DNA of 64,000 bases. Source: Caldilineaceae bacterium. GTDB taxonomy: Bacteria > Chloroflexota > Anaerolineae > Caldilineales > Caldilineaceae. This document shows, piece by piece, positions 1 through 64,000 of the stretch. The notes under the pieces were generated by a model. It was given only the letters and a program-made list of their open reading frames with translations, was not told where the DNA came from and made no database searches. Both the position numbers and the translations under genes were made by a program. Position 1 is the stretch's first letter, and every line of letters begins with the position of its first letter. The stretch is taken from NCBI GenBank assembly GCA_965116185.1, contig OZ220492.1:675662-739661 (forward strand), written 5' to 3'.

Positions 1-581
1 AAACCCACCAGGAAACCCAGCAGCTGTCCCTCGTAGTGCGCCACGAGGGACCAGGCTGCACTGAAGTCCGGATCATGGATATAGGTGGGATACAGATAAG
101 TATCCGCGGCCTGCCAGATAGTGGACTGCAACTGGCGGATCGCGGCGGTATCTGCCACACTCGGGGGGCCATACGTGATGCCGTCAACGGTTTCCAGTAC
201 GGCGGGCGTGGGCCAGGCGTGTGTGCCCGCACCATCGTACATTTGTATGGGGGTATCCGCGAAAAGATGAGTGGCGGTGCGCTGCAGATCGGACGGGGAC
301 AGGGCCGCTGCGCGACCGGCAGGTGCCAGATGATAACAGATCAGGTGCCGTTTGGTCCGGGCGGTGTCCAACGTAGTGAGCCGGATCCCTGCTGCCAGTA
401 GATGTGGGCCGCTGTGCCACTGCAAGATATCCCCGCCGATTTCCCGCATAGTAGCGAAGACAAACTGCGGCGGGAGTAGATTGGGGTTGTGGTCCGCGCC
501 CAGGGTGGAGCGCAGAGCCTGGACTTGCTCCGGCCAGTCCGGTGCTTGGGAATCCAGCCGAGATACGGTCAGTGGGAGCAT
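1..581 (-). CDS. hypothetical protein, N-terminal part only (continues past window start); last visible residues resemble the start of a GNAT acetyltransferase core
   Basis: Hand translation of the minus strand from ATG 581-579 gives MLPLTVSRLDSQAPDW...AAWSLVAHYEGQLLGFLVG, 193 codons with no stop. It is missing from the supplied track because there is no stop in the window. It supersedes track ORFs 36..401(+) and 184..420(-). Confidence 0.55.
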   Translation of the reverse strand, partial: MLPLTVSRLDSQAPDWPEQVQALRSTLGADHNPNLLPPQFVFATMREIGGDILQWHSGPHLLAAGIRLTTLDTARTKRHLICYHLAPAGRAAALSPSDLQRTATHLFADTPIQMYDGAGTHAWPTPAVLETVDGITYGPPSVADTAAIRQLQSTIWQAADTYLYPTYIHDPDFSAAWSLVAHYEGQLLGFLVG

Positions 582-618
582 GATGCGGTCCTGCGGCGCA
601 AGGGTACGTAGGATCCGC

Positions 619-924
619 TCAGGAGTGTCGGGACGATCTCCGGTCGCCCAAGAGCACCCGCCAGGCGCGGCGGAAACCGGCTAGTTGCCCTTGGACCGCT
701 GCGGTGGGTTTCACCACATGCTCACCCACGAATTCGGCTGTGGCTTTAGTCGTACGGGCGGCATCCTGGGCGTCGTTGAGGATAGGGATGACGCCCTCCC
801 GCACAATCCGAATCAGCTTGAGTACCTGCCGGCTGAGCACGATCAGCAGGACCAGGACCGCACAGGTTTCCAGCGCAATGATAATAAAGGTGATATCGCG
901 GATGACATCCAACGTCCGTTCCAT
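619..924 (-). CDS. small membrane-anchored protein (DUF948-like: N-terminal TM helix plus helical tail)
   Basis: 101-aa ORF MERTLDVIRDITFIIIALETCAVLVLLIVL... Same strand as, and tightly spaced with, its neighbours. Confidence 0.5.
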   Translation of the reverse strand: MERTLDVIRDITFIIIALETCAVLVLLIVLSRQVLKLIRIVREGVIPILNDAQDAARTTKATAEFVGEHVVKPTAAVQGQLAGFRRAWRVLLGDRRSSRHS

Positions 925-939
925 GACGTTCTGCTCCGG

Positions 940-1215
940 TCAGGCGGGCGGATTGGGCTTGGCGTGCGTGATCAGGAGGGCAAACCAGGCCGTCAGAGTG
1001 GCTTCAATGATACGTACCTGACCGATACGGAACCAGTCCGAATTCAACAGCATGCCAATGCCTTGTCCTAGGGCGAACCCTACGCCTGCGGCCAGCACGT
1101 ACACGATTAGATCGCGATATGTACGACCCTGCCACAGATGAAACAGAGTGCCATACCCTACCGCTAGGATCACACTGAGAATTAGGGGCGGCTTAAGCCA
1201 CCAGTCCGCGAACAT
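940..1215 (-). CDS. small integral membrane protein (about 91 aa, 3 TM)
   Basis: The track ORF is 940..1245. The ATG at 1215-1213 shares one base with the mnmA stop (TAATG). Hydrophobic segments LILSVILAVGYGTLF, VYVLAAGVGFALGQGIGML and ATLTAWFALLI. Confidence 0.55.
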   Translation of the reverse strand: MFADWWLKPPLILSVILAVGYGTLFHLWQGRTYRDLIVYVLAAGVGFALGQGIGMLLNSDWFRIGQVRIIEATLTAWFALLITHAKPNPPA

Positions 1216-2302
1216 TAGGCTGCGATGAGGCCTCCGCCCAGGCAATGATCACCGGTATAGAAAACGGCCGCCTGGCCCGCCGCAACACCCCTTTGGGCTT
1301 CCGCTAGCCGGACTTGTGTACCGCCATCGGTGGTTGGCTCCAGCTGGCAGGGTACGGCAGGTCCCCGGTAGCGAATTTGGCATTCTAGATCCGTGCCGAA
1401 GGCCGGCGCCTGATCCGCGAGCCAGTTCGCCTCTTGTAGTGCAAAATGATGGGTAGCGAGCTGTGTGCGGGGGCCAACCACCAGCACGTTGCGTTGCACA
1501 TCCTTCGCGATAACGTAGTGGGGCCCGCCGTCCAGATTGGAGAGGTTGAGGCCACGCCGCTGTCCAATGGTGTAATGAAACAGTCCCTGGTGGGTACCAA
1601 CCTTCTGGCCTGTGGTCGTGAAAATCGGCCCTGGGCTAGGCGGGGTGGGACTCCACGTGCGCAAAAAGCGGCGGTAATCGTTATCAGCCACAAAACACAG
1701 ATCCATCGACTCTTGTTTGTCGGCCACGGGCAGAGAGCGTCTCCGTGCCATGGCACGGAGATCGGACTTCAGGTAATGGCCGACGGGAAAAAGCACATGC
1801 TGCAAACGGGCCTGGTTCAGCACGCTCAGCACGTAGCTCTGATCCTTGGCCGGATCAACGGCGCGGTACAACGCAACCTGACCGTCCGCTTGTCTTTGTA
1901 CACGGGCATGGTGCCCCGTGGCCAGGTAATCGGCCCTAGACGCTGAACATAGTCCAGCAAATAGGTGAAGCGGATGTGCCGGTTACAGTTGAGGCACGGA
2001 TTGGGGGTCAAGCCGTGACTGTAATCCTGAATGAAGGGATCCACCACACGTTGCCGGAAAGGTTCCTCCACGTTGATCAGGTAAAAGGGGATATCCAGCT
2101 GATGAGCCACCTGACGGGCCACCTCAACACTTTCCCGGGAACAACACTTGTTGCTGGACGCCTGGCCCGGTCCCATTTCTGACCACAGGCGCATCATGAT
2201 CCCAAAACAAGCGTACCCTTCTTCTACCAGCAGAGAGGCCGCCATGGAGCTGTCCAGGCCACCACTCATGGCGATCGCCACCGAAGTCGTTTCAATATTC
2301 AT
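1215..2302 (-). pseudogene. mnmA: tRNA-specific 2-thiouridylase MnmA, reading frame broken by a 1-nt frameshift near 1932-1939
   Basis: N-terminal ORF 1826..2302 has the PP-loop AMSGGLDSS and [13 protein letters not shown]-terminal ORF 1215..1871 carries the rest (DQSYVLS, QRRGL). The reading ...YVQRLG should continue [12 protein letters not shown], which lies in the other frame. The shift sits at a CCC/GGG run. Confidence 0.85.
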
Positions 2303-2311
2303 AGTGGATGC

Positions 2312-2320
2312 ATTCTAGCA
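2312..2320 (-). promoter_or_regulatory. candidate extended -10 (TGcTAGAAT) 9 nt upstream of the mnmA ATG, implying a very short leader or none
   Basis: The minus strand reads ttgTGcTAGAATgcatccactATG. There is no Shine-Dalgarno between the box and the ATG. Confidence 0.3.
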
Positions 2321-2553
2321 CAAGGCGAAAGCCGGAATCACAGTTGAGCCTGAGACCTGGGTAAACTGCCGTTGCCCAGGGCCGACACGGCAACCGGTGG
2401 CTGGGCATCGGGCCCGGATCCCATCACCGGAATGCCGGTTAGAGGATCCCGATGTTCCGTATACCTGCCGGTATATACGTCATGGCGCTGGTTGTGGACA
2501 CAGAGGGCCTGTTGTGCCAGACCTGTTCCATTCTAGTGGTAGGTCATAGGCTT

Positions 2554-3753
2554 TCATGCAGACGCGGGAACCGCCGCCCGTAGCTGCTGTACAATCCGTG
2601 TTAGCTGTTCCAGCACAAACGTGATGTCTTCCGCCCGCGTATGGTGACCCAGACTAAACCGTAGGGCACCATAGCTGTCCGGGGGGGTGATACCCATGGC
2701 AGCGAGCACATGGCTAGGTTGATGTGCGCCACTGGTGCAGGCACTGCCACTGCTGGCCATGATACCGGCCATGTCAAGGCCAATCAGCATGGATTCGGCT
2801 TCCAGTCCCGGAATGATGAAACTGGCGTGATGGGGCAACCGTTCAGTGGCTGAACCAGTCAGGTACGCCCCTTCAATAGTCGTGATGAGACCTGTGATCA
2901 GTTGATCGCGCAAGGCTGCCAAGCGAGCCCAGGCGGAGGCACCGGCTGCCATGTTCAGGGTCAGGGCCTTCGCGAGACCGCAGATGAGCGGGACGTTTTC
3001 GGTGCCGGCCCGCCGACCGCCTTCATGACTACCGCCCATCAGGTAGGGATGGAATGGGGTACCCTGACGCAGATACAGAAAACCCACGCCCTTGGGACCG
3101 TGGAATTTGTGGGCACTGGCACTGAGGGCCGACACGCCCAACGTGTCTACGTGCACGGGAAGCTTGGCCAGCCCCTGCACGGCATCGGTGTGTAAGGGGA
3201 TGCCCTGATCCTGACAGAGGGCGCCTATGGCCGCTAGGGGCTGGACGGTGCCCACCTCGTTATTGGCCAACATAAGAGAAACCAGGGCGGTATCGGCCCC
3301 GAGCTTTTGCGCTAGGCTGTCGGGATCAACGCGTCCGGTGGTGTCCACCGGCAGCAAAACGATTTCAAAGCCGTGCAGGTGGGTAAGGTCTTCCAACGTG
3401 GCTAGAATGGCCTTGTGCTCAATAGCGGAACTGATAATCCGGTTGGCACCGCACTGTGCCCGGCGTGCTAAGGCAATGCCGCGGAGAGCAGTATTGTCGC
3501 TTTCGGATCCGCCACTGGTGAAGATGATCTCCTGCGTTTGGGCCCCGATGTGACGGGCGACATCATGACGGGCCGCCTGTAGATGAGCGTGGGCTTTACG
3601 CCCGGCGGTGTGGAGACTGGAAGGATTACCATACGTTTCCTTGAACAATGCTTGCATGTCCTCTACGACCTCAGGCCATACCGGGGTCGTGGCGGCATGA
3701 TCAAGGTAAATAGCACGGCGGGTACCATGTCTGTGCTCTGTATCCACTGCCAT
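2554..3753 (-). CDS. cysteine desulfurase (NifS/IscS family, PLP-dependent)
   Basis: IYLDHAATTP, PLP-lysine motif SASAHKFHGPKG and catalytic Cys loop SSGSACTSG. The start is uncertain: 3753 (MAVDTEH...) or 3813. Confidence 0.9.
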   Translation of the reverse strand: MAVDTEHRHGTRRAIYLDHAATTPVWPEVVEDMQALFKETYGNPSSLHTAGRKAHAHLQAARHDVARHIGAQTQEIIFTSGGSESDNTALRGIALARRAQCGANRIISSAIEHKAILATLEDLTHLHGFEIVLLPVDTTGRVDPDSLAQKLGADTALVSLMLANNEVGTVQPLAAIGALCQDQGIPLHTDAVQGLAKLPVHVDTLGVSALSASAHKFHGPKGVGFLYLRQGTPFHPYLMGGSHEGGRRAGTENVPLICGLAKALTLNMAAGASAWARLAALRDQLITGLITTIEGAYLTGSATERLPHHASFIIPGLEAESMLIGLDMAGIMASSGSACTSGAHQPSHVLAAMGITPPDSYGALRFSLGHHTRAEDITFVLEQLTRIVQQLRAAVPASA

Positions 3754-4077
3754 CCCTCTTTGTAATGGGGCAACTAGTCCGAACCCGGATATCCGCCGCT
3801 CTCCTTCCCCCATGTTACCGGCAATCGTCTATGGTTTGCCACGACCACAGGAGCAGCCTGTGTACCGGCGTAGTGTCCAGCGCGGTATCGGCCATGCAGA
3901 CACCGGGGCCGACTCTATGTGGATAAGTGTATCACTGCTGCAAACTTGCAGTGAGGTCGGAGACAGGCCCTGTTCATATAGAAATAGGGAAAGCCATAGG
4001 ACAGACCATACTCCGGTGTCGCCCACGGTTTGGATCCGTCTCCCGTATATCCATGGTCTATAATTGAACCGTCTTGA

Positions 4078-5397
<1,320 letters not shown>

Positions 5398-5458
5398 ACG
5401 GTCTGCGTATACCTGTCTTGGCCTAGTACACAGCTTGTGTTAACCAGAAGGATTACCG

Positions 5459-5764
5459 ATGAAAACGTCCACACCGGCCCCGATTCCGGAAAGCCGGTTT
5501 GCCACCGAGTACAGTGAAGTCTGGGATCAGGAAGTCTTTTGCGTCACGAATAGCCAGGGCCAGAAATTTTACCTGCATACAGCCAACGTCACGATTGAGG
5601 GCGATGAATTCTCATCCCTGGCCTTCCGGCGCCAGATCCGGCGAGGTGCCCAGCCGGTCCTGCCCGACGGTTATATTGTAGTGGAGGCTACCAATGGTAT
5701 CCCGATGGTGCAGCGGGCTCGGCACACGGATCTCGGGATCGAAGATTTTGATATTGATTTCTGA
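5459..5764 (+). CDS. hypothetical protein (101 aa, no recognised domain)
   Basis: ORF with GAAGGA about 8 nt upstream of the ATG. No competing ORF of similar quality. Confidence 0.45.
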   Translation: MKTSTPAPIPESRFATEYSEVWDQEVFCVTNSQGQKFYLHTANVTIEGDEFSSLAFRRQIRRGAQPVLPDGYIVVEATNGIPMVQRARHTDLGIEDFDIDF

Positions 5765-5864
5765 ATTGAACTTGATGTTACCGGCACGGTTTGCCAATAA
5801 TGAAATAGGCTCGCACTACCCTAGGAACGGAGCAGGCCCGGGCTAGAACAGCAAGGAGTTGACT

Positions 5865-6947
5865 ATGATACGCGCTGCGGTGCTGCACACCCCTAATACG
5901 CCTCTGGAGATTAGGGAATTTGAGTTGCCATCCCTCAAGGCCGGTGAGCTGGAAGTACGCCTCGTAGCCAGCGGTGTCTGTCATTCCGACTGGCATATCG
6001 TCAAGGGCGAATGGTCCCACATGGAACTGCCCTGTATCCTAGGGCACGAGGGGGCAGGTATTGTGGAAGCGACGGCTCCTGACATCCAGGATATCCGGGT
6101 GGGCGATCATGTTATTCTTTCCTGGAAGCCCAGTTGCGGCTATTGCGAGGCCTGCCAGAAGGGCCATCCGGTTGTCTGCGGCATGGAACATGACCAATCC
6201 TCGGCGCCCCTGTTGCCGGACACGAAGCAACCGATGCTGAAAATGAATGGTTTGGGCACATTCAGCACCCGCACCATCGTGCAACGGACCAATGTCGTGC
6301 CCATACCCCGTGACATGCCTTTGGACCGCGCAGCCCTAATCGGCTGTGGAGTCATGACCGGGGTAGGAGCCGTTATTAACACGGCGGGTGTGGAGCCTGG
6401 CAGTGCCGTGGCCGTTTTCGGCTGTGGCGGCGTGGGCCTGAACTGCATTCAGGGTGCCCGGTTGGCGAATGCCTGGCCCATCATCGCCGTAGATCTGCTG
6501 GATAACAAGCTGGACATGGCCCGGGCTTTCGGGGCCACACACGTCATCAACGCGGGCCGGGAAGAGCCGGTTGCGCGCATTCAAGCTCTCACGGACGGCC
6601 TTGGAGTACACTACGCGTTTGAGGCGATCGGTCTGACCGCCGAGCCTTTCATCCAGTGCCTGGAATGTGTGCGGCCGCGCGGAGTTGCCGTATATGTCGG
6701 CCATGCGCCCGTAGACACGGAGCTCAAGCTAGACGCGCGTATGTGGATCGCGGAAAAGACAGTAATAGGTTCTCTGTATGGGTCCGCCCGCACCCAGATT
6801 GACTTTCCGCGTATCGTCCGGCTTTACCAGGAAGGCAAACTCATGATCGACGAGTTGGTGAGCCGCGAATTTCCACTTGAAGGAGTCAATGAGGCCTTTG
6901 CCGTGCTCGCCCGGGGCGAGGTGGCTCGCAGTATTCTACGCATGTAA
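5865..6947 (+). CDS. zinc-dependent alcohol dehydrogenase (class III / MDR family)
   Basis: GVCHSDWH, GHEGAGIVE, the structural-Zn Cys cluster CGYCEACQKG and GCGGVGL. AAGGAG lies 6 nt before the ATG at 5865. Confidence 0.9.
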   Translation: MIRAAVLHTPNTPLEIREFELPSLKAGELEVRLVASGVCHSDWHIVKGEWSHMELPCILGHEGAGIVEATAPDIQDIRVGDHVILSWKPSCGYCEACQKGHPVVCGMEHDQSSAPLLPDTKQPMLKMNGLGTFSTRTIVQRTNVVPIPRDMPLDRAALIGCGVMTGVGAVINTAGVEPGSAVAVFGCGGVGLNCIQGARLANAWPIIAVDLLDNKLDMARAFGATHVINAGREEPVARIQALTDGLGVHYAFEAIGLTAEPFIQCLECVRPRGVAVYVGHAPVDTELKLDARMWIAEKTVIGSLYGSARTQIDFPRIVRLYQEGKLMIDELVSREFPLEGVNEAFAVLARGEVARSILRM

Positions 6948-7079
6948 GGTGGGTCAACGATGTATGCCGTGGCCTGTAGTTGCGCTCAGCCGGTTGTAGC
7001 GGCACAGGTCGGGACACCTATAGTGTACAGACAGGTGAACGGGTAGGTCACGCGAATACAGGCAGTGAGGAATAAGTAC

Positions 7080-8216
7080 ATGTATGACTCGCGTATTGTA
7101 CGTATTGAATGGGCTCCCCTGCCCGGCCAGCGACCACGGATGGCTCACATGAATGCACGTCTGGATGCTCATGGCCAGGATGTAGCTGCACTGCTCATGC
7201 GCCTTGAAACCGAGGACGGCCATGTGGGCGTGGGTTGGTCTAACTGCCCGCGGACCAACGCCGGTGCTTTGCTAGGGCAATCACTCCGGAATGTGTTTCC
7301 TACCGACACGGGGCCCGCGACTCTCTGGAAGAATTTTGAATTTCCGCTTTGGGATCTGGTAACCCGTATGGCAGGTCAGTCCGTCCGGACTTTCCTGGCT
7401 ACCGCACATGGCACCGCCCGGATTGTCCCGGAGGTACGGTGCTATGACACTTCACTCTATATTGACGATTTGCATCTGCAGGATGACGTGGCGGCCGTTG
7501 CCCTGATGCAGGAAGAAGCGCGGTTCGGGTACGACAACGGACATCGGGCTTTCAAGATCAAAGTGGGCCGTGGGGGGCGCCATATGCCCCTGGAAGCCGG
7601 TACGGTGCGGGACATTGCAGTCATCAAGGGTGTCCGGGAAGCGGTGGGACCTGACTGTCTCATCATGATTGACGCCAACAACGGCTACAACCTGAACTTG
7701 GCCAAACGGGTGCTGGCGGAAACCGCCGCCGCTGATCTGTTTTGGTTAGAAGAAGCATTTCATGAAGATCCCGTGCTCTACGAAGATCTCCAGCAGTGGA
7801 TGCAACGGGAAGGCCTGTCTGTGTATATAGCCGACGGAGAAGGTCTAGCAGCACCATCTCTACTGGATTGGGCCCGAACGGGTTTAGTGAATGTCATCCA
7901 ATACGACATCTTTGCGTACGGTTTTACTCCCTGGCTCAGACTAGGGCGGCAACTGGACGCATGGGGTGTGCTCACGGCACCGCATCACTATGGCCGCATT
8001 ATCGGCAACTACGTGAGTGGACATCTCGCGGCGGTGGTGGAAGGGTTCACCTTTGTGGAATGGGATGAAGCCACTACCGCGGGTTTGGAACCTGGCTATA
8101 CGGTGCATGAGGGTCTGATCCAGTTTCCCGGGACGCCCGGTTTTGGTATGGAGCTGGATCTGGAGCTTTTCCGCACTCATGTGGCCCAGAACGGATATCA
8201 ATGCAGTATGATCTAA
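7080..8216 (+). CDS. enolase-superfamily enzyme (mandelate racemase / muconate lactonizing family)
   Basis: FKIKVGRG, IMIDANNGYNL, FWLEEAF and IADGEG, the metal-ligand pattern of the family. GAGGAA lies 7 nt before the ATG at 7080. Confidence 0.8.
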   Translation: MYDSRIVRIEWAPLPGQRPRMAHMNARLDAHGQDVAALLMRLETEDGHVGVGWSNCPRTNAGALLGQSLRNVFPTDTGPATLWKNFEFPLWDLVTRMAGQSVRTFLATAHGTARIVPEVRCYDTSLYIDDLHLQDDVAAVALMQEEARFGYDNGHRAFKIKVGRGGRHMPLEAGTVRDIAVIKGVREAVGPDCLIMIDANNGYNLNLAKRVLAETAAADLFWLEEAFHEDPVLYEDLQQWMQREGLSVYIADGEGLAAPSLLDWARTGLVNVIQYDIFAYGFTPWLRLGRQLDAWGVLTAPHHYGRIIGNYVSGHLAAVVEGFTFVEWDEATTAGLEPGYTVHEGLIQFPGTPGFGMELDLELFRTHVAQNGYQCSMI

Positions 8217-8461
8217 ATCTGCAGTCCATGATCTAGTCGGACATGACCGCCGCGGATCGCGGTTGGTGTTAAACCTGACCCGGATACTTCCGCTAGCCGC
8301 TGTATGGGACAGGGCCAATATAGCTTTTGGGGTACGGCCCCTTGGTTTCTATAGGTAATGGAGGCCGGGTGTCCCAGCGTGTTGCATGCTGACGTAGTAA
8401 CTTTGGGTCCGGCTCCGGATGACTGAGGCTCTGTGCTATACCGATGCCTACGAGCACATAT

Positions 8462-8484
8462 GAAACAGATAATTTATCTGTTTC
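8462..8484. promoter_or_regulatory. perfect 23-bp palindrome GAAACAGATAA-T-TTATCTGTTTC in an AT-rich spacer; candidate operator
   Basis: Read directly. The 11-bp arms are exact reverse complements with a 1-nt centre. It lies about 120 bp upstream of the VOC gene start and upstream of gaTATAATag. Confidence 0.6.
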
Positions 8485-8602
8485 GCATATAGTGACATAC
8501 AAATTCTCTTTTCTTCTATCTTTAAGATATAATAGTTCTTATATAGTAATGCTGCTCTTCGACTCAGCCGGGCGGCATTGTTTTGACCTATAAGGAGGCA
8601 TC

Positions 8603-9382
8603 ATGCCGGACAAAACTACCTTTGACTTCGGTACATTCTGCTGGTTCAATCTCACAACCACCGATCGTGAGGGAGCCCAAAAGTTCTATGGCGAAGTGTT
8701 GGGTTGGACATTTGAAGACCTGTCCAACGAAGGCCCACTGTACTACACTATGTGCCATGTAGATGGCAAAGCCGTGGCGGGTATGTTGCCGACCCATGGT
8801 AGTCCTCCCAGCTGGTCTAGCTATGTCTGCGTGGAAGATGTCCATGCTATGACCGAGAAGATCCGGATGGCGGGTGGCTCAATATTAACCGAACCCACGA
8901 CCGTCATGGAGTCGGGCTCCATAGCTCATGTCAAGGATCCCACAGGGGCAGTTCTAGGGCTGTGGCAACCTAATCAGCACAAGGGCATGGCCGTAGTGGA
9001 AGAGCCCGGCGCGTTGCTGTGGATGGAACTGAACACACGGGATGTCGGAGCTGCCCAACAGTTCTATACCCAAATCTTTGGCTGGCAGACCGAAATAGAC
9101 ACGCATAATCAAGACTATACGCTTTTCACACGGACAGGCGTACCGGAACAGGAAAAATTTATTGGGGGTATGATGCAAATCCTAACGGATTGGGGCGATG
9201 TGCCTTCGCATTGGATTCCCTATCTGGGTGTGGTGGACATTGAAGTAGCCGTGACGAAAGCACAGGCTTTAGGTGGCCAGAAGCATGTGGGGATCGTGGA
9301 CATTCCCCAGGGCCGCTTTGCCATCATGTGTGATCCCCAAGGAGCTGCGCTCACTTTGATGCAAGCCACGGTTGACGTATAG
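8603..9382 (+). CDS. two-domain VOC (glyoxalase/bleomycin-resistance fold) family protein
   Basis: The internal repeat AQKFYGEVLGWTFE / AQQFYTQIFGWQTE is typical of tandem VOC modules. AAGGAGG lies 5 nt before the ATG. Confidence 0.8.
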   Translation: MPDKTTFDFGTFCWFNLTTTDREGAQKFYGEVLGWTFEDLSNEGPLYYTMCHVDGKAVAGMLPTHGSPPSWSSYVCVEDVHAMTEKIRMAGGSILTEPTTVMESGSIAHVKDPTGAVLGLWQPNQHKGMAVVEEPGALLWMELNTRDVGAAQQFYTQIFGWQTEIDTHNQDYTLFTRTGVPEQEKFIGGMMQILTDWGDVPSHWIPYLGVVDIEVAVTKAQALGGQKHVGIVDIPQGRFAIMCDPQGAALTLMQATVDV

Positions 9383-9826
9383 ACGCGGATATTACACTTC
9401 GTTAGTTTCATAACCTGCCCCGGAGATGGGTCCGTTAGGCTATTCGCCGGGACGCTGGTTGCTCAGGTCAGGAGTTCTGCAATGACGCCTGGCCTGCCCT
9501 TGTCGTGGTATGTCTATGGCACCCAGATCGGGGAGCCCCGAGGCCGCAGCAGGCTACCCACAGTGCTTTGAGGCTTCCTAGGTGGATGCTGTATGGTAGA
9601 GAAGGAGGTGGCCAGCCTATACCACGCGATTGCCGCGGCACAGTGGGCTGTTGGCCAATATTCAGGATAGCGAAGACCTGGCACCTGGTATTCGGGATAA
9701 TACAGATACATACAATCAATATACGAATCCTGAGATCCGGTCAGGATTAAGGCATAATTGAGGGGATGGCATGGTGTTGATGGCCACTGTTTTGCCCGTA
9801 TCTCCAGATAAGGCTTTTTATCCGAC

Positions 9827-11353
9827 ATGTCCTGTTCTTCCGGTTTTGGTCGCCACCTCGTCCGCGTGTTCCTGATCCTGGTGCTAGGATTGGTGTGCAG
9901 TAACTGTGTCGTGGTAGCACCTATGGAAACACAGGCTGCTATTGAACCTATGCTGGTGCCGACCTATACGGCAACGCCGTTAGGTACCACTCCCACGTCA
10001 GAACTTACGGTGGAACCCACGGCCCTGTCTCCGATGCCCACCCCCACGTCTACGTCCAACCCTATGCGAACGGCGGGACTGGGTACCGCATCCGTCATAG
10101 TACCCAATCTGAATGTGCGTAGCGGCCCCGGTCTAGGCTATGCCGTTCTGGGACAGCTGCATCAGGGTAATGAAGTGGACCTTCTGGAGCGCAGCCAGGA
10201 TCAGAGCTGGTGGCGTGTGTGCTGTCTGGCGGATCAGGTAACCGCTGGCTGGACTTCCGGCGACTATCTCGATCTGCGGCTGACCGCGGAACCGATAGAG
10301 GCGACACCTGCGGCTACACCCCGCACCTGGCCTTCCCTGGACCAGAATCCCAGTCGGGCGGATCTGAAGGAGGCTACGGTTCAGATTACCATGGACAACC
10401 TGCCGGATTTCCGGTACAGCCATCCGGCAACCGCCTCGGTCAATCCGCTGACGGGCTTGCCTATCGATCCGCAGCGCCTGACCCAGCGTCCCCTGGCGGT
10501 GTGCATACCGGCAGATGTGTCAGCCCGACCCCAATCCGGCCTATCCCGCGCGGACGTAGTATACGAATACTTGGTGGACGGCGATCAAATCACACGTATG
10601 ACGGGAATTTTCTTTGGGGATGACGTGCCCCTCATTGGCCCCATTCGCTCCGCCCGCATCATCAACTTCTACCTGGGCTACCAGTTCAACGCAGCAACTA
10701 TGTGCTCGGGGGCCAGTGATTTTATCCGTGTGTTGCTACGTGAAGTATCGGAGTTTCCCTTTTTTGACATTGACTTGGACAATCCGAACGGTATTCTACC
10801 CTATTCTCTGGTGCTCGATTCAGGTCTGACCCGGTTCCACACCAACACCCAAGGCATGCGGCGCTGGCTGCAGGATTCGTTCCGGGAACAGCCGATCGAC
10901 CTGGTCGGTTTCCAGTTCGGCGAAGCTCCTGCAAGTCCGACCGCTGCCACTTACCTCTACATCCCTTATCCGCGGGTCTCCAGTGCTTGGGTGGAATTCA
11001 GCTACGATCCGGCGTCGGGACGCTACCTGCGTGCCGTGGGCGGTAATCCGCATCTGGACCGCAATGGCAATGTGCAGATCGCGCCGCACAACGTCATCAT
11101 TCAGTATGTACCCCACACCAGAACCTCGCTGGTGGAGGATGCTCTGGGCAGCCGCAGCCTCGATCAAAACATTTTTGGGTCAGGGCGGGCGATCGTGTTT
11201 CGGGACGGTCTCATGTATGAGGGTACGTGGACATTGGATGTCCTGGGACGCATGCCGCGTTTCAAAACGGCAGATGGCCTGGATGTACCCCTACGCCCGG
11301 GCCGTACCTGGATTGCCCTGTTGCCGGAAGGTTATCAGGTGACTACCCGCTAG
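9827..11353 (+). CDS. secreted or membrane-anchored DUF3048 (YerB-like) protein with an SH3b domain
   Basis: N-terminal TM/signal VFLILVLGLVCSNCVVV. SH3b-like VPNLNVRSGPGLGYAVLGQLHQGNEV. DUF3048-like RPLAVCIPADVSARPQSGLSRADVVYEYLVDG. Confidence 0.75.
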   Translation: MSCSSGFGRHLVRVFLILVLGLVCSNCVVVAPMETQAAIEPMLVPTYTATPLGTTPTSELTVEPTALSPMPTPTSTSNPMRTAGLGTASVIVPNLNVRSGPGLGYAVLGQLHQGNEVDLLERSQDQSWWRVCCLADQVTAGWTSGDYLDLRLTAEPIEATPAATPRTWPSLDQNPSRADLKEATVQITMDNLPDFRYSHPATASVNPLTGLPIDPQRLTQRPLAVCIPADVSARPQSGLSRADVVYEYLVDGDQITRMTGIFFGDDVPLIGPIRSARIINFYLGYQFNAATMCSGASDFIRVLLREVSEFPFFDIDLDNPNGILPYSLVLDSGLTRFHTNTQGMRRWLQDSFREQPIDLVGFQFGEAPASPTAATYLYIPYPRVSSAWVEFSYDPASGRYLRAVGGNPHLDRNGNVQIAPHNVIIQYVPHTRTSLVEDALGSRSLDQNIFGSGRAIVFRDGLMYEGTWTLDVLGRMPRFKTADGLDVPLRPGRTWIALLPEGYQVTTR

Positions 11354-11370
11354 CCTACGGGCCGGGCATC

Positions 11371-12450
11371 TCAGGATTGAAACAGGGACGCTTGTTTAGT
11401 GCCATCGGCTCCCGGCACGTCCAGCCCCAGATGATGGTAGGCACCTGGCGTAGCTATCCGGCCACTGGGTGTGCGTTGCAGAAAACCCAGCTGCAGTAAG
11501 TAGGGTTCCACCACGTCCATCACGGTGTCCGTTTCTTCGCTGATACTAGCCGACAGGGTTTCCAGCCCTACCGGGCCCCCTTCAAACTTGTGGATCAGGC
11601 TTTCCAACAGCCGCCGATCCAGATCATCAAGGCCCAGGGCATCAATGTCCAGCAGATGTAGGCCCTGCTGGGCCACTTGGCGATCAATCCGGTTGTCTGC
11701 CTTGACCTGAGCGAAATCTCGGACACGACGCAGCATGCGCAGGGCAACGCGGGGCGTACCCCGTGCGCGCCGCGCAATTTCATGGGCTCCTTCCGCATCA
11801 ATGCTCACGCCCAGTTCCTGACTAGCCCGCATGACAATGGCCTCCAGGGCCGCAACCTCATAGAAGTCAAAGCGATCGATTACACCGAAACGAGCCCGCA
11901 GAGGAGCTGTCAGTAGGGCCAGCCGCGTGGTGGCCCCGATCACCGTGAAACGAGGCAAGGGCAGACGCACATTGCGGGCTCCCGGACCTGTGCCGATCAC
12001 AATGTCCAGTGTGGCGTCTTCCATAGCCGGGTAAAGGACTTCCTCAATGGCGGGCCGTAGACGATGGATCTCGTCAATGAACAAAATGTCGGCGCGCTGT
12101 AGATTGGTCAGAATGGCGGCGAGATCCCCTTGCCGCTCAATGGCAGGGCCCGAAGTGATTTTGAGCACGGCACCCATCTCGTGCGCCAGAATGTGACTTA
12201 GGGTCGTCTTACCGAGTCCCGGTGGGCCATATAGGAGAACATGATCTAAAGGCTCATTGCGCTGTTGAGCGGCTTGCACCAGAATGGCCATCTTATCCCG
12301 TAAGCCATCCTGTCCAATCATCTCGGACAGCCACTTGGGACGCAAGGCATAATCGGGAACTCGATCTTGATGCTGTTGGGCACCCCCAATCACGCGTTCC
12401 GGCTTAGGGGGAGTCTGGGTGGTTGTGACGTTGCTACTTTGTTTTGCCAT
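11371..12450 (-). CDS. ruvB: Holliday junction branch-migration ATPase RuvB
   Basis: [23 protein letters not shown] and [15 protein letters not shown]. Start taken at MAKQSS (12450); the track start at 12507 would overlap metK. Confidence 0.95.
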
Positions 12451-12472
12451 GGGCCGTGTGTGCTGACTTGAG

Positions 12473-13651
12473 TCAAGACCAGGCTGCCATGAAACGAGCG
12501 GCCGCACCCCGTGTCAGATCTTCCCAGGGCAACGCTAGATCCGGACGACCGAAATGACCGTAGGTAGCGGTGGGGCGATATATGGGACGATGTAGCTCCA
12601 GTTCCTGTACGATACCCTGCGGGCTGAGATCGAAGTGCTGTTGGACACTCGCGGCAATATCCACGTCCGACACCTTACCCGTGCTGGACGTTTCCAGCAG
12701 GACACTGACGGGTTCCGGATAGCCGATGGCATAGGCGAGCTGCACTTCACAGCGCCGGGCTAGACCGACAGCCACCACACATTTCGCGACTAGGCGTGCC
12801 ATGTAGGCGGCACTGCGATCTACCTTAGTACAGTCCTTGCCACTGAATGCGCCCCCACCGTGGCGTCCCATGCCGCCATAGGTATCAACGATGATCTTGC
12901 GACCGGTCAGGCCGGCATCCGCCGCGGGACCGCCCACCACGAATCGTCCGGTAGGGTTGATGTGAACGATTAGGCCCTCATCGCGCAGGTCGGTGGGAGT
13001 CAGAACGGGATCGAGGACATGTGCATGGAGCTGGGCGTTGATCTCATCGTTCTCAATGTCGGGTGCATGCTGTGCACTAATGACCACGGTGTGCAGCCGG
13101 TGCGGTATCCCGTTCCGGTACTCGACCGTCACCTGCACCTTGCCGTCCGGGCGCAGCCAGGGCAGGGTACCGGACTTGCGTTGCTCGCTCAGGGTACGTG
13201 CCAGGCTGTGTGCTAGATGGATGGGCAAGGGCATATACGTCGGCGTTTCGTCACAAGCAAACCCGAACATCATGCCTTGATCCCCGGCTCCCTGTTGGGA
13301 TTGGGAAACCCCTGCATCAATGTCCACACTTTGGGCACTGATATGGCTGTGCAAGGTATGTTGATCCGGACCGAAATCCTCTTCCGGACCGTAGCCGATA
13401 TGCTGCAGTACCGCTTTCACCACATCCGCGTAGTTCACTTGGGTCTCAGCCCGCGATGTAATTTCACCCAGGAGAAAGATCTGGGAGGATTTCACGGCTG
13501 TCTCGCAGGCCACACGGGCCATGGGATCCACAGCAAGATGTGCATCAAGCACGGCATCGCTGATTTGGTCACATACTTTATCGGGATGGCCTTCACTCAC
13601 GGATTCACTCGTGAAGAGATGACGGATGGGAGGGTGGCACAGGTGACTCAT
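12473..13651 (-). CDS. metK: S-adenosylmethionine synthetase
   Basis: [23 protein letters not shown] and GGGAFSGKD. Confidence 0.97.
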
Positions 13652-13701
13652 AGAGGGCTTGCTAGCAGAAAAAGCAAAGAAAAAAGAAGATCCTCGTCGC
13701 G

Positions 13702-14967
13702 TTAGGTAGTGCCCAAGGACCAGCTGTGGAGATATGCGGATTGGTCATCTGTCAAGCTGTCGATTTGGATGCCCATGGCCTCCAGCTTGAGGTGGGCAAT
13801 TTCCTGGTCAATGTCCGCGGTGACATCGTAGACATCGGGGGCAAGCTCAGCGCCGTGCTGGATCATGTGCAGGGCGGCCAGGGCCTGATTCGCGAAACTC
13901 ATATCCATCACGGTAGACGGATGGCCTTCCGCCGCCGCCAGGTTCACTAGGCGACCCTCCCCAATGACATAGAAATGACGTCCGTCGCGCAGGTGGTATT
14001 CGTCTAAGCAGGGACGGATGCGGATCACTTCTTGACTAAGATCCCGCAGAGCATCCAGATTAATTTCCACGTCAAAGTGACCACTGTTGGCGAGGATAGC
14101 CCCATCCGGCATGACCTCAAAGTGTTGTCGATCCAGAATGTGGCGATTCCCCGTGGCACTGCAGAAAATTTCGCCCACCCGGGCTGCTTCCAACATAGGC
14201 ATGACCCGATAGCCGTCCATGACGGCTTCCAGGGCCCGGATCGGATCCACCTCGGTAACAATGACATTGGCCCCCAGGCCACGGGCACGGGCAGCGATAC
14301 CGCGGCTACACCAACCGTAGCCGGCTACAACAAAACTGCGTCCGGCTAACAGAATATTAGTGGCCCGGATGATACCGTCCAGGGTGCTCTGTCCTGTCCC
14401 GTACCGGTTATCAAACAGATGCTTGGTCTGGGCGTCATTGACAGCCATGACCGGATACCGCAGGGCCCCCTGCTGGGCCATGGCCTTGAGTCGGATGACA
14501 CCGGTCGTGGTTTCTTCGGTACCACCCACCACTTGATCCAGCAAATCCTGGCGTTCGGTATGCAATAGGGCCAGCAAATCCATACCGTCATCCATCGTCA
14601 AATGCGGCTGGATATCCAGTACGGCGGCCAAATGGCCCGTATACGTTGCCGTGGACGCACCTTTCCGTGCAAAGACCGGAACCTCGTACCGGGTGACTAG
14701 AGCTGCGGCCACGTCATCCTGGGTACTGAGGGGGTTGCTGGCGCACAGTGCTAGATCAGCTCCGCCGGCCAGCAGGGCACGTACCAGATTGCCGGTTTCT
14801 GTGGTCACGTGCATGCAAGCGGCCATGCGCACGCCACGAAACGGCTGGGTTGCGGCAAATCGTTTTTCCAGAGCGGCCAGTACGGGCATTTCCTTGCGTG
14901 CCCAGGCCATACGGCTAAGACCCTCTGCGGCCAAGGAGATATCGGTTATGTCACAATTCAGATGCAT
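13702..14967 (-). CDS. ahcY: adenosylhomocysteinase
   Basis: [14 protein letters not shown], the NAD-fold [30 protein letters not shown] and SGHFDVEI. Confidence 0.96.
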
Positions 14968-14987
14968 GGGCCATCAGGGTATAGGCG

Positions 14988-15015
14988 CCACCGGCACCCA
15001 TCCGGGCGCAGGTGG
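14988..15015 (-). promoter_or_regulatory. stable stem-loop in the ahcY-metK leader (CCACC-U-GCGCCC-GGAU-GGGUGC-C-GGUGG)
   Basis: Hand-folded from the minus strand: 11 bp with one 1x1 mismatch and a 4-nt loop. It ends about 20 nt before the ahcY ATG and follows a TATAAT in an AT-rich spacer. Confidence 0.35.
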
Positions 15016-15101
15016 TAAGGATAGAATATATCTATAGATTATAGAACAGTATAGTCGAATAAGCGGGTGTCATGGGGTTTTCTACAAGACACGGCGAGGT
15101 A

Positions 15102-15677
15102 TCAGAGTAGGGACGGCGGCGGTTCTACCTGCTCCATGCGTTGCAGCAATGTAGCACCATCCGTATCCACTAGAATATAGTCACGCATGTGTGCTCGGAT
15201 AAATCCTTCGCTGACAGCATGGTCCAGCCAGGTGTGCAGCCCGGCGTAAAAGTGGCAGATATCCAGGATGCCCACAGCCTGGTGTGTAAGACCTAGCTGT
15301 GTCCAGGTAAGGGCTTCCCAGAATTCGTCTAGCGTGCCCAAGCCGCCGGGGAGAGCTACTACGGCGTCCGATTGCTCCAACATGATCCGCTTACGTTCAT
15401 GCATGTCGGATACGATGATCCGGGGACCGAGGGGTTCGCCCGCCGTTTCCTTGTCCACCAGAAAATCCGGGATGACACCCAAAAGGGTTCCGCCACCATC
15501 CTGCACACCGCGGGCGACCGCACCCATCATACCTTGGGTACCGGCCCCAAACACCAGACGGATCGACCGTTGGGCCATAAGGCGACCAAAATCGTAGGCC
15601 CGTTTAGTATACCGCGCCGGTACTGCCGGCTGGGCCCCACAGTACACCGCCACAGATTGAATAGAGGTGGGAGCCAT
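15102..15677 (-). CDS. LOG-family (TIGR00730) nucleotide 5'-monophosphate phosphoribohydrolase
   Basis: VAVYCG..., PGGLGTLDEFWEALTWTQLG (the PGGxGTxxE motif). The ATG at 15677 is 1 nt from the mtnA stop. Confidence 0.85.
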   Translation of the reverse strand: MAPTSIQSVAVYCGAQPAVPARYTKRAYDFGRLMAQRSIRLVFGAGTQGMMGAVARGVQDGGGTLLGVIPDFLVDKETAGEPLGPRIIVSDMHERKRIMLEQSDAVVALPGGLGTLDEFWEALTWTQLGLTHQAVGILDICHFYAGLHTWLDHAVSEGFIRAHMRDYILVDTDGATLLQRMEQVEPPPSLL

Positions 15678-15678
15678 G

Positions 15679-16746
15679 TCAGATCGCCGTCGGTCTCTGG
15701 TGGGCGGTCTGGACTGCATGCGCCAGTGACTGGGTAAAGGGGGGATAGCAGATTCCTATCTCAGTCACAATACCTGTCACATAGTGATGGGGCGTAATAT
15801 CAAACGCCGGATTGTACACGGGCACATCAGCAGGGGCTACCGGAGTACCACCGAAACGGGTCACTTCCTCGGCGCCTCGCTCCTCAATAGGGATTTGGTC
15901 ACCCGTAGACGTGGCGAGATCCAGCGTGGAGGTGGGCGCAACACAGTAGACGGGAATACCGTGTGCGTGCGCCAACACGGCCACGTTGTAGGTGCCGATC
16001 TTGTTGGCCACGTCTCCGTTGGCGGCCACGCGATCCGCCCCGAAGATCACGACATCCACCTGGCCGGATCGCATCAGTGAGCCCGAGACATTGTCAGCGA
16101 TCAGGTGCATGGGTACCTCGGCCCGTAGCAGTTCCCAGGCCGTCAGCCGCGCACCCTGTAGCCGGGGCCGGGTTTCGTTCACCCATACATGCACGTTTTT
16201 GCCTTGTGCCTGACAGGCGTACACTACGCCCAAAGCCGTGCCAAAGTCAACGGTCGCCAACGAGCCCGTATTGCAGTGGTGAAGTAGATTGGCGCCATCC
16301 GGGATGACTGTCGCACCCCAATGACCCATCCGGTGATTGATGTCTACATCCGCATCCGCCAGGGCTTGGGCTTCATCTAGGGCCCGCTGCCGTAGGTGCT
16401 CCACATCCGTGGCCGGATCCGTGGACACGGCTTCTAAAATGCGCGTGGTAGCCCAACTCAGGTTCACGGCCGTTGGCCGCGCTGCATCCAGTTCCTGTTT
16501 GGCTGCCCGTAGCGTGCCAAGCAACGTATCCCTTTCCTGCGCCGTACTGTGGCACGCGGCCAGAGCCATACCGTACGCGGCGGTAGCGCCAATAGCGGGG
16601 GCTCCCCGTACATACATCTGAGCAATACTGGCGGCGACTTCGGTGACTGTACGCAGGGTCGCAATCTCCAGCTTGTGGGGTAATTGCCGTTGGTCAATGA
16701 GCTTGACTGTACGGTCTTCCCAATATACCGTGGCCACAATACTCAC
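15679..16746 (-). CDS. mtnA: S-methyl-5-thioribose-1-phosphate isomerase (eIF-2B alpha/beta/delta-like)
   Basis: [27 protein letters not shown] and [19 protein letters not shown]. Confidence 0.9.
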
Positions 16747-16760
16747 CTCACGCGGTGTGT

Positions 16761-17678
16761 TTAGCGGACAAGAGCCGGTTCTATCCCTTCTAGGATGGCA
16801 TCCAGTTCAACCCGATCCTGTTCATCCAGAAAATACCGGGGCATGCGGCAGTGCGCGGTGCGGAACACATCCCGGCGCTGCAGCACTTCCTTGTACACGG
16901 CCACGCCGTGCAGACGTTCAAAGGCAATCAGGGGCAGGATTTGGTTGAATAGGGCTCGGGCTTCCTGCTCACGGCCGGCTTCCAGTAGATTCCAGAGCCG
17001 CACGTGCTGATGAGCTATCTGGCAGGCCGGCATATTGCCACATGCCCCACGCCGATATTCATCCAGCAGGAAGATACCGCCCTGACCGCCAAACACTCCG
17101 CGACAGCTGTCGCCAGCGGCTTCCAGGGTAGCGGAAAGTTGCCGGGGTTCCGGCCAAGTTTCTTCCTTAACATACTGCACCATAGCCAATTCCCGGCATA
17201 TATGTCCCACCTGAACTGCGGACATAGGTGTACCTACGGGACCCAGACAATTCTGGAGCACGATTGGGATAGTTACGGCTGTGGATAACTGCTGATAATA
17301 GGCATAGCACCCGGCAGCGTCGGGATGGAGCAGATAAGGGGGCACGGCCATAATGCCGTCTGCACCCTGGCCCTCCGCCCAACGGGAGAAAGCCGCGGCC
17401 ACATTGGCATGCAACCCTGATGTTGTAGCGATGAAGGGTACCCGGTCTCCACAGGCATCTAGTACGATCTGCATCCAGGTTTCTTTCTCGGCATCGGACA
17501 GGGTACCGAATTCACTGGCGTTAGCAGGACCCACCAAGCCCTGGACGCCGGCGTCTAAGCAATATTCCACTTCACGGCGCAGGCTGGCTTCATCCAGATT
17601 TAGATCGTTGTCAAAGGGTGTGACGACAATGACAAATATGCCACGCCACGGAGCCTGTGTGTTCATATCAATGTCCAT
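16761..17678 (-). CDS. dihydrodipicolinate synthase / N-acetylneuraminate lyase family class I aldolase (specific function unclear)
   Basis: [21 protein letters not shown]...GVQGLVG...[11 protein letters not shown], about 300 aa. Length and N-terminal pattern fit the family. Confidence 0.7.
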
Positions 17679-18178
17679 TCCCTATGATATTGGATGCGGG
17701 GCAAAACAGGGCAACAAAGGGCACAGAGCCAGAACAGGAAAATCCGTATAGTTGGTAGAGGGTGGAGACTTGCCCTCATTAAGGTGGGGCTAATCTTTGC
17801 GCTCTAGTACATAACTCCGGGCGGCGCGGGTACTGAGATAGGCGACAGTCAAGATGAGTGTGACTAGAAAGATGTCTTGGTGTTAGGTGACTGTGGGCAA
17901 TAGGCCAAATACAAGGTTGTCTGGATCCGATACGCGGGCCGGGTATGGTGGGCCTCTAGGCATGATCTAGGATCTGGCATGTGCGGCAGGACAGGTCGCC
18001 TATTTATCGCCCCTAATAGGCCCTCGTCGCTAGCATCTTTTGCAATGTCTATAATTGACGTAATGGGCGCAGTACCCCCTGCGTGGTCCCGATGATAGAC
18101 GTGCCCTGCGGACGTCAACGTTGTGCCGATGCGGAGCGGTGCGGGCTGCCTTGAGCCGACACGAAGAAGGAAGTACCT

Positions 18179-18427
18179 ATGGAGATGATCAACAAGCGGG
18201 TCTTGCGGGATTTGCGAGAGGCCGGTATGGAACGGGATCAGGCGGAAGCCGTCGCGTCCCACATTCCTGATTGGAACCAGTTTGCGACCAAGGATGACAT
18301 CCGGGCGCTTCAATTGGAGTTGGGCCGGATGGAAAAGCGGCTCATACGGTGGATAGTCCTACTTTTGGTCGTCTCCGTGCTCCTGACCTTGATCGGGGTG
18401 ATCAGCCCGCTTTTTTATTTTCTCTAG
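18179..18427 (+). CDS. DUF1640-like tail-anchored coiled-coil protein (copy 1)
   Basis: MEMINKRVLRDLREAGMERDQAEAVASHIPDWNQFATKDDIRALQLEL...C-terminal TM. GAAGGAAG lies upstream. A paralogue sits at 18702. Confidence 0.7.
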   Translation: MEMINKRVLRDLREAGMERDQAEAVASHIPDWNQFATKDDIRALQLELGRMEKRLIRWIVLLLVVSVLLTLIGVISPLFYFL

Positions 18428-18701
18428 TCTGTCTGTGGGGCCTGTCATCAGCGGCTCCCGCAAGCCTTCTCTCTTAGCACGTACGCGTTTGTTCGTAGTA
18501 GATATGGGGCCATGGTCACGTCAGCAACCTGACCGGTAGAAGCTCGGCACCGGGCATGCTACAATAAATATGCGTCCGGGGATGAACTCATCAGGGCTTC
18601 CTGGATCGGCAGACCGTCCTTGTGGGTATCCGGAGAGTTTTGACTTTGAGGATCGGAACGATACGGATGTCCCGATCCTCCACTCCTTGGAGGTCAATAG
18701 T

Positions 18702-18938
18702 ATGGAGATGAGCAACCAGTGAGCCTTGCAGGGTTTATGGGCAGCAGGCATGGATCGTGATCAGGTTGAGGCTGCCACGACCCATATCCCGGATTGGTCA
18801 CAGTTTGCCACCAAGGCTGATTTGGAAGGGGCCTTAAAGGACCTAAAAGGGGAACTGATCCGTTGGATGGCCCTATTACTGGCGGCCCCGCTGCTTCTTG
18901 CCCTGATAGGGGGTCTGGTGACCCTGTCCCTTCGCTAG
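18702..18938 (+). pseudogene. DUF1640-like paralogue (copy 2) with an in-frame TGA at codon 7 (18720-18722)
   Basis: GGAGG-N8-ATG GAG ATG AGC AAC CAG TGA GCC TTG... gives MEMSNQ*ALQGLWAAGMDRDQVEAATTHIPDWSQFATKADL. It aligns residue for residue with copy 1, and the stop falls opposite Arg7. Confidence 0.65.
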
Positions 18939-19089
18939 TTTGTCTATGAGCACTGCCGGCCTATGTGAACCACTGCCGGAGTCCAGGGTAGCAAGTGACT
19001 GACGCCCACCGTACGCTGTCCTATGACCGTCGGGGAAAGCCCACAATTGATATGCAGATCGTTGTCCAGGGTCATGCTGATATCAGTTA

Positions 19090-19401
19090 ATGAATCTACC
19101 GGATCCCGCTCTTGCTAGAGCTTGCATGCCACGGTATTCTCACGTGATTGAGCAAGTCTTGAACATGGTAAAGCTTGTCACGCAGGACGTTTATGGGCAG
19201 TTGGCTATGGGGAACCAGGCGGTCCTGGATCTCGTGCAAGGAAATGGTCATGATATTGAGACCTTCCGTCTAGTCCTACCTTTTCAGATGCCAAGAGAAA
19301 AGCAACACCAATTGCAGAGTAAGAGTCCCTATTCTGCTATGGTTTCAGTGTGCCTCCCACAAGCCGAGATCATAGCTAACTTCGTAGCAAGTATGTTGTA
19401 G
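19090..19401 (+). CDS. hypothetical protein (103 aa) in a lower-GC patch
   Basis: ORF only, with no clear RBS. An intrinsic terminator lies 70 nt downstream on the same strand. Confidence 0.3.
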   Translation: MNLPDPALARACMPRYSHVIEQVLNMVKLVTQDVYGQLAMGNQAVLDLVQGNGHDIETFRLVLPFQMPREKQHQLQSKSPYSAMVSVCLPQAEIIANFVASML

Positions 19402-19472
19402 TGGAAGCACGTGCCAGTAGTCATGACAACCCCATGAGGTAAATCCACCACGTATGTGACTTGTGTGCCCGC

Positions 19473-19496
19473 GCCTTCGGCATAGAAGGCTTTTTT
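19473..19496 (+). terminator. rho-independent terminator GCCTTC-ggcata-GAAGGC-TTTTTT
   Basis: Read directly: a 6-bp GC-rich stem, a 6-nt loop and a T6 tract. It argues against track ORF 19463..19651, which spans it. Confidence 0.65.
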
Positions 19497-19655
19497 CACG
19501 CGCGTATTTAAAAACAGTGGAATCGGTGAATCTAGTGGATCCTATGGATCTACTGACAACAACTCCCGAGCATACGGAGCGCGTGCGCGACCAAATTTGC
19601 TGTGGGGAGTTAGGAATTCAAATGCACGCGGATACGCCTGGGGGAGAGTGACACC

Positions 19656-20166
19656 ATGATCGTATATAGCAGCCCCGACCGCGTGGTCCCGTGCCTAGCG
19701 ATTGCGGCCCTGGCCCTGGAGCTGGCGGAGATAGCCCTAGCCGGGAACCCGGCACACACGGACGGGGAGATCCAAGCCCTAACGGATGCGGCCCGTGCCT
19801 CTGACTCATCTGGACCTTGTGTGCCAATGCCGGGCCCTAGGCGTGTCGGTCCGCAACCTGGCCGCCATCCCCGCGGGGACTCATGCCACGGTGACTTGGA
19901 AAAAGGCGGGGACAGGCAAGCAGCATCCCCAGCGATGCCGTACGGCGGACCCGCAGCAATATTGCTACAAAGTAGTGCTCTGGACCGATGCCGTGGGTGA
20001 CAAAGGCGACAGGGAAGAAGTCGTAGATTACACCGAAACCAGTGCACGGGTAGTAGAGATCATCGGTCTAACATCCGGGGCCCAATACGCGGTACTGGTG
20101 CGGTTCTATTCTGCGGAGTGTGACAATTGGGCCAAAGCCCAGCGTGTAATCTGGCCCCAACCGTAA
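19656..20166 (+). pseudogene. small protein with a C-terminal fibronectin-type-III-like domain, apparently frameshifted near 19783-19800
   Basis: GGGGGAGAG lies 7 nt before the ATG at 19656 (MIVYSSPDRVV...EIQALTDAAR). The sensible continuation is in the +1 frame: VRNLAAIPAGTHATVTWKKAG...YKVVLW...ARVVEIIGLTSGAQYAVLVRF, an FN3 strand pattern. The original frame turns into P/G/R-rich nonsense. Confidence 0.5.
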
Positions 20167-20235
20167 GCGGCCCGGCCCAAGGCCCGCCGGCCTGCCAGGC
20201 TAGGATTGGGGCCCGTGCGACTCCCTTTCCGTTTT

Positions 20236-20481
20236 CTATTTTTCCATTAGCCGAGCGATGATTTCCTCCCGCTCACGTACCCGCCGGGCCTGCTCCTTAC
20301 GGTATCCCCACACGCACCCGGACACGATTACGGCAGCCACTACAGCTAGAGTACTGAAAAAGGCGATCGGGTAAGTATCAATCATGTACGTGATAAAGAG
20401 CCAGATAAAGATCACGGCCACGATTACGAACGCGAACCAAATGAACGTGACTATGAGCTCGCCTAATGTTGGGCTGTTCAT
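20236..20481 (-). CDS. small membrane protein (81 aa, 2-3 TM, basic C-terminal tail)
   Basis: LIVTFIWFAFVIVAVIFIWLFITYMI, IAFFSTLAVVAAVIVSGCVW, then RKEQARRVREREE. Confidence 0.5.
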   Translation of the reverse strand: MNSPTLGELIVTFIWFAFVIVAVIFIWLFITYMIDTYPIAFFSTLAVVAAVIVSGCVWGYRKEQARRVREREEIIARLMEK

Positions 20482-20713
20482 GGTGTGTCAATACCCCTTG
20501 TGTTTATCATAGACATACCCGGCCCCGCAGGCGTGCCGTCCCGCCTGGAGACAGTGCCCGACCGGGACAAAGTGGTGCGGTTTTGTACTAATTGATTGAG
20601 TCTGTAGCTTGACAGTTGATCCAGGCGGCTTTAGGCTCTGAGTTTGACTTGGCTGTCGCGTAGGTCATGCCGGACGGGAACTGGTGTGGAATCCACGTCC
20701 CCGTCCGATCATA

Positions 20714-22313
20714 TTACGCTTCAAACTGACTGAAAGCGTGAGCCATCTGCTGTCTATCGCCTGGTAAGTGCAGGGGCGGTGGTACTGTCTCGTTCTTGAA
20801 CTTCTGCGGCCGTTGCAGGCAGAGCTTGGCGAAATCGCATTGCCCACACTTGGTGGCATGGGGACGCATGGGGAAATCAGCGTTTAGTATGCCTTGGACA
20901 GCCCATTCCACATTGCCGCGAGCAGTTTTCAGAGCATCCGGGGTAATAGGTACCACAATCCGACGTCCGTCTTTCAGGAAATGTACGTTACCGGTTTTGG
21001 CGTTCTGATCCAGCACCTGTTCCGCCGCTGTGGCGTACAGCTGGACCTGCAATGCTAGAGAGGTCCAATTCAGATCCGTGTTGTCATCGACTGACGGTCC
21101 CCCTTCCATTGTCTTGAAATCAATGACTTCCGCATCAAGGATGGTACCCTGCTCGTTCTCCCGCAACAGCAGATCAATAGAGCCCGTAATCGTACAGTCT
21201 TGAGCCGGAATTTGAAAGGTGGCTTCTACTTGGCGTTCACGTATGAAGTCCGCACCAAACTCCTGGGCATAGTCCTGGATGATTGCCACCGCCTGTGTGC
21301 GGGCCCTTTCAAAGGGTCCTGGATGCTGGTCTGGATCCTGACTGGCCGAGACATGTTTCAGGTAAAATGTGTCTGCTATCACCTGTGCTACCTGTTCCGG
21401 GTTGGGTGTGCTGTCCAGATAGCGTTGGTGGAGTTGCTGGATGAGACTGGCCGTACCCGGACATTTTCTTGCGGACAGGCCCGAAACCATACTGTTCGCG
21501 GAACTGGTAGTTCCGTGGACACTGCAGATAATGCTGGATTTCGGAGAAACTGGTCGGGTAGTCGGTTTCCTCGATTCGCCGGCGGGCTTCGGCTGTAGGC
21601 AAATCGGACAGCTGTTCATTCTCGCCACCGCCGGATGCTCCGCTAGCCAGTTAGCATAGTCAGAGAGTTTGCGCTTTCTTTTCCCGCCCGGTAGTTTGAT
21701 ACTCCCGCTGACGTAGAGATAGCGTTCCGCCCGAGTCACGGCAGTATAGAACAGGCGTGCTTCCCCATTAGCCTCCGTTTGATATGCGCCGCGCTCAAGT
21801 GCGGATGCCATGATCGTTTGAGGTACCCAACCCTTGTAATCAGACTTCCTACGCGGAAAACTTTGGCCTTCCACGTCTACTACAAACACACAGGGGAACT
21901 CAAGGCCTTTCAGCCATGGACCGTGGACACTGTGCTGTGACCACATCTGGCCTTGGCCCAGGATCGTCGGTAGCTGTATCGTACCTCTTGGTCCCGTGTT
22001 GCAGGAAGTTGAGCACGGAAGCAAAGCCTTGCTGTGAATCAATACGCGTGTACACGGTGGCCACATCCTGCAACATACGACTGAAAAGACCAATATCTCG
22101 CATCATGTCGTCCGCCCGCTTTCCCCAATCCGTAGTGGCCAGGTTGTAGGCATCCAGCAAGTCATACAGTAGCTCTTGGAGATAGAGAGGTTTGGGGGAA
22201 CTGCTCTGCGGACGGTGAATACGGTGCCCCCATTGAGATAGAATCCAGACCGAGGCATCAAAGTCAGCGCAGGAGTAAGCAGGTAGTACCATCTCCTTAA
22301 AAAATAGCTCCAC
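20714..22313 (-). pseudogene. SF1 (UvrD-like) helicase C-terminal region fused to a Cas4/AddB-type PD-(D/E)XK nuclease with a CX2CX5C cluster. It has no motor domain 1A and at least 3 frameshifts.
   Basis: Motif V KGLEFPCVFVV and motif VI RLFYTAVTRAERYLYVSG. The nuclease start TSFSEIQHYLQCPRNYQFREQYGF is readable only in an alternative frame (track ORF 21309..21602). Also GSIDLLL, VIDFKT and KCGQCDFAKLC. Frame breaks lie near 21921-21944, 21610-21660 and 21437-21452. Confidence 0.75.
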
Positions 22314-22343
22314 TTGATTGTGGTGCGGGTTGTCTTTGCATAT

Positions 22344-23108
22344 CTATTCGTCAGGTTCATGCCCGCGTCCATTCCGCATGCACGGTACAGGCTGTGAGCT
22401 GGATGCTGCGGACCGTGATCTTGGCATCGGACCATCCAGGGCCACGCGTGCTACGGTCCAGCCTTCCACCTGACAGTCAATCAGTGGGGCATCGCTACGA
22501 AAGGTGTCTAGGGCTGCGGTCTGGACAGAGACGAACAGTGCCGAGGGAATTTCCAGTAGCTGGTAGCGCTGCGGACATCTCTGGGCATCCCGGAAGGCGC
22601 ACAACATCACGATCGCGTCCACCGCTTGCTGATACTCCTGAAAGAGCTGACAGGTCTGCTGGCGGCGGTCCGCGGCCGTGCGCGTATCCTGGATCCACGC
22701 GGCTTCCGTCAGTTTGGAAATATGGACGTGGGTAGGTGACAATTTCTGCGCGGCCGTTGATTTCAGGGACAGCCGGCGGTAGTTGCCGGGGTGTGTCTGC
22801 ACGGTGAGATCCACAAAGCGCTGGGTGGCACTTCCCGGTGGCTCCAGGGCCCAGCCGACCGACACACAGGCATCCCGGAAGGCAGTCTCAAAGAGTTTCA
22901 GTCTTAAAGGTTCCTCGGTCAAGGCATGATGGGCCGAGAGTGCCGGACCAAAATACTCGATCCAGTCGGGTTCGCGGGTCAACCAGGTGTCAGCTTGACA
23001 GATAGCAGTTGATGGTGGCTGCGCCAAGGCTTCCACCACGCGGGCAACAAAGCGGACCTGGACGGGCGACATGCGCTCCAGCTGGGCCTTGAGCTGTGCA
23101 AGTGTCAC
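22344..23108 (-). CDS. orphan 254-aa protein; candidate restriction-endonuclease partner of the adjacent methyltransferase (weak PD-(D/E)XK-like E...D...SxK pattern)
   Basis: The GTG start overlaps the MTase stop (GTGA at 23108-23105). FETAFRD...RFVDLTV...LSLKST is a possible catalytic pattern. The C-terminal 30 aa look like low-complexity read-on. Confidence 0.45.
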   Translation of the reverse strand: MTLAQLKAQLERMSPVQVRFVARVVEALAQPPSTAICQADTWLTREPDWIEYFGPALSAHHALTEEPLRLKLFETAFRDACVSVGWALEPPGSATQRFVDLTVQTHPGNYRRLSLKSTAAQKLSPTHVHISKLTEAAWIQDTRTAADRRQQTCQLFQEYQQAVDAIVMLCAFRDAQRCPQRYQLLEIPSALFVSVQTAALDTFRSDAPLIDCQVEGWTVARVALDGPMPRSRSAASSSQPVPCMRNGRGHEPDE

Positions 23109-23987
23109 AGGTCACGCATCCTATGCGCAATCAGATCTACAAAAGCCGGCTTAAGTTCAATGCCTACCCAAGGACATCCCCGTTCCGCGGCCGCCAGCAG
23201 TGTGGTACCGGATCCGGCATAGGGATCGAGTACCACGCCACCGGGACGACCGGTAATCGCTACACAGCGACGTGCCAGGGCCAACGGCATCGCGGCAGGA
23301 TGCCGCGTCGGGACCCCGTTGCGGTTCCGTGGGAATGTCCCAAACCGTGCGCAGGCGGCGGCCATTCGGTCCCTGGACCGCCTGTATGTTATAGAAGTAG
23401 TCCTGTTGCCGAGAGAGCAGAAAAAGCGTTTCGTGGGCTTTGGTCGGGCGATCCCGGACGGACTCCGGATGAGCATTGGGTTTGTGCCAGATTACTTCGG
23501 AGCGCAGCCACCAGCCCGCTGTCTGCAGGGCAAAGGCGAGGCGCCAGGGTACTCCAATCAGATCCTTTGGTTTCAGACCGTCTGGGGTAGGCGGACGTAC
23601 GGGCATGGCGCGTGCGCCATTCTTGCGGTCGGGCGCACGGTAACGCCGGTTGCCCGATGTGTAGGAGTCCCCCACGTTCAGCCAGACCGTGCCATCCGGA
23701 CGCAGGACACGCTGTAGTTTCGTGAACACCGCGATGATGGCGGCCACATAGTCAGGTAGGCCATCGTTGCGTCCAATCTGATCGGTCACTCCATAATCGC
23801 GCAGTGACCAGTAGGGCGGTGACGTAATCACGGTCTGCACGGATGCATCCGGCAGCAGGTCCAGGGCCTGACCGGCATCGCCACCGATGAGTAGAGAAGA
23901 GGACAGGGTACGGAACGGGGCTTGGTGTGGTGGAACCTGGAACCGCTGAAAGGAAATTGTACGGTCAACGGCGGCAGCCACACTCAT
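23105..23987 (-). pseudogene. beta-class (motif IV before motif I) N4-cytosine/N6-adenine DNA methyltransferase, frameshifted near 23300-23325
   Basis: VITSPPYWSLRDYG (motif IV) lies in ORF 23157..23987. HPAAMPLALARRCVAITGRPGGVVLDPYAGSGTTLLAA (motif I) lies in overlapping ORF 23105..23476. The junction ...RTVWDIPTEPQRG / HPAAMP needs a 1-nt correction in a cggggtccc stretch. Confidence 0.8.
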
Positions 23988-24823
23988 ATATCAATCTCTC
24001 TTGTCGCTGGTGGTCTGTGCGTGTCCTGACGGGGTGCAGGCCTGCGAGGATCCAGTATGGCTTCAATGCGCGCCTGCAGGCGGTCCCGCAGATCCGCGGG
24101 GTCTTTCCAGATCGGGTGGTTGAAATGGCTGGTATCAAAATGGACATCCTTAATACAATTCTCACGGCAGGTGAAAATCACATCTAAATTCAGATCCTGG
24201 GCGAATCCCGCCTCGTAGTAGACACCACCCCGTGCACCATCGGCGCCACAGGTGAAGTCGGCCACCACAAAACGTGACTGGCGGATCGCCGCGATGATCT
24301 AATCATCTATCTTGCCCAGGAAATGGTACTGGTCCACCCGGTAGGGATCGTAGCCCGCGGCTTCAATCGCCGGTTTGAAGCCCTCGGTGTAAACCTTATC
24401 CATACAGGGATCAAACCACATGGCCACAAAGCCTCGGCGGCCTTGGCCCACAATACGGTCCCGTGCTTCTACGTACATACGAGCGGACGGGCTTACGGAT
24501 TGGAGGTGCCACCCGGAGTGAAATACACTAACTTTGGCCCACCCTTGGTCTTGCACATACGCCCAGAATTCGCCAAACTCTCCATCTCGGTAACAACCAC
24601 TGGCGGCCCAGAGCCAGCCTCGACTCTCACCGATCCCAGCAGACTCTTGGTCATCCACCAGAATCAGTTTACGTAGGAACGACAGGCTCCGATCCTCAGT
24701 AGGGGGTATCCGGTCCCTGTGATTTTCCACCCAAGACTGGTCTAGTACGAGTTCTCCCCCAGGCACGGTTTTGATTGCACCGCTGACGACGGGAGTACAA
24801 AGCTGTCTGTGTATATACGGCAA
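23984..24823 (-). pseudogene. two-domain protein: unknown about 125-aa N-domain plus a nucleoside 2-deoxyribosyltransferase/TIR-like C-domain, interrupted by an in-frame TAG at 24299-24301
   Basis: ...RRGFVAMWFDPCMDKVYTEGFKPAIEAAGYDPYRVDQYHFLGKIDD*IIAAIRQSRFVVADFTCGADGARGGVYYEAGFAQDLNLDVIF... The two track ORFs (24299..24823 and 23984..24268) are in the same frame. The stop overlaps the MTase start (ATGA). Confidence 0.7.
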
Positions 24824-24858
24824 AACGGCACAGCCGCCTGCACCTTGCAGGTATTCTT

Positions 24859-27339
24859 TCAGGTTCGGTCAAGCTCCTGGTCGGACCAGAGTAGTGTGAC
24901 TGCATCCACTGAGCTGTCGGGGGGTAGGTCGGCTAAGACACGGCCCTGGGCACTGCGGCTCAATTCCGGAATGTGAGACCAATCCAGCACTAGGGTGCTA
25001 CGTCCCGCACTCACAGCGATCTTGGCGGTGTCCTGCTGGGCGTCCGCCGTCAGCACACCGGCAACCTGGCCCGTTCGACTGTTCAGTTTGTGACTGTTTA
25101 GACCACTGCCTACGCGCCCCTGCAGAGTAAACTCATCGATCGGCGTACGCTTGGCGAATCCATTGCAGGTAACGGAGAGTACGGAATAGGTCGGCTGTGT
25201 CAGGGAAGCGGCAACCAGACTGTCCTGGGTTCCGATCTTCATGCTCAGCACCCCTTGTGCACCCAGACTCAAAGGCCGTACCTCCGTTTCCCGGAAACGA
25301 ATGGCCTTGCCCTGGGTGGTGAAGAGCATTACTTCATGTGTACCCTGGGAGAGTAGTACCCAGTTGAGGCGATCCCCTTTCTGCAAACCGATTACTTTCA
25401 ATTCCTCACCGGGTGCTTCTAGCAAGTGTTGCACCGCGATGCGCTTGATACGGCCCAAAGTTGTGACCAGACAAAGGTATTCCTGGTGGGTGGGATGTGC
25501 GTCACGGGGCAAGGAAATGGCAGCCACGATGGTGTCACGGCGCGTGAAGCCGGTCAGGTCCGCGACATGCTGGGGAGAACCCGACTGGGGAATCCGGTGG
25601 ATTGGTACGCGCCGACATTTACCCTCGGCACTGAAAAGATAGAGCATGTCACGGGTGTTGGCCACCATGGCGGACAGGCTACTGTGACGCCCAATGTCCC
25701 GGAAGCGTCCGCCACGCATACCCCGGTAGGCGTAGCGTTTGGCAGTACCACGGCGCCCCATGGCCACCCAGACAGTCTGATCCGGTTCCAGATCCTCTAG
25801 TGCCAGCGATTGGACGGACTGCTCCACAATACGGGTCCGGCGTGGATCAGCGAATTCCTGCCGGAGCTGGCTCAAATCCGAACGGATCTGGGCTCGGATC
25901 AAATCGTCGGATGCCAGCAACTGTTCCAGATGGCGGATCCGGCGCACCAGATCGCGGAATTCCTCTCTTAATTGTCGGATTTCAAGCGCTACCAGCTGAC
26001 GTAGAGGCATGGCGAGAATGGCCTGGGCCTGGACATCGGTGAATTGGAACTGGCGTTGCAGATTAGCCCGGGCCGTGTCAGGGCGACGGCTTTGCCGAAT
26101 GGTGCTAATGACCTCGTCTAACACGTCCAGGGCCTTGAGAAGACCTTCCACAACATGCAGTCGCGCTTGAGCTTGCAGAAGATTGTAGGCTGTGCACCGG
26201 CGCACAATATCGTGGCGGTGATCAATGAAGTGCAGCAATAGGTCCTTCAGATTGAGACGCTGCGGAGTGCCGTTGACCAGGGCGAGCATGGACAGGCTGA
26301 ACGTTTGCTGCATGGGGGTATAAGCAAATAGCTGGGCAATGACCTTGGGGAGCACTGCCGTACGGGAACACTCAATGCAGATCCGCATACCGGCTCGGTC
26401 ACTCTCATCCCGGATATCGGCAATACCTTCCAGGGTGCCCTGCCGGACTAGGTGGACAATCCGTTCAATTAGGTGCGTCTTGTTCGTGAGATAGGGAATT
26501 TGGGATACTACGATACGCTGGCGGCCCATACTCATGTCTTCGGTATGGATCTTGGCCTGTACTGTAAGGCGGCCCCGCCCACGGGCATAGGCATGGAGCA
26601 GGCTGTCCTCCGGTTCACTGCCCTTGGCCCTCTGCGTATGGCGATACAACAACCCGCCCGTGGGAAAATCAGGACCCTGGATAAAGCGCAATAGGTCCTG
26701 GACTGTGATTTGATCCCGCTCTGCATACCGGTCCAGCAGGTAATCCAGAGCGTCACAGATTTCGCCCAGGTTATGGGGGGGGATTTGGGTTGCCATGCCG
26801 ACCGCAATGCCATTGGCACCGTTGACCAGCAGATTGGGCAGTGCGGCGGGCAACCGAGCAGGTTCCTGCAAGGAAGCGTCAAAATTGACGACCCAGTCTA
26901 CCGTTTCCCGGTCCAGATCCTGCAGCATAAGGCGAGACAGGGCGGATAACCGCGCCTCGGTATAACGCATGGCGGCCGGATTGTCGCCATCAATGCTGCC
27001 GAGGTTGCCTTGACCGTCAATGAGTGGATAACGCAGGCTGAAGTCCTGGGCAAGCCGCACCATGGCGTCATAGACGGATTGATCGCTGTGGGGATGATAT
27101 TTCCCCAGTACTTCACCCACAATACGGGCACTTTTCCGGTAGGACGCAGTATGGTGTACCCGTAGATCGTGGTGCATGGCATACAGGATGCGGCGCTGCA
27201 CCGGCTTGAGCCCGTCACGTACGTCCGGCAACGCACGGCTGACAATTACACTCATGGCGTAATCGAGATACGCCACCTGCATTTCTTGGGCTAGTTCAAC
27301 AGTGTGCCGGGGCTGACTGTGACCGTTAGACGTGCTCAT
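24859..27339 (-). CDS. gyrA: DNA gyrase subunit A (type IIA topoisomerase A subunit)
   Basis: [27 protein letters not shown], active-site [10 protein letters not shown], 826 aa with a beta-pinwheel C-terminal domain. The GyrA-box is degenerate (YRGMRGGRF). Confidence 0.9.
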
Positions 27340-29342
27340 GGGAGCACCGGGGGCGCTTGGCGCCGAAGGGTCACAATCTGATCCCTCAGGGCGGCGGCTT
27401 TCTCAAATTCCAATTGCTGGGCGGCCGCCTTCATCTCTTTTTCCAGTTCCCTGATCATGTCTGCCATCTGGTCTTCGTCCAGGTCCGCTAGGGAAACTGT
27501 GCTCGGTGCCTCCGTCTCATTGCGGTCAGGGGTTTGGGTCATGGTGGCCACCCGATCCGTGAGATCTCGGATCTCCTTGACAATGGTCGTGGGCTCAATA
27601 CCGTGTTCCGTGTTGTATTGTTCCTGCAGGTCTCGACGCCGGTTCGTTTCCTCTAGCGCCTGACGCATGGCATCCGTGACCCGGTCAGCATAGAGGATAG
27701 CCTTGCCCTCCACGTGCCGGGCAGCCCGTCCTATAGTCTGGATCAGGGCACTGGCACTACGCAGAAAGCCTTCCTTATCGGCATCCAGCACGGCGACCAA
27801 CGTTACTTCCGGCAGATCGAGACCTTCACGCAGCAGATTGATGCCCACTACCACGTCATAAACACCCATACGCAGATCGCGCAGGATGTCCAGACGCTCT
27901 AGGGTGTCAATTTCACTGTGCAGGTAGTGTACCCGAATATTCATTTCCGCCAGGTATTCCGCTAAATCTTCGGACATACGCTTAGTGAGTGTGGTGATGA
28001 GGGAACGCTGTCCCTGCCGGATGCGCGTCTGGACTTCATGGATCAGGTCCTCAATCTGACCACGGGTAGGTCTGACTTCAACCACTGGATCAAGCAGTCC
28101 CGTCGGTCGGATGAGCTGTTCCACAGTCTGCTGGGCATTGGCCAGTTCATAGGGACCGGGCGTGGCGCTGACATATATGACCTGATGAATGCGTTCAGTC
28201 GTTTCCTCAAACATCAAGGGTCGATTGTCCCGGGCACTAGGTAGACGAAACCCGAAATCGATCAAGGTTTGCTTGCGGGCAAGATCCCCCCGGTACATAC
28301 CGCGTAGCTGGGGGATGGTCATGTGGCTTTCATCCACGATCAGCAGCCAGGAGGCCGGGAAGTAGTCAAGCAGCGTCCAGGGAGGTGTGCCCTCATCGCG
28401 CTGGTCCAGGTGGCGGCTGTAGTTTTCAATACCATTGCAGTACCCCACCTCCCGCAGCATTTCCAAATCATACTGCGTACGCTGGCGTAGGCGCTGGGCT
28501 TCCAGCAGCTTGCCCGTGTCCTGCAATGTGGTTGCCTGCTGGTCTAGCTCGGTTTCAATACTGGTGAGGGACGCCGCTAGTTTTTCATCGGAGGTTACAA
28601 AGTGTTTGGCCGGATAGATGGAAACTTCGTCTAGATCGGTGTACTGTTCACCAGTCAGTAGATCAAAACGGCTGATCCGTTCAATTTCATCACCGAAGAA
28701 ACTGATGCGGTATCCGACATCCTCGTAGGCGGGATGAATTTCCAACACGTCGCCCCGTACGCGGAACCGGCCTCGATTCAGATCACTGTCGTTGCGTTCG
28801 TAATAGATGCTAACTAGGTGCCGGAGTACCCGCTGGCGCCGTATATGATCGCCGCACTTCAGAGTACAGACGGCATACCCATAGTCAGCCGGGTTGCCCA
28901 AGCCGTAGATGCAGGATACGGATGCTACGATCACCACGTCCCGACGAGCGAAAAGTGCACTGGTGGCGGCTAACCGAAGCCGTTCAATTTCATCGTTGAC
29001 CTGGGCCTCCTTTTCGATGTAGATATCCGAGCGGGGAATGTAGGCTTCCGGTTGATAGTAGTCGTAATAGCTGACAAAGTATTCAACGGCGTTATGGGGC
29101 AGAAATTCTTTGAGTTCACTGTATAGCTGGGCGGCGAGCGTCTTGTTATGGGCCACGACTAGTGTGGGCAACTGGACGCGCGCAATCACGTTGGCCATAG
29201 TGAACGTCTTACCGGAGCCGGTGACGCCTAGTAGTACCTGATGGGTAAGGTCTTGCTGTAGCCCTGTAGCCAGGGCCTCAATGGCTTCCGGCTGATCCCC
29301 GGTGGGCTTGAAGTCACTGACAATCTGGAATGCCTGGCTCAT
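27336..29342 (-). CDS. uvrB: excinuclease ABC subunit B
   Basis: [23 protein letters not shown] and the C-terminal UVR domain [13 protein letters not shown]. The stop overlaps the gyrA start (ATGA). Confidence 0.97.
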
Positions 29343-29623
29343 AGCCTTTCCTTGACAAAAAAGTATTCATGTTCTCAATTATAACGTATAGACGCTCTAT
29401 GTGTTAGATCTGTGCCTGCCCGCGGTCCGGATTGCTATAGGCTGAAGATACGGGTGTCGTCTCCACCAAGATGGAGGTAAAGGCCGGACCGAACATGCCC
29501 CGGGCATGCGGGAGAGTCTATAATGGAGCTGTCATGCAAGCCTTCTTCCTATTGTGGTGCAGACCGGTACCTGCCCAACACGGGACTAGACAGGCTGACC
29601 TAGCCTGAAGATGGTGCTGAGCC

Positions 29624-30517
29624 ATGCAACGGAAACTATCGGAATCAATGCGCGAGCTGCAGGCATCGCCTCAGGTGATCCTGATCACAGGTATTGTGGT
29701 GCTGGGATGTTTCGTACTCTTGAGCGGTTCCCTGTCCAATTTGCAGCTGTCGTCAGGGACCGACACGGGCCTGATGTCACTACTGGAGGGTACCTTCAAT
29801 CGGCCGGGCTATACTCCATGGAATAGCCTGAACGAGAGCACGGAGCGTCTACCCGGCTGGCTCCTGGTCCTGTTCTGGGCCTGTGTCGCGGTCTGTGTCC
29901 TGTACGCCGTGATTTCGCCTGCCTACCGCAAGGCCCTGCTAGTCACGGCAGTGACGGCGGTACTGCTGGTGTATATAGCAAGATCGTGCGTACCCAAAGA
30001 AGGACAGGACATGGAGACGATTACGAGTCCTTCTCCCATTGGTGACATGGGTACAGCCCAGCCACCTCCTGAGCCCCCAGAGCGGTCGATTCCACGGTGG
30101 CTCACCATTGTGATAGGCACAGGTGCTGCATCCGGATTGGGAGTAGGCGGCTATAAGCTTTGGCAACTGTGGCTGGCAGGGGCGCTCATTTCCCGCCGGC
30201 AGCTCCTAAAGCCAGCTGCTGAGGCCGTGCAGCAACTGGATGCAGGACAGGACATCGCGGACACCGTGGCCCGCTGTTATCTATCCATGATCCAAGTCCT
30301 GGAACAGCATCAGCGGGTTCGGCGTGCTGATGCTATGACGCCACGGGAATTTGAGTCCCACCTGCGTAAGGCCGGGCTACATTCTCGGCACGTGCATCAG
30401 CTGTCCCAGATGTTTGAACGCGTGCGTTTTGGCAGCAAACCCACCGGTGAGAGGGAACGCCTGTTGGCGCGGGACTGTCTAGCACAGATTGTAGCAACCT
30501 GGGGCGAACCGGCATGA
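29624..30517 (+). CDS. polytopic membrane protein with a C-terminal DUF4129 domain
   Basis: Several TM helices, then CYLSMIQVLEQHQRVRRADAMTPREFESHLRKAGL...FERVRFG, typical of DUF4129. Confidence 0.7.
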   Translation: MQRKLSESMRELQASPQVILITGIVVLGCFVLLSGSLSNLQLSSGTDTGLMSLLEGTFNRPGYTPWNSLNESTERLPGWLLVLFWACVAVCVLYAVISPAYRKALLVTAVTAVLLVYIARSCVPKEGQDMETITSPSPIGDMGTAQPPPEPPERSIPRWLTIVIGTGAASGLGVGGYKLWQLWLAGALISRRQLLKPAAEAVQQLDAGQDIADTVARCYLSMIQVLEQHQRVRRADAMTPREFESHLRKAGLHSRHVHQLSQMFERVRFGSKPTGERERLLARDCLAQIVATWGEPA

Positions 30518-31131
30518 AAGAACGTTTGCTGCCGCTGGCGATATTATTGGTTGTGGTGGTAGGGCTAGCCGTTTTTATTGAACGTTTCATACGGCAGGTC
30601 CTGCTACAGCCTCTACTATACACCGCTTGGGTAGCAGATCTGTTTGTACGTAGTTTGCCCCAAGGCGTGTTCTGGGGCTTGTTCATCCTGTTTGCTCTTT
30701 ATTTAGCTTTCAAGGCCCTATCGTTTCGTCGTACCCGTCCGGTGTTCCGTACCGTACGGCGGCTGGAGCAGGTAGGGCCGGTGGCGCAGTGGCAGCATCG
30801 CCTGCAGCGGGCGCGCCAGCAGGACTATGCCAGCTGGACCCTGATGCGGGAACTGCGCCGCCTCACCTTGGAGATCGTGACAGGGGAGCAAAGCACACAT
30901 GATCCTGACTCCACGGACACGGTGTCTCTGCAGGCGATCGATTTGCCCGCCCCACTCATGCGCTATTTCAATGCCCGGATGGAAGGTATTGACAGCCCGT
31001 GGCGGGCGTTGGTATACCGTCTGCTCCCAAGCGGCCAGGGACGCCATGGAGGGGATGAGTCTCTGCTGCATCCGGAGGCAGTCGTAACCTATCTGGAGGA
31101 ACGCACAATGGTACGGGATCAATCGGTATGA
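30514..31131 (+). CDS. membrane protein (205 aa, 2 N-terminal TM helices), function unknown
   Basis: ATGA overlaps on both sides, with 29624..30517 and with moxR. Confidence 0.6.
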   Translation: MKERLLPLAILLVVVVGLAVFIERFIRQVLLQPLLYTAWVADLFVRSLPQGVFWGLFILFALYLAFKALSFRRTRPVFRTVRRLEQVGPVAQWQHRLQRARQQDYASWTLMRELRRLTLEIVTGEQSTHDPDSTDTVSLQAIDLPAPLMRYFNARMEGIDSPWRALVYRLLPSGQGRHGGDESLLHPEAVVTYLEERTMVRDQSV

Positions 31132-32099
31132 CTATGCAAATGCACCTGGCTGACGTGGCATCTACCGCCAAGTCAGTGATGCAAGAAGTGTCACGTGCCG
31201 TTATAGGTAAATCTGAGCTGTTGCATCACATCATGGTAGCGCTGCTGGCCGATGGTCATATCTTGCTGGAGGACTATCCCGGGCTGGCGAAAACCCTGAC
31301 TGCACACAGTTTCGCTCAGGTCCTGGGACTTAGTTTCCGCCGGATTCAGTTCACACCGGATCTGCTGCCGGGTGACATATTGGGAGGTTACATCTTCAAT
31401 CGCAACACCAATACCTTTGAATTGCGCAAGGGGCCGATCTTCAGCCAGGTAGTGCTAGCTGATGAGATCAACCGCGCATCGCCTAAAACCCAATCCGCGT
31501 TGCTGGAAGCTATGCAAGAGCGCCAGGTATCCCTGGAAGGAGAAACTAGGCAGCTGCCTGAGCCCTTCATTGTCATTGCCACCCAAAATCCCATTGAATA
31601 CGAAGGTACCTTCCCCTTACCGGAGGCGCAACTAGACCGTTTTCTGGTCAAGCTCGCCGTGGGCTATCCTTCGGCCCAGGACGAAGTTCAGATTCTCCGC
31701 AACCGTAAGGACCGCAAACAAGATGAGGTACTCATGCAGATCCAGACTGATGCAGGGTCCCTACGGGCGATGCGCCGGACTATTGAGGATGTGCACATCC
31801 ACGATGATCTGACCCAGTACATCGTCCAGCTGGTCAATGCCACGCGCCAGGACAGTCGGGTAGCAGTGGGGGCCAGTCCGCGGGGTTCTCTTGCTCTGCT
31901 CAAGCTGGCTCGTGCCCACGCGGTGCTTGACGACCGAGACTTCGTACTGCCGGATGATATCAAGACCTACGTACATCCCGCTCTGGCCCATCGCCTGATT
32001 CTGAATCCTGATCTTTGGCTGCGCCAGGGAGCCACACGACAAATCCTGAACGGTATTCTGGATACGGTACCCGTGCCACTCATCACTCCCAGAGATTAA
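31128..32099 (+). CDS. MoxR-family AAA+ ATPase
   Basis: GHILLEDYPGLAKT (Walker A variant), VVLADEINRASPKTQSALLEAMQERQVS and ATQNPIEYEGTFPLPEAQLDRF. Confidence 0.92.
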   Translation: MTMQMHLADVASTAKSVMQEVSRAVIGKSELLHHIMVALLADGHILLEDYPGLAKTLTAHSFAQVLGLSFRRIQFTPDLLPGDILGGYIFNRNTNTFELRKGPIFSQVVLADEINRASPKTQSALLEAMQERQVSLEGETRQLPEPFIVIATQNPIEYEGTFPLPEAQLDRFLVKLAVGYPSAQDEVQILRNRKDRKQDEVLMQIQTDAGSLRAMRRTIEDVHIHDDLTQYIVQLVNATRQDSRVAVGASPRGSLALLKLARAHAVLDDRDFVLPDDIKTYVHPALAHRLILNPDLWLRQGATRQILNGILDTVPVPLITPRD

Positions 32100-32110
32100 G
32101 GAGTCGTCCG

Positions 32111-33391
32111 TTGCCCCGCCTCTGGGTGATCGTACTGCTGCTGCTGGCAACCCTGGTGGCCGGTTTGGCTACCCTCAACGGTCCCGTGCTCGCTTTGGTC
32201 CTGCCCTTGTGGGTGTTCATAGGAGCGGCTCTATACTGGCGGCCGCCCCCACTACAGTTGCGTGTTGACCGTACGCTGGATCATGAACGGGTTGACCAAG
32301 GGACCATTGTCCAGGCGACCCTAACCTTACAGGACCCCGCAGGAACCGTGGAAACGATCCGGATCCGGCAACCCCTGCCGGATAACCTGGAGCTGGAAAA
32401 CGGTGACAAGGATTACCTGGCCGTTTTGCCGGGGACCGCCCCTTTTATTCTGGACTACCGCCTGCGCGGACCGCGTGGCTACTATGTCCTGCCGCCCGTA
32501 GAGCTGGAAGCACATGATCCTTTGGGGCTTTTGCGCACGACCACATCCGTTGATGTCCCGAACCGCCTCTTGGTGCTACCCCAGGCGCTCCGGATCCCGT
32601 CAGTAGCCATCAAGGTGCGTCGTACGCGGGTATATCCCGGTATGATTCCTGCCCGTAAAGGCGGACCGGGTGTGGAGTTTTACGGTCTCCGCGAGTATCA
32701 GACCGGTGATAGCTGGCGCTGGCTTAACCATCGGGTCAATGCACGCCTAGAATCAGAGCTGTTCGTCAACGAATTTGAATTGGAACGGGCCATTGATATC
32801 GGCTTAATCTTGGATGTACGGGCAGCCACGAACCTGTTTACCCAGGGTCACAGCATCTTGGAACACAGTGTGCTGGCTGTCGCTACGCTAGCGGAAAGCC
32901 TATTGACCTACGGGAATCGGGTGGGGTTGTTCCTGTATGGGGGCTCCATTGACTGGACCTTTCCCGGAGCCGGCAAACAGCAGTATGAAAAGATCCTACG
33001 GACCTTGGCCCGGGCCCGCATTGAGAGCAGCCAGATTTTCAATCGCCTGGATCGTATTCCGGTGCGTCTGTTTCCGCACCGTTCCCTGCTGATCTTGGTC
33101 AGTACCCTGCATCCCCAGGATTACCGGGATCTGCATACACTGCGGGCCAAACAATATCAAGTTATGGTAGTCAGTCCCGATCCTATCGCTTTTGAAACCG
33201 CCCTGCTGGAGGATGAGACGGATCGCGCGCTGGCTCAGCGACTAGCGTGGTTAGAAAGGAATAACCTGATGGCCCATCTGGCCCGCCGGGGCATTCAAGT
33301 GTGCAATTGGGATACCCGTCAGTCGTTTGCCGATGCGGCTCCTAAAGTTTTCAGTTATCCGGGCCTGCAGCAGGCACTGAACCTGAGGTGA
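32111..33391 (+). CDS. DUF58 domain protein (MoxR partner)
   Basis: AAGGAG lies 7 nt before the TTG at 32111. There are two N-terminal TM helices. GGPGVEFYGLREYQTGDSWRWLNHRVNAR is the DUF58 signature. The track start at 32015 would overlap moxR by 85 nt. Confidence 0.85.
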   Translation: MPRLWVIVLLLLATLVAGLATLNGPVLALVLPLWVFIGAALYWRPPPLQLRVDRTLDHERVDQGTIVQATLTLQDPAGTVETIRIRQPLPDNLELENGDKDYLAVLPGTAPFILDYRLRGPRGYYVLPPVELEAHDPLGLLRTTTSVDVPNRLLVLPQALRIPSVAIKVRRTRVYPGMIPARKGGPGVEFYGLREYQTGDSWRWLNHRVNARLESELFVNEFELERAIDIGLILDVRAATNLFTQGHSILEHSVLAVATLAESLLTYGNRVGLFLYGGSIDWTFPGAGKQQYEKILRTLARARIESSQIFNRLDRIPVRLFPHRSLLILVSTLHPQDYRDLHTLRAKQYQVMVVSPDPIAFETALLEDETDRALAQRLAWLERNNLMAHLARRGIQVCNWDTRQSFADAAPKVFSYPGLQQALNLR

Positions 33392-33397
33392 TGCGTG

Positions 33398-33757
33398 ATG
33401 TCCAAGTCACAGCCCCAACATCATTCACCCCGCCGGATCCGGGTCATACGGGACGAGGGGCACATCCAAATCGAATGGCAGAACGGTCAGGTTAGCCGTC
33501 TGCCCCTGGATTGGTTGCGTGCGCATTGCCCCTGTGCCACCTGTCGGGCGGAACGGGGTGAGAGTGGGGTGACGGTTGATCCTCTGGCGCTCACCTCCGG
33601 TCCACTACCCAGCTGCGAAGTGGCCGATGTGGAGCTAGTAGGTGGGTATGCCATCCGGTTTACCTGGCAGGACGGTCACGATACGGGTATATACGCATTT
33701 TCCTGGTTGTATGAAGCACAGCCGGAGACGGGGGAGGAGCCCCGGGCCGACAGTTAA
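33398..33757 (+). CDS. DUF971 protein (gamma-butyrobetaine-hydroxylase-like N-terminal fold)
   Basis: IQIEWQNGQVSRLPLDWLRAHCPCATC...GGYAIRFTWQDGHDTGIYAFSWL. Confidence 0.8.
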   Translation: MSKSQPQHHSPRRIRVIRDEGHIQIEWQNGQVSRLPLDWLRAHCPCATCRAERGESGVTVDPLALTSGPLPSCEVADVELVGGYAIRFTWQDGHDTGIYAFSWLYEAQPETGEEPRADS

Positions 33758-33857
33758 TCCGCAGACAGAAGGCTAAGGTCGCTGTCGTGGTCCCGAATGC
33801 TATAATCATGTAGCGTCGTGGCCCTATGCAACCGCGGCATGCAGTTTTCTGACTCTG

Positions 33858-34541
33858 ATGTCTATCCCTATGCCCTCGTCTGTGCGGCTCGCACCCTCCA
33901 TTCTGACCGCTGATTTCGGCCATCTCCGCGCCGCCTTGGATCAGGCGGATGCGGCAGGGGTGGATGCCTTTCATCTGGATGTTATGGACGGTCACTTCGT
34001 GCCCAATATCACATTCGGGCCGGATCTGATTGCCTGCATCAGAGCCCTGACGACCACCTGGCTGGACGTGCACCTGATGGTGGACGAACCACTGCGCCTG
34101 ATTGATCGGTTCATCCAGACCGGTGCCAATGCCTTTACCATTCACGTGGAGGCGTGTCGCGATACCTACCGAGTTCTGGACACCATTCGGCAACAGGGAT
34201 GCCAGGCGGGCATCGCACTCAATCCGGGCACCGCCTGCTCTGCAGTAGTTGATTTGCTGTCCATTGTGGACCGCGTGCTGATCATGAGCGTACCCCCCGG
34301 CTTTGGCGGCGCACCCTTCATTCGTTCTACACCCGATAAAATTCGGCAGATGTATACCCTGCTACAGGATTTGCCCCGCGTACCGGAATTGCAGGTAGAT
34401 GGCGGCATTGATAGCACGAACATACGCGCGGTGGTGCAAGCGGGAGCCAACAGTATAGTAGCGGGAAGCAGCATCTACAATGCGCATGATTCCGTGCAGG
34501 CCAATGTCGCACGCTTACGTGCCCAGTTGGCAGGAATGTAA
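33858..34541 (+). CDS. rpe: ribulose-phosphate 3-epimerase
   Basis: APSILTADF, HLDVMDGHFVPNITFG and MSVPPGFGG. Confidence 0.95.
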   Translation: MSIPMPSSVRLAPSILTADFGHLRAALDQADAAGVDAFHLDVMDGHFVPNITFGPDLIACIRALTTTWLDVHLMVDEPLRLIDRFIQTGANAFTIHVEACRDTYRVLDTIRQQGCQAGIALNPGTACSAVVDLLSIVDRVLIMSVPPGFGGAPFIRSTPDKIRQMYTLLQDLPRVPELQVDGGIDSTNIRAVVQAGANSIVAGSSIYNAHDSVQANVARLRAQLAGM

Positions 34542-34544
34542 ATT

Positions 34545-35309
34545 GTGGGACCGGGACAGGCTAGGGCTCAGAGACGAGGTGCACGCTGGGGGTGGCTCCT
34601 TCTGCTCTTACTGGTGCTGGTCGGTTTGTGGTATTTCTTGGTGTATCGGGAGCCGGCACCGGCACCGGTTCCCGACCTGCCTACGCCTACTCCACCGCCG
34701 GTCACGGCTACCCCCTCTGCCATACGTACCCCAACGCCGGAGCCTGTAGCGGAAATCTCTCAGGTTTGTCTGCAAAATGAATGCCGGCATGTACTGGAAC
34801 GCCCGGACATCCCCGACCTCCGGCTGGAGATGATCGATGACAGCACCGGCTGGAACTGGTCACAACCTACCGAAGCCTGCCTAGCCGACATTGCAGCCTT
34901 CATGGCCGTTGAAGGTATTGACATGGAGTTAGTTTCCTTCACGCTCCAGGATGCAGTGCCAAACAGGGGCACGCCCGTTTACTTTCAGTTCCCTCCGCCG
35001 GATGATCCCATCAATGCCCCGGCACCGGATGAGGGCATTGCCGTATGTAACCTGGCACCGGATTCGCATCGCCATGCGTACTGTACCACTGCGGTTTCCC
35101 GCATTGATGAGGGCGAAATCAACCCTAATGTGCGGCTCGCGCTAATTTTGGCTGCCATGGATGCCTTGCGCCGTGTGCATTATGAGCAGGTGCAGGAAGA
35201 TCTTGAGACCTATTACCTGACTCTAGCCGAGGCCTTGGATCGCTTCGTGCCCGTTGTCCGTGAGGAGAACGGTACCTGGAACACTAACTGCTGGGAATTG
35301 TTGCCATAA
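34545..35309 (+). CDS. membrane-anchored extracytoplasmic hypothetical protein with a Pro/Thr linker
   Basis: N-terminal TM WGWLLLLLLVLVGLWYFLV, a PTPTPPPVTATPS linker and a Cys-containing globular part. Confidence 0.6.
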   Translation: MGPGQARAQRRGARWGWLLLLLLVLVGLWYFLVYREPAPAPVPDLPTPTPPPVTATPSAIRTPTPEPVAEISQVCLQNECRHVLERPDIPDLRLEMIDDSTGWNWSQPTEACLADIAAFMAVEGIDMELVSFTLQDAVPNRGTPVYFQFPPPDDPINAPAPDEGIAVCNLAPDSHRHAYCTTAVSRIDEGEINPNVRLALILAAMDALRRVHYEQVQEDLETYYLTLAEALDRFVPVVREENGTWNTNCWELLP

Positions 35310-35724
35310 GACTGCCCGGATGCGACTAGGCGTGCCCCCAGAGATAGAGTGCGCGGATCTGCCATTTCGCTGTTGAACTCGCCGGAGTACAGGTAGGCAA
35401 CGCTCGTTCCACTACCTTCAAGTACAGCCTGCTTTGCCTATTACCTGCCGCCGGACTGGATTATATGTGCTGCGGGTATGTCGGCCCACGCGTGCACCCT
35501 GCTATGAGGCATTACCGGCCCACTAATGTTGGATGCCATGCCGGAGAGATGTGTAGCTATCTCCTGTGTAGAGACAATCTAGCCTGTATCGGGTATTGCG
35601 GAGCACTGGAAATCGTTCCTGTGTCGTGGCTAAGGGCACAGGTATGCCACACATCACAACGGAACATACGCCCGGTGGATACTCCGGAGACGGCAGCGCA
35701 ACCCTACCAATTGTGCCCGTACAA

Positions 35725-36642
35725 TTAGATCAGCAGGATGAAGGAGTAGACCAAGGGAGCCGTGAACAGCAAGGAATCCAGGCGATCAAGCATTCCGCCA
35801 TGGCCCCGAAAGAACGTCCCCGAGTCTTTGGCGCCCACATGTCGTTTCCACATGCTGATAGTTAAATCACCCAATTGGCCCAGCAGACTGATGGCTAGTG
35901 CCAGCGCGAGGCCTGTCCCAAGACTGATGGGTAAGGGCTGAAAGAAAGCCGGATCCAGGGACGTGAAAGTTTGGATTCCGGACCAACCCAGTACCGGAGT
36001 TTGCCACAGGGCGATAAGCGCCTTGGACCAGCCCGGCTGGTAGGAGGCCAGGATCAGAAGCAGGCCGCACAGCGGGCCCAGAGTGACGGCCCCCACCAGG
36101 CCTTCCCAACTTTTCTGGGGACTGATATCGGGCCACATTTTGTGTTTGCCCCACAGAGAACCCACTAGATAGGCACCCGTATCCGCCATATAGGTACTGA
36201 GCATGAGAAAAAAGAGCCACCAGAAGCCGGATTCATGCTGCCGAATAGGAATCAGCAGAGCCATGGAGGATCCGATGTACATGGCACCGCCTGCCGTAGA
36301 CAACCAGGTGAGGAAAGGTGTACGCCGGGAAAAGAGGGCGGAAGCCAGCAAGGCTATCATACCCCAGGTAATGACAACGGCCAGGGGAATATGGTCAAAG
36401 GCACCGCTGTAGCGTGTGATCAGGATTGCGATCCACACCATCCCCAGTTTGCTGTTGGTGGGATACCCCCCCTTCTCCATCAAGTTGAAATATTCATAGC
36501 CCGCGATGATCGCGGACCAGACTACGGCGGCGACCCAGAAGATTTCGCCGACGCCCATCAGGAAAACGTAAGAAGGCACGGCCACGGCCACCGTCAACAG
36601 ACGTATGCCCAAGGCGGGAATCCGAATCGGAGTAGAGCTCAC
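35725..36642 (-). CDS. cdsA: phosphatidate cytidylyltransferase
   Basis: Polytopic. C-terminal signature SMWKRHVGAKDSGTFFRGHGGMLDRLDS. Confidence 0.92.
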   Translation of the reverse strand: MSSTPIRIPALGIRLLTVAVAVPSYVFLMGVGEIFWVAAVVWSAIIAGYEYFNLMEKGGYPTNSKLGMVWIAILITRYSGAFDHIPLAVVITWGMIALLASALFSRRTPFLTWLSTAGGAMYIGSSMALLIPIRQHESGFWWLFFLMLSTYMADTGAYLVGSLWGKHKMWPDISPQKSWEGLVGAVTLGPLCGLLLILASYQPGWSKALIALWQTPVLGWSGIQTFTSLDPAFFQPLPISLGTGLALALAISLLGQLGDLTISMWKRHVGAKDSGTFFRGHGGMLDRLDSLLFTAPLVYSFILLI

Positions 36643-36650
36643 CGCACGCC

Positions 36651-37373
36651 TCAGGAATCCGCAATGCGCCCAAAGCGTCGCTCGCGGTGGCTGAATTCAG
36701 CCAGGGCTTCATGGAGCTGGTCAGGGCCGAAAGCCGGCCAGTAGGTTGCGGTAGCATAGTACTCGGCGTAGGCCGCTTGCCACAGCATGAAATTGCTGAG
36801 CCGGAATTCCCCCCCGGTCCGGATCACGAGATCGAGGTCGGGGAGGTCGGGTTGATGCAAGTACTGCCGAAACGTTGCTTCCGTGATCTGGGCTGCCGGC
36901 AGCCCGGCTGCCACTATTTGGCAGACCGCGCGCACAATTTCATCGCGTCCCCCGTAGTTAAAGGCTACGTTGAGAATGATGCGATCGTTCGTACGGGTTA
37001 CGTCAATGGCCCGGCGTACTTCTGCCTGCAAACGCGGATGGATGCGCTCCAGGGTACCACTGTGACGAATCTGTACACCATTGCGGTCTAGATCGCGCAA
37101 CTGACGTTGGATGGTGCTGCCCAGCAGGGTCAGCAAGCCTGCCACCTCCTGGTCAGGCCGCTCCCAGTTTTCGGTCGAAAAAGCGTACAGGGTCAGGCAG
37201 CCTATACCGGCCTCAACACAGCATTCCAGGATGGGCTGGATGTTGTCCACGCCCGCCTGGTGGCCTACGGCTCGGGGCCAGCCGCGCTGTCGCGCCCAGC
37301 GGCCATTCCCGTCCATGATGATACCCAAATGCCGGGGTACGGACTGATATCTGGCCAAAATCGGAGTCCCCAA
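36651..37373 (-). CDS. uppS: isoprenyl transferase (undecaprenyl diphosphate synthase family)
   Basis: [23 protein letters not shown] and [16 protein letters not shown]. Confidence 0.95.
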
Positions 37374-37475
37374 GGCACCTATACCGTATCCGAGTCCGTT
37401 GCACAGCGAGCCCGCACGGTGGTTTCCATAGCCTGATAAGGCGTTCTGGTAGTTGGACGGTACCTGTGCACAGAC

Positions 37476-38033
37476 TCAGAGCGTCATGATTTCCTCTTCT
37501 TTGGCTTTGGCCCTGGCCGTGATCTGGTCAATGTACTGCTGGGTTTGGGTCTGCACATCTTCCTGGGTATCGTGTAGGTCGTCTTCCGTGATCATGCTTT
37601 CCTTTTCCATGGTGCGGAGATCGGAGATGACATCGCGTCGGATGTTCCGGATCGCAACCCGACCCTCCTCAGCCCGCGTACCGACCTGCTTGCTAAGCTC
37701 ACGGCGGCGTGCCTCCGTGAGTGGTGGAATAGGCAGACGTAGGACTTTCCCGTCATTCTGCGGCGTGATGCCCAGGGTAGAGAGGGCAAAAGCCTTTTCA
37801 ATAGCCGGGATATCGTCAGGATTGTAGGGCCGGATCATGATGGTCTGGGCATCGGGTACACTGAGCGCGGCTACCTGCACCAGTGGTGTGTGGACACCGT
37901 AATAGTCGACAGGCAATCTTTCCACGAGCGAGGTGGACGCTCGTCCTGTGCGAATAGCGGCCAGATCGTTTTCAAGGGCGGCAATGGAGCTGTCCATGCG
38001 CACCTGCATGTCGGCCAACAGTTCATCAATCAT
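37476..38033 (-). CDS. frr: ribosome recycling factor
   Basis: MIDELLADMQVRMDSSI...LRLPIPPLTEARRRELSK..., 185 aa from the ATG at 38033. The track start at 38096 adds an implausible 21 aa. Confidence 0.95.
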   Translation of the reverse strand: MIDELLADMQVRMDSSIAALENDLAAIRTGRASTSLVERLPVDYYGVHTPLVQVAALSVPDAQTIMIRPYNPDDIPAIEKAFALSTLGITPQNDGKVLRLPIPPLTEARRRELSKQVGTRAEEGRVAIRNIRRDVISDLRTMEKESMITEDDLHDTQEDVQTQTQQYIDQITARAKAKEEEIMTL

Positions 38034-38197
38034 GCTCGGATCTCCTTGCGGGTTGTTCCCGTGCCACGCCGGACAACACCGGCTAGGAAGGGACACATGG
38101 GCCTTCTAGTGGCACTCTATGTATTGTAGTCGTTGGCTATAACTGCGGCGTAGCCGCGAGGCAGCAACATACAGGTTGAAAGGGGCTGTCCGCCACT

Positions 38198-38899
38198 TCA
38201 GGAAATGAGGGTGCCCACGGCCTGGCCCGTCACAGCTTGGATCAGACTGTCCTGTCGCCATAGGTTCACGACGGCAATCCGCAGGTTGGCTTCACGGCAC
38301 ATGGTCAAGGCCGTGCTGTCAATGACACCTATCCGCTGGTTGATAGCGTCACTGAAGGACAGCCGGGCATAGGGTATGGCCTGGCTATCCTGCTTGGGAT
38401 CCTGATCATAGACTGCGTCCACCTTGGTAGCCTTGATCATGACCTCCGCTTCAATTTCACGACTGCGCAAGGCGGCCGCCGTATCCGTAGAGAAGAAAGG
38501 ATTCCCGGTGCCCCCGCCAAAGATCACCAGACGGCCCTTTTCCAAGTGACGCACGGCGCGGCGCTGGATGTAAGGTTCAGCTACGGCACGGACCTCAAAA
38601 CTGGTCATAACCCGAACCGGTACATCTAGGTGTTCCAGGGCATCCTGGAGGGCCAGGGCATTGATGATGGTCGCTAGCATACCCATGTGGTGTGCCGTGA
38701 CTTGTTTCATGCCAAATTGGATGCCGGATTCGCCGCGGAAAAAATTGCCGGCTCCCACGACTAGGCCCATCTGAATGCCCAATTCATGCACAGCCTTGAT
38801 TTTGTGGGCAATGGTGCTTACTTCCGTCAGATCAATACCGCTGAGGCCTTCGCCACTGAGGCCTTCGCCCCCAATTTTCAGAAGGACCCGTTGGTACAT
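38198..38899 (-). CDS. pyrH: UMP kinase
   Basis: VLLKIGGEGLSGEGLSGID, VVGAGNFFRG and FGGGTGNPFFSTDTAAALR. Confidence 0.95.
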   Translation of the reverse strand: MYQRVLLKIGGEGLSGEGLSGIDLTEVSTIAHKIKAVHELGIQMGLVVGAGNFFRGESGIQFGMKQVTAHHMGMLATIINALALQDALEHLDVPVRVMTSFEVRAVAEPYIQRRAVRHLEKGRLVIFGGGTGNPFFSTDTAAALRSREIEAEVMIKATKVDAVYDQDPKQDSQAIPYARLSFSDAINQRIGVIDSTALTMCREANLRIAVVNLWRQDSLIQAVTGQAVGTLIS

Positions 38900-38975
38900 A
38901 ACAAGGTATTACGCGTGCAACCGCATGACAGATACGTACTGATTGACACTGGAATCGCAGCTGGATTCGGTGTAC

Positions 38976-39572
38976 TCAGTCTCCTACGGCGTAGCGGCTG
39001 AAGCGGTTGACCTGAATATTTTCACCCAACGTGGCGATATTGTGCTTGATCAGGTCTTCAATGGATATATCGGGGTCCTTAATAAAGGATTGTTCCAGCA
39101 AGCAGATCTCTTCGTAGTACTTATCCAGCTTGCCTTCCACAATCCGATCCAGGATATGCTCCGGCTTGCCTTCCCCGCGCATCTGTTCGCGGTAGATTTC
39201 CTGCTCACGGGCAATGATGTCGGGGGGCACGTCCTGCCGCGACACGTACGCGGGATTTTCGGCCACTACGTGCATGGCCAGATCACGTACCAGGGTCTTG
39301 AACTGATCCGTGTTGGCCACGAAGTCGGTTTCACAGTTCACTTCCACCATGCCGGCAATCTTAGCGCCGGCATGCACATAGGTGCCGATCAGGCCTTCCG
39401 ACGTTTCGCGCCCCGCTTTCTTGGCCGCGGAGGCCAGACCTTTCTTGCGTAAGAGGTCGGTGGCCGCGGCCATGTCTCCGGCCGTATCGGCCAGGGCATT
39501 GCGGCAATCCAGCACACCGGCTCCGGTGGCCGCGCGCAGTTCTTTGATCATTCCGGGAGTAATGGTAGCCAT
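38976..39572 (-). CDS. tsf: translation elongation factor Ts (short form)
   Basis: [20 protein letters not shown]...[20 protein letters not shown]. Confidence 0.95.
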
Positions 39573-39614
39573 GAATCGCTTACTCGTAAATAGGGTGGGG
39601 AGTCCGCACCACGG

Positions 39615-40529
39615 TTAATGGGCCTCGGTTTCTTCGTCTGCTGTGGGAACAGGCTCTTCGCTCTCTTCCTCGGCCAGGCGTTTCTGCACACCAGGCCCCA
39701 GCAGATCGTCCGTATCCAGTTCGGTCAGACTTTCGGCGAAATAATCTTCCTCCAGTTCCGGACCTGTCGGTTCCTGTACATCATCCTGTGCCGGGATCAA
39801 ATCCTTCAGATGCTGCTCAGTGCCTTCCTTGATGGCTCGGGCAATCAAGCCCGTGATGTAGCGAATGGGACGCTGGGTGTCGTCATTGCTGGGGATGACA
39901 TAGTCAATAGGATCCGGATTGCAATTGGTGTCCACCATAGCCATGATCGGAATATCCGTCCGGTTGGCTTCCTTGACGGCCAGGTTCTCCGCGTTGGTGT
40001 CAACGACAAACAGCAGATCAGGTGGTGACTCTAGATCCTTGATGCCGCCCAGGCGACGGTTGAGCTTGTCAATTTCCTTCTTAATAAAAAGCCGTTCCTT
40101 CTTGCCCAGGGCATTGAATTCGCCTGCTTCATACTGGGCTTCCCGTTCGTTGAGGTAGCGGATACGCTCGGAAATGGTCTGCCAGTTGGTCAAGGTACCA
40201 CCTAACCAGCGGATGTTGATGTAGTGCATATTACACTCACGTGCTGCATCCTCCACGGGTTTCTGGGCCTGCCGCTTGGTGCCTACGAACACAACCTTAC
40301 CCCCATGCGCGGCTACTTCCCGCGCCTTAGACCGGGCTGCCAGCAGGGCATCTGCCGTGATGGCCAGATCTATGACATGCTGGTTCCCTCGTTCCGTAAA
40401 GATATACGGGGCCATTTTGGGATTCCAGAGATGTACGGGATGGCCGAAATGGGCCCCTGTCTTGAGTAGATCCAGCACAATGGACTTCAGTTGTTGACGG
40501 TTTCGCCGGGGAGTGTCCGACATGCGCAT
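39615..40529 (-). CDS. rpsB: 30S ribosomal protein S2 with an acidic C-terminal extension
   Basis: LLKTGAHFGH, RWLGGTLTNW and VVDTNCNPDPIDYVIPSNDD. Confidence 0.96.
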   Translation of the reverse strand: MRMSDTPRRNRQQLKSIVLDLLKTGAHFGHPVHLWNPKMAPYIFTERGNQHVIDLAITADALLAARSKAREVAAHGGKVVFVGTKRQAQKPVEDAARECNMHYINIRWLGGTLTNWQTISERIRYLNEREAQYEAGEFNALGKKERLFIKKEIDKLNRRLGGIKDLESPPDLLFVVDTNAENLAVKEANRTDIPIMAMVDTNCNPDPIDYVIPSNDDTQRPIRYITGLIARAIKEGTEQHLKDLIPAQDDVQEPTGPELEEDYFAESLTELDTDDLLGPGVQKRLAEEESEEPVPTADEETEAH

Positions 40530-40825
40530 CTCCTAATTAACATAGAATGTATGTGTTTTCCAGAGTATCCAACTTCCACGCGTCGTCCAGTCCGGCACAC
40601 AACAAATGCGTCTTGATTTGAGTCAAACCAAAACGAATCCAGAGTCTAGCATAGTCAGAGGGTCTGGGCCAACAACTGCGGTGTGCATGACCCCATAGAG
40701 CCCCCTACCCACCGGCAATTTGACTCGCCGTTTGTCTGTCGCTACCATGAGAGAGTGATACTATTGGCCTGGACCGATCCTACCGATGTGGTAGGAGACT
40801 GAAGAGTGGTCATTCGTTTACATAT

Positions 40826-40901
<76 letters not shown>

Positions 40902-40980
40902 TATCCCCTCTACACCCACCACGGATCCGACTCCAGGTATTGGACAGGTCCGTGGTGGCCGGGATTGCAGTGTACAAGGC

Positions 40981-41622
40981 ATGGATACGGTGCGGACGAG
41001 TTCTCTTTGCGGTTTTGTGATCTTGGCCGCAGGTCAGGGGACCCGTTTTGGCAGTGCTAAGCAGGTGGCGCCGTTCCGGGGAGACCCCCTAGTCATACGG
41101 GCTACTACCACAGCCCTGGCGGTAGTACAGGGTAACGCACCGGTCCGGGTTGTGATCGGTGCCCATAGGGCGCAGGTTGAAGCCGTACTGTCCCCCCTGG
41201 TACGCCGGCACACCAATTTGGAGCTTTGCTACAATGCCGCCTGGGCTTCCGGTCTGGCGTCCAGCCTGCAAGTGGGCCTGCAGAGCCTTGAGGCGGCTAA
41301 GCCCAAGGTAGGAGCCGTACTGTATATGCTGGGTGATCAGCCCCTGGTACCCACGCAACTGCTCCTAGCCTTGCAAGAACGCTGGCATGAGGGTTGGGAG
41401 ATGGTGGCCCCGGCCTGTGATGGGCGCCTGCTAGGGGTGCCGGCGCTTTTTGCCCGTACCTGGTGGCCCGCTCTTGGGCGTCTGGCAGGCGATAGAGGCG
41501 CCCGCCCGCTGCTGGAACAACACAGCAGCCAGGTAGGCCTCGTAGAAGTGGATACAGGTTGCCTAATCGACATTGACATGCCGGAGGATTTGGCCAGCCA
41601 CAGCCATCACCCAACGGTGTAA
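40981..41622 (+). CDS. MobA/MocA-like nucleotidyltransferase (molybdenum cofactor cytidylyl/guanylyl-transferase family)
   Basis: GFVILAAGQGTRFGSAKQ. About 213 aa from the ATG at 40981. The track start at 40858 runs through tRNA-Pro, so I trimmed it. Confidence 0.75.
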   Translation: MDTVRTSSLCGFVILAAGQGTRFGSAKQVAPFRGDPLVIRATTTALAVVQGNAPVRVVIGAHRAQVEAVLSPLVRRHTNLELCYNAAWASGLASSLQVGLQSLEAAKPKVGAVLYMLGDQPLVPTQLLLALQERWHEGWEMVAPACDGRLLGVPALFARTWWPALGRLAGDRGARPLLEQHSSQVGLVEVDTGCLIDIDMPEDLASHSHHPTV

Positions 41623-41687
41623 TCGGTAGTCCAGGTGTTCACACCTGTCTGCCTGTCGCGTGCGCCGGCTGTGAGGTTGAAGATATC

Positions 41688-41927
41688 ATGCCCCTCTTGT
41701 TGTTTCAGCTTGGCCGTCTGTTGGTAGGTATAGGTCTGACGATTGCGCTGGTCGGGGCCTTGATGATGGTGGCACGTTATGTACCCTTGGGACAATTGCC
41801 CGGCGATTGGCATCTGGAGCGGTCCAACTTTCGGGTGTATGCGCCCGTCGCGACGATGGTAGTAGTCAGTGTGGTGCTGACGATTGTGGTGAATGGTGTC
41901 CTGTTTCTCCTGCGACGTCTGGGGTAA
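41688..41927 (+). CDS. DUF2905 small membrane protein
   Basis: LGQLPGDWHLERSNFRVYAPVATMVVVSVVLTIV matches the DUF2905 pattern (LPGDI...F.FYFP). Confidence 0.7.
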   Translation: MPLLLFQLGRLLVGIGLTIALVGALMMVARYVPLGQLPGDWHLERSNFRVYAPVATMVVVSVVLTIVVNGVLFLLRRLG

Positions 41928-42205
41928 GGATGTACATAGCAACCCATGGTCTGAGGTGCAGCCGTGCTACGCCGGATGGGGTGCCCACATGTAGGGGAGT
42001 GCACAGAATGGTGTTCTGTCCCTATCTGTAGCCCTGTATACCGGTTCTACTCCAGACACTTGGTACGGGTAGGCCATGTATGATCACGCCTGGCTCGCCC
42101 GGATTTTAGTCATGCGGATGAATCGGCTCGCTAAGGTAGATGCCCGGCGGCGCTAAGCCGCGTGGGTGTACGCAGACGTGGAAAGGGTCAAGGTTACGAT
42201 TGGTA

Positions 42206-42235
42206 GAGTCACCATCCGGTGCCGGATGGTGACTC
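42206..42235. promoter_or_regulatory. perfect 14-bp inverted repeat GAGTCACCATCCGG-tg-CCGGATGGTGACTC upstream of htpG
   Basis: Read directly. It lies about 190 nt upstream of the htpG ATG and no U-tract follows it on either strand. Confidence 0.55.
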
Positions 42236-42427
42236 ACGGGAGTAGGCAGTTTCAGGTTCGTTGTAGCTCCGGTGTGAAAACTCGCTTAGCCGTTGACCCG
42301 GAAGTTGACGCAAGCACAAACAAAAGACAAACATTCCCGCTGGCCGGATCATCTGATTCGTATGCTACGATCCGAGCTGCTGTCTTCTTTTAGTTTAGCA
42401 CCAAGATCTTGTCGTTGGGAGTGTGAC

Positions 42428-44404
42428 ATGACGGAAACTGCTACCCCTGTACCCGAAACCCTGCAGTATCAGACGGAAGTCAGCCAACTGCTGGACATTC
42501 TCGCCCATTCCCTCTATACGGACAGGGAGATTTTTCTCCGTGAACTGATTTCCAACGCGTCTGACGCTCTCAACCGGGTCCAGTTTGAGATGCTAACGAA
42601 CGATGACGTAGTGGATGCGGATAGGGAGCTGGCCATCCATCTCGTGCCCGACGCCACAAATCGTTCCCTGATCATCCGTGATTCCGGTATTGGCATGAAT
42701 CGTGAGGAACTCATTACCAATCTCGGCACCATAGCACACTCGGGCGCCAAGGCATTTCTGCGCGAAGTGGCTTCGGCTGACAACCGGGAAGAGATCATTG
42801 GCCAGTTCGGGGTGGGTTTCTATTCGGTATTTATGGTGGCCGAGGAAGTCCGGGTTACCTCCCGTTCCTTCCGACCTACTGATCAGGCCTGGACCTGGAT
42901 TTCCACGGGGCAGAGTGAATTTGAGCTGGTCCCTGCCACCCAAACAGCTCGGGGCACGGAAATCGCCATCAAACTGAAAGAGGACTGTGACTTCACGGAT
43001 GCCTGGCGGCTGCAAGAGATTGTCAGGACCCATTCGGACTACGTATCGTTCCCTATTTATCTCGTAGAACCCGCTACGCCATCTGCCGATGAGGACGTGA
43101 ATGAGGAGGGGACAGACGTAGATGGGGAAGCAGCAGATGTGGATGGGGAGACGGAAACACCTGCCTGGACCGAGACTAAAATCAATCGGCAAACGGCCAT
43201 CTGGCGCCAATCACCCAGTGAGGTGAAGGAGGAGGAATACGATCAGTTCTTGAGCCAGCTGGTCCTGGGTGGGGGCGAGTCTCTGCTGCATGTGCATCTC
43301 GTGACTGACTCGCCGGTAGACATTCGCGCTGTGCTGTTCATTCCTGCGCAGCGCCCGCCCGATATGTTTGACGTGCATCGAGATCACGGTCTTCGCCTCT
43401 ATTCCCGCAAGATCTTGATCCAGAAATACAACCAGGACATGTTGCCGGAGTACATGCGGTTTGTAGAGGGTGTGGTGGATTCCGAGGATCTACCGCTCAA
43501 CATTTCCCGCGAGACGATCCAGAATAATCCTATGACACGCCAGATCAGTAAAACGCTGGCTAATCGCATCCTGCGGGAACTGGCGCGCCTGGCCACCCAG
43601 GATCCGGAGCGATACCAGACCTTCTGGAGTCAGTACGGCATGTTTATCAAAGGCGGGCTGGCCACGGACTTTGAACGCCAGGACACGTTGGTACCTTTAC
43701 TGCGTTTCCAGTCCACCCGGAGTGGGGAGGAATGGATTTCGCTGGACGACTATCTAGAGCGCATGCCCGCATCCCAGAAAGCCTTTTATTACGTTGAAGG
43801 TCATGATCTAGCGGCTGCGCAACGTAGCCCCCATCTGGACTATTTTCGGGCGCACGACATTGAAGTACTGTATTTCACGGATCCCATTGCCGATACCTAT
43901 GTCACGGTGGCTCTGCCCACATATAAGGAACACAAGCTGATCAACGTGGACGGGGCCGAAGTTGAGGTACCCGCAACCTCGGCGGACACAGAGGTACAGG
44001 ATGAGGCCGCCGAGTCCGGTATTGAGCTTCTCATTGAACGAGTCAAAAAGGTATTGGGCGAGCGGGTAGAGGATGTGCAGGTTTCCGCTCTGCTGGTGGA
44101 GCATCCCAGTCGTCTCGTGTATGCAGGGGAAAGTATGTCACGAGCCTTTGAAAAGATGAGTGGCCTTATGGGGCAAGAGGTGCCCCAGCAGAAACGTATC
44201 CTGGAACTGAACCCGCGCCATGAATTGATCCGGAATATGGTGCATCTGCATGCTACCCGACCGACTGCTCCCCTGCTGGATCTGCTGATTGAGCAAGTTA
44301 TGGACAACGCCCTCCTGCTGGAGGATCTGCATCCGGATCCAGCCGGCATGACCGATCGCATCCTGTCCATCATGCAGGTAGCCGCGGCCGCCGATCAAGC
44401 ATAA
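42428..44404 (+). CDS. htpG: molecular chaperone HtpG (Hsp90)
   Basis: EIFLRELISNASDAL, GQFGVGFYS and LPLNISRE, with an acidic linker. ATG at 42428 (MTETATPVPETLQYQTEV). Confidence 0.96.
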   Translation: MTETATPVPETLQYQTEVSQLLDILAHSLYTDREIFLRELISNASDALNRVQFEMLTNDDVVDADRELAIHLVPDATNRSLIIRDSGIGMNREELITNLGTIAHSGAKAFLREVASADNREEIIGQFGVGFYSVFMVAEEVRVTSRSFRPTDQAWTWISTGQSEFELVPATQTARGTEIAIKLKEDCDFTDAWRLQEIVRTHSDYVSFPIYLVEPATPSADEDVNEEGTDVDGEAADVDGETETPAWTETKINRQTAIWRQSPSEVKEEEYDQFLSQLVLGGGESLLHVHLVTDSPVDIRAVLFIPAQRPPDMFDVHRDHGLRLYSRKILIQKYNQDMLPEYMRFVEGVVDSEDLPLNISRETIQNNPMTRQISKTLANRILRELARLATQDPERYQTFWSQYGMFIKGGLATDFERQDTLVPLLRFQSTRSGEEWISLDDYLERMPASQKAFYYVEGHDLAAAQRSPHLDYFRAHDIEVLYFTDPIADTYVTVALPTYKEHKLINVDGAEVEVPATSADTEVQDEAAESGIELLIERVKKVLGERVEDVQVSALLVEHPSRLVYAGESMSRAFEKMSGLMGQEVPQQKRILELNPRHELIRNMVHLHATRPTAPLLDLLIEQVMDNALLLEDLHPDPAGMTDRILSIMQVAAAADQA

Positions 44405-44413
44405 GGAGGCCGT

Positions 44414-44659
44414 ATGCCGATGCCTATCCAGGACCCGATCTATATCGGGGACGTAGTGCGCATGCGTAAGCCCCATCCCTGTGGGAGCTATGTGTGGGAA
44501 GTATATCGTGTAGGAGCGGACATTGGTCTGACCTGTCGCCAGTGCGGCCGCCGCACCCTAATGTCGCGGCGTCACTTCACGCATCGCATGCAGACCATGC
44601 TCCAGCGCGGCCCTATGGCTACTTCATCCACTTCCCCTCAGACCTCAATGCCGTCCTGA
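44414..44659 (+). CDS. DUF951 protein
   Basis: [37 protein letters not shown]. Confidence 0.75.
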
Positions 44660-44696
44660 GACAGTCTGCCTACATCTGCGTCCGTGCACGAAGACC

Positions 44697-45062
44697 ATGC
44701 TGATTGTACACCAAGGTCTGAGCCGTTCTACCTTGATTCTGACGGCTATTGTGGGCTTGTGGGCCTTATTTGCCGGTATTCGGAATCAGCCCCTGGATGG
44801 GCGGTGGCTGGGTACGGCCATCATCTGTGAAATTCTCATTATCGTTCAAGGCCTGGTCGGCATCTATCTGTGGTTTGGGACCACCGGTGTCCTGCCCCGA
44901 CCATTTCTGCACGTACTTTATGGGGTTGTGGGAATTATAGCTCTGCCTGCTGCCTACGGTTATTTGAGTCGAATGCCGGATGCTCGGGCCATGACCTGGG
45001 GCATGGCCGCCACCTGTACCTTTCTCTTTTTTGCACTATTGCGGGCCATACAGGTAGCATAG
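44697..45062 (+). CDS. integral membrane protein (4 TM), function unknown
   Basis: 121-aa hydrophobic ORF. Confidence 0.55.
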   Translation: MLIVHQGLSRSTLILTAIVGLWALFAGIRNQPLDGRWLGTAIICEILIIVQGLVGIYLWFGTTGVLPRPFLHVLYGVVGIIALPAAYGYLSRMPDARAMTWGMAATCTFLFFALLRAIQVA

Positions 45063-45175
45063 GCCTCGTAGCAGCCCATGTGCAGTGAGCGGGGGATCGA
45101 AAAAGCGGCATCCAAAATGTACTTCGGTCGCTTCCTACCCGGACGCGGGAGAACTATCTTGGCACCGCACGGCGT

Positions 45176-45682
45176 GTGCTGGTTCTGAATGCCAGTTATG
45201 AGCCACTGAGCCTGGTTCCTGTACGGCGTGCCCTGGTCATGCTGATGCAGAACAAAGCCGAACAGGTTGCGATAGGCCAACACCAGGTACGGACGGTAAA
45301 TCGTCAGTGGCCTGTGCCTTTGATCATTCGGCTCTGTTACTACGTACATGTACCCCAGCGTGTATCCCCGCCCACCCGCAGCGGAGTGATGCTGCGGGAT
45401 GCCCATACCTGCGGCTACTGCGGGGCCACCCACGCCCGGAACCATATGACTATTGACCATATCCTGCCCCGTAGCAAGGGGGGTGCGCATTCCTGGTCCA
45501 ATCTCATTACGGCGTGCCAGGCATGCAACCAGCGCAAAGGGCAGCGCTCCCCGGAGGAAGCCAACATGAAGTTGCGCTGGCAACCGGCCCAGCCCAGCTA
45601 TGTAACGCTGGTGCTGTTGCGCAACCCCGTGGCAGCCGCGCGTTATTCCGCCTACATGAATAGCGTGCAACCATCATCCTGA
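45176..45682 (+). CDS. stand-alone HNH endonuclease (McrA/COG1403-like)
   Basis: CGYCG...DHILPRSKGGAHSWSNLITACQACNQRK. The N-terminus VLVLNASYEPLSLV is typical of this family. Confidence 0.85.
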   Translation: MLVLNASYEPLSLVPVRRALVMLMQNKAEQVAIGQHQVRTVNRQWPVPLIIRLCYYVHVPQRVSPPTRSGVMLRDAHTCGYCGATHARNHMTIDHILPRSKGGAHSWSNLITACQACNQRKGQRSPEEANMKLRWQPAQPSYVTLVLLRNPVAAARYSAYMNSVQPSS

Positions 45683-45742
45683 GCGACATCCTTAGCTAGA
45701 CAATCACCCCACAAACGAATAGCGGTTCCTGGCAGCGCACGT

Positions 45743-47740
45743 GTGATGACCAACAACGCCTTCCCCTTCAATCTGGACGTAGTGTGGGAACCTACGGAGA
45801 TGGAGATCCGCAACAGCAATCTTGTCCGGTTCATGCACGGCCAAGGCTTTGATGACTATGCGGAGTTTGAGACCTGGGCTGCCCAGGACCCCGCCCGTTT
45901 CTGGCAGGCGGTGCTGAGCGATCTCGGCATTCACTTTGACGTTCCCTGCACCCGGATCATGGATCTGACGGATGGCCTGGCCCGCCCCCGTTGGTGTGTA
46001 GGAGGCCACATGAACATCGTGAGCAGTTGTCTGGACAAATGGCAGACGACAGCGCACTTTGAGCCCACAAGCCAAACCGCGCTGATCTGGGAAGGCGAAG
46101 GGGGCACAGTGCGCCGGTTCAGCTATGTGGACTTGCATCGCCATACGGGACAGTGGGCCAATGCTCTGCGGAGTCTGGGTCTCGGTGCCGGTGACGTTAT
46201 TGGCATCCATATGCCCATGATCCCGGAGACCGTCATGGCGTTCCTGGCCATTATGCGTATCGGCGCTGTGGCCCTGCCTCTATTCAGCGGTTTTGGCGTA
46301 GAGGCTCTGAGCGCACGGCTGCGGGCCGGTGCGGCCCAGGCCCTGGTTACGGTATCGGGATTCCAACGGAACGGGCAGTATGTATCCCTGGATGGCGTGT
46401 TGGAAGAGGTTAGGGCCGCAACGCCGACCCTGAAGCATGTGATAATGGTAGACGCCCCTGAAGGTTATCCCGGTGTATATGATGCCCGTCCTTGGGTGTC
46501 CACCTTCTCGCACCTAGCGGAAGCGGTTTCCTGTCCGGCCGATGCTCCGTGCCTGCTCCTCTACACCAGTGGTACTACGGGTGCTCCCAAGGGGATAGTC
46601 CATACCCATTGTGGCTTTCCCGTCAAGGCGGCCCAGGATATGGCGCACTGCTTTGACGTCAAGCCCGCTGACGTTGTGTTCTGGTATACCGATATGGGAT
46701 GGATGATGGGGCCCTGGCTGATGCTGGGCACCCTGATCCTGGGGGCCACCATACTAATCTACGACGGGGCGCCGGTTTACCCGCAGGCGGATCGTATTTG
46801 GGCTCTTTGTGCCCGGCATGCGGTCACGCTCCTGGGACTGTCACCCACCTTGGCCCGCATGTTGCAACCCTATGGTGTTGCCATGGTGCAACCGCACGAT
46901 CTCACACGCCTGCGTGGGGTCGGCTCTACAGGCAGCCCCTGGGATCCGACATCCTGGCACTGGGTTTTCCAGCATGTACTGGGAGGCCGCCGGCCTGTGT
47001 TCAACTATACGGGCGGCACCGAAATTAGTGGCGGCATTCTGGGATGCAGCCTGCTGCGCCCGCTGAAGGCTTGTTCCTTCAACATGGCAATCCCCGGGAT
47101 GGTCGCGGATGTCGTGAATGACCAAGGAGTGAGCGTAGTAGGTGAAATCGGGGAACTGGTGGTACGACAGCCCTGGATTGGCATGACGCGCGGCTTTTGG
47201 CAGGATCCCACGGATCGGTATCGGGACACCTATTGGCAGCCATGGCCCAACCTCTGGCGTCATGGTGATCTCGCTGTCCGGGACGCAGAGGGTTTCTGGT
47301 ATGTGCTGGGACGCAGTGATGACACCATGAACGTAGCCGGCAAGCGCCTGGGCCCCACGGAATACGAGCAGGTGCTCAATAGCCTGCCCCAGGTGGCCGA
47401 ATCCGCCACGGTAGGGATACCTGATCCGGTCAAGGAACAGGTGGTGGTCTGTTTCTGTGTCCTGCAGTCAAACGTTGAAGCCGATGATCATCTACAGACC
47501 CGACTGATGGATGTAATCGCAGAACGGCTAGGGCGGCCTTTGCGTCCGGCGGCGCTTATTTTTGTGCCGGATCTGCCCAAGACGCGAAACGCCAAAATTA
47601 TGCGGCGACTTCTGGTCAACATTTACCTGCGTCAGCCCCTGGGTGATACGAGCAATCTGGAGAATCCGGCGGTACTCCGGACCATTGCGGATGCTGTCCG
47701 GGGCGTGGGCGCTGCAGATCAAGGAGCTGCGTGTAGATAA
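45743..47740 (+). CDS. AMP-forming acyl-CoA synthetase (Acs-like)
   Basis: LLYTSGTTGAPKG, YTGGTEISGG and the C-terminal LPKTRNAKIMRR. Confidence 0.88.
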   Translation: MMTNNAFPFNLDVVWEPTEMEIRNSNLVRFMHGQGFDDYAEFETWAAQDPARFWQAVLSDLGIHFDVPCTRIMDLTDGLARPRWCVGGHMNIVSSCLDKWQTTAHFEPTSQTALIWEGEGGTVRRFSYVDLHRHTGQWANALRSLGLGAGDVIGIHMPMIPETVMAFLAIMRIGAVALPLFSGFGVEALSARLRAGAAQALVTVSGFQRNGQYVSLDGVLEEVRAATPTLKHVIMVDAPEGYPGVYDARPWVSTFSHLAEAVSCPADAPCLLLYTSGTTGAPKGIVHTHCGFPVKAAQDMAHCFDVKPADVVFWYTDMGWMMGPWLMLGTLILGATILIYDGAPVYPQADRIWALCARHAVTLLGLSPTLARMLQPYGVAMVQPHDLTRLRGVGSTGSPWDPTSWHWVFQHVLGGRRPVFNYTGGTEISGGILGCSLLRPLKACSFNMAIPGMVADVVNDQGVSVVGEIGELVVRQPWIGMTRGFWQDPTDRYRDTYWQPWPNLWRHGDLAVRDAEGFWYVLGRSDDTMNVAGKRLGPTEYEQVLNSLPQVAESATVGIPDPVKEQVVVCFCVLQSNVEADDHLQTRLMDVIAERLGRPLRPAALIFVPDLPKTRNAKIMRRLLVNIYLRQPLGDTSNLENPAVLRTIADAVRGVGAADQGAACR

Positions 47741-47883
47741 GCACCGGTTTCCTGATCCGCTCCTGGCCCATGTCCCGTATCTGCTTCCATGGCCTACAGA
47801 TACGGTAGAGGTAGTAGGACCATGGGGATCTGTGTTATGATGCAAATTACACAGTTTGCTGTTACATTGCAGTTTCATCATAG

Positions 47884-49071
47884 TTGGACAGCATGCAGAT
47901 TACTTGTATTTACTGCGGCTTGGAAGTCGTAATAACCCCTGAGCGTCATCGTTGTCGACATTGTGGCGGTGATCTGTCATCCCAAGTGACACCGGATTTT
48001 AAGGCCAGCTATTATTATCAGAAAGCCAGCGAGGCGGCGGAGCAGGGTGCTGTCTATATTGCCCTGCAGCATCTCCAGAAGGGCCTGCAGGCCCAGAGCC
48101 GCCCCGATCTCCATCTGCTGGCTGCCATCCTCTACGCTGATTTGGGGCGCGAGGAACAGTTGCGCATGCATATTGGTGCCATTCCTACGAATGACATCCT
48201 GCGGGGCGAAGCCGAAGCTCTGCTGAAGCAACTGCACGCACGCCAACAGACTGAAGTCTCCACCGTTGCGCCAAAGCGTAAAGAACCTTCCTCAACCGGC
48301 TCGTCAGGCCGCCGTCTGTGGGGCCCCCGGTTGATTGCCACCACTGTCACCATGGGTGTCCTACTTACTGCCTTGATGTCCACTCAGTTCCAACAAGTGC
48401 CATGGCAGTCCTTGCCGGGTTTGACCCAGGTCACCGCACGCATTGGTAGCCAAGTAGCCCAATGGTTCACGGTGCAGAACACCGAACCGGAACTAACCGT
48501 CAACGCGGTCACACCGAAAGCTGCCATAGCAGCCACGGCGGTCGACATGACGGGTGACCGCGCAGAAGAAAAAATGACCGTTTCGACGCCGAACACCGAG
48601 CCGGTCCCTGCTGCACCGCTCACACCGGGACAGTGGCAGGTACAGGTCACGCAAAACGTCATGACTATGATTTCGCAGGAGCGCATTGATTTTACCCGGA
48701 TCCTTGTGGAGCGTGGCTATCCTGAACTGCAGGACACCGAGCTGGTGGCCGTGGTGCAGGGAACTCAACTCGTCCTGATGGGTACGGTACCCTCACCGGA
48801 AGTGCGGCAGGCAGTTCTGGATGCCGCACGTCAGTTGCGGGGCGTGGGCGATATTGACGCGTACGCCGTGCAAGTGGTGGTACCGGAACGGATTTATGTG
48901 GTGCAGACTGGCGACAATTTGTGGAGCATTGCCCAACAGGCCCTAGGTGATGGGGCACGCTGGCCTGAAATCCTTGAGTACAATCCTGAAGTATCCAATA
49001 ATCTGCTACGGCCGGGCCAGGAACTACGCATTCCCTCTTTTACATTGCCTAACGGCGGCACGCTTGGGTAA
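47884..49071 (+). CDS. zinc-ribbon / TPR-like / TM / BON / LysM multidomain protein
   Basis: CIYCG...CRHCGG, TM LIATTVTMGVLLTALM, BON-like VAVVQGTQLVLMGTVPSPEVRQAVLDAARQLRGVGDI, and LysM YVVQTGDNLWSIAQQALGDGARWPEILEYNP. The start is either TTG 47884 or ATG 47893. Confidence 0.75.
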   Translation: MDSMQITCIYCGLEVVITPERHRCRHCGGDLSSQVTPDFKASYYYQKASEAAEQGAVYIALQHLQKGLQAQSRPDLHLLAAILYADLGREEQLRMHIGAIPTNDILRGEAEALLKQLHARQQTEVSTVAPKRKEPSSTGSSGRRLWGPRLIATTVTMGVLLTALMSTQFQQVPWQSLPGLTQVTARIGSQVAQWFTVQNTEPELTVNAVTPKAAIAATAVDMTGDRAEEKMTVSTPNTEPVPAAPLTPGQWQVQVTQNVMTMISQERIDFTRILVERGYPELQDTELVAVVQGTQLVLMGTVPSPEVRQAVLDAARQLRGVGDIDAYAVQVVVPERIYVVQTGDNLWSIAQQALGDGARWPEILEYNPEVSNNLLRPGQELRIPSFTLPNGGTLG

Positions 49072-49717
49072 CACGCAAACGTGCGGATATGAGTGGGGTA
49101 CAGAGCCCTCAGCCATGGCCGGGACTGCAAGATTGCATGCTTAAGCCAATCCAGACGTAATGGTCTCCCGTCATCCGGATATCCATACCTAGGCCGGATG
49201 TGAGTACCCTGTGCCGTCCCAAGCCCAACGGGAGGGCCTTGTTGGTCCCTGCTCGCGCCAGGCCGGGGTAGAGAGTATCGATCTAATCTATTATTGTGTC
49301 TGCGCCGCTAGAGTAAACAGATGAACGCATCGTGCGCGTAGTCCGTTGATGTATCGGGCCTGAGCCTGTAGACAGGCATAGGCTACAACGGCAAGCACGG
49401 GTATCAGGTCCTTGCCGGCTTACCTACCCAATCTCTAGGTGATAGCAAAAGACAGCCCGGTAGGCGGCGGGCGTGGCGTCCGCTCACGGCGGATTGGTGA
49501 AAAATCAGTTGTTGTAGAGAGTAAAGAGAAGTAACTCGGATCGTTTTCGTCCGCACAACCGTGGGACTAGCTTCCCAGGTTCATGTGTCTCGCGTTAGAC
49601 GGCAAACCGCAAGGTGAACCGGTGGTAGTCTTTGGCACTCACGGGGTCCTTCGTTTAGCCTGCTGTGCTCCCGTACCGGATAACACACGTTTTGGAGCAA
49701 GCTAGAGCCACTAAGGC

Positions 49718-50890
49718 CTACCGTGGGTGGGACATGGGCATGATGATATGGAGGAACTGATCATCTCCCTGCCCCACCGGTTTAACCTTACAGGGGCGGG
49801 TGGGCTGGGTCATTTCCAGGACCACATCCTCGCTATGCATGTGATTCAGGGCGTCGATCAGGTACTGGCCGTTGAAAGAAATCGTGATCGAATCGCCTTC
49901 CACCGTGGCATCAATCTTGTTGTTGCTGTCGCCTTTTTCATTGCTCTCGGACGAAATGGAAATGCAGTTGCTTTCACAGTCCACAGCCGTCGTGATGATG
50001 TTGTTGTGTTCCTTGGTGAACAGGAACGACACCTTGGCTGCCTGCAGCAGGTTCTCGGTGGAGGTGACGATCCGTGATTCGTGTTCGGTAGGTATGATGC
50101 GTTTGTAATCCGGGAACTGGGCGTCGATCAACTGGCATAGGAGGAGAACCTTGGCGAATGCCCCACGATCTTGGGGCAATCCCGGGATCGCGAACAAGAC
50201 CTGATTGCTGTTGTGGGTTACGGCCATCTGTACCGCTTTATCCTGATCGGCTTCAGCCAGGATGCGGCTCATTTCGGACAAGGCACGGGCCGGAACCAGC
50301 ACCTTAAGTTCATCGTCTACCAGCAGGTTTAGGGGGGCTGTGCGCACACTGAGGCGGAACCCGTCAGTGGCGGCCATGATCAGCTGGCCTTGCGTGAAAT
50401 GCATCTCTACGCCCGTCAGATTGGGGCGTTCTATCCCCGTGGACGCCGCGAACACGGTTTGATCAATCATGCTGCGCAAGCTCGGGATGCCGAGCTGGAG
50501 GGGGGTGGTGTCCCCATCCAAGGAATCCGGGATCGCAGGAAACTCGGTCGCTTCGATCGTGTTAAAACTGGCGTGATTGTGGCCGCTGCTTACCTTGACC
50601 TGGCGGGCTTTGACGTCATAGACCAGTGTCACTTCCTCGTGCGGTGGCAGATAGGTGACGAACTCCGTCAGCAGCCGTACAGGAATGGTAATGGCGCCCT
50701 CTTCCTCAATGGCGGCGTTGATCCAGACGTTGATGCTGATATCCAGGTTGGAGCAGACCAGACGTACTTGGCCCTCACGTGCTTCCACCAGAATGTTGGC
50801 CAAGACAGGCAACGAGGAACGGGTGGAAGTAACACGGCCCGCAAGCGACAGGCCTTTGCTGAGATTCTCCTGCAAACATCTGATACGCAT
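49718..50890 (-). CDS. dnaN: DNA polymerase III beta sliding clamp
   Basis: MRIRCLQENLSKGLSLAGRVTSTRSSLPVLANILVEA... The length and three-domain repeat are typical. Confidence 0.93.
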   Translation of the reverse strand: MRIRCLQENLSKGLSLAGRVTSTRSSLPVLANILVEAREGQVRLVCSNLDISINVWINAAIEEEGAITIPVRLLTEFVTYLPPHEEVTLVYDVKARQVKVSSGHNHASFNTIEATEFPAIPDSLDGDTTPLQLGIPSLRSMIDQTVFAASTGIERPNLTGVEMHFTQGQLIMAATDGFRLSVRTAPLNLLVDDELKVLVPARALSEMSRILAEADQDKAVQMAVTHNSNQVLFAIPGLPQDRGAFAKVLLLCQLIDAQFPDYKRIIPTEHESRIVTSTENLLQAAKVSFLFTKEHNNIITTAVDCESNCISISSESNEKGDSNNKIDATVEGDSITISFNGQYLIDALNHMHSEDVVLEMTQPTRPCKVKPVGQGDDQFLHIIMPMSHPR

Positions 50891-51020
50891 GGCGTTGTAC
50901 TCTATTTACGCATGGCGACATCCAGCCTCTTGTCAACAACTATGAAACTCCGCTTGGACAAGAAGCAATAGAGTAGTATACCGCAGAGCAAGCAAACAGA
51001 CAAACTCTGACGTAGAGTGT

Positions 51021-51773
51021 TTAGAGATTATAACGGCTATCCATGTCAGCCTGGATAGATTGCCGGGTGGTTGGGGCCGGCTCATCCGTGGTGGAGTTGG
51101 CTGCCGTGGGGGGAGCGGTACGTACGGTGGGCTGATGCGGCACCAGGGATTGGGGACCCGGCGTCTGCGCTTCCTGTAGACGCTGGATAGTTTCCGCGGC
51201 GAAGACGCCCGCCCGTTCCCGCTGAGCCTGCGAAAAGGAGCCCAACAGCGTTTTTAGGCGACTGACCATGCCCAACACATCATGGATGGGTTTGGTACCG
51301 GAACCGATCAGCACACCGGACAGAAGGATATCCCACGATACCGGTATCTGGTCAAAGAGACCATTCACCTCCGGCTGCAGATAACTCAGCAGCCGCACGT
51401 CCGTGTAGCTGGTGATGAATACGCCTAGCAAATTGGCCAATAGTAAACTGAAACCGCTCTTGAACTGCTGATAGTCCGCCCGTTTCAGATCTTCGGCTTG
51501 CCAGCCGCCGACGCGCAATAGAAACCACTCAAGCAAGTTCCAGCCCATTTCTAGAACGCGTTCCACGCTAGCGGACGCCGCCAGCATAGGCACCACCAGC
51601 GGCCAAGCCTCCAAGTTCAGATCCGAGGTGAAGGCGAAGTCCTGGGCGAGGGAGCGGGCCTCGCTCCGGGATGCGGACAGGATGAGCCATAAGCCGCCGG
51701 CCACCCCACCCCAGCGCAGAAGATCTAATAGGTGCCGGCGGCGGATATTAGGGAGAAACTGAGTGGAAGGCAT
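51021..51773 (-). CDS. hypothetical membrane protein
   Basis: 250-aa ORF with several hydrophobic helices and a Pro/Thr-rich C-tail. Confidence 0.55.
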   Translation of the reverse strand: MPSTQFLPNIRRRHLLDLLRWGGVAGGLWLILSASRSEARSLAQDFAFTSDLNLEAWPLVVPMLAASASVERVLEMGWNLLEWFLLRVGGWQAEDLKRADYQQFKSGFSLLLANLLGVFITSYTDVRLLSYLQPEVNGLFDQIPVSWDILLSGVLIGSGTKPIHDVLGMVSRLKTLLGSFSQAQRERAGVFAAETIQRLQEAQTPGPQSLVPHQPTVRTAPPTAANSTTDEPAPTTRQSIQADMDSRYNL

Positions 51774-51807
51774 GCAGCATACGGGACGACAGTGCAGGGA
51801 TCGGCAG

Positions 51808-53310
51808 TCAGATGATCTGCGTTAGGGCTGTAAGTAATTGTACGCCATAGCCCGACGCACCCTGTGATCCGTCTGCGCCGCCTCCCTTGCCATGTAGAGC
51901 CATGTACGCGATATCCAGATGCGCCCAAGGATATCCTTCGGTGAAATGTTCAAGGAATTTGGCACTGGCCGAAACGCCACTGGTGCGACTGCTTGCATTC
52001 TTGACCTGGGCCATGTCACTCTTGATAGTGTCCCTATATTCGTCATACATGGGCATGGGCCAGACTCGATCCCCGGATTGGTCAGCTGCTGTGATCAGCG
52101 CATCCTGCAGGGCCGGGTCGTTGCTAAACAGGCCGGCTGCCTGGGTCCCTAGGGCAATGCCGATGGCTCCGGTTAGGGTTGCTAGATCCACTACGGCGGA
52201 CGGTGCGTATTGCTTAACATAACCAAGGCAGTCTGCTAATACCAGACGGCCTTCCGCATCCGTGTTGATGATTTCCGCAGTCTTGCCCGTAATGCCTGTC
52301 AGGATGTCCCCGGGACGATAGGCGTTGCCATCCGGCATGTTTTCCACGCACACGGCCAGGCCATACACGCGCCGTGGGATCCGGAGACTGGCAATCGCCT
52401 GCAGGGCACCGAGTACGGCGGCCGCCCCCGCCATGTCCGTTTTCATTTCGCCCATGCCACTTGAGGGCTTGATGCTGATGCCACCGGTGTCAAAGGTGAT
52501 ACCCTTGCCGAGGAAGACGAGGGGAGCCTGATCTGCCGTACCGGGTGGTTCATGTTTGAGTATAATCAACTGGGCTTCACGGCGGCTGCCTCGGGATACT
52601 CCCAAGATCATGCCCATGCCCAGTTCCTGCATCTGCTCCTCGCCCAGGATCTCACAGGTCAATCCCGTACGCGCAGCCATGGCGGCCGCGCGCTGGGCCA
52701 TGACGGTGGGATAGAGGATATTGGGTGGATCGTTCACGAGGTCACGGGTGAAGCATACGGCCTGGGTCAGGTGTGTGCCGGCATCCAGGCCGGCTTGCAG
52801 AAGCGGCAACTTGGCTTCGTCAAACTCCACTAGTGTGCATGTCTGTAGACCGGTGGCTTCATCCGTGGCGGCCGGATATTGGGGCAGTCGGTAGGCAGCC
52901 AGCCTACTGCCCAAGGCGAAGGCCCGTGCCATCTCGGTCACATCCTGACCGCCAATACCGGTACCGTTAACGAGAGCACCAATATGTCTGACCTCCGGTA
53001 GAGAGGCCAGTTGCCGCACCATGGTGGCCGCTGCCCGCCGCGCGGCCAGAAAGTCAAAGTCTGCCGCAGGGCCCAAGCCCACGACTAGTACCCGGGGTGT
53101 AGCTAGGGTTTGCTGGGGATACAAGAGCAGGGTGGTGCCGCTTTGGCCCGTGAAGTCACCGGTAGCGATGGCTTGCGTAATGGCACCGGCAAGCGCCTGA
53201 TCCACGGCGCCGGTGCCGCCTCCGGGATGGCTGACCCCCTCAAAGAGGTTGACGACAATACAATCGCCCTGAAATGCGGTGATGTTGCCGGATGTAAGGG
53301 TAAGGTCCAA
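51808..53310 (-). CDS. pepA: leucyl aminopeptidase (M17)
   Basis: GKGITFDTGG and NTDAEGRLVLAD. Confidence 0.95.
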   Translation of the reverse strand: MDLTLTSGNITAFQGDCIVVNLFEGVSHPGGGTGAVDQALAGAITQAIATGDFTGQSGTTLLLYPQQTLATPRVLVVGLGPAADFDFLAARRAAATMVRQLASLPEVRHIGALVNGTGIGGQDVTEMARAFALGSRLAAYRLPQYPAATDEATGLQTCTLVEFDEAKLPLLQAGLDAGTHLTQAVCFTRDLVNDPPNILYPTVMAQRAAAMAARTGLTCEILGEEQMQELGMGMILGVSRGSRREAQLIILKHEPPGTADQAPLVFLGKGITFDTGGISIKPSSGMGEMKTDMAGAAAVLGALQAIASLRIPRRVYGLAVCVENMPDGNAYRPGDILTGITGKTAEIINTDAEGRLVLADCLGYVKQYAPSAVVDLATLTGAIGIALGTQAAGLFSNDPALQDALITAADQSGDRVWPMPMYDEYRDTIKSDMAQVKNASSRTSGVSASAKFLEHFTEGYPWAHLDIAYMALHGKGGGADGSQGASGYGVQLLTALTQII

Positions 53311-53344
53311 ATCGAGTCTCCTGTGGTACGGGTAAGCAATGGGA

Positions 53345-54613
53345 TCAGATACGGAGGGCCTGGAAACGTGTGCCCGCCTCGTCCAACATTTCGTCCGTCT
53401 TACAGAAAGTGAACCGGGCTAGATCCGCCACGAGATGGCGGTGGTCGGTACTGTAGAAGGCACTAGGTGGGATGGCCACAACACCGATTTCCGATGTCAG
53501 CCACCGGCACACCGTCACGTCGCGCGGTTCGTCGGCGCGGGTCGGCACATCCAAATGATGCGTGTCGGACAGGATGAAATAGGAACCGTGCGGCACGTAA
53601 GAACGCAGGCCCGCTGCTTGTAAGTAGGCGAGTAGTTTGTCTCTTTTGGCCTGGTACATGGTGCTTAGCTGATTGAAGTAATTCTGTTCTTGCGCCACTT
53701 GCAATGCCTCGGCCACAGCTTCCTGAAAGGGCGTGGCGATCGTGAAGGGAATCCATTGGTGTGCCATCAGAATGGCATGGACAATTTCGGGTGGGGCAAA
53801 CGCCCAGCCGATCTTCCAGCCGGTGACGGAAAAGGTCTTGCCGGAACTGCCCAGCGTAATCGTGTGCTCCCACATGCCGGGCAGAGTAGCCATGCGGTTG
53901 TGGGCGCAGCCGTCATAGGTCATCCACTCATAGGCTTCATCACTCAGGACGTATACGGGCTGGTGCGTGCTGCTATGGTCCTGCACAAGATCCGCTATGG
54001 CTTGGAGTTCGGCACGACTGAACACCTTGCCGACAGGATTATGCGGGGTGTTAATGATGATCATACGGGTCCGGGGCGTGAAAGCGTCAGCCAACCGTTC
54101 CATGTCCACTGTCCAGTCCGCGGCCGATAGCGCTACGTCGTCTTGGGATGCCGGAATGGTAAAGGGTACATAGACGGGTGTGCCCCCGGCCATGATGGTG
54201 CAGGCCGGATAGCTATCGTAGAAGGGTTCAAACATGATGACTTCGTCACCTGGATTCACGACCGCCTGGATGGTGGCAAATATGCCTTCGGTTGCGCCTA
54301 CCGTGGTTACTACCTCCGTCATGGGATCCAGGTCCCGTCCTAGCAGGGGGCCGTAGAAGGCACTCAGAGCCTCAACCAGACGCCCATGCCCTCCACTCCG
54401 CGTGTACTGGTTCAGATCATTGGCAATAGCTTTCCGGGCCGCTTCCTTGATGAAATCGGGAGCAGGGAAGTTGGGAAATCCCTGTCCCAAATTGATGGCC
54501 CCCGTCTCTAGGGCTAAGGCCGTGAATTCCGCAAACACAGTGGCGCCAAAACTAGTGACGCGTGCAGCCGGTTGGAAGATAGGCGGCGTAAGAGCAGGAG
54601 CCAATTGAGACAT
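53345..54613 (-). CDS. class I/II pyridoxal-phosphate aminotransferase (YbdL / kynurenine-aminotransferase-like)
   Basis: INLGQGFPNF, INTPHNPVG and SSGKTFSVTGWKIGW. Start taken at MSQLAPAL (54613). Confidence 0.88.
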   Translation of the reverse strand: MSQLAPALTPPIFQPAARVTSFGATVFAEFTALALETGAINLGQGFPNFPAPDFIKEAARKAIANDLNQYTRSGGHGRLVEALSAFYGPLLGRDLDPMTEVVTTVGATEGIFATIQAVVNPGDEVIMFEPFYDSYPACTIMAGGTPVYVPFTIPASQDDVALSAADWTVDMERLADAFTPRTRMIIINTPHNPVGKVFSRAELQAIADLVQDHSSTHQPVYVLSDEAYEWMTYDGCAHNRMATLPGMWEHTITLGSSGKTFSVTGWKIGWAFAPPEIVHAILMAHQWIPFTIATPFQEAVAEALQVAQEQNYFNQLSTMYQAKRDKLLAYLQAAGLRSYVPHGSYFILSDTHHLDVPTRADEPRDVTVCRWLTSEIGVVAIPPSAFYSTDHRHLVADLARFTFCKTDEMLDEAGTRFQALRI

Positions 54614-54838
54614 AAGCGCAACGGGAACATCATAGGCAGACAAATGGGACCACAAATCTATTATAAACCTAGAGCCGGTATGCAGGGATGTATGCCGCGT
54701 GTCCGTGCACATCGCTAGCAGGTGCTTTCCCGGAATGCGATGGTGCCGCTAGAATGGATTCGCGAGCGGTGTTGTCTTCTGGGATAACAGGTTCCGGGAC
54801 TGGGAGTACACTCAGAGATTGGCTATGGAGAGTTCGTC

Positions 54839-56005
54839 ATGACATTGCGTATTACTTCGGTTCAGCCATGGCACGCGGACGCAGCGTGGGCCGCGTATAC
54901 GTTTGTCCGAATTGAAACGGATGGCGGTATTACAGGGTGTGCCGAAATTACGGATTGGCGCATGCCTCACGCCGTGGCCGGTGGGGTACGGGATCTGGCG
55001 ACGATTCTTGTAGGGCAAGATGCTCTCGCGATCGGAGCCCGCATGCAGGACATGTATCGCTTGACCGTACAGGGCCCGGGAGGCGTGATCCAGCGGGCTA
55101 TTGCAGGAGTTGAGTGTGCCCTGCTGGATATCAAGGGCAAAGCTCTGGGCGTACCGGTCCATACCCTCCTAGGGGGCCAGGTGCGGGACAGGATTCGGGT
55201 GTACTGGTCTCACTGCGGGACCTACCGTGCCCGTCATCCCGAGCTCTACGGCACCTGTATGCAAACCTATGACGATATTGAGGCCCTAGGCCGGGAAGTG
55301 CGTACCCGGGGCTACACTGCCCTCAAAACCAATCTCGTCGTGCCGGGTACGCCGGCGCGGGTGCTGAGTGCGCCGGATGCCCAGGATATGGACTTCGTAG
55401 TGGATAGCGCTGTGCGTCTCATGGAAGCCTTCAAACGAGGGACGGGCGACGAATTTGATATCGCTCTTGATCTGAATTTCCATTTCCGGACTCTGGACGT
55501 GATTCGCATTGCGCGGGCCCTGGAACACTTTCATATGCTGTGGTTGGAGGTTGATTCCTGGGATCCCGCAGCGATCCGGGAGATCAAGGATGCCACGACG
55601 CTCACCATTTGCTCGGCTGAAAGCGTGAATACCGTACGGGATTATCTGCCCTTTCTGACGCGACGGGCTATGGACGTGGCTATGTTTGATCTGCCCTGGG
55701 CCGGCATGGCCGTGTGCCTGCATATCGCGCAGCAGGCTCACCTGCAGAACATGCCGGTGGCACCTCACAACTACTACAGTCATCTCGCCACTTTTCAGAA
55801 TGCGCACCTATGCGCGGTCTTACCCAATCTTATGATCATGGAAACGGATGTGGATTCGTGTCCCTGGCGGGATGAATATGTGACGCAACTGCCGGATGTC
55901 CGAGAGGGATATCTGCAAGTGCCGTCTGCGCCGGGCTGGGGCACGGAACTGAATATGGAGGCAGTTCAAGCAAGGCCCTGGATGGGCCAAATCCCGCTCC
56001 CGTAG
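54839..56005 (+). CDS. enolase-superfamily dehydratase (D-galactonate-dehydratase-like)
   Basis: FVRIETDGGITGCAE, LKTNLV, IALDLNFHF and LWLEVDS. Confidence 0.8.
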   Translation: MTLRITSVQPWHADAAWAAYTFVRIETDGGITGCAEITDWRMPHAVAGGVRDLATILVGQDALAIGARMQDMYRLTVQGPGGVIQRAIAGVECALLDIKGKALGVPVHTLLGGQVRDRIRVYWSHCGTYRARHPELYGTCMQTYDDIEALGREVRTRGYTALKTNLVVPGTPARVLSAPDAQDMDFVVDSAVRLMEAFKRGTGDEFDIALDLNFHFRTLDVIRIARALEHFHMLWLEVDSWDPAAIREIKDATTLTICSAESVNTVRDYLPFLTRRAMDVAMFDLPWAGMAVCLHIAQQAHLQNMPVAPHNYYSHLATFQNAHLCAVLPNLMIMETDVDSCPWRDEYVTQLPDVREGYLQVPSAPGWGTELNMEAVQARPWMGQIPLP

Positions 56006-56136
56006 CTCCGGTATCCGCTGTAGAGCGGGATAGCGAGTCTATAATGTCTCCGGGACGAGTGGCAGGGAGCGCACGATCCAGCCATGATGACTCTTGACAC
56101 TGCCGACTGGATTTTGTATGATCGTTTACCTTGCAC

Positions 56137-56210
56137 GGGGCTTTAGCTCAGATTGGGAGAGCGCCACAATGGCATTGTGGAGGTCATGGGTTCAAGTCCC
56201 ATAAGCTCCA
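56137..56210 (+). tRNA. tRNA-Ala (anticodon GGC)
   Basis: Hand-folded: acceptor GGGGCTT/AAGCTCC with the G3:U70 identity pair, anticodon arm CCACA-ATGGCAT-TGTGG, T-arm ATGGG-TTCAAGT-CCCAT. CCA is not encoded. Confidence 0.92.
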
Positions 56211-56301
56211 TGGACAGCACGCCGGAGGCAGGTGACTTGCCTATCTCCGGCGTTATTGCGTAACGGGATCTCTATAGAAGAATCTGTATCCGTAGATATA
56301 T

Positions 56302-56375
56302 GGGGCTGTAGCTCAGACTGGGAGAGCGCCACAATCGCACTGTGGAGGTCGGGGGTTCGAGTCCCCCCAGCTCCA
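56302..56375 (+). tRNA. tRNA-Ala (anticodon CGC)
   Basis: Hand-folded: acceptor GGGGCTG/CAGCTCC with G3:U70, anticodon arm CCACA-ATCGCAC-TGTGG, T-arm GGGGG-TTCGAGT-CCCCC. CCA is not encoded. Confidence 0.92.
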
Positions 56376-57546
56376 TCCCCAACCATTCGGGCAGGTCAAT
56401 GGTCGCGGAATTCCTTCTTTATGCCCACCGATCGGTAGATTCAGCCCTATCTATTCACTTGTTGGTGATCCATGCTGCCCGAAGCTTCAACTGCCTGTGC
56501 AAAGATCAGGAAACAGCTCACTGGCACGACTACAGTGAAGCTGGCTTGGGTATGTCTGGCACTCTGGTGTTGAATACCAGGTCAACATGGACGCCTACGG
56601 AAGTGAGTGCGGCCAATACTCATTAGGGGTGGTAAGACAACCTTCACAACGATGAACACTACGGCCACGCCAGAGCCGGAACCTACGCTCACATCCACGA
56701 CGGAGCCTGAGCTGATGCGGACCTGCGCAGGTATCGAGTCCAGCGGATTCAGATGTTGGCGAAAAGAAACCACCTTTAAAGGTAATATAGACTGTATCGG
56801 AGAGTAGTGCTTCTATGACCTAAGAGCTGGTCCAGATGGAGGAGGGTAGCGACAAGCGGTGCAATTCGGCGGATCCGCAGCGGTATCGCTATATTCTGAC
56901 AAACTTGACCACCAAGAGGCGAGGTGCAGCGAGTGAGACAGCCTAGCGGACAGTGACGTTCCCCGACCTAGTGGAGGGAGACCGCTACCGGGTAAAGGTG
57001 GCGTCATATTCGACAGCGTGCGACAACTGGTCAGAAAACCGGAAAGAGACCTGGACGCAGTAGCTGTGTGGGTGGCAGGCGTCTCTGCCAACAGTATGAA
57101 GACCCCTGGTACCGTGCTAGGAGACCTTCAAATCCCTCCCACAATGAGTACTGCACTAACCAGGGCTGAGCGTTCTTTCGTAAATAGGAGTGTGTGGGTT
57201 ACTCCCTAGGTATTCTATTGGCCCGACCCTGTTCGGATGAATGCGTATTTCCTGTTAACTTCCCTGCCTTATTGCGGTATAGACAGATCTGCCTTAGTAG
57301 TGACTAAGGTACATCTGTGGTGACCTCCACCACTTTGGTTTCGTCTTCACCCATGCCTACTTCTCGTGAGGCGATGGATTCGTCCATGGCCCTTATATAC
57401 CATCTTCCTTATAACAAGACTTTTTCTCATAACAAGGAAGGCCCAGGATCGAAAACCTCTAGATTAGGATTCTCTACCCGCTCAGAGGATCGCTGCGCAC
57501 TGCCTCAAATGCTTGGATTCTACTATTCCGAGTTCCGAATTAGGGC

Positions 57547-57573
57547 TATACTCTCTATACTATAGAGTATAAT
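57547..57573 (+). promoter_or_regulatory. 8-bp inverted repeat TATACTCT-N9-AGAGTATA overlapping a perfect TATAAT (57568-57573) 6 nt upstream of the ATG at 57580; candidate operator plus leaderless promoter
   Basis: Read directly. There is no purine-rich SD between the box and the ATG. Confidence 0.5.
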
Positions 57574-57579
57574 AATCCC

Positions 57580-57879
57580 ATGAGACTGCAACATGAAGTC
57601 CTCCAGGGATTAGCTCGGGTAGGCTTTGCCCTCTTGATATTCCTAGGAACTCTCATTGTATGTACCGCTTTTTGGGGATCCAGCGCTTTGCTGGATTGGA
57701 TTCTAGGTTTCGTCGTGGACAAGGAAAGTGTCCTTTACTCTTGGAGCAATTTGGTGCTGGATATAGTGCTGATAGGTACTGGCTTGGTAGTAACCATAGG
57801 CGGTGCTGTAGTGGTATGTGCAGAGACTTGGTTTTCGCTTAAATCGTTTCTTCAGTCCCACACAAAGAGGAACGAATAG
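57580..57879 (+). CDS. small membrane protein (99 aa, 3 TM), island-encoded
   Basis: VGFALLIFLGTLIVCTAFW, LLDWILGFVV and LVLDIVLIGTGLVVTIGGAVVVC. Lower-GC context. Confidence 0.55.
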   Translation: MRLQHEVLQGLARVGFALLIFLGTLIVCTAFWGSSALLDWILGFVVDKESVLYSWSNLVLDIVLIGTGLVVTIGGAVVVCAETWFSLKSFLQSHTKRNE

Positions 57880-57880
57880 C

Positions 57881-58627
57881 ATGATGAGCACATTTGGGAG
57901 ACAGGTACAGGCCAAATATCCGTTCAAAGGGCGGCATCTGTTGTTTGGAGCCGTGGGGGGTGTAGTCATGGGGTTGGCCCAGCTTGCAGCAGGCCAGAGC
58001 GCCGATCTTGCAACGACAGCTGGGATTGCGAAATTTGTGGCTCTGAGTGTAGGTAGCTGGATCGGCACCGAACTAGTCAAGTGGAACTTACGTCACATAC
58101 TCCACCAGATATCGGACATATTACCAACCTTGATGGAGATAAGAGAGAGCCTGACGGAGATAAGGGAGAACCTGTTGGTAGAATCAGAAGCACCTACCCG
58201 TGAGGAAGGTCCGACAGCTAGGAAACCGTCTTGGCTCCGGCGGATCAGGGTCTGGTGTATGGTCAAGCTTCCTGTGTTGTCGCTTGTGCTGGCACCGATC
58301 CTGTTGCTATCGGTATTCTTGGACCTGGGACATGACTTATTTTATCTCAACTTCTTGCGTCCGGTAGCACTAGGAGTTACAATCTTGGCTCTGAGTAGTT
58401 TGGTAGCCCAACAAGGCGTACTGGAAGCTACGAAGCGCGATTTTGACCGCTTGGCATTGGATCTAGCCCAACTCCGGGAAGAATCTCCGTCACAGCCTAT
58501 TGAGTTATCTCCAGAGAATAGGCAGGAGGCCCAGCACTGGCACCAGGTCCAGCACACAGCTTCTCGCTGGAGCAGGTGGCTCACAGGTGTATCAATGGAT
58601 GAGGGTTTCCCAGATCCTGTGGCTTGA
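57881..58627 (+). CDS. membrane protein (248 aa) with a glycine-zipper-like N-terminal helix, an EIRESL/EIRENL repeat and two central TM helices; island-encoded
   Basis: AAGAGG lies 9 nt before the ATG at 57881, 1 nt after the upstream stop. LLFGAVGGVVMGLAQLAAG. LMEIRESLTEIRENL. Confidence 0.55.
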   Translation: MMSTFGRQVQAKYPFKGRHLLFGAVGGVVMGLAQLAAGQSADLATTAGIAKFVALSVGSWIGTELVKWNLRHILHQISDILPTLMEIRESLTEIRENLLVESEAPTREEGPTARKPSWLRRIRVWCMVKLPVLSLVLAPILLLSVFLDLGHDLFYLNFLRPVALGVTILALSSLVAQQGVLEATKRDFDRLALDLAQLREESPSQPIELSPENRQEAQHWHQVQHTASRWSRWLTGVSMDEGFPDPVA

Positions 58628-59598
58628 AGCCATTTCACCTGTTCCAACGATCTGTCTAAACACCTTCTACTGGGCTGTTTCATGACTCTATAGGAATAGT
58701 ACTTCTACTTCTCAGGGTACCGTAGATCCTAGCCTGGACGATGCTTCAGGATCATGGCCGCTGATAGGAAGCTGTGTGTCTAATGATCACTTCAAATTAA
58801 CTTCAGGGGGTGGCGCCAACCTGAATCAAAGTCGCGGATATACCGGCACAGAATGACGATGGACCTGCTGTGACTTCGGCATACACAGCGATCGGTACCG
58901 TCTCGCCGCATCCGAGCCTATCTGGACTGCGACTGTTGCTGCGCCAGGGAGCTGATCCTTAGCTAAATCGCCATTATCCGCTGTGGCCCTAGAGAATGGA
59001 CCTATTCAACTACCCCTTCCCCGCACTTGTCTACCTGGGGGACATCAACACGTTCCATGCTGGAGGACAGATACGAGTATATGTCTGCTTTCACTATGTG
59101 GGGACCACGCGCTGTACGTCATGGACTTGGACACTGTAGATATTGCGAGCCGGTCCTCCCTAGCCGCGGCATCGGGCATTATAAACCACTCTGAAAGATG
59201 ACGATGGGCTGAGATCAGTATCTTCAAGGTGCTCCTGTTGATCTGGTCTGCTTGATACTGGGACCTCCCAAGCAGTATCACGATCCAGTATTAGCACCAA
59301 CCCCATCCAAAGGGCTAGCCCCCTGGATGGGAACAAGAGACTGGCTGATTACCCCATTGGTATGGATAGATCCTATGATTGCCATTCACTGTTTATGTCA
59401 TGTGGACAGCCAATACAGATGTCCTCCGTCCCGCATATCTGATATAGATGTTGGATATGCTGCTATCCTGTGATTACCCTGCCTCTGTCCCTCCCGGTCT
59501 TTACTGATGTTGAACTATGCTAAAATGAGACTCCACCATTGTTTCCTAACGATGTCGCGGTGACACATTGGGGAAATAAGAGGACGAGATATGAGACT

Positions 59599-60255
59599 AT
59601 GCACAAAACTCGACAGCGCATTCTGGAACTCTTGCAACAACACGAACACGGTACGGTGCGGGAGATTGCAGATTGGCTTGCTATCAAGCTGCCCTCCCTG
59701 CGGTATCATCTCCTAGCCTTAGAGGAAGAGGGCCTGATTGAACGGGTGCCCCTTGCCCTTTCGGGGGATGCGGGCCGCCCACCGGTCGTATACGCCCTGA
59801 CCACCGCCGGCATTAAGGCGTTGCCCCAGTGTACGCCCTGGCTGGTGAAGGGACTTCTGGATCAGCTACAGATACACACGTCATCCGCACAACTGGATGC
59901 AGCTTTCCGGGATATGGGACATAGCCTAGCGCGCGAGTTTGTGACCGAACCCCTTGAGGATTTGCCTTTGGCCAAGCGCCTGGATGCAGTGAGCAAGGTG
60001 CTCTCCAACCGGGGCTACGGTGCCTCTATTCAAACGCTGGAGAAAGGCGAGCACAGCCAAGTGTTGCTGCAGACGCGCGTTTGTCCCTACGGTGAACTAC
60101 CGCTGGAACATAAGGGGCTGTGCCGGCTGGATCGAGAGCTTGTAAGTGAACTAGTGGGCCAGCCCTGTACGCAAGATCAGGTTTTGGCACTGGGTGATGA
60201 CCGCTGTACGTTCATAATCTCATCACCGGACGAGATCTCGTTGGATATCGCATGA
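59599..60255 (+). CDS. ArsR-type winged-helix regulator with a Cys-containing C-terminal domain (COG2345-like)
   Basis: RQRILELLQQHEHGTVREIADWLAIKLPSLRYHLLALEEEGLIE. The C-terminal half has four Cys. The stop overlaps the moaA start (ATGA). The start could be further upstream (GTG). Confidence 0.8.
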   Translation: MHKTRQRILELLQQHEHGTVREIADWLAIKLPSLRYHLLALEEEGLIERVPLALSGDAGRPPVVYALTTAGIKALPQCTPWLVKGLLDQLQIHTSSAQLDAAFRDMGHSLAREFVTEPLEDLPLAKRLDAVSKVLSNRGYGASIQTLEKGEHSQVLLQTRVCPYGELPLEHKGLCRLDRELVSELVGQPCTQDQVLALGDDRCTFIISSPDEISLDIA

Positions 60256-61370
60256 GTAAGAAAGAACCGTACGTTGCGGCGTTACCGGCGCAGGCTGATA
60301 TCCCCCCGGCTACGGTCCCCGTTAGCCTGAACGGCAATGGGTTCGGGACCGTCACCATGCAACCGCTCCCGGATTTCCGTCCCGGCATGATGCTGCGGGA
60401 TCAGTTTGGGCGTTCGCTGCAGTATATGCGCATCAGCCTTACGGATGCCTGCAACCTGCGGTGCGTCTACTGTATGCCGGAAAACATGCAGTTTATGCCC
60501 CGCTCACAGCTGCTGACCGACGATGAAATCCTGTATCTGGCCCAGGTCGCCGCTAGTTTGGGGGTAACCAAAATTCGGCTGACCGGCGGCGAGCCGACGA
60601 TTCGGCCCGGAATCGTGGAACTGGTGTCACGGCTATCGCAACTGGAAGGGTTGCAGGATCTGGCTATGACCACCAATGCTCTCAGCCTGGATACTTTGGC
60701 GCCGGCCCTGAAGCGAGCGGGTCTCAAGCGTGTCAACATCAGCCTGGACACCCTGGACCCGGCGAAATTTCATGCCCTAACGCGCTGGGGACACATTGAA
60801 GATGTCTGGCGCGGCATTGATGCCGCCGAGGAGGCGGGGCTGACACCGCTGAAACTGAATTCCGTGATCGTGCGCCACTTCAACGATCAACAGGATATGC
60901 TTGATCTGGCGGCCTTGACCCTGGAACATGCCTGGGAAGTGCGTTTCATAGAAATGATGCCGTTTGACGCGGTCACGGATTTTCAGCAGACGAACGTAGT
61001 ACCTTTCCATGAAATGCGGAACACGATCGAAAGCCACTTCGGCACCCTGGAAGAAGTCGGCTACGATTATGTGGATCCAAGCCGCCCCTTTCGCATTGCG
61101 GGAGCCCAGGGTACCCTCGGCTTCATTAATAGTGTGACTGAACCTTTCTGCCAGGGCTGTGGTCGGGTACGCCTGACCGCGGACGGCAAGCTACGCCTTT
61201 GCCTACTCAAGGAAGACGAAGTGGATCTGATCACACCGTTGCGAGAGGGCCGTTCCTTTGCGGAGATGCAGCGCATTTTCTGGGAAGGTGCGTTTCATAA
61301 ACCCTGGGGCCATGACCTGGAGCAAGGAAAGTTTGCCGAGAACCGGGCCATGAATCAGCTGGGTGGCTAA
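60252..61370 (+). CDS. moaA: GTP 3',8-cyclase MoaA (radical SAM) with an N-terminal extension of about 45 aa
   Basis: ISLTDACNLRCVYCMP and the C-terminal CQGCGRVRLTADGKLRLCL. Confidence 0.93.
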   Translation: MSKKEPYVAALPAQADIPPATVPVSLNGNGFGTVTMQPLPDFRPGMMLRDQFGRSLQYMRISLTDACNLRCVYCMPENMQFMPRSQLLTDDEILYLAQVAASLGVTKIRLTGGEPTIRPGIVELVSRLSQLEGLQDLAMTTNALSLDTLAPALKRAGLKRVNISLDTLDPAKFHALTRWGHIEDVWRGIDAAEEAGLTPLKLNSVIVRHFNDQQDMLDLAALTLEHAWEVRFIEMMPFDAVTDFQQTNVVPFHEMRNTIESHFGTLEEVGYDYVDPSRPFRIAGAQGTLGFINSVTEPFCQGCGRVRLTADGKLRLCLLKEDEVDLITPLREGRSFAEMQRIFWEGAFHKPWGHDLEQGKFAENRAMNQLGG

Positions 61371-61412
61371 ACAGGGTCCCGGCATGGGGATCTTGATGTA
61401 TAATAAAGGTTA

Positions 61413-61826
61413 ATGATAGTGATACGTGACGATACAACAGAAAACAGGAGTGCTATCTTGATTACATTGACTGAATCGGCAGCCACACGCCTCCAGGCCG
61501 TCATGACGGAAAAAGGCATGAATGGTGACCACGGTTTGCGTGTATTCGTCAAGGGCGGCGGCTGCGGTGGCATGCAGTACGGCATGACCTTTGATGACAA
61601 AGAGCGCGACGGTGACGACATCAGCCAGCAGCATGGCATGAAGGTGTTTGTGGATCCCACCAGCCTCTTCTACATTGAAGGAGCATCCATTGACTATGTG
61701 GATTCCCTCATGGGAGGCGGCTTCCATATTGAGAACCCCAATGCGGTGAGTTCCTGCGGCTGTGGCAGTAGCTTCCGCACGGCTGATAGCCAAGCGGCTG
61801 CGGGGGCGGGGTGCGGTCACGGCTAG
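61413..61826 (+). CDS. A-type iron-sulfur cluster carrier (IscA/ErpA/HesB family) with a Gly/Cys-rich C-terminal tail
   Basis: LRVFVKGGGCGGMQYGM and SCGCGSSF. The start is uncertain. Confidence 0.88.
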   Translation: MIVIRDDTTENRSAILITLTESAATRLQAVMTEKGMNGDHGLRVFVKGGGCGGMQYGMTFDDKERDGDDISQQHGMKVFVDPTSLFYIEGASIDYVDSLMGGGFHIENPNAVSSCGCGSSFRTADSQAAAGAGCGHG

Positions 61827-61867
61827 GGTGAGGGTCTGATACCTTCTCCCGGGCATGGCAGAGCGCT

Positions 61868-62281
61868 ATGGCTACTCCCGTACGTGCCCGTCTTTACACT
61901 ATCCAGGAGGCCCGCGCTACCTTGCCGCGGGTTGCTGCCCTAATGGAACTGGTGCAGCGGGCCCGTGCCGATATTATTGAGCTCAAACCTAAAGTGTGGC
62001 CTTTTCTGCGTGGTAAGGTTGCTAACGGCGGCAATGCCCACATCACGGATCTGACCGAGCAATTCGCGCGGCTGGATGCAGCAGTGCGTCAGATCATAGG
62101 CTTGGGTATTCTTATCAAGGATATTGACAAGGGTATCGTAGATTTTCTCGCCCGGCGTCAGGGACAAGAGGTATTTCTGTGTTGGCAGTACGGCGAGGAT
62201 GACATTGAATATTGGCACGGTGTTGAGGAAGGTTTCGCCGGGCGGCGCCTGATTGTGGAAGCGGACTTTGACGAACCCTGA
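61868..62281 (+). CDS. DUF2203 protein
   Basis: LYTIQEARATLPRVAALMELV...GILIKDIDKGIVDF...LCWQYGE. Confidence 0.7.
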   Translation: MATPVRARLYTIQEARATLPRVAALMELVQRARADIIELKPKVWPFLRGKVANGGNAHITDLTEQFARLDAAVRQIIGLGILIKDIDKGIVDFLARRQGQEVFLCWQYGEDDIEYWHGVEEGFAGRRLIVEADFDEP

Positions 62282-62301
62282 CCCGAGCTCCCCCTTTTGT
62301 A

Positions 62302-62656
62302 GTGATAAGATGTGCCATGCCCAATCCTTTTGATGCCCCTGAGATTTCCGTACAGGATGTGGAACGCAGACGCCGCGCGGGCGAAGAGTTCGTGTTGGTG
62401 GATGTACGCGAGCAGGAAGAACTGGATGTAGCACGCTTGGACGGTGTACTCCATTTGCCTCTGAGCGAATTGCGCATACAGCAGGAAGCCGGCATTCCGG
62501 CGGCCCTGCAAGAGCGGGATGTGGACTGCGTGCTTTTCTGCCACAAGGGTGTGCGCAGTGCCCGTGTAACGGCCTGGCTCATGGAACGGGGCTGGACTAA
62601 TGTCCGTTCCATGGAGGGTGGGATTGATGCCTGGTCGGTGGAAGTGGATGAGGCGA

Positions 62657-62670
<14 letters not shown>
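62302..62670 (+). CDS. single-domain rhodanese-like sulfurtransferase
   Basis: VLVDVREQEE and the active-site loop LFCHKGVRS. The start is probably the internal ATG (MPNPFD). Confidence 0.85.
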
Positions 62671-63592
<922 letters not shown>

Positions 63593-63646
63593 GGATCGAT
63601 TCCGTATTATAGGGATGTTCCGGCAGGGACCCGGCGTCACGATGCC

Positions 63647-64000
63647 ATGATTATCTTGGCCCTTGACACCTCTACCGCACAGGCGCAGCTTGCTCTGTAC
63701 GATGCCGCATCTGACCGGACGCTTTATGCGCTGTCCTGGTTGTCCCGACAGCAACAGACCCGGGAACTGGCGGTGCACATTGACACTGCTCTAGGTGCCT
63801 GCGATCTGACACCCGCACAGGTAGGCATGGTCGCGACCGCCACCGGGCCGGGCAGTTTCACCGGAGTCCGCATTAGTCTAAGTGTAGCAAAAGGTATGGC
63901 TCTCGGCGCGCAGGGGGTAGTTGTGTTGGTCGGTGTGCCCACTATGGCCATCATGCTGGCATCTCTATATTACCAGAAACGAGCGCTCGCTCGAACCGAT
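63647..64000 (+). CDS. tsaB: tRNA threonylcarbamoyladenosine biosynthesis protein TsaB (YeaZ), N-terminal part (runs off the window end)
   Basis: Hand translation from ATG 63647: MIILALDTSTAQAQLALYD...ATATGPGSFTGVRISLSVAKGMAL. It is missing from the track because there is no stop in the window. Confidence 0.85.
   Translation, partial: MIILALDTSTAQAQLALYDAASDRTLYALSWLSRQQQTRELAVHIDTALGACDLTPAQVGMVATATGPGSFTGVRISLSVAKGMALGAQGVVVLVGVPTMAIMLASLYYQKRALARTD

Follow-up and report, generated by a model that had tools for sequence, protein, structure and literature searches.

The region 23984..24823 on the minus strand of the window (the whole stretch of Caldilineaceae DNA that was analysed, 64,000 nucleotides) very probably carries a pseudogene of a widespread family of stand-alone defence-island genes, the intact members of which most likely mediate abortive infection as single proteins. 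The locus itself is a dead gene without consequence for the cell, and its value lies in pointing to a large unannotated family.

One gene with two lesions

When the minus strand was read from 24880 to 23984, the ORFs 24299..24823 and 23984..24268 were found in one shared frame. Together they form a remnant of a three-domain family gene, 279 codons long including an in-frame TAG, with a translation that reads ...HFLGKIDD before the stop and IIAAIRQSRFVVADFT... after it. The TAG (24299..24301, minus strand) lies within the C-terminal domain. An HMM of this domain, built from relatives, aligned its profile positions 1-46 to the residues immediately ahead of the TAG (E 3.5e-17) and positions 48-130 to those immediately behind it (E 5.7e-40), so that the stop replaces exactly one codon, without a frameshift. 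In the relatives, this column holds E (49 cases), R (7) or Q (5), i.e., 61 of the 62 sequences scored. The initial annotation had described one gene rather than two, with the TAG in the middle of a conserved fold, and the common frame, the continuation of the profile across the stop and the position of the TAG on a single conserved column without indel bear out both points.

The same annotation had counted one lesion in a gene of about 279 codons. The TAG is indeed single, but there is a second lesion, a deletion of the N-terminal domain of about 75 amino acids with which family relatives start. Intact gyrA (24859..27339, minus strand, 826 aa) marks the boundary of the 5' truncation: its stop is only 36 bp upstream of the TTG of the remnant at 24823, and the whole N-terminal domain is therefore missing. 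No remnants of it were found upstream of 24823, even at relaxed thresholds, and an HMM search did not detect the domain in any frame of the 64-kb window.

What is left starts with 25 poorly conserved codons from the TTG (24749..24823, minus strand; pLDDT about 50), which are what remains of the last helix of the deleted domain. They are followed by a winged-helix-like domain that is acidic across the family (24443..24748, minus strand; HMM E 3.4e-20; pLDDT of the AF2 model 83). The first 125 or so amino acids, previously taken for an unknown N-terminal domain, thus correspond to the middle domain of the family, the true N-terminus being deleted. The C-terminal NDT/TIR-like domain (24050..24439, minus strand), split by the TAG, retains the invariant motif GARGGVYYEAGFA. 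The GAG codon at 24212..24214 (minus strand) encodes a glutamate, E204 of the read-through protein, in an invariant alignment column; from motif and fold, we infer that it occupies the position of the catalytic Glu in the ExG motif of NDT/DNPH1-type enzymes. In the C-terminal domain, every residue that is invariant in the family is kept, among them the glutamate of YYEAGFA. The window copy departs from the family at 5 of 61 highly conserved columns (family mean 4.6%), and it has lost the near-invariant G of FAxGL and the C-terminal GxGP motif. The PADLOC model PDLC00733 matches the read-through protein with an E-value of 3.6e-6; Pfam gave no match at E<=1, and NCBIfam nothing useful.

A large family of three-domain proteins

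The search for full-length uninterrupted homologues, already suggested by the initial annotation, was productive. More than 3,600 uninterrupted relatives, typically of about 320-350 aa, were found in the protein collection, and 579 family loci among species-representative genomes. Intact members consist of an N-terminal zinc-ribbon-derived domain of about 75 aa (C-P-I-W ... S-P-R-A-G-G), the acidic winged-helix-like middle domain, and the C-terminal NDT/TIR-like Rossmann-type domain with the invariant YYEAGFA glutamate. All three domains are present in one ORF in about 65 of 78 relatives; the N-terminal domain is also absent from relatives L001 and L037. About 10% of the family copies are broken.

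The distribution of the family is patchy, and copies can be multiple, with four paralogues on one 4.3 Mb chromosome. Some of the genes are plasmid-borne. Among the carriers, record titles show many sponge-associated lineages (e.g., Poribacteria, Candidatus Poriferihabitaceae); P0002 and P0007 are Caldilineaceae copies. Carriers in culture also exist (e.g., Bacillus mycoides ATCC 6462, plasmid pBMX_1), which makes the defence prediction directly testable; WP_002187268.1 is an intact member from B. mycoides. In PGAP, the product name of the Bacillus and Leptospira homologues is "nucleoside 2-deoxyribosyltransferase". A tblastn search against phages gave no match.

A probable pseudogene in a decaying restriction-modification island

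The window copy is immediately followed by a type II methylase-endonuclease pair. The N4/N6 DNA methyltransferase gene (23105..23987, minus strand) is split into two frames, with PF01555 profile positions 1-123 and 159-219 in two ORFs. The frame breaks close to a GGGG run (about 23313-23316), and the ATG of the gene overlaps the TGA of the remnant (ATGA). The adjoining ORF (22344..23108, minus strand) encodes a putative type II restriction endonuclease, weakly SmaI-like (PF17411, E 7.2e-5, below gathering score). Beyond it lies the remnant of a UvrD-like helicase/PD-(D/E)XK nuclease fusion (20714..22093, minus strand), reduced to the UvrD_C end and the nuclease domain, the helicase core being missing. 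In the same window, uvrB is intact (668 aa). Scans for tRNAs and Rfam families found nothing near the island, and no cyclase family was present in the island of the window.

The window copy is a pseudogene in a decaying restriction-modification island and not a recoded gene, because its N-terminal domain has been lost and its neighbours are damaged as well (frameshifted methylase, truncated UvrD-nuclease); consequently, it has no present function here. Damage to the methylase and the UvrD-nuclease, in contrast to the intact gyrA and uvrB, was counted in favour of decay over recoding. The methylase frameshift in the GGGG run could be an assembly indel, which weakens part of this argument. The two large truncations, of the N-terminal domain of the remnant and of the UvrD-nuclease, cannot be explained as sequencing errors.

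Two other explanations of the TAG were weighed. A consensus or assembly error, with the gene being an intact, expressed and still working shorter variant of two domains, appears improbable. A stop-creating substitution would be a rare error where the 826 aa of GyrA and the 668 aa of UvrB read cleanly, although the neighbouring methylase frameshift does lie in a homopolymer, where assembly errors occur. The retention of all invariant C-terminal-domain residues, a deviation at conserved columns within the family range and the operon-like overlap of the remnant's TGA with the methylase ATG would suit a working gene; yet the roughly 75 codons kept by most relatives, the near-invariant glycine and the GxGP motif are also lost, and the adjacent helicase-nuclease gene is grossly truncated. 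A shorter form might retain some activity, as L001 and L037 likewise do without the N-terminal domain, but the copy in L001 sits beside a truncated NotI fragment and hence appears to be another pseudogene and not a short form that works. Decoding of the TAG to give the full-length protein, whether through programmed read-through or by insertion of pyrrolysine or some other amino acid, is more improbable by far. A TAG does occur in two more broken relatives (L007 and L082), though not at the same position, and elsewhere along the gene TGA, TAA or a frameshift disrupts other copies (L015, L056 and L002 are further broken relatives). With E, R or Q in nearly all relatives scored, the TAG column shows no conserved stop. 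Of the 37 long ORFs of the window, 5 end in TAG, and neither a recoding signal nor pyl genes were seen within the window.

The C-terminal domain resembles NDT and TIR enzymes

Modelling supports an NDT/TIR-type, Rossmann-like fold for the C-terminal domain, in line with the original reading of this half of the protein. The AF2 model of the full-length relative P0002 has a pLDDT of 90.7. With the C-terminal domain as query, Foldseek matched NDT, the CMP N-glycosidase BcmB and DNPH1 at probability 1.0 (7o62, 6qai, 2a0k, 4jen for BcmB, and DNPH1; TM-score normalised to the target, TMt, 0.5-0.71), and also, at probability 1.0, the TIR domains of SARM1, AbTir, SPARTA and TIR-STING (TMt 0.56-0.65). 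The Foldseek E-values for this domain are modest, at about 1e-3. Models of viral NDTs and hmCMP hydrolases match structurally, too.

Profile matches point in the same direction. PF05014 matches 75 of 100 relatives weakly (best E-value 6.3e-6; for P0131, 16.5 bits with the cut-off at 28.8), PF10137 gives weak matches in 6 of the 100 and TIR_2 in one. The PADLOC model of a CAP12-type TIR effector, PDLC00733, matches all 100, with E-values down to 1e-13. The window protein and the majority of relatives fall short of the Pfam gathering scores for NDT and TIR, and a profile search of PDB sequences returned chance matches only.

An acidic winged helix and exchangeable effectors

The predicted structure of the middle domain has the topology H-H-H-beta-beta, with three helices, a beta-hairpin wing and a linker helix. 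Nearly all of its top 50 Foldseek matches are winged-helix proteins, among them MarR, PadR, Sso10a and ORC2, with weak E-values of 0.05-0.5. Averaged over 100 relatives, the third helix carries a net charge of -2.3 and the domain in its entirety one of -4.9, and the basic recognition helix and wing of a DNA contact were not present in these relatives. An acidic winged helix of this kind is unlike that of a DNA-binding regulator.

A single-sequence search with the middle domain of the window copy against 1.84 billion representatives reached only 34 matches, which suffices to reveal effector swaps but not to size the distribution of the module. Two of the matches, P0127 and P0146, were set aside as repeat proteins. 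The swapped copies share the N-terminal and middle domains with the family (E-values 1e-20 to 1e-29). In P0134, P0137 and P0143, the two domains are fused to a canonical, ThsB-like TIR_2 domain (PF13676, E about 1e-19, above gathering score). In P0133 and P0135, they are fused to an unrelated helical domain that contains LRNFRNYIHP; for its identification as HEPN, no Pfam, PADLOC or PDB match was found. This swapping lends weight to the earlier suggestion that the front part is a candidate sensor, in the form of a separable sensor or regulatory module, and supports an abortive-infection design in which a sensor of N-terminal and winged-helix domains is combined with exchangeable effectors.

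Genomic context of the relatives

The relatives are stand-alone genes in defence islands. In 6-7 Dehalococcoidia loci (L018, L022, L031, L036, L045, L047), the gene lies between hsdS and hsdR. In other loci, a large N6_N4 methylase and a UvrD helicase flank it, and N6_N4 methylases adjoin it in about five loci. Most loci are not placed in a restriction-modification operon, and the genes immediately beside the family gene are for the most part unrelated. No conserved partner gene emerged when the flanking ORFs were clustered all against all, where antisense ORFs, spurious in GC-rich DNA, made up much of the signal, or when the nearest neighbours were scanned with Pfam. Without such a partner, and with mostly unrelated neighbours, the link to restriction-modification is a tendency rather than a rule. 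CD-NTases and pyrimidine cyclases were not among the recurrent neighbours of 73-77 loci. No relative was found next to gyrA or uvrB, so that there is no intact orthologous locus by which the lesions could be dated. The idea of an abortive-infection effector in a restriction-modification setting, put forward in the initial annotation, fits the neighbourhoods of the relatives; the window copy, as a pseudogene, has no present function.

Proposed function of intact members

In intact members, the N-terminal and winged-helix module would sense a signal from the phage, which is probably a protein and not DNA, or, in some lineages, it may monitor the state of a linked restriction-modification enzyme. 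Recognition would release or oligomerise the C-terminal domain, which could then cleave an N-glycosidic bond. The most likely substrate would be NAD+, as for TIR enzymes, with a nucleotide, as for DNPH1 or MilB, as the alternative. The window copy, with its first domain deleted next to gyrA and a TAG in the catalytic domain, is inert by reason of these lesions. We tentatively suggest, giving it somewhat less than an even chance, that the intact members are a new single-gene abortive-infection system, in which the zinc-ribbon-derived and acidic winged-helix module recognises a phage protein (or, PrrC-like, the inhibition of a linked enzyme in restriction-modification operons) and gates an interchangeable effector, be it the NDT/TIR-like N-glycosidase, the ThsB-like TIR or the helical domain, in which a HEPN-type motif is possible. 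It is more speculative that the NDT-like effector hydrolyses modified nucleotides (hm-dCMP, hm-dUMP), as MilB and DNPH1 do; if so, it would target exactly those phages that evade restriction by base modification.

A housekeeping role outside defence, either as a nucleoside 2-deoxyribosyltransferase or as an enzyme of nucleotide salvage, with a DNA-binding domain for regulation, seems quite unlikely. It would agree with the PGAP product name and with the presence of true NDTs and DNPH1 among the best structural matches, but no member passes the gathering score of PF05014, the winged helix is acidic, and a ThsB-like TIR can take the place of the catalytic domain. Patchy occurrence in multiple copies, up to the four paralogues on one chromosome, the share of broken copies, and locations on plasmids, in defence islands and in restriction-modification operons also speak against housekeeping. 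Rather, defence islands or restriction-modification operons, multiple and often inactivated copies and a swappable effector domain are hallmarks of defence genes.

Comparison with known systems

As an entity of its own, the family is covered by no known defence-system model. In its C-terminal domain, it shares the flavodoxin/Rossmann-like fold of NDT N-glycosidases (PF05014, DNPH1, MilB/BcmB) and TIR NADases (SARM1, AbTir, ThsB, SPARTA, and the CAP12/Pycsar TIR PF10137), together with the succession of beta-strand, Gly-rich loop and Glu motif (VVADFT...GGVYYEAGFA). Unlike these enzymes, it has additional conserved, family-specific HFD and NHxxW motifs, and its similarity is sub-threshold for each of their Pfam families. 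Type II retrons (Eco1/Ec86-like) use an NDT-like effector with an N-terminal accessory region in abortive infection. The family resembles these effectors in composition, but a reverse transcriptase is not a recurrent neighbour at the 73-77 loci, and PADLOC retron models matched none of the 100 relatives. In contrast to CBASS/Pycsar effectors (PDLC00733, CAP12-type), no cyclase was found among the recurrent neighbours of these loci or in the window island.

PrrC/RloC anticodon nucleases are embedded in type I restriction-modification operons and form a latent second line of defence that is released when a phage blocks restriction (PMC1484252, PMC2610378). The Dehalococcoidia relatives between hsdS and hsdR occupy the position of prrC. 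Unlike in PrrC/RloC, the effector is NDT/TIR-like and not an ABC-ATPase-linked RNase, and most relatives, as well as the window copy, lie outside type I operons.

Fusions of Abi N-terminal domains to NDT, TIR or HEPN domains have been predicted (Anantharaman et al., 2013, PMC3710099). The family is similar in combining a non-catalytic N-terminal module and a C-terminal toxin-type domain in one polypeptide, in the use of one module with several effectors (NDT/TIR-like, canonical TIR, and helical with a possible HEPN-type motif) and in its location in defence islands. It differs in its module of CPIW/SPRAGG and acidic winged-helix domains, which matches no Pfam model, including those of AbiJ-NTD, and is not described under those names.

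Swarozyc is a DUF4062 TIR-like NADase, the HTH/winged auxiliary domain of which binds the phage portal (bioRxiv 10.64898/2026.05.01.722283). It is likewise a single gene that joins a TIR/NDT-like domain with a conserved Glu to an accessory domain of winged-helix type. The domain order is reversed, the effector of our family being C-terminal, the family has the zinc-ribbon-derived N-terminal domain in addition, and DUF4062 (PF13271) had no match among the Pfam results of the 100 relatives. The accessory domain of Swarozyc binds protein and not DNA, and the acidic winged helix of the family fits a protein-binding role. If confirmed, the family would add a new sensor module to the immunity proteins based on TIR and NDT domains.

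A single in-frame TAG in a truncated gene

Translation of the minus strand from 24880 to 23984 gives a single frame (...YHFLGKIDD*IIAAIRQSRFVVADFT...), in which the TAG at 24299..24301 (-) is the sole interruption of the remnant. The ORF before it (24299..24823, -; 174 aa, TTG start) and the ORF after it (23984..24268, -) share this frame. Three domain HMMs were made from 100 aligned relatives. The one for the C-terminal domain matches with profile positions 1-46 directly before the TAG (E 3.5e-17) and 48-130 directly after it (E 5.7e-40), so the TAG substitutes exactly one codon, with no indel. The initial annotation had read one gene split by a single in-frame TAG, and both the shared frame and the abutting HMM halves bear this out.

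In relatives, the TAG column holds E in 49 cases (GAG 31, GAA 18), R in 7 and Q in 5, so the stop is not conserved. Because, in addition, other copies are broken independently and TAG serves as a normal terminator in the window (5 of 37 long ORFs), recoding of the TAG is very unlikely.

About 10% of related loci are independently broken by TAG, TGA or TAA stops, frameshifts or insertions. Examples are loci with a TAG (L007, L082), a TGA (L015), a TAA plus frameshift (L056) or a frameshift (L002/L008), and fragmented copies (the second copy of L016, L065). Defence genes that are costly or toxic typically show independent breakage of this kind.

The N-terminal domain of the family was absent from every frame of the window by domain HMM, and a relaxed search of 24600-25600 returned E-values above 0.6 only. 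Intact gyrA terminates 36 bp upstream of the TTG of the remnant. As all three family domains lie within a single ORF at ∼65 of 78 related loci (domain HMMs), their incomplete set here reflects a 5' deletion, and the window copy thus has two lesions, a deletion of ∼75 codons and a nonsense codon. Of 61 columns that are highly conserved, 5 differ in it (family mean 4.6%); among other changes, FAxGL has D in place of G and the terminal GxGP is gone. This suggests that constraint is mildly relaxed. The window copy is a dead, ordinary pseudogene. The initial observation is correct, and the earlier interpretation is supported in part.

Damaged neighbors

The TGA of the remnant overlaps the ATG of an N4/N6 DNA methyltransferase gene (23105..23987, -), which is itself in two frames (PF01555 profile positions 1-123 and 159-219). 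The break falls at a GGGG run (∼23313-23316) and is either a true frameshift or an indel from assembly. Between the methylase and a helicase-nuclease gene (UvrD-like helicase joined to a PD-(D/E)XK, Cas4-like nuclease; region 20714..22435, -) is an endonuclease ORF with weak resemblance to SmaI (22344..23108, -) that looks uninterrupted. If the methylase is truly broken, the adjoining endonuclease is possibly dead as well. The helicase-nuclease gene retains its last third (UvrD_C end and nuclease) and lacks the ∼550-aa helicase core; the short ORFs 21900..22313 and 22103..22435 had no Pfam match. Since these neighbors are damaged while gyrA, uvrB and the remaining long ORFs of the window are uninterrupted, a decaying restriction-modification/defence islet downstream of gyrA is the simplest reading.

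Two small paralogous ORFs, 18179..18427 (+; 82 aa) and 18726..18938 (+; 70 aa), have a motif in common, DRDQ.EA...HIPDW.QFATK.D, and each ends in a hydrophobic tail. The 82-aa ORF had no Pfam match.

A family with three conserved domains

A search of 5.8 billion proteins gave 3,630 matches. Full-length, uninterrupted homologs do exist, as the close matches are ∼320-350 aa long, carry no Pfam annotation and come in many cases from Caldilineaceae (Chloroflexota) MAGs. Alignments distinguish three conserved parts: an N-terminal domain (∼75 aa; near-invariant C-P-I-W and S-P-R-A-G-G-x-[FY], then a helix, LTDRQKANLSYWIYKHN), a middle domain (∼100 aa; consensus WVE.HRDR.PS..DR.L.FLRELI...AAGGC...DL.EL..YA.DQGW) and a C-terminal domain (∼135 aa; consensus QGFVAMWFD...AGY...IDDEI.AEIR.SRFVVADFT...GARGGVYYEAGFA.GL..PVI.TC....VHFDT.H.NH..W).

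In the confident AlphaFold2 model of the full-length relative P0002 (mean pLDDT 90.7), the N-terminal domain consists of two short hairpins and helices. The Bacillus mycoides plasmid homolog has CPVC...CENCG in this region, a true zinc ribbon, so most members seem to carry a zinc ribbon whose metal ligands have been lost.

The first ∼125 aa of the remnant, initially left as unknown, correspond to the middle domain of the family. Modeled with the family alignment, window residues 1-125 reached pLDDT 83 (residues 1-25 low), with a helix-helix-helix-hairpin topology and a linker helix. Foldseek matches were nearly all winged-helix proteins (MarR, PadR, ArsR, Sso10a, F-93, ORC2), at weak E-values of 0.05-0.5. 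Across the 100 relatives the domain is acidic (mean net charge -4.9), as is the helix in the "recognition" position (-2.3), which argues against classical DNA binding and would favor protein binding.

The C-terminal domain of P0002 matched several structure classes with Foldseek probability 1.0 at modest E-values (∼1e-3): BcmB CMP N-glycosidase (TM-score normalized to target 0.71), nucleoside 2-deoxyribosyltransferases (NDTs; 0.5-0.64), DNPH1 (∼0.6) and the TIR domains of SARM1, AbTir, SPARTA and TIR-STING (0.56-0.65). Best matches among viral models were CMP/hydroxymethyl-CMP hydrolase and NDTs. The window protein had no Pfam match; PF05014 (NDT) and PF10137 (CAP12/Pycsar TIR) matched 75 and 6 of 100 relatives, all under curated thresholds. 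The PADLOC TIR effector model PDLC00733 matched all 100, and the window protein with E 3.6e-6. "NDT/TIR-like", as proposed from the sequence, is thus valid as a fold-class label; judged by these profiles, the domain does not truly belong to a curated family.

Effector exchange

Searching the window's middle domain against 1.84 billion representatives identified proteins with the family front module and other C-terminal domains. P0134, P0137 (locus L086, 6001..7431) and P0143 have the N-terminal and middle domains (E 1e-20 to 1e-29) followed by a canonical, ThsB-like TIR_2 (PF13676 E ∼1e-19, over the gathering score) that also matches PADLOC candidate PDC-S66. In P0133 and P0135 the same module precedes an unrelated ∼150-aa helical domain with LRNFRNYIHP, which fits the HEPN Rx4-6H pattern and makes this a possible HEPN domain. 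With one front module on three C-terminal domain types, the module is portable and the effector exchangeable, in keeping with the suggestion that the front part is a separable sensor candidate. Exchange with a true TIR suggests that the NDT/TIR-like domain has an equivalent role, NAD+ hydrolysis being the simplest possibility.

Genomic contexts and distribution

Relatives reside in typical defence islands, with contexts including a NotI fragment and DEAD-MZB plus UvrD helicases. We scanned the nearest neighbor on each side at 73-77 loci, where defence genes recur: upstream N6_N4 methylase (4 loci), HsdS (4), N6_Mtase (2), Type ISP, an AbiEii-like ATPase and SIR2; downstream UvrD helicase (4), ApeA (2), XamI, HsdR and C5 methylase. 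At 6-7 Dehalococcoidia loci the gene is flanked by hsdS and hsdR in a type I operon also having a HEPN/MNT pair, at ∼5 loci a 990-aa N6_N4 methylase lies directly before it, and at several a UvrD helicase comes after it. These placements agree with the proposed restriction-modification context, but no obligatory partner gene was found among the nearest neighbors.

One 4.3 Mb Caldilineaceae chromosome (OY760647.1; L007, L010; P0009, P0017, P0041, P0044) carries at least four paralogs, and L010 has tandem full-length copies (5659..6723 and 6988..8124). A Nitrosopumilaceae archaeon MAG (L014) has a copy with 47% identity to the window protein that is similar to Caldilineaceae copies; inter-domain transfer within a common habitat could explain it, as could misbinning. 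L014 and the Caldilineaceae locus L013 both have a long in-frame extension upstream. Among L005-L082, many carriers have sponge-linked record titles (Poribacteria, Candidatus Poriferihabitaceae, Tectimicrobiota) or bin names (SB06xx, IRC, APA, RHO, Langseth), which suggests a possible enrichment in sponge symbionts.

Plasmid copies were found in Bacillus, Leptospira and Bradyrhizobium, and none in the phages searched. Distant members in cultured bacteria include WP_002187268.1 of Bacillus mycoides ATCC 6462 pBMX_1 (L084, 5458..6411), with an N-terminal CxxC...CxxC true zinc ribbon, and a Leptospira interrogans p4 copy (L085, 5575..6546) flanked by a SEFIR-domain protein and a 772-aa SAM methyltransferase. 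The locus is of modest interest; the family is more so, and is testable in cultured carriers.

Comparison with known systems

By sequence, the family belongs to none of the NDT, TIR, DUF4062 or CBASS effectors, and no curated model covers its sensor module. We infer its function, trigger and substrate, and by analogy it may work like known single-protein sensor-effector Abi/TIR systems. For hsd-embedded copies, a plausible alternative trigger would be release by a phage anti-restriction factor, as in PrrC, a latent toxin held by a type I enzyme and freed by such a factor (PMC1484252, PMC2610378). The architecture, a portable front module with an exchangeable effector, is that predicted for Abi proteins (Anantharaman et al., PMC3710099). 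The closest mechanistic precedent is Swarozyc, a TIR-like NADase that is activated by binding of the phage portal to its HTH/winged auxiliary domain (bioRxiv 10.64898/2026.05.01.722283).
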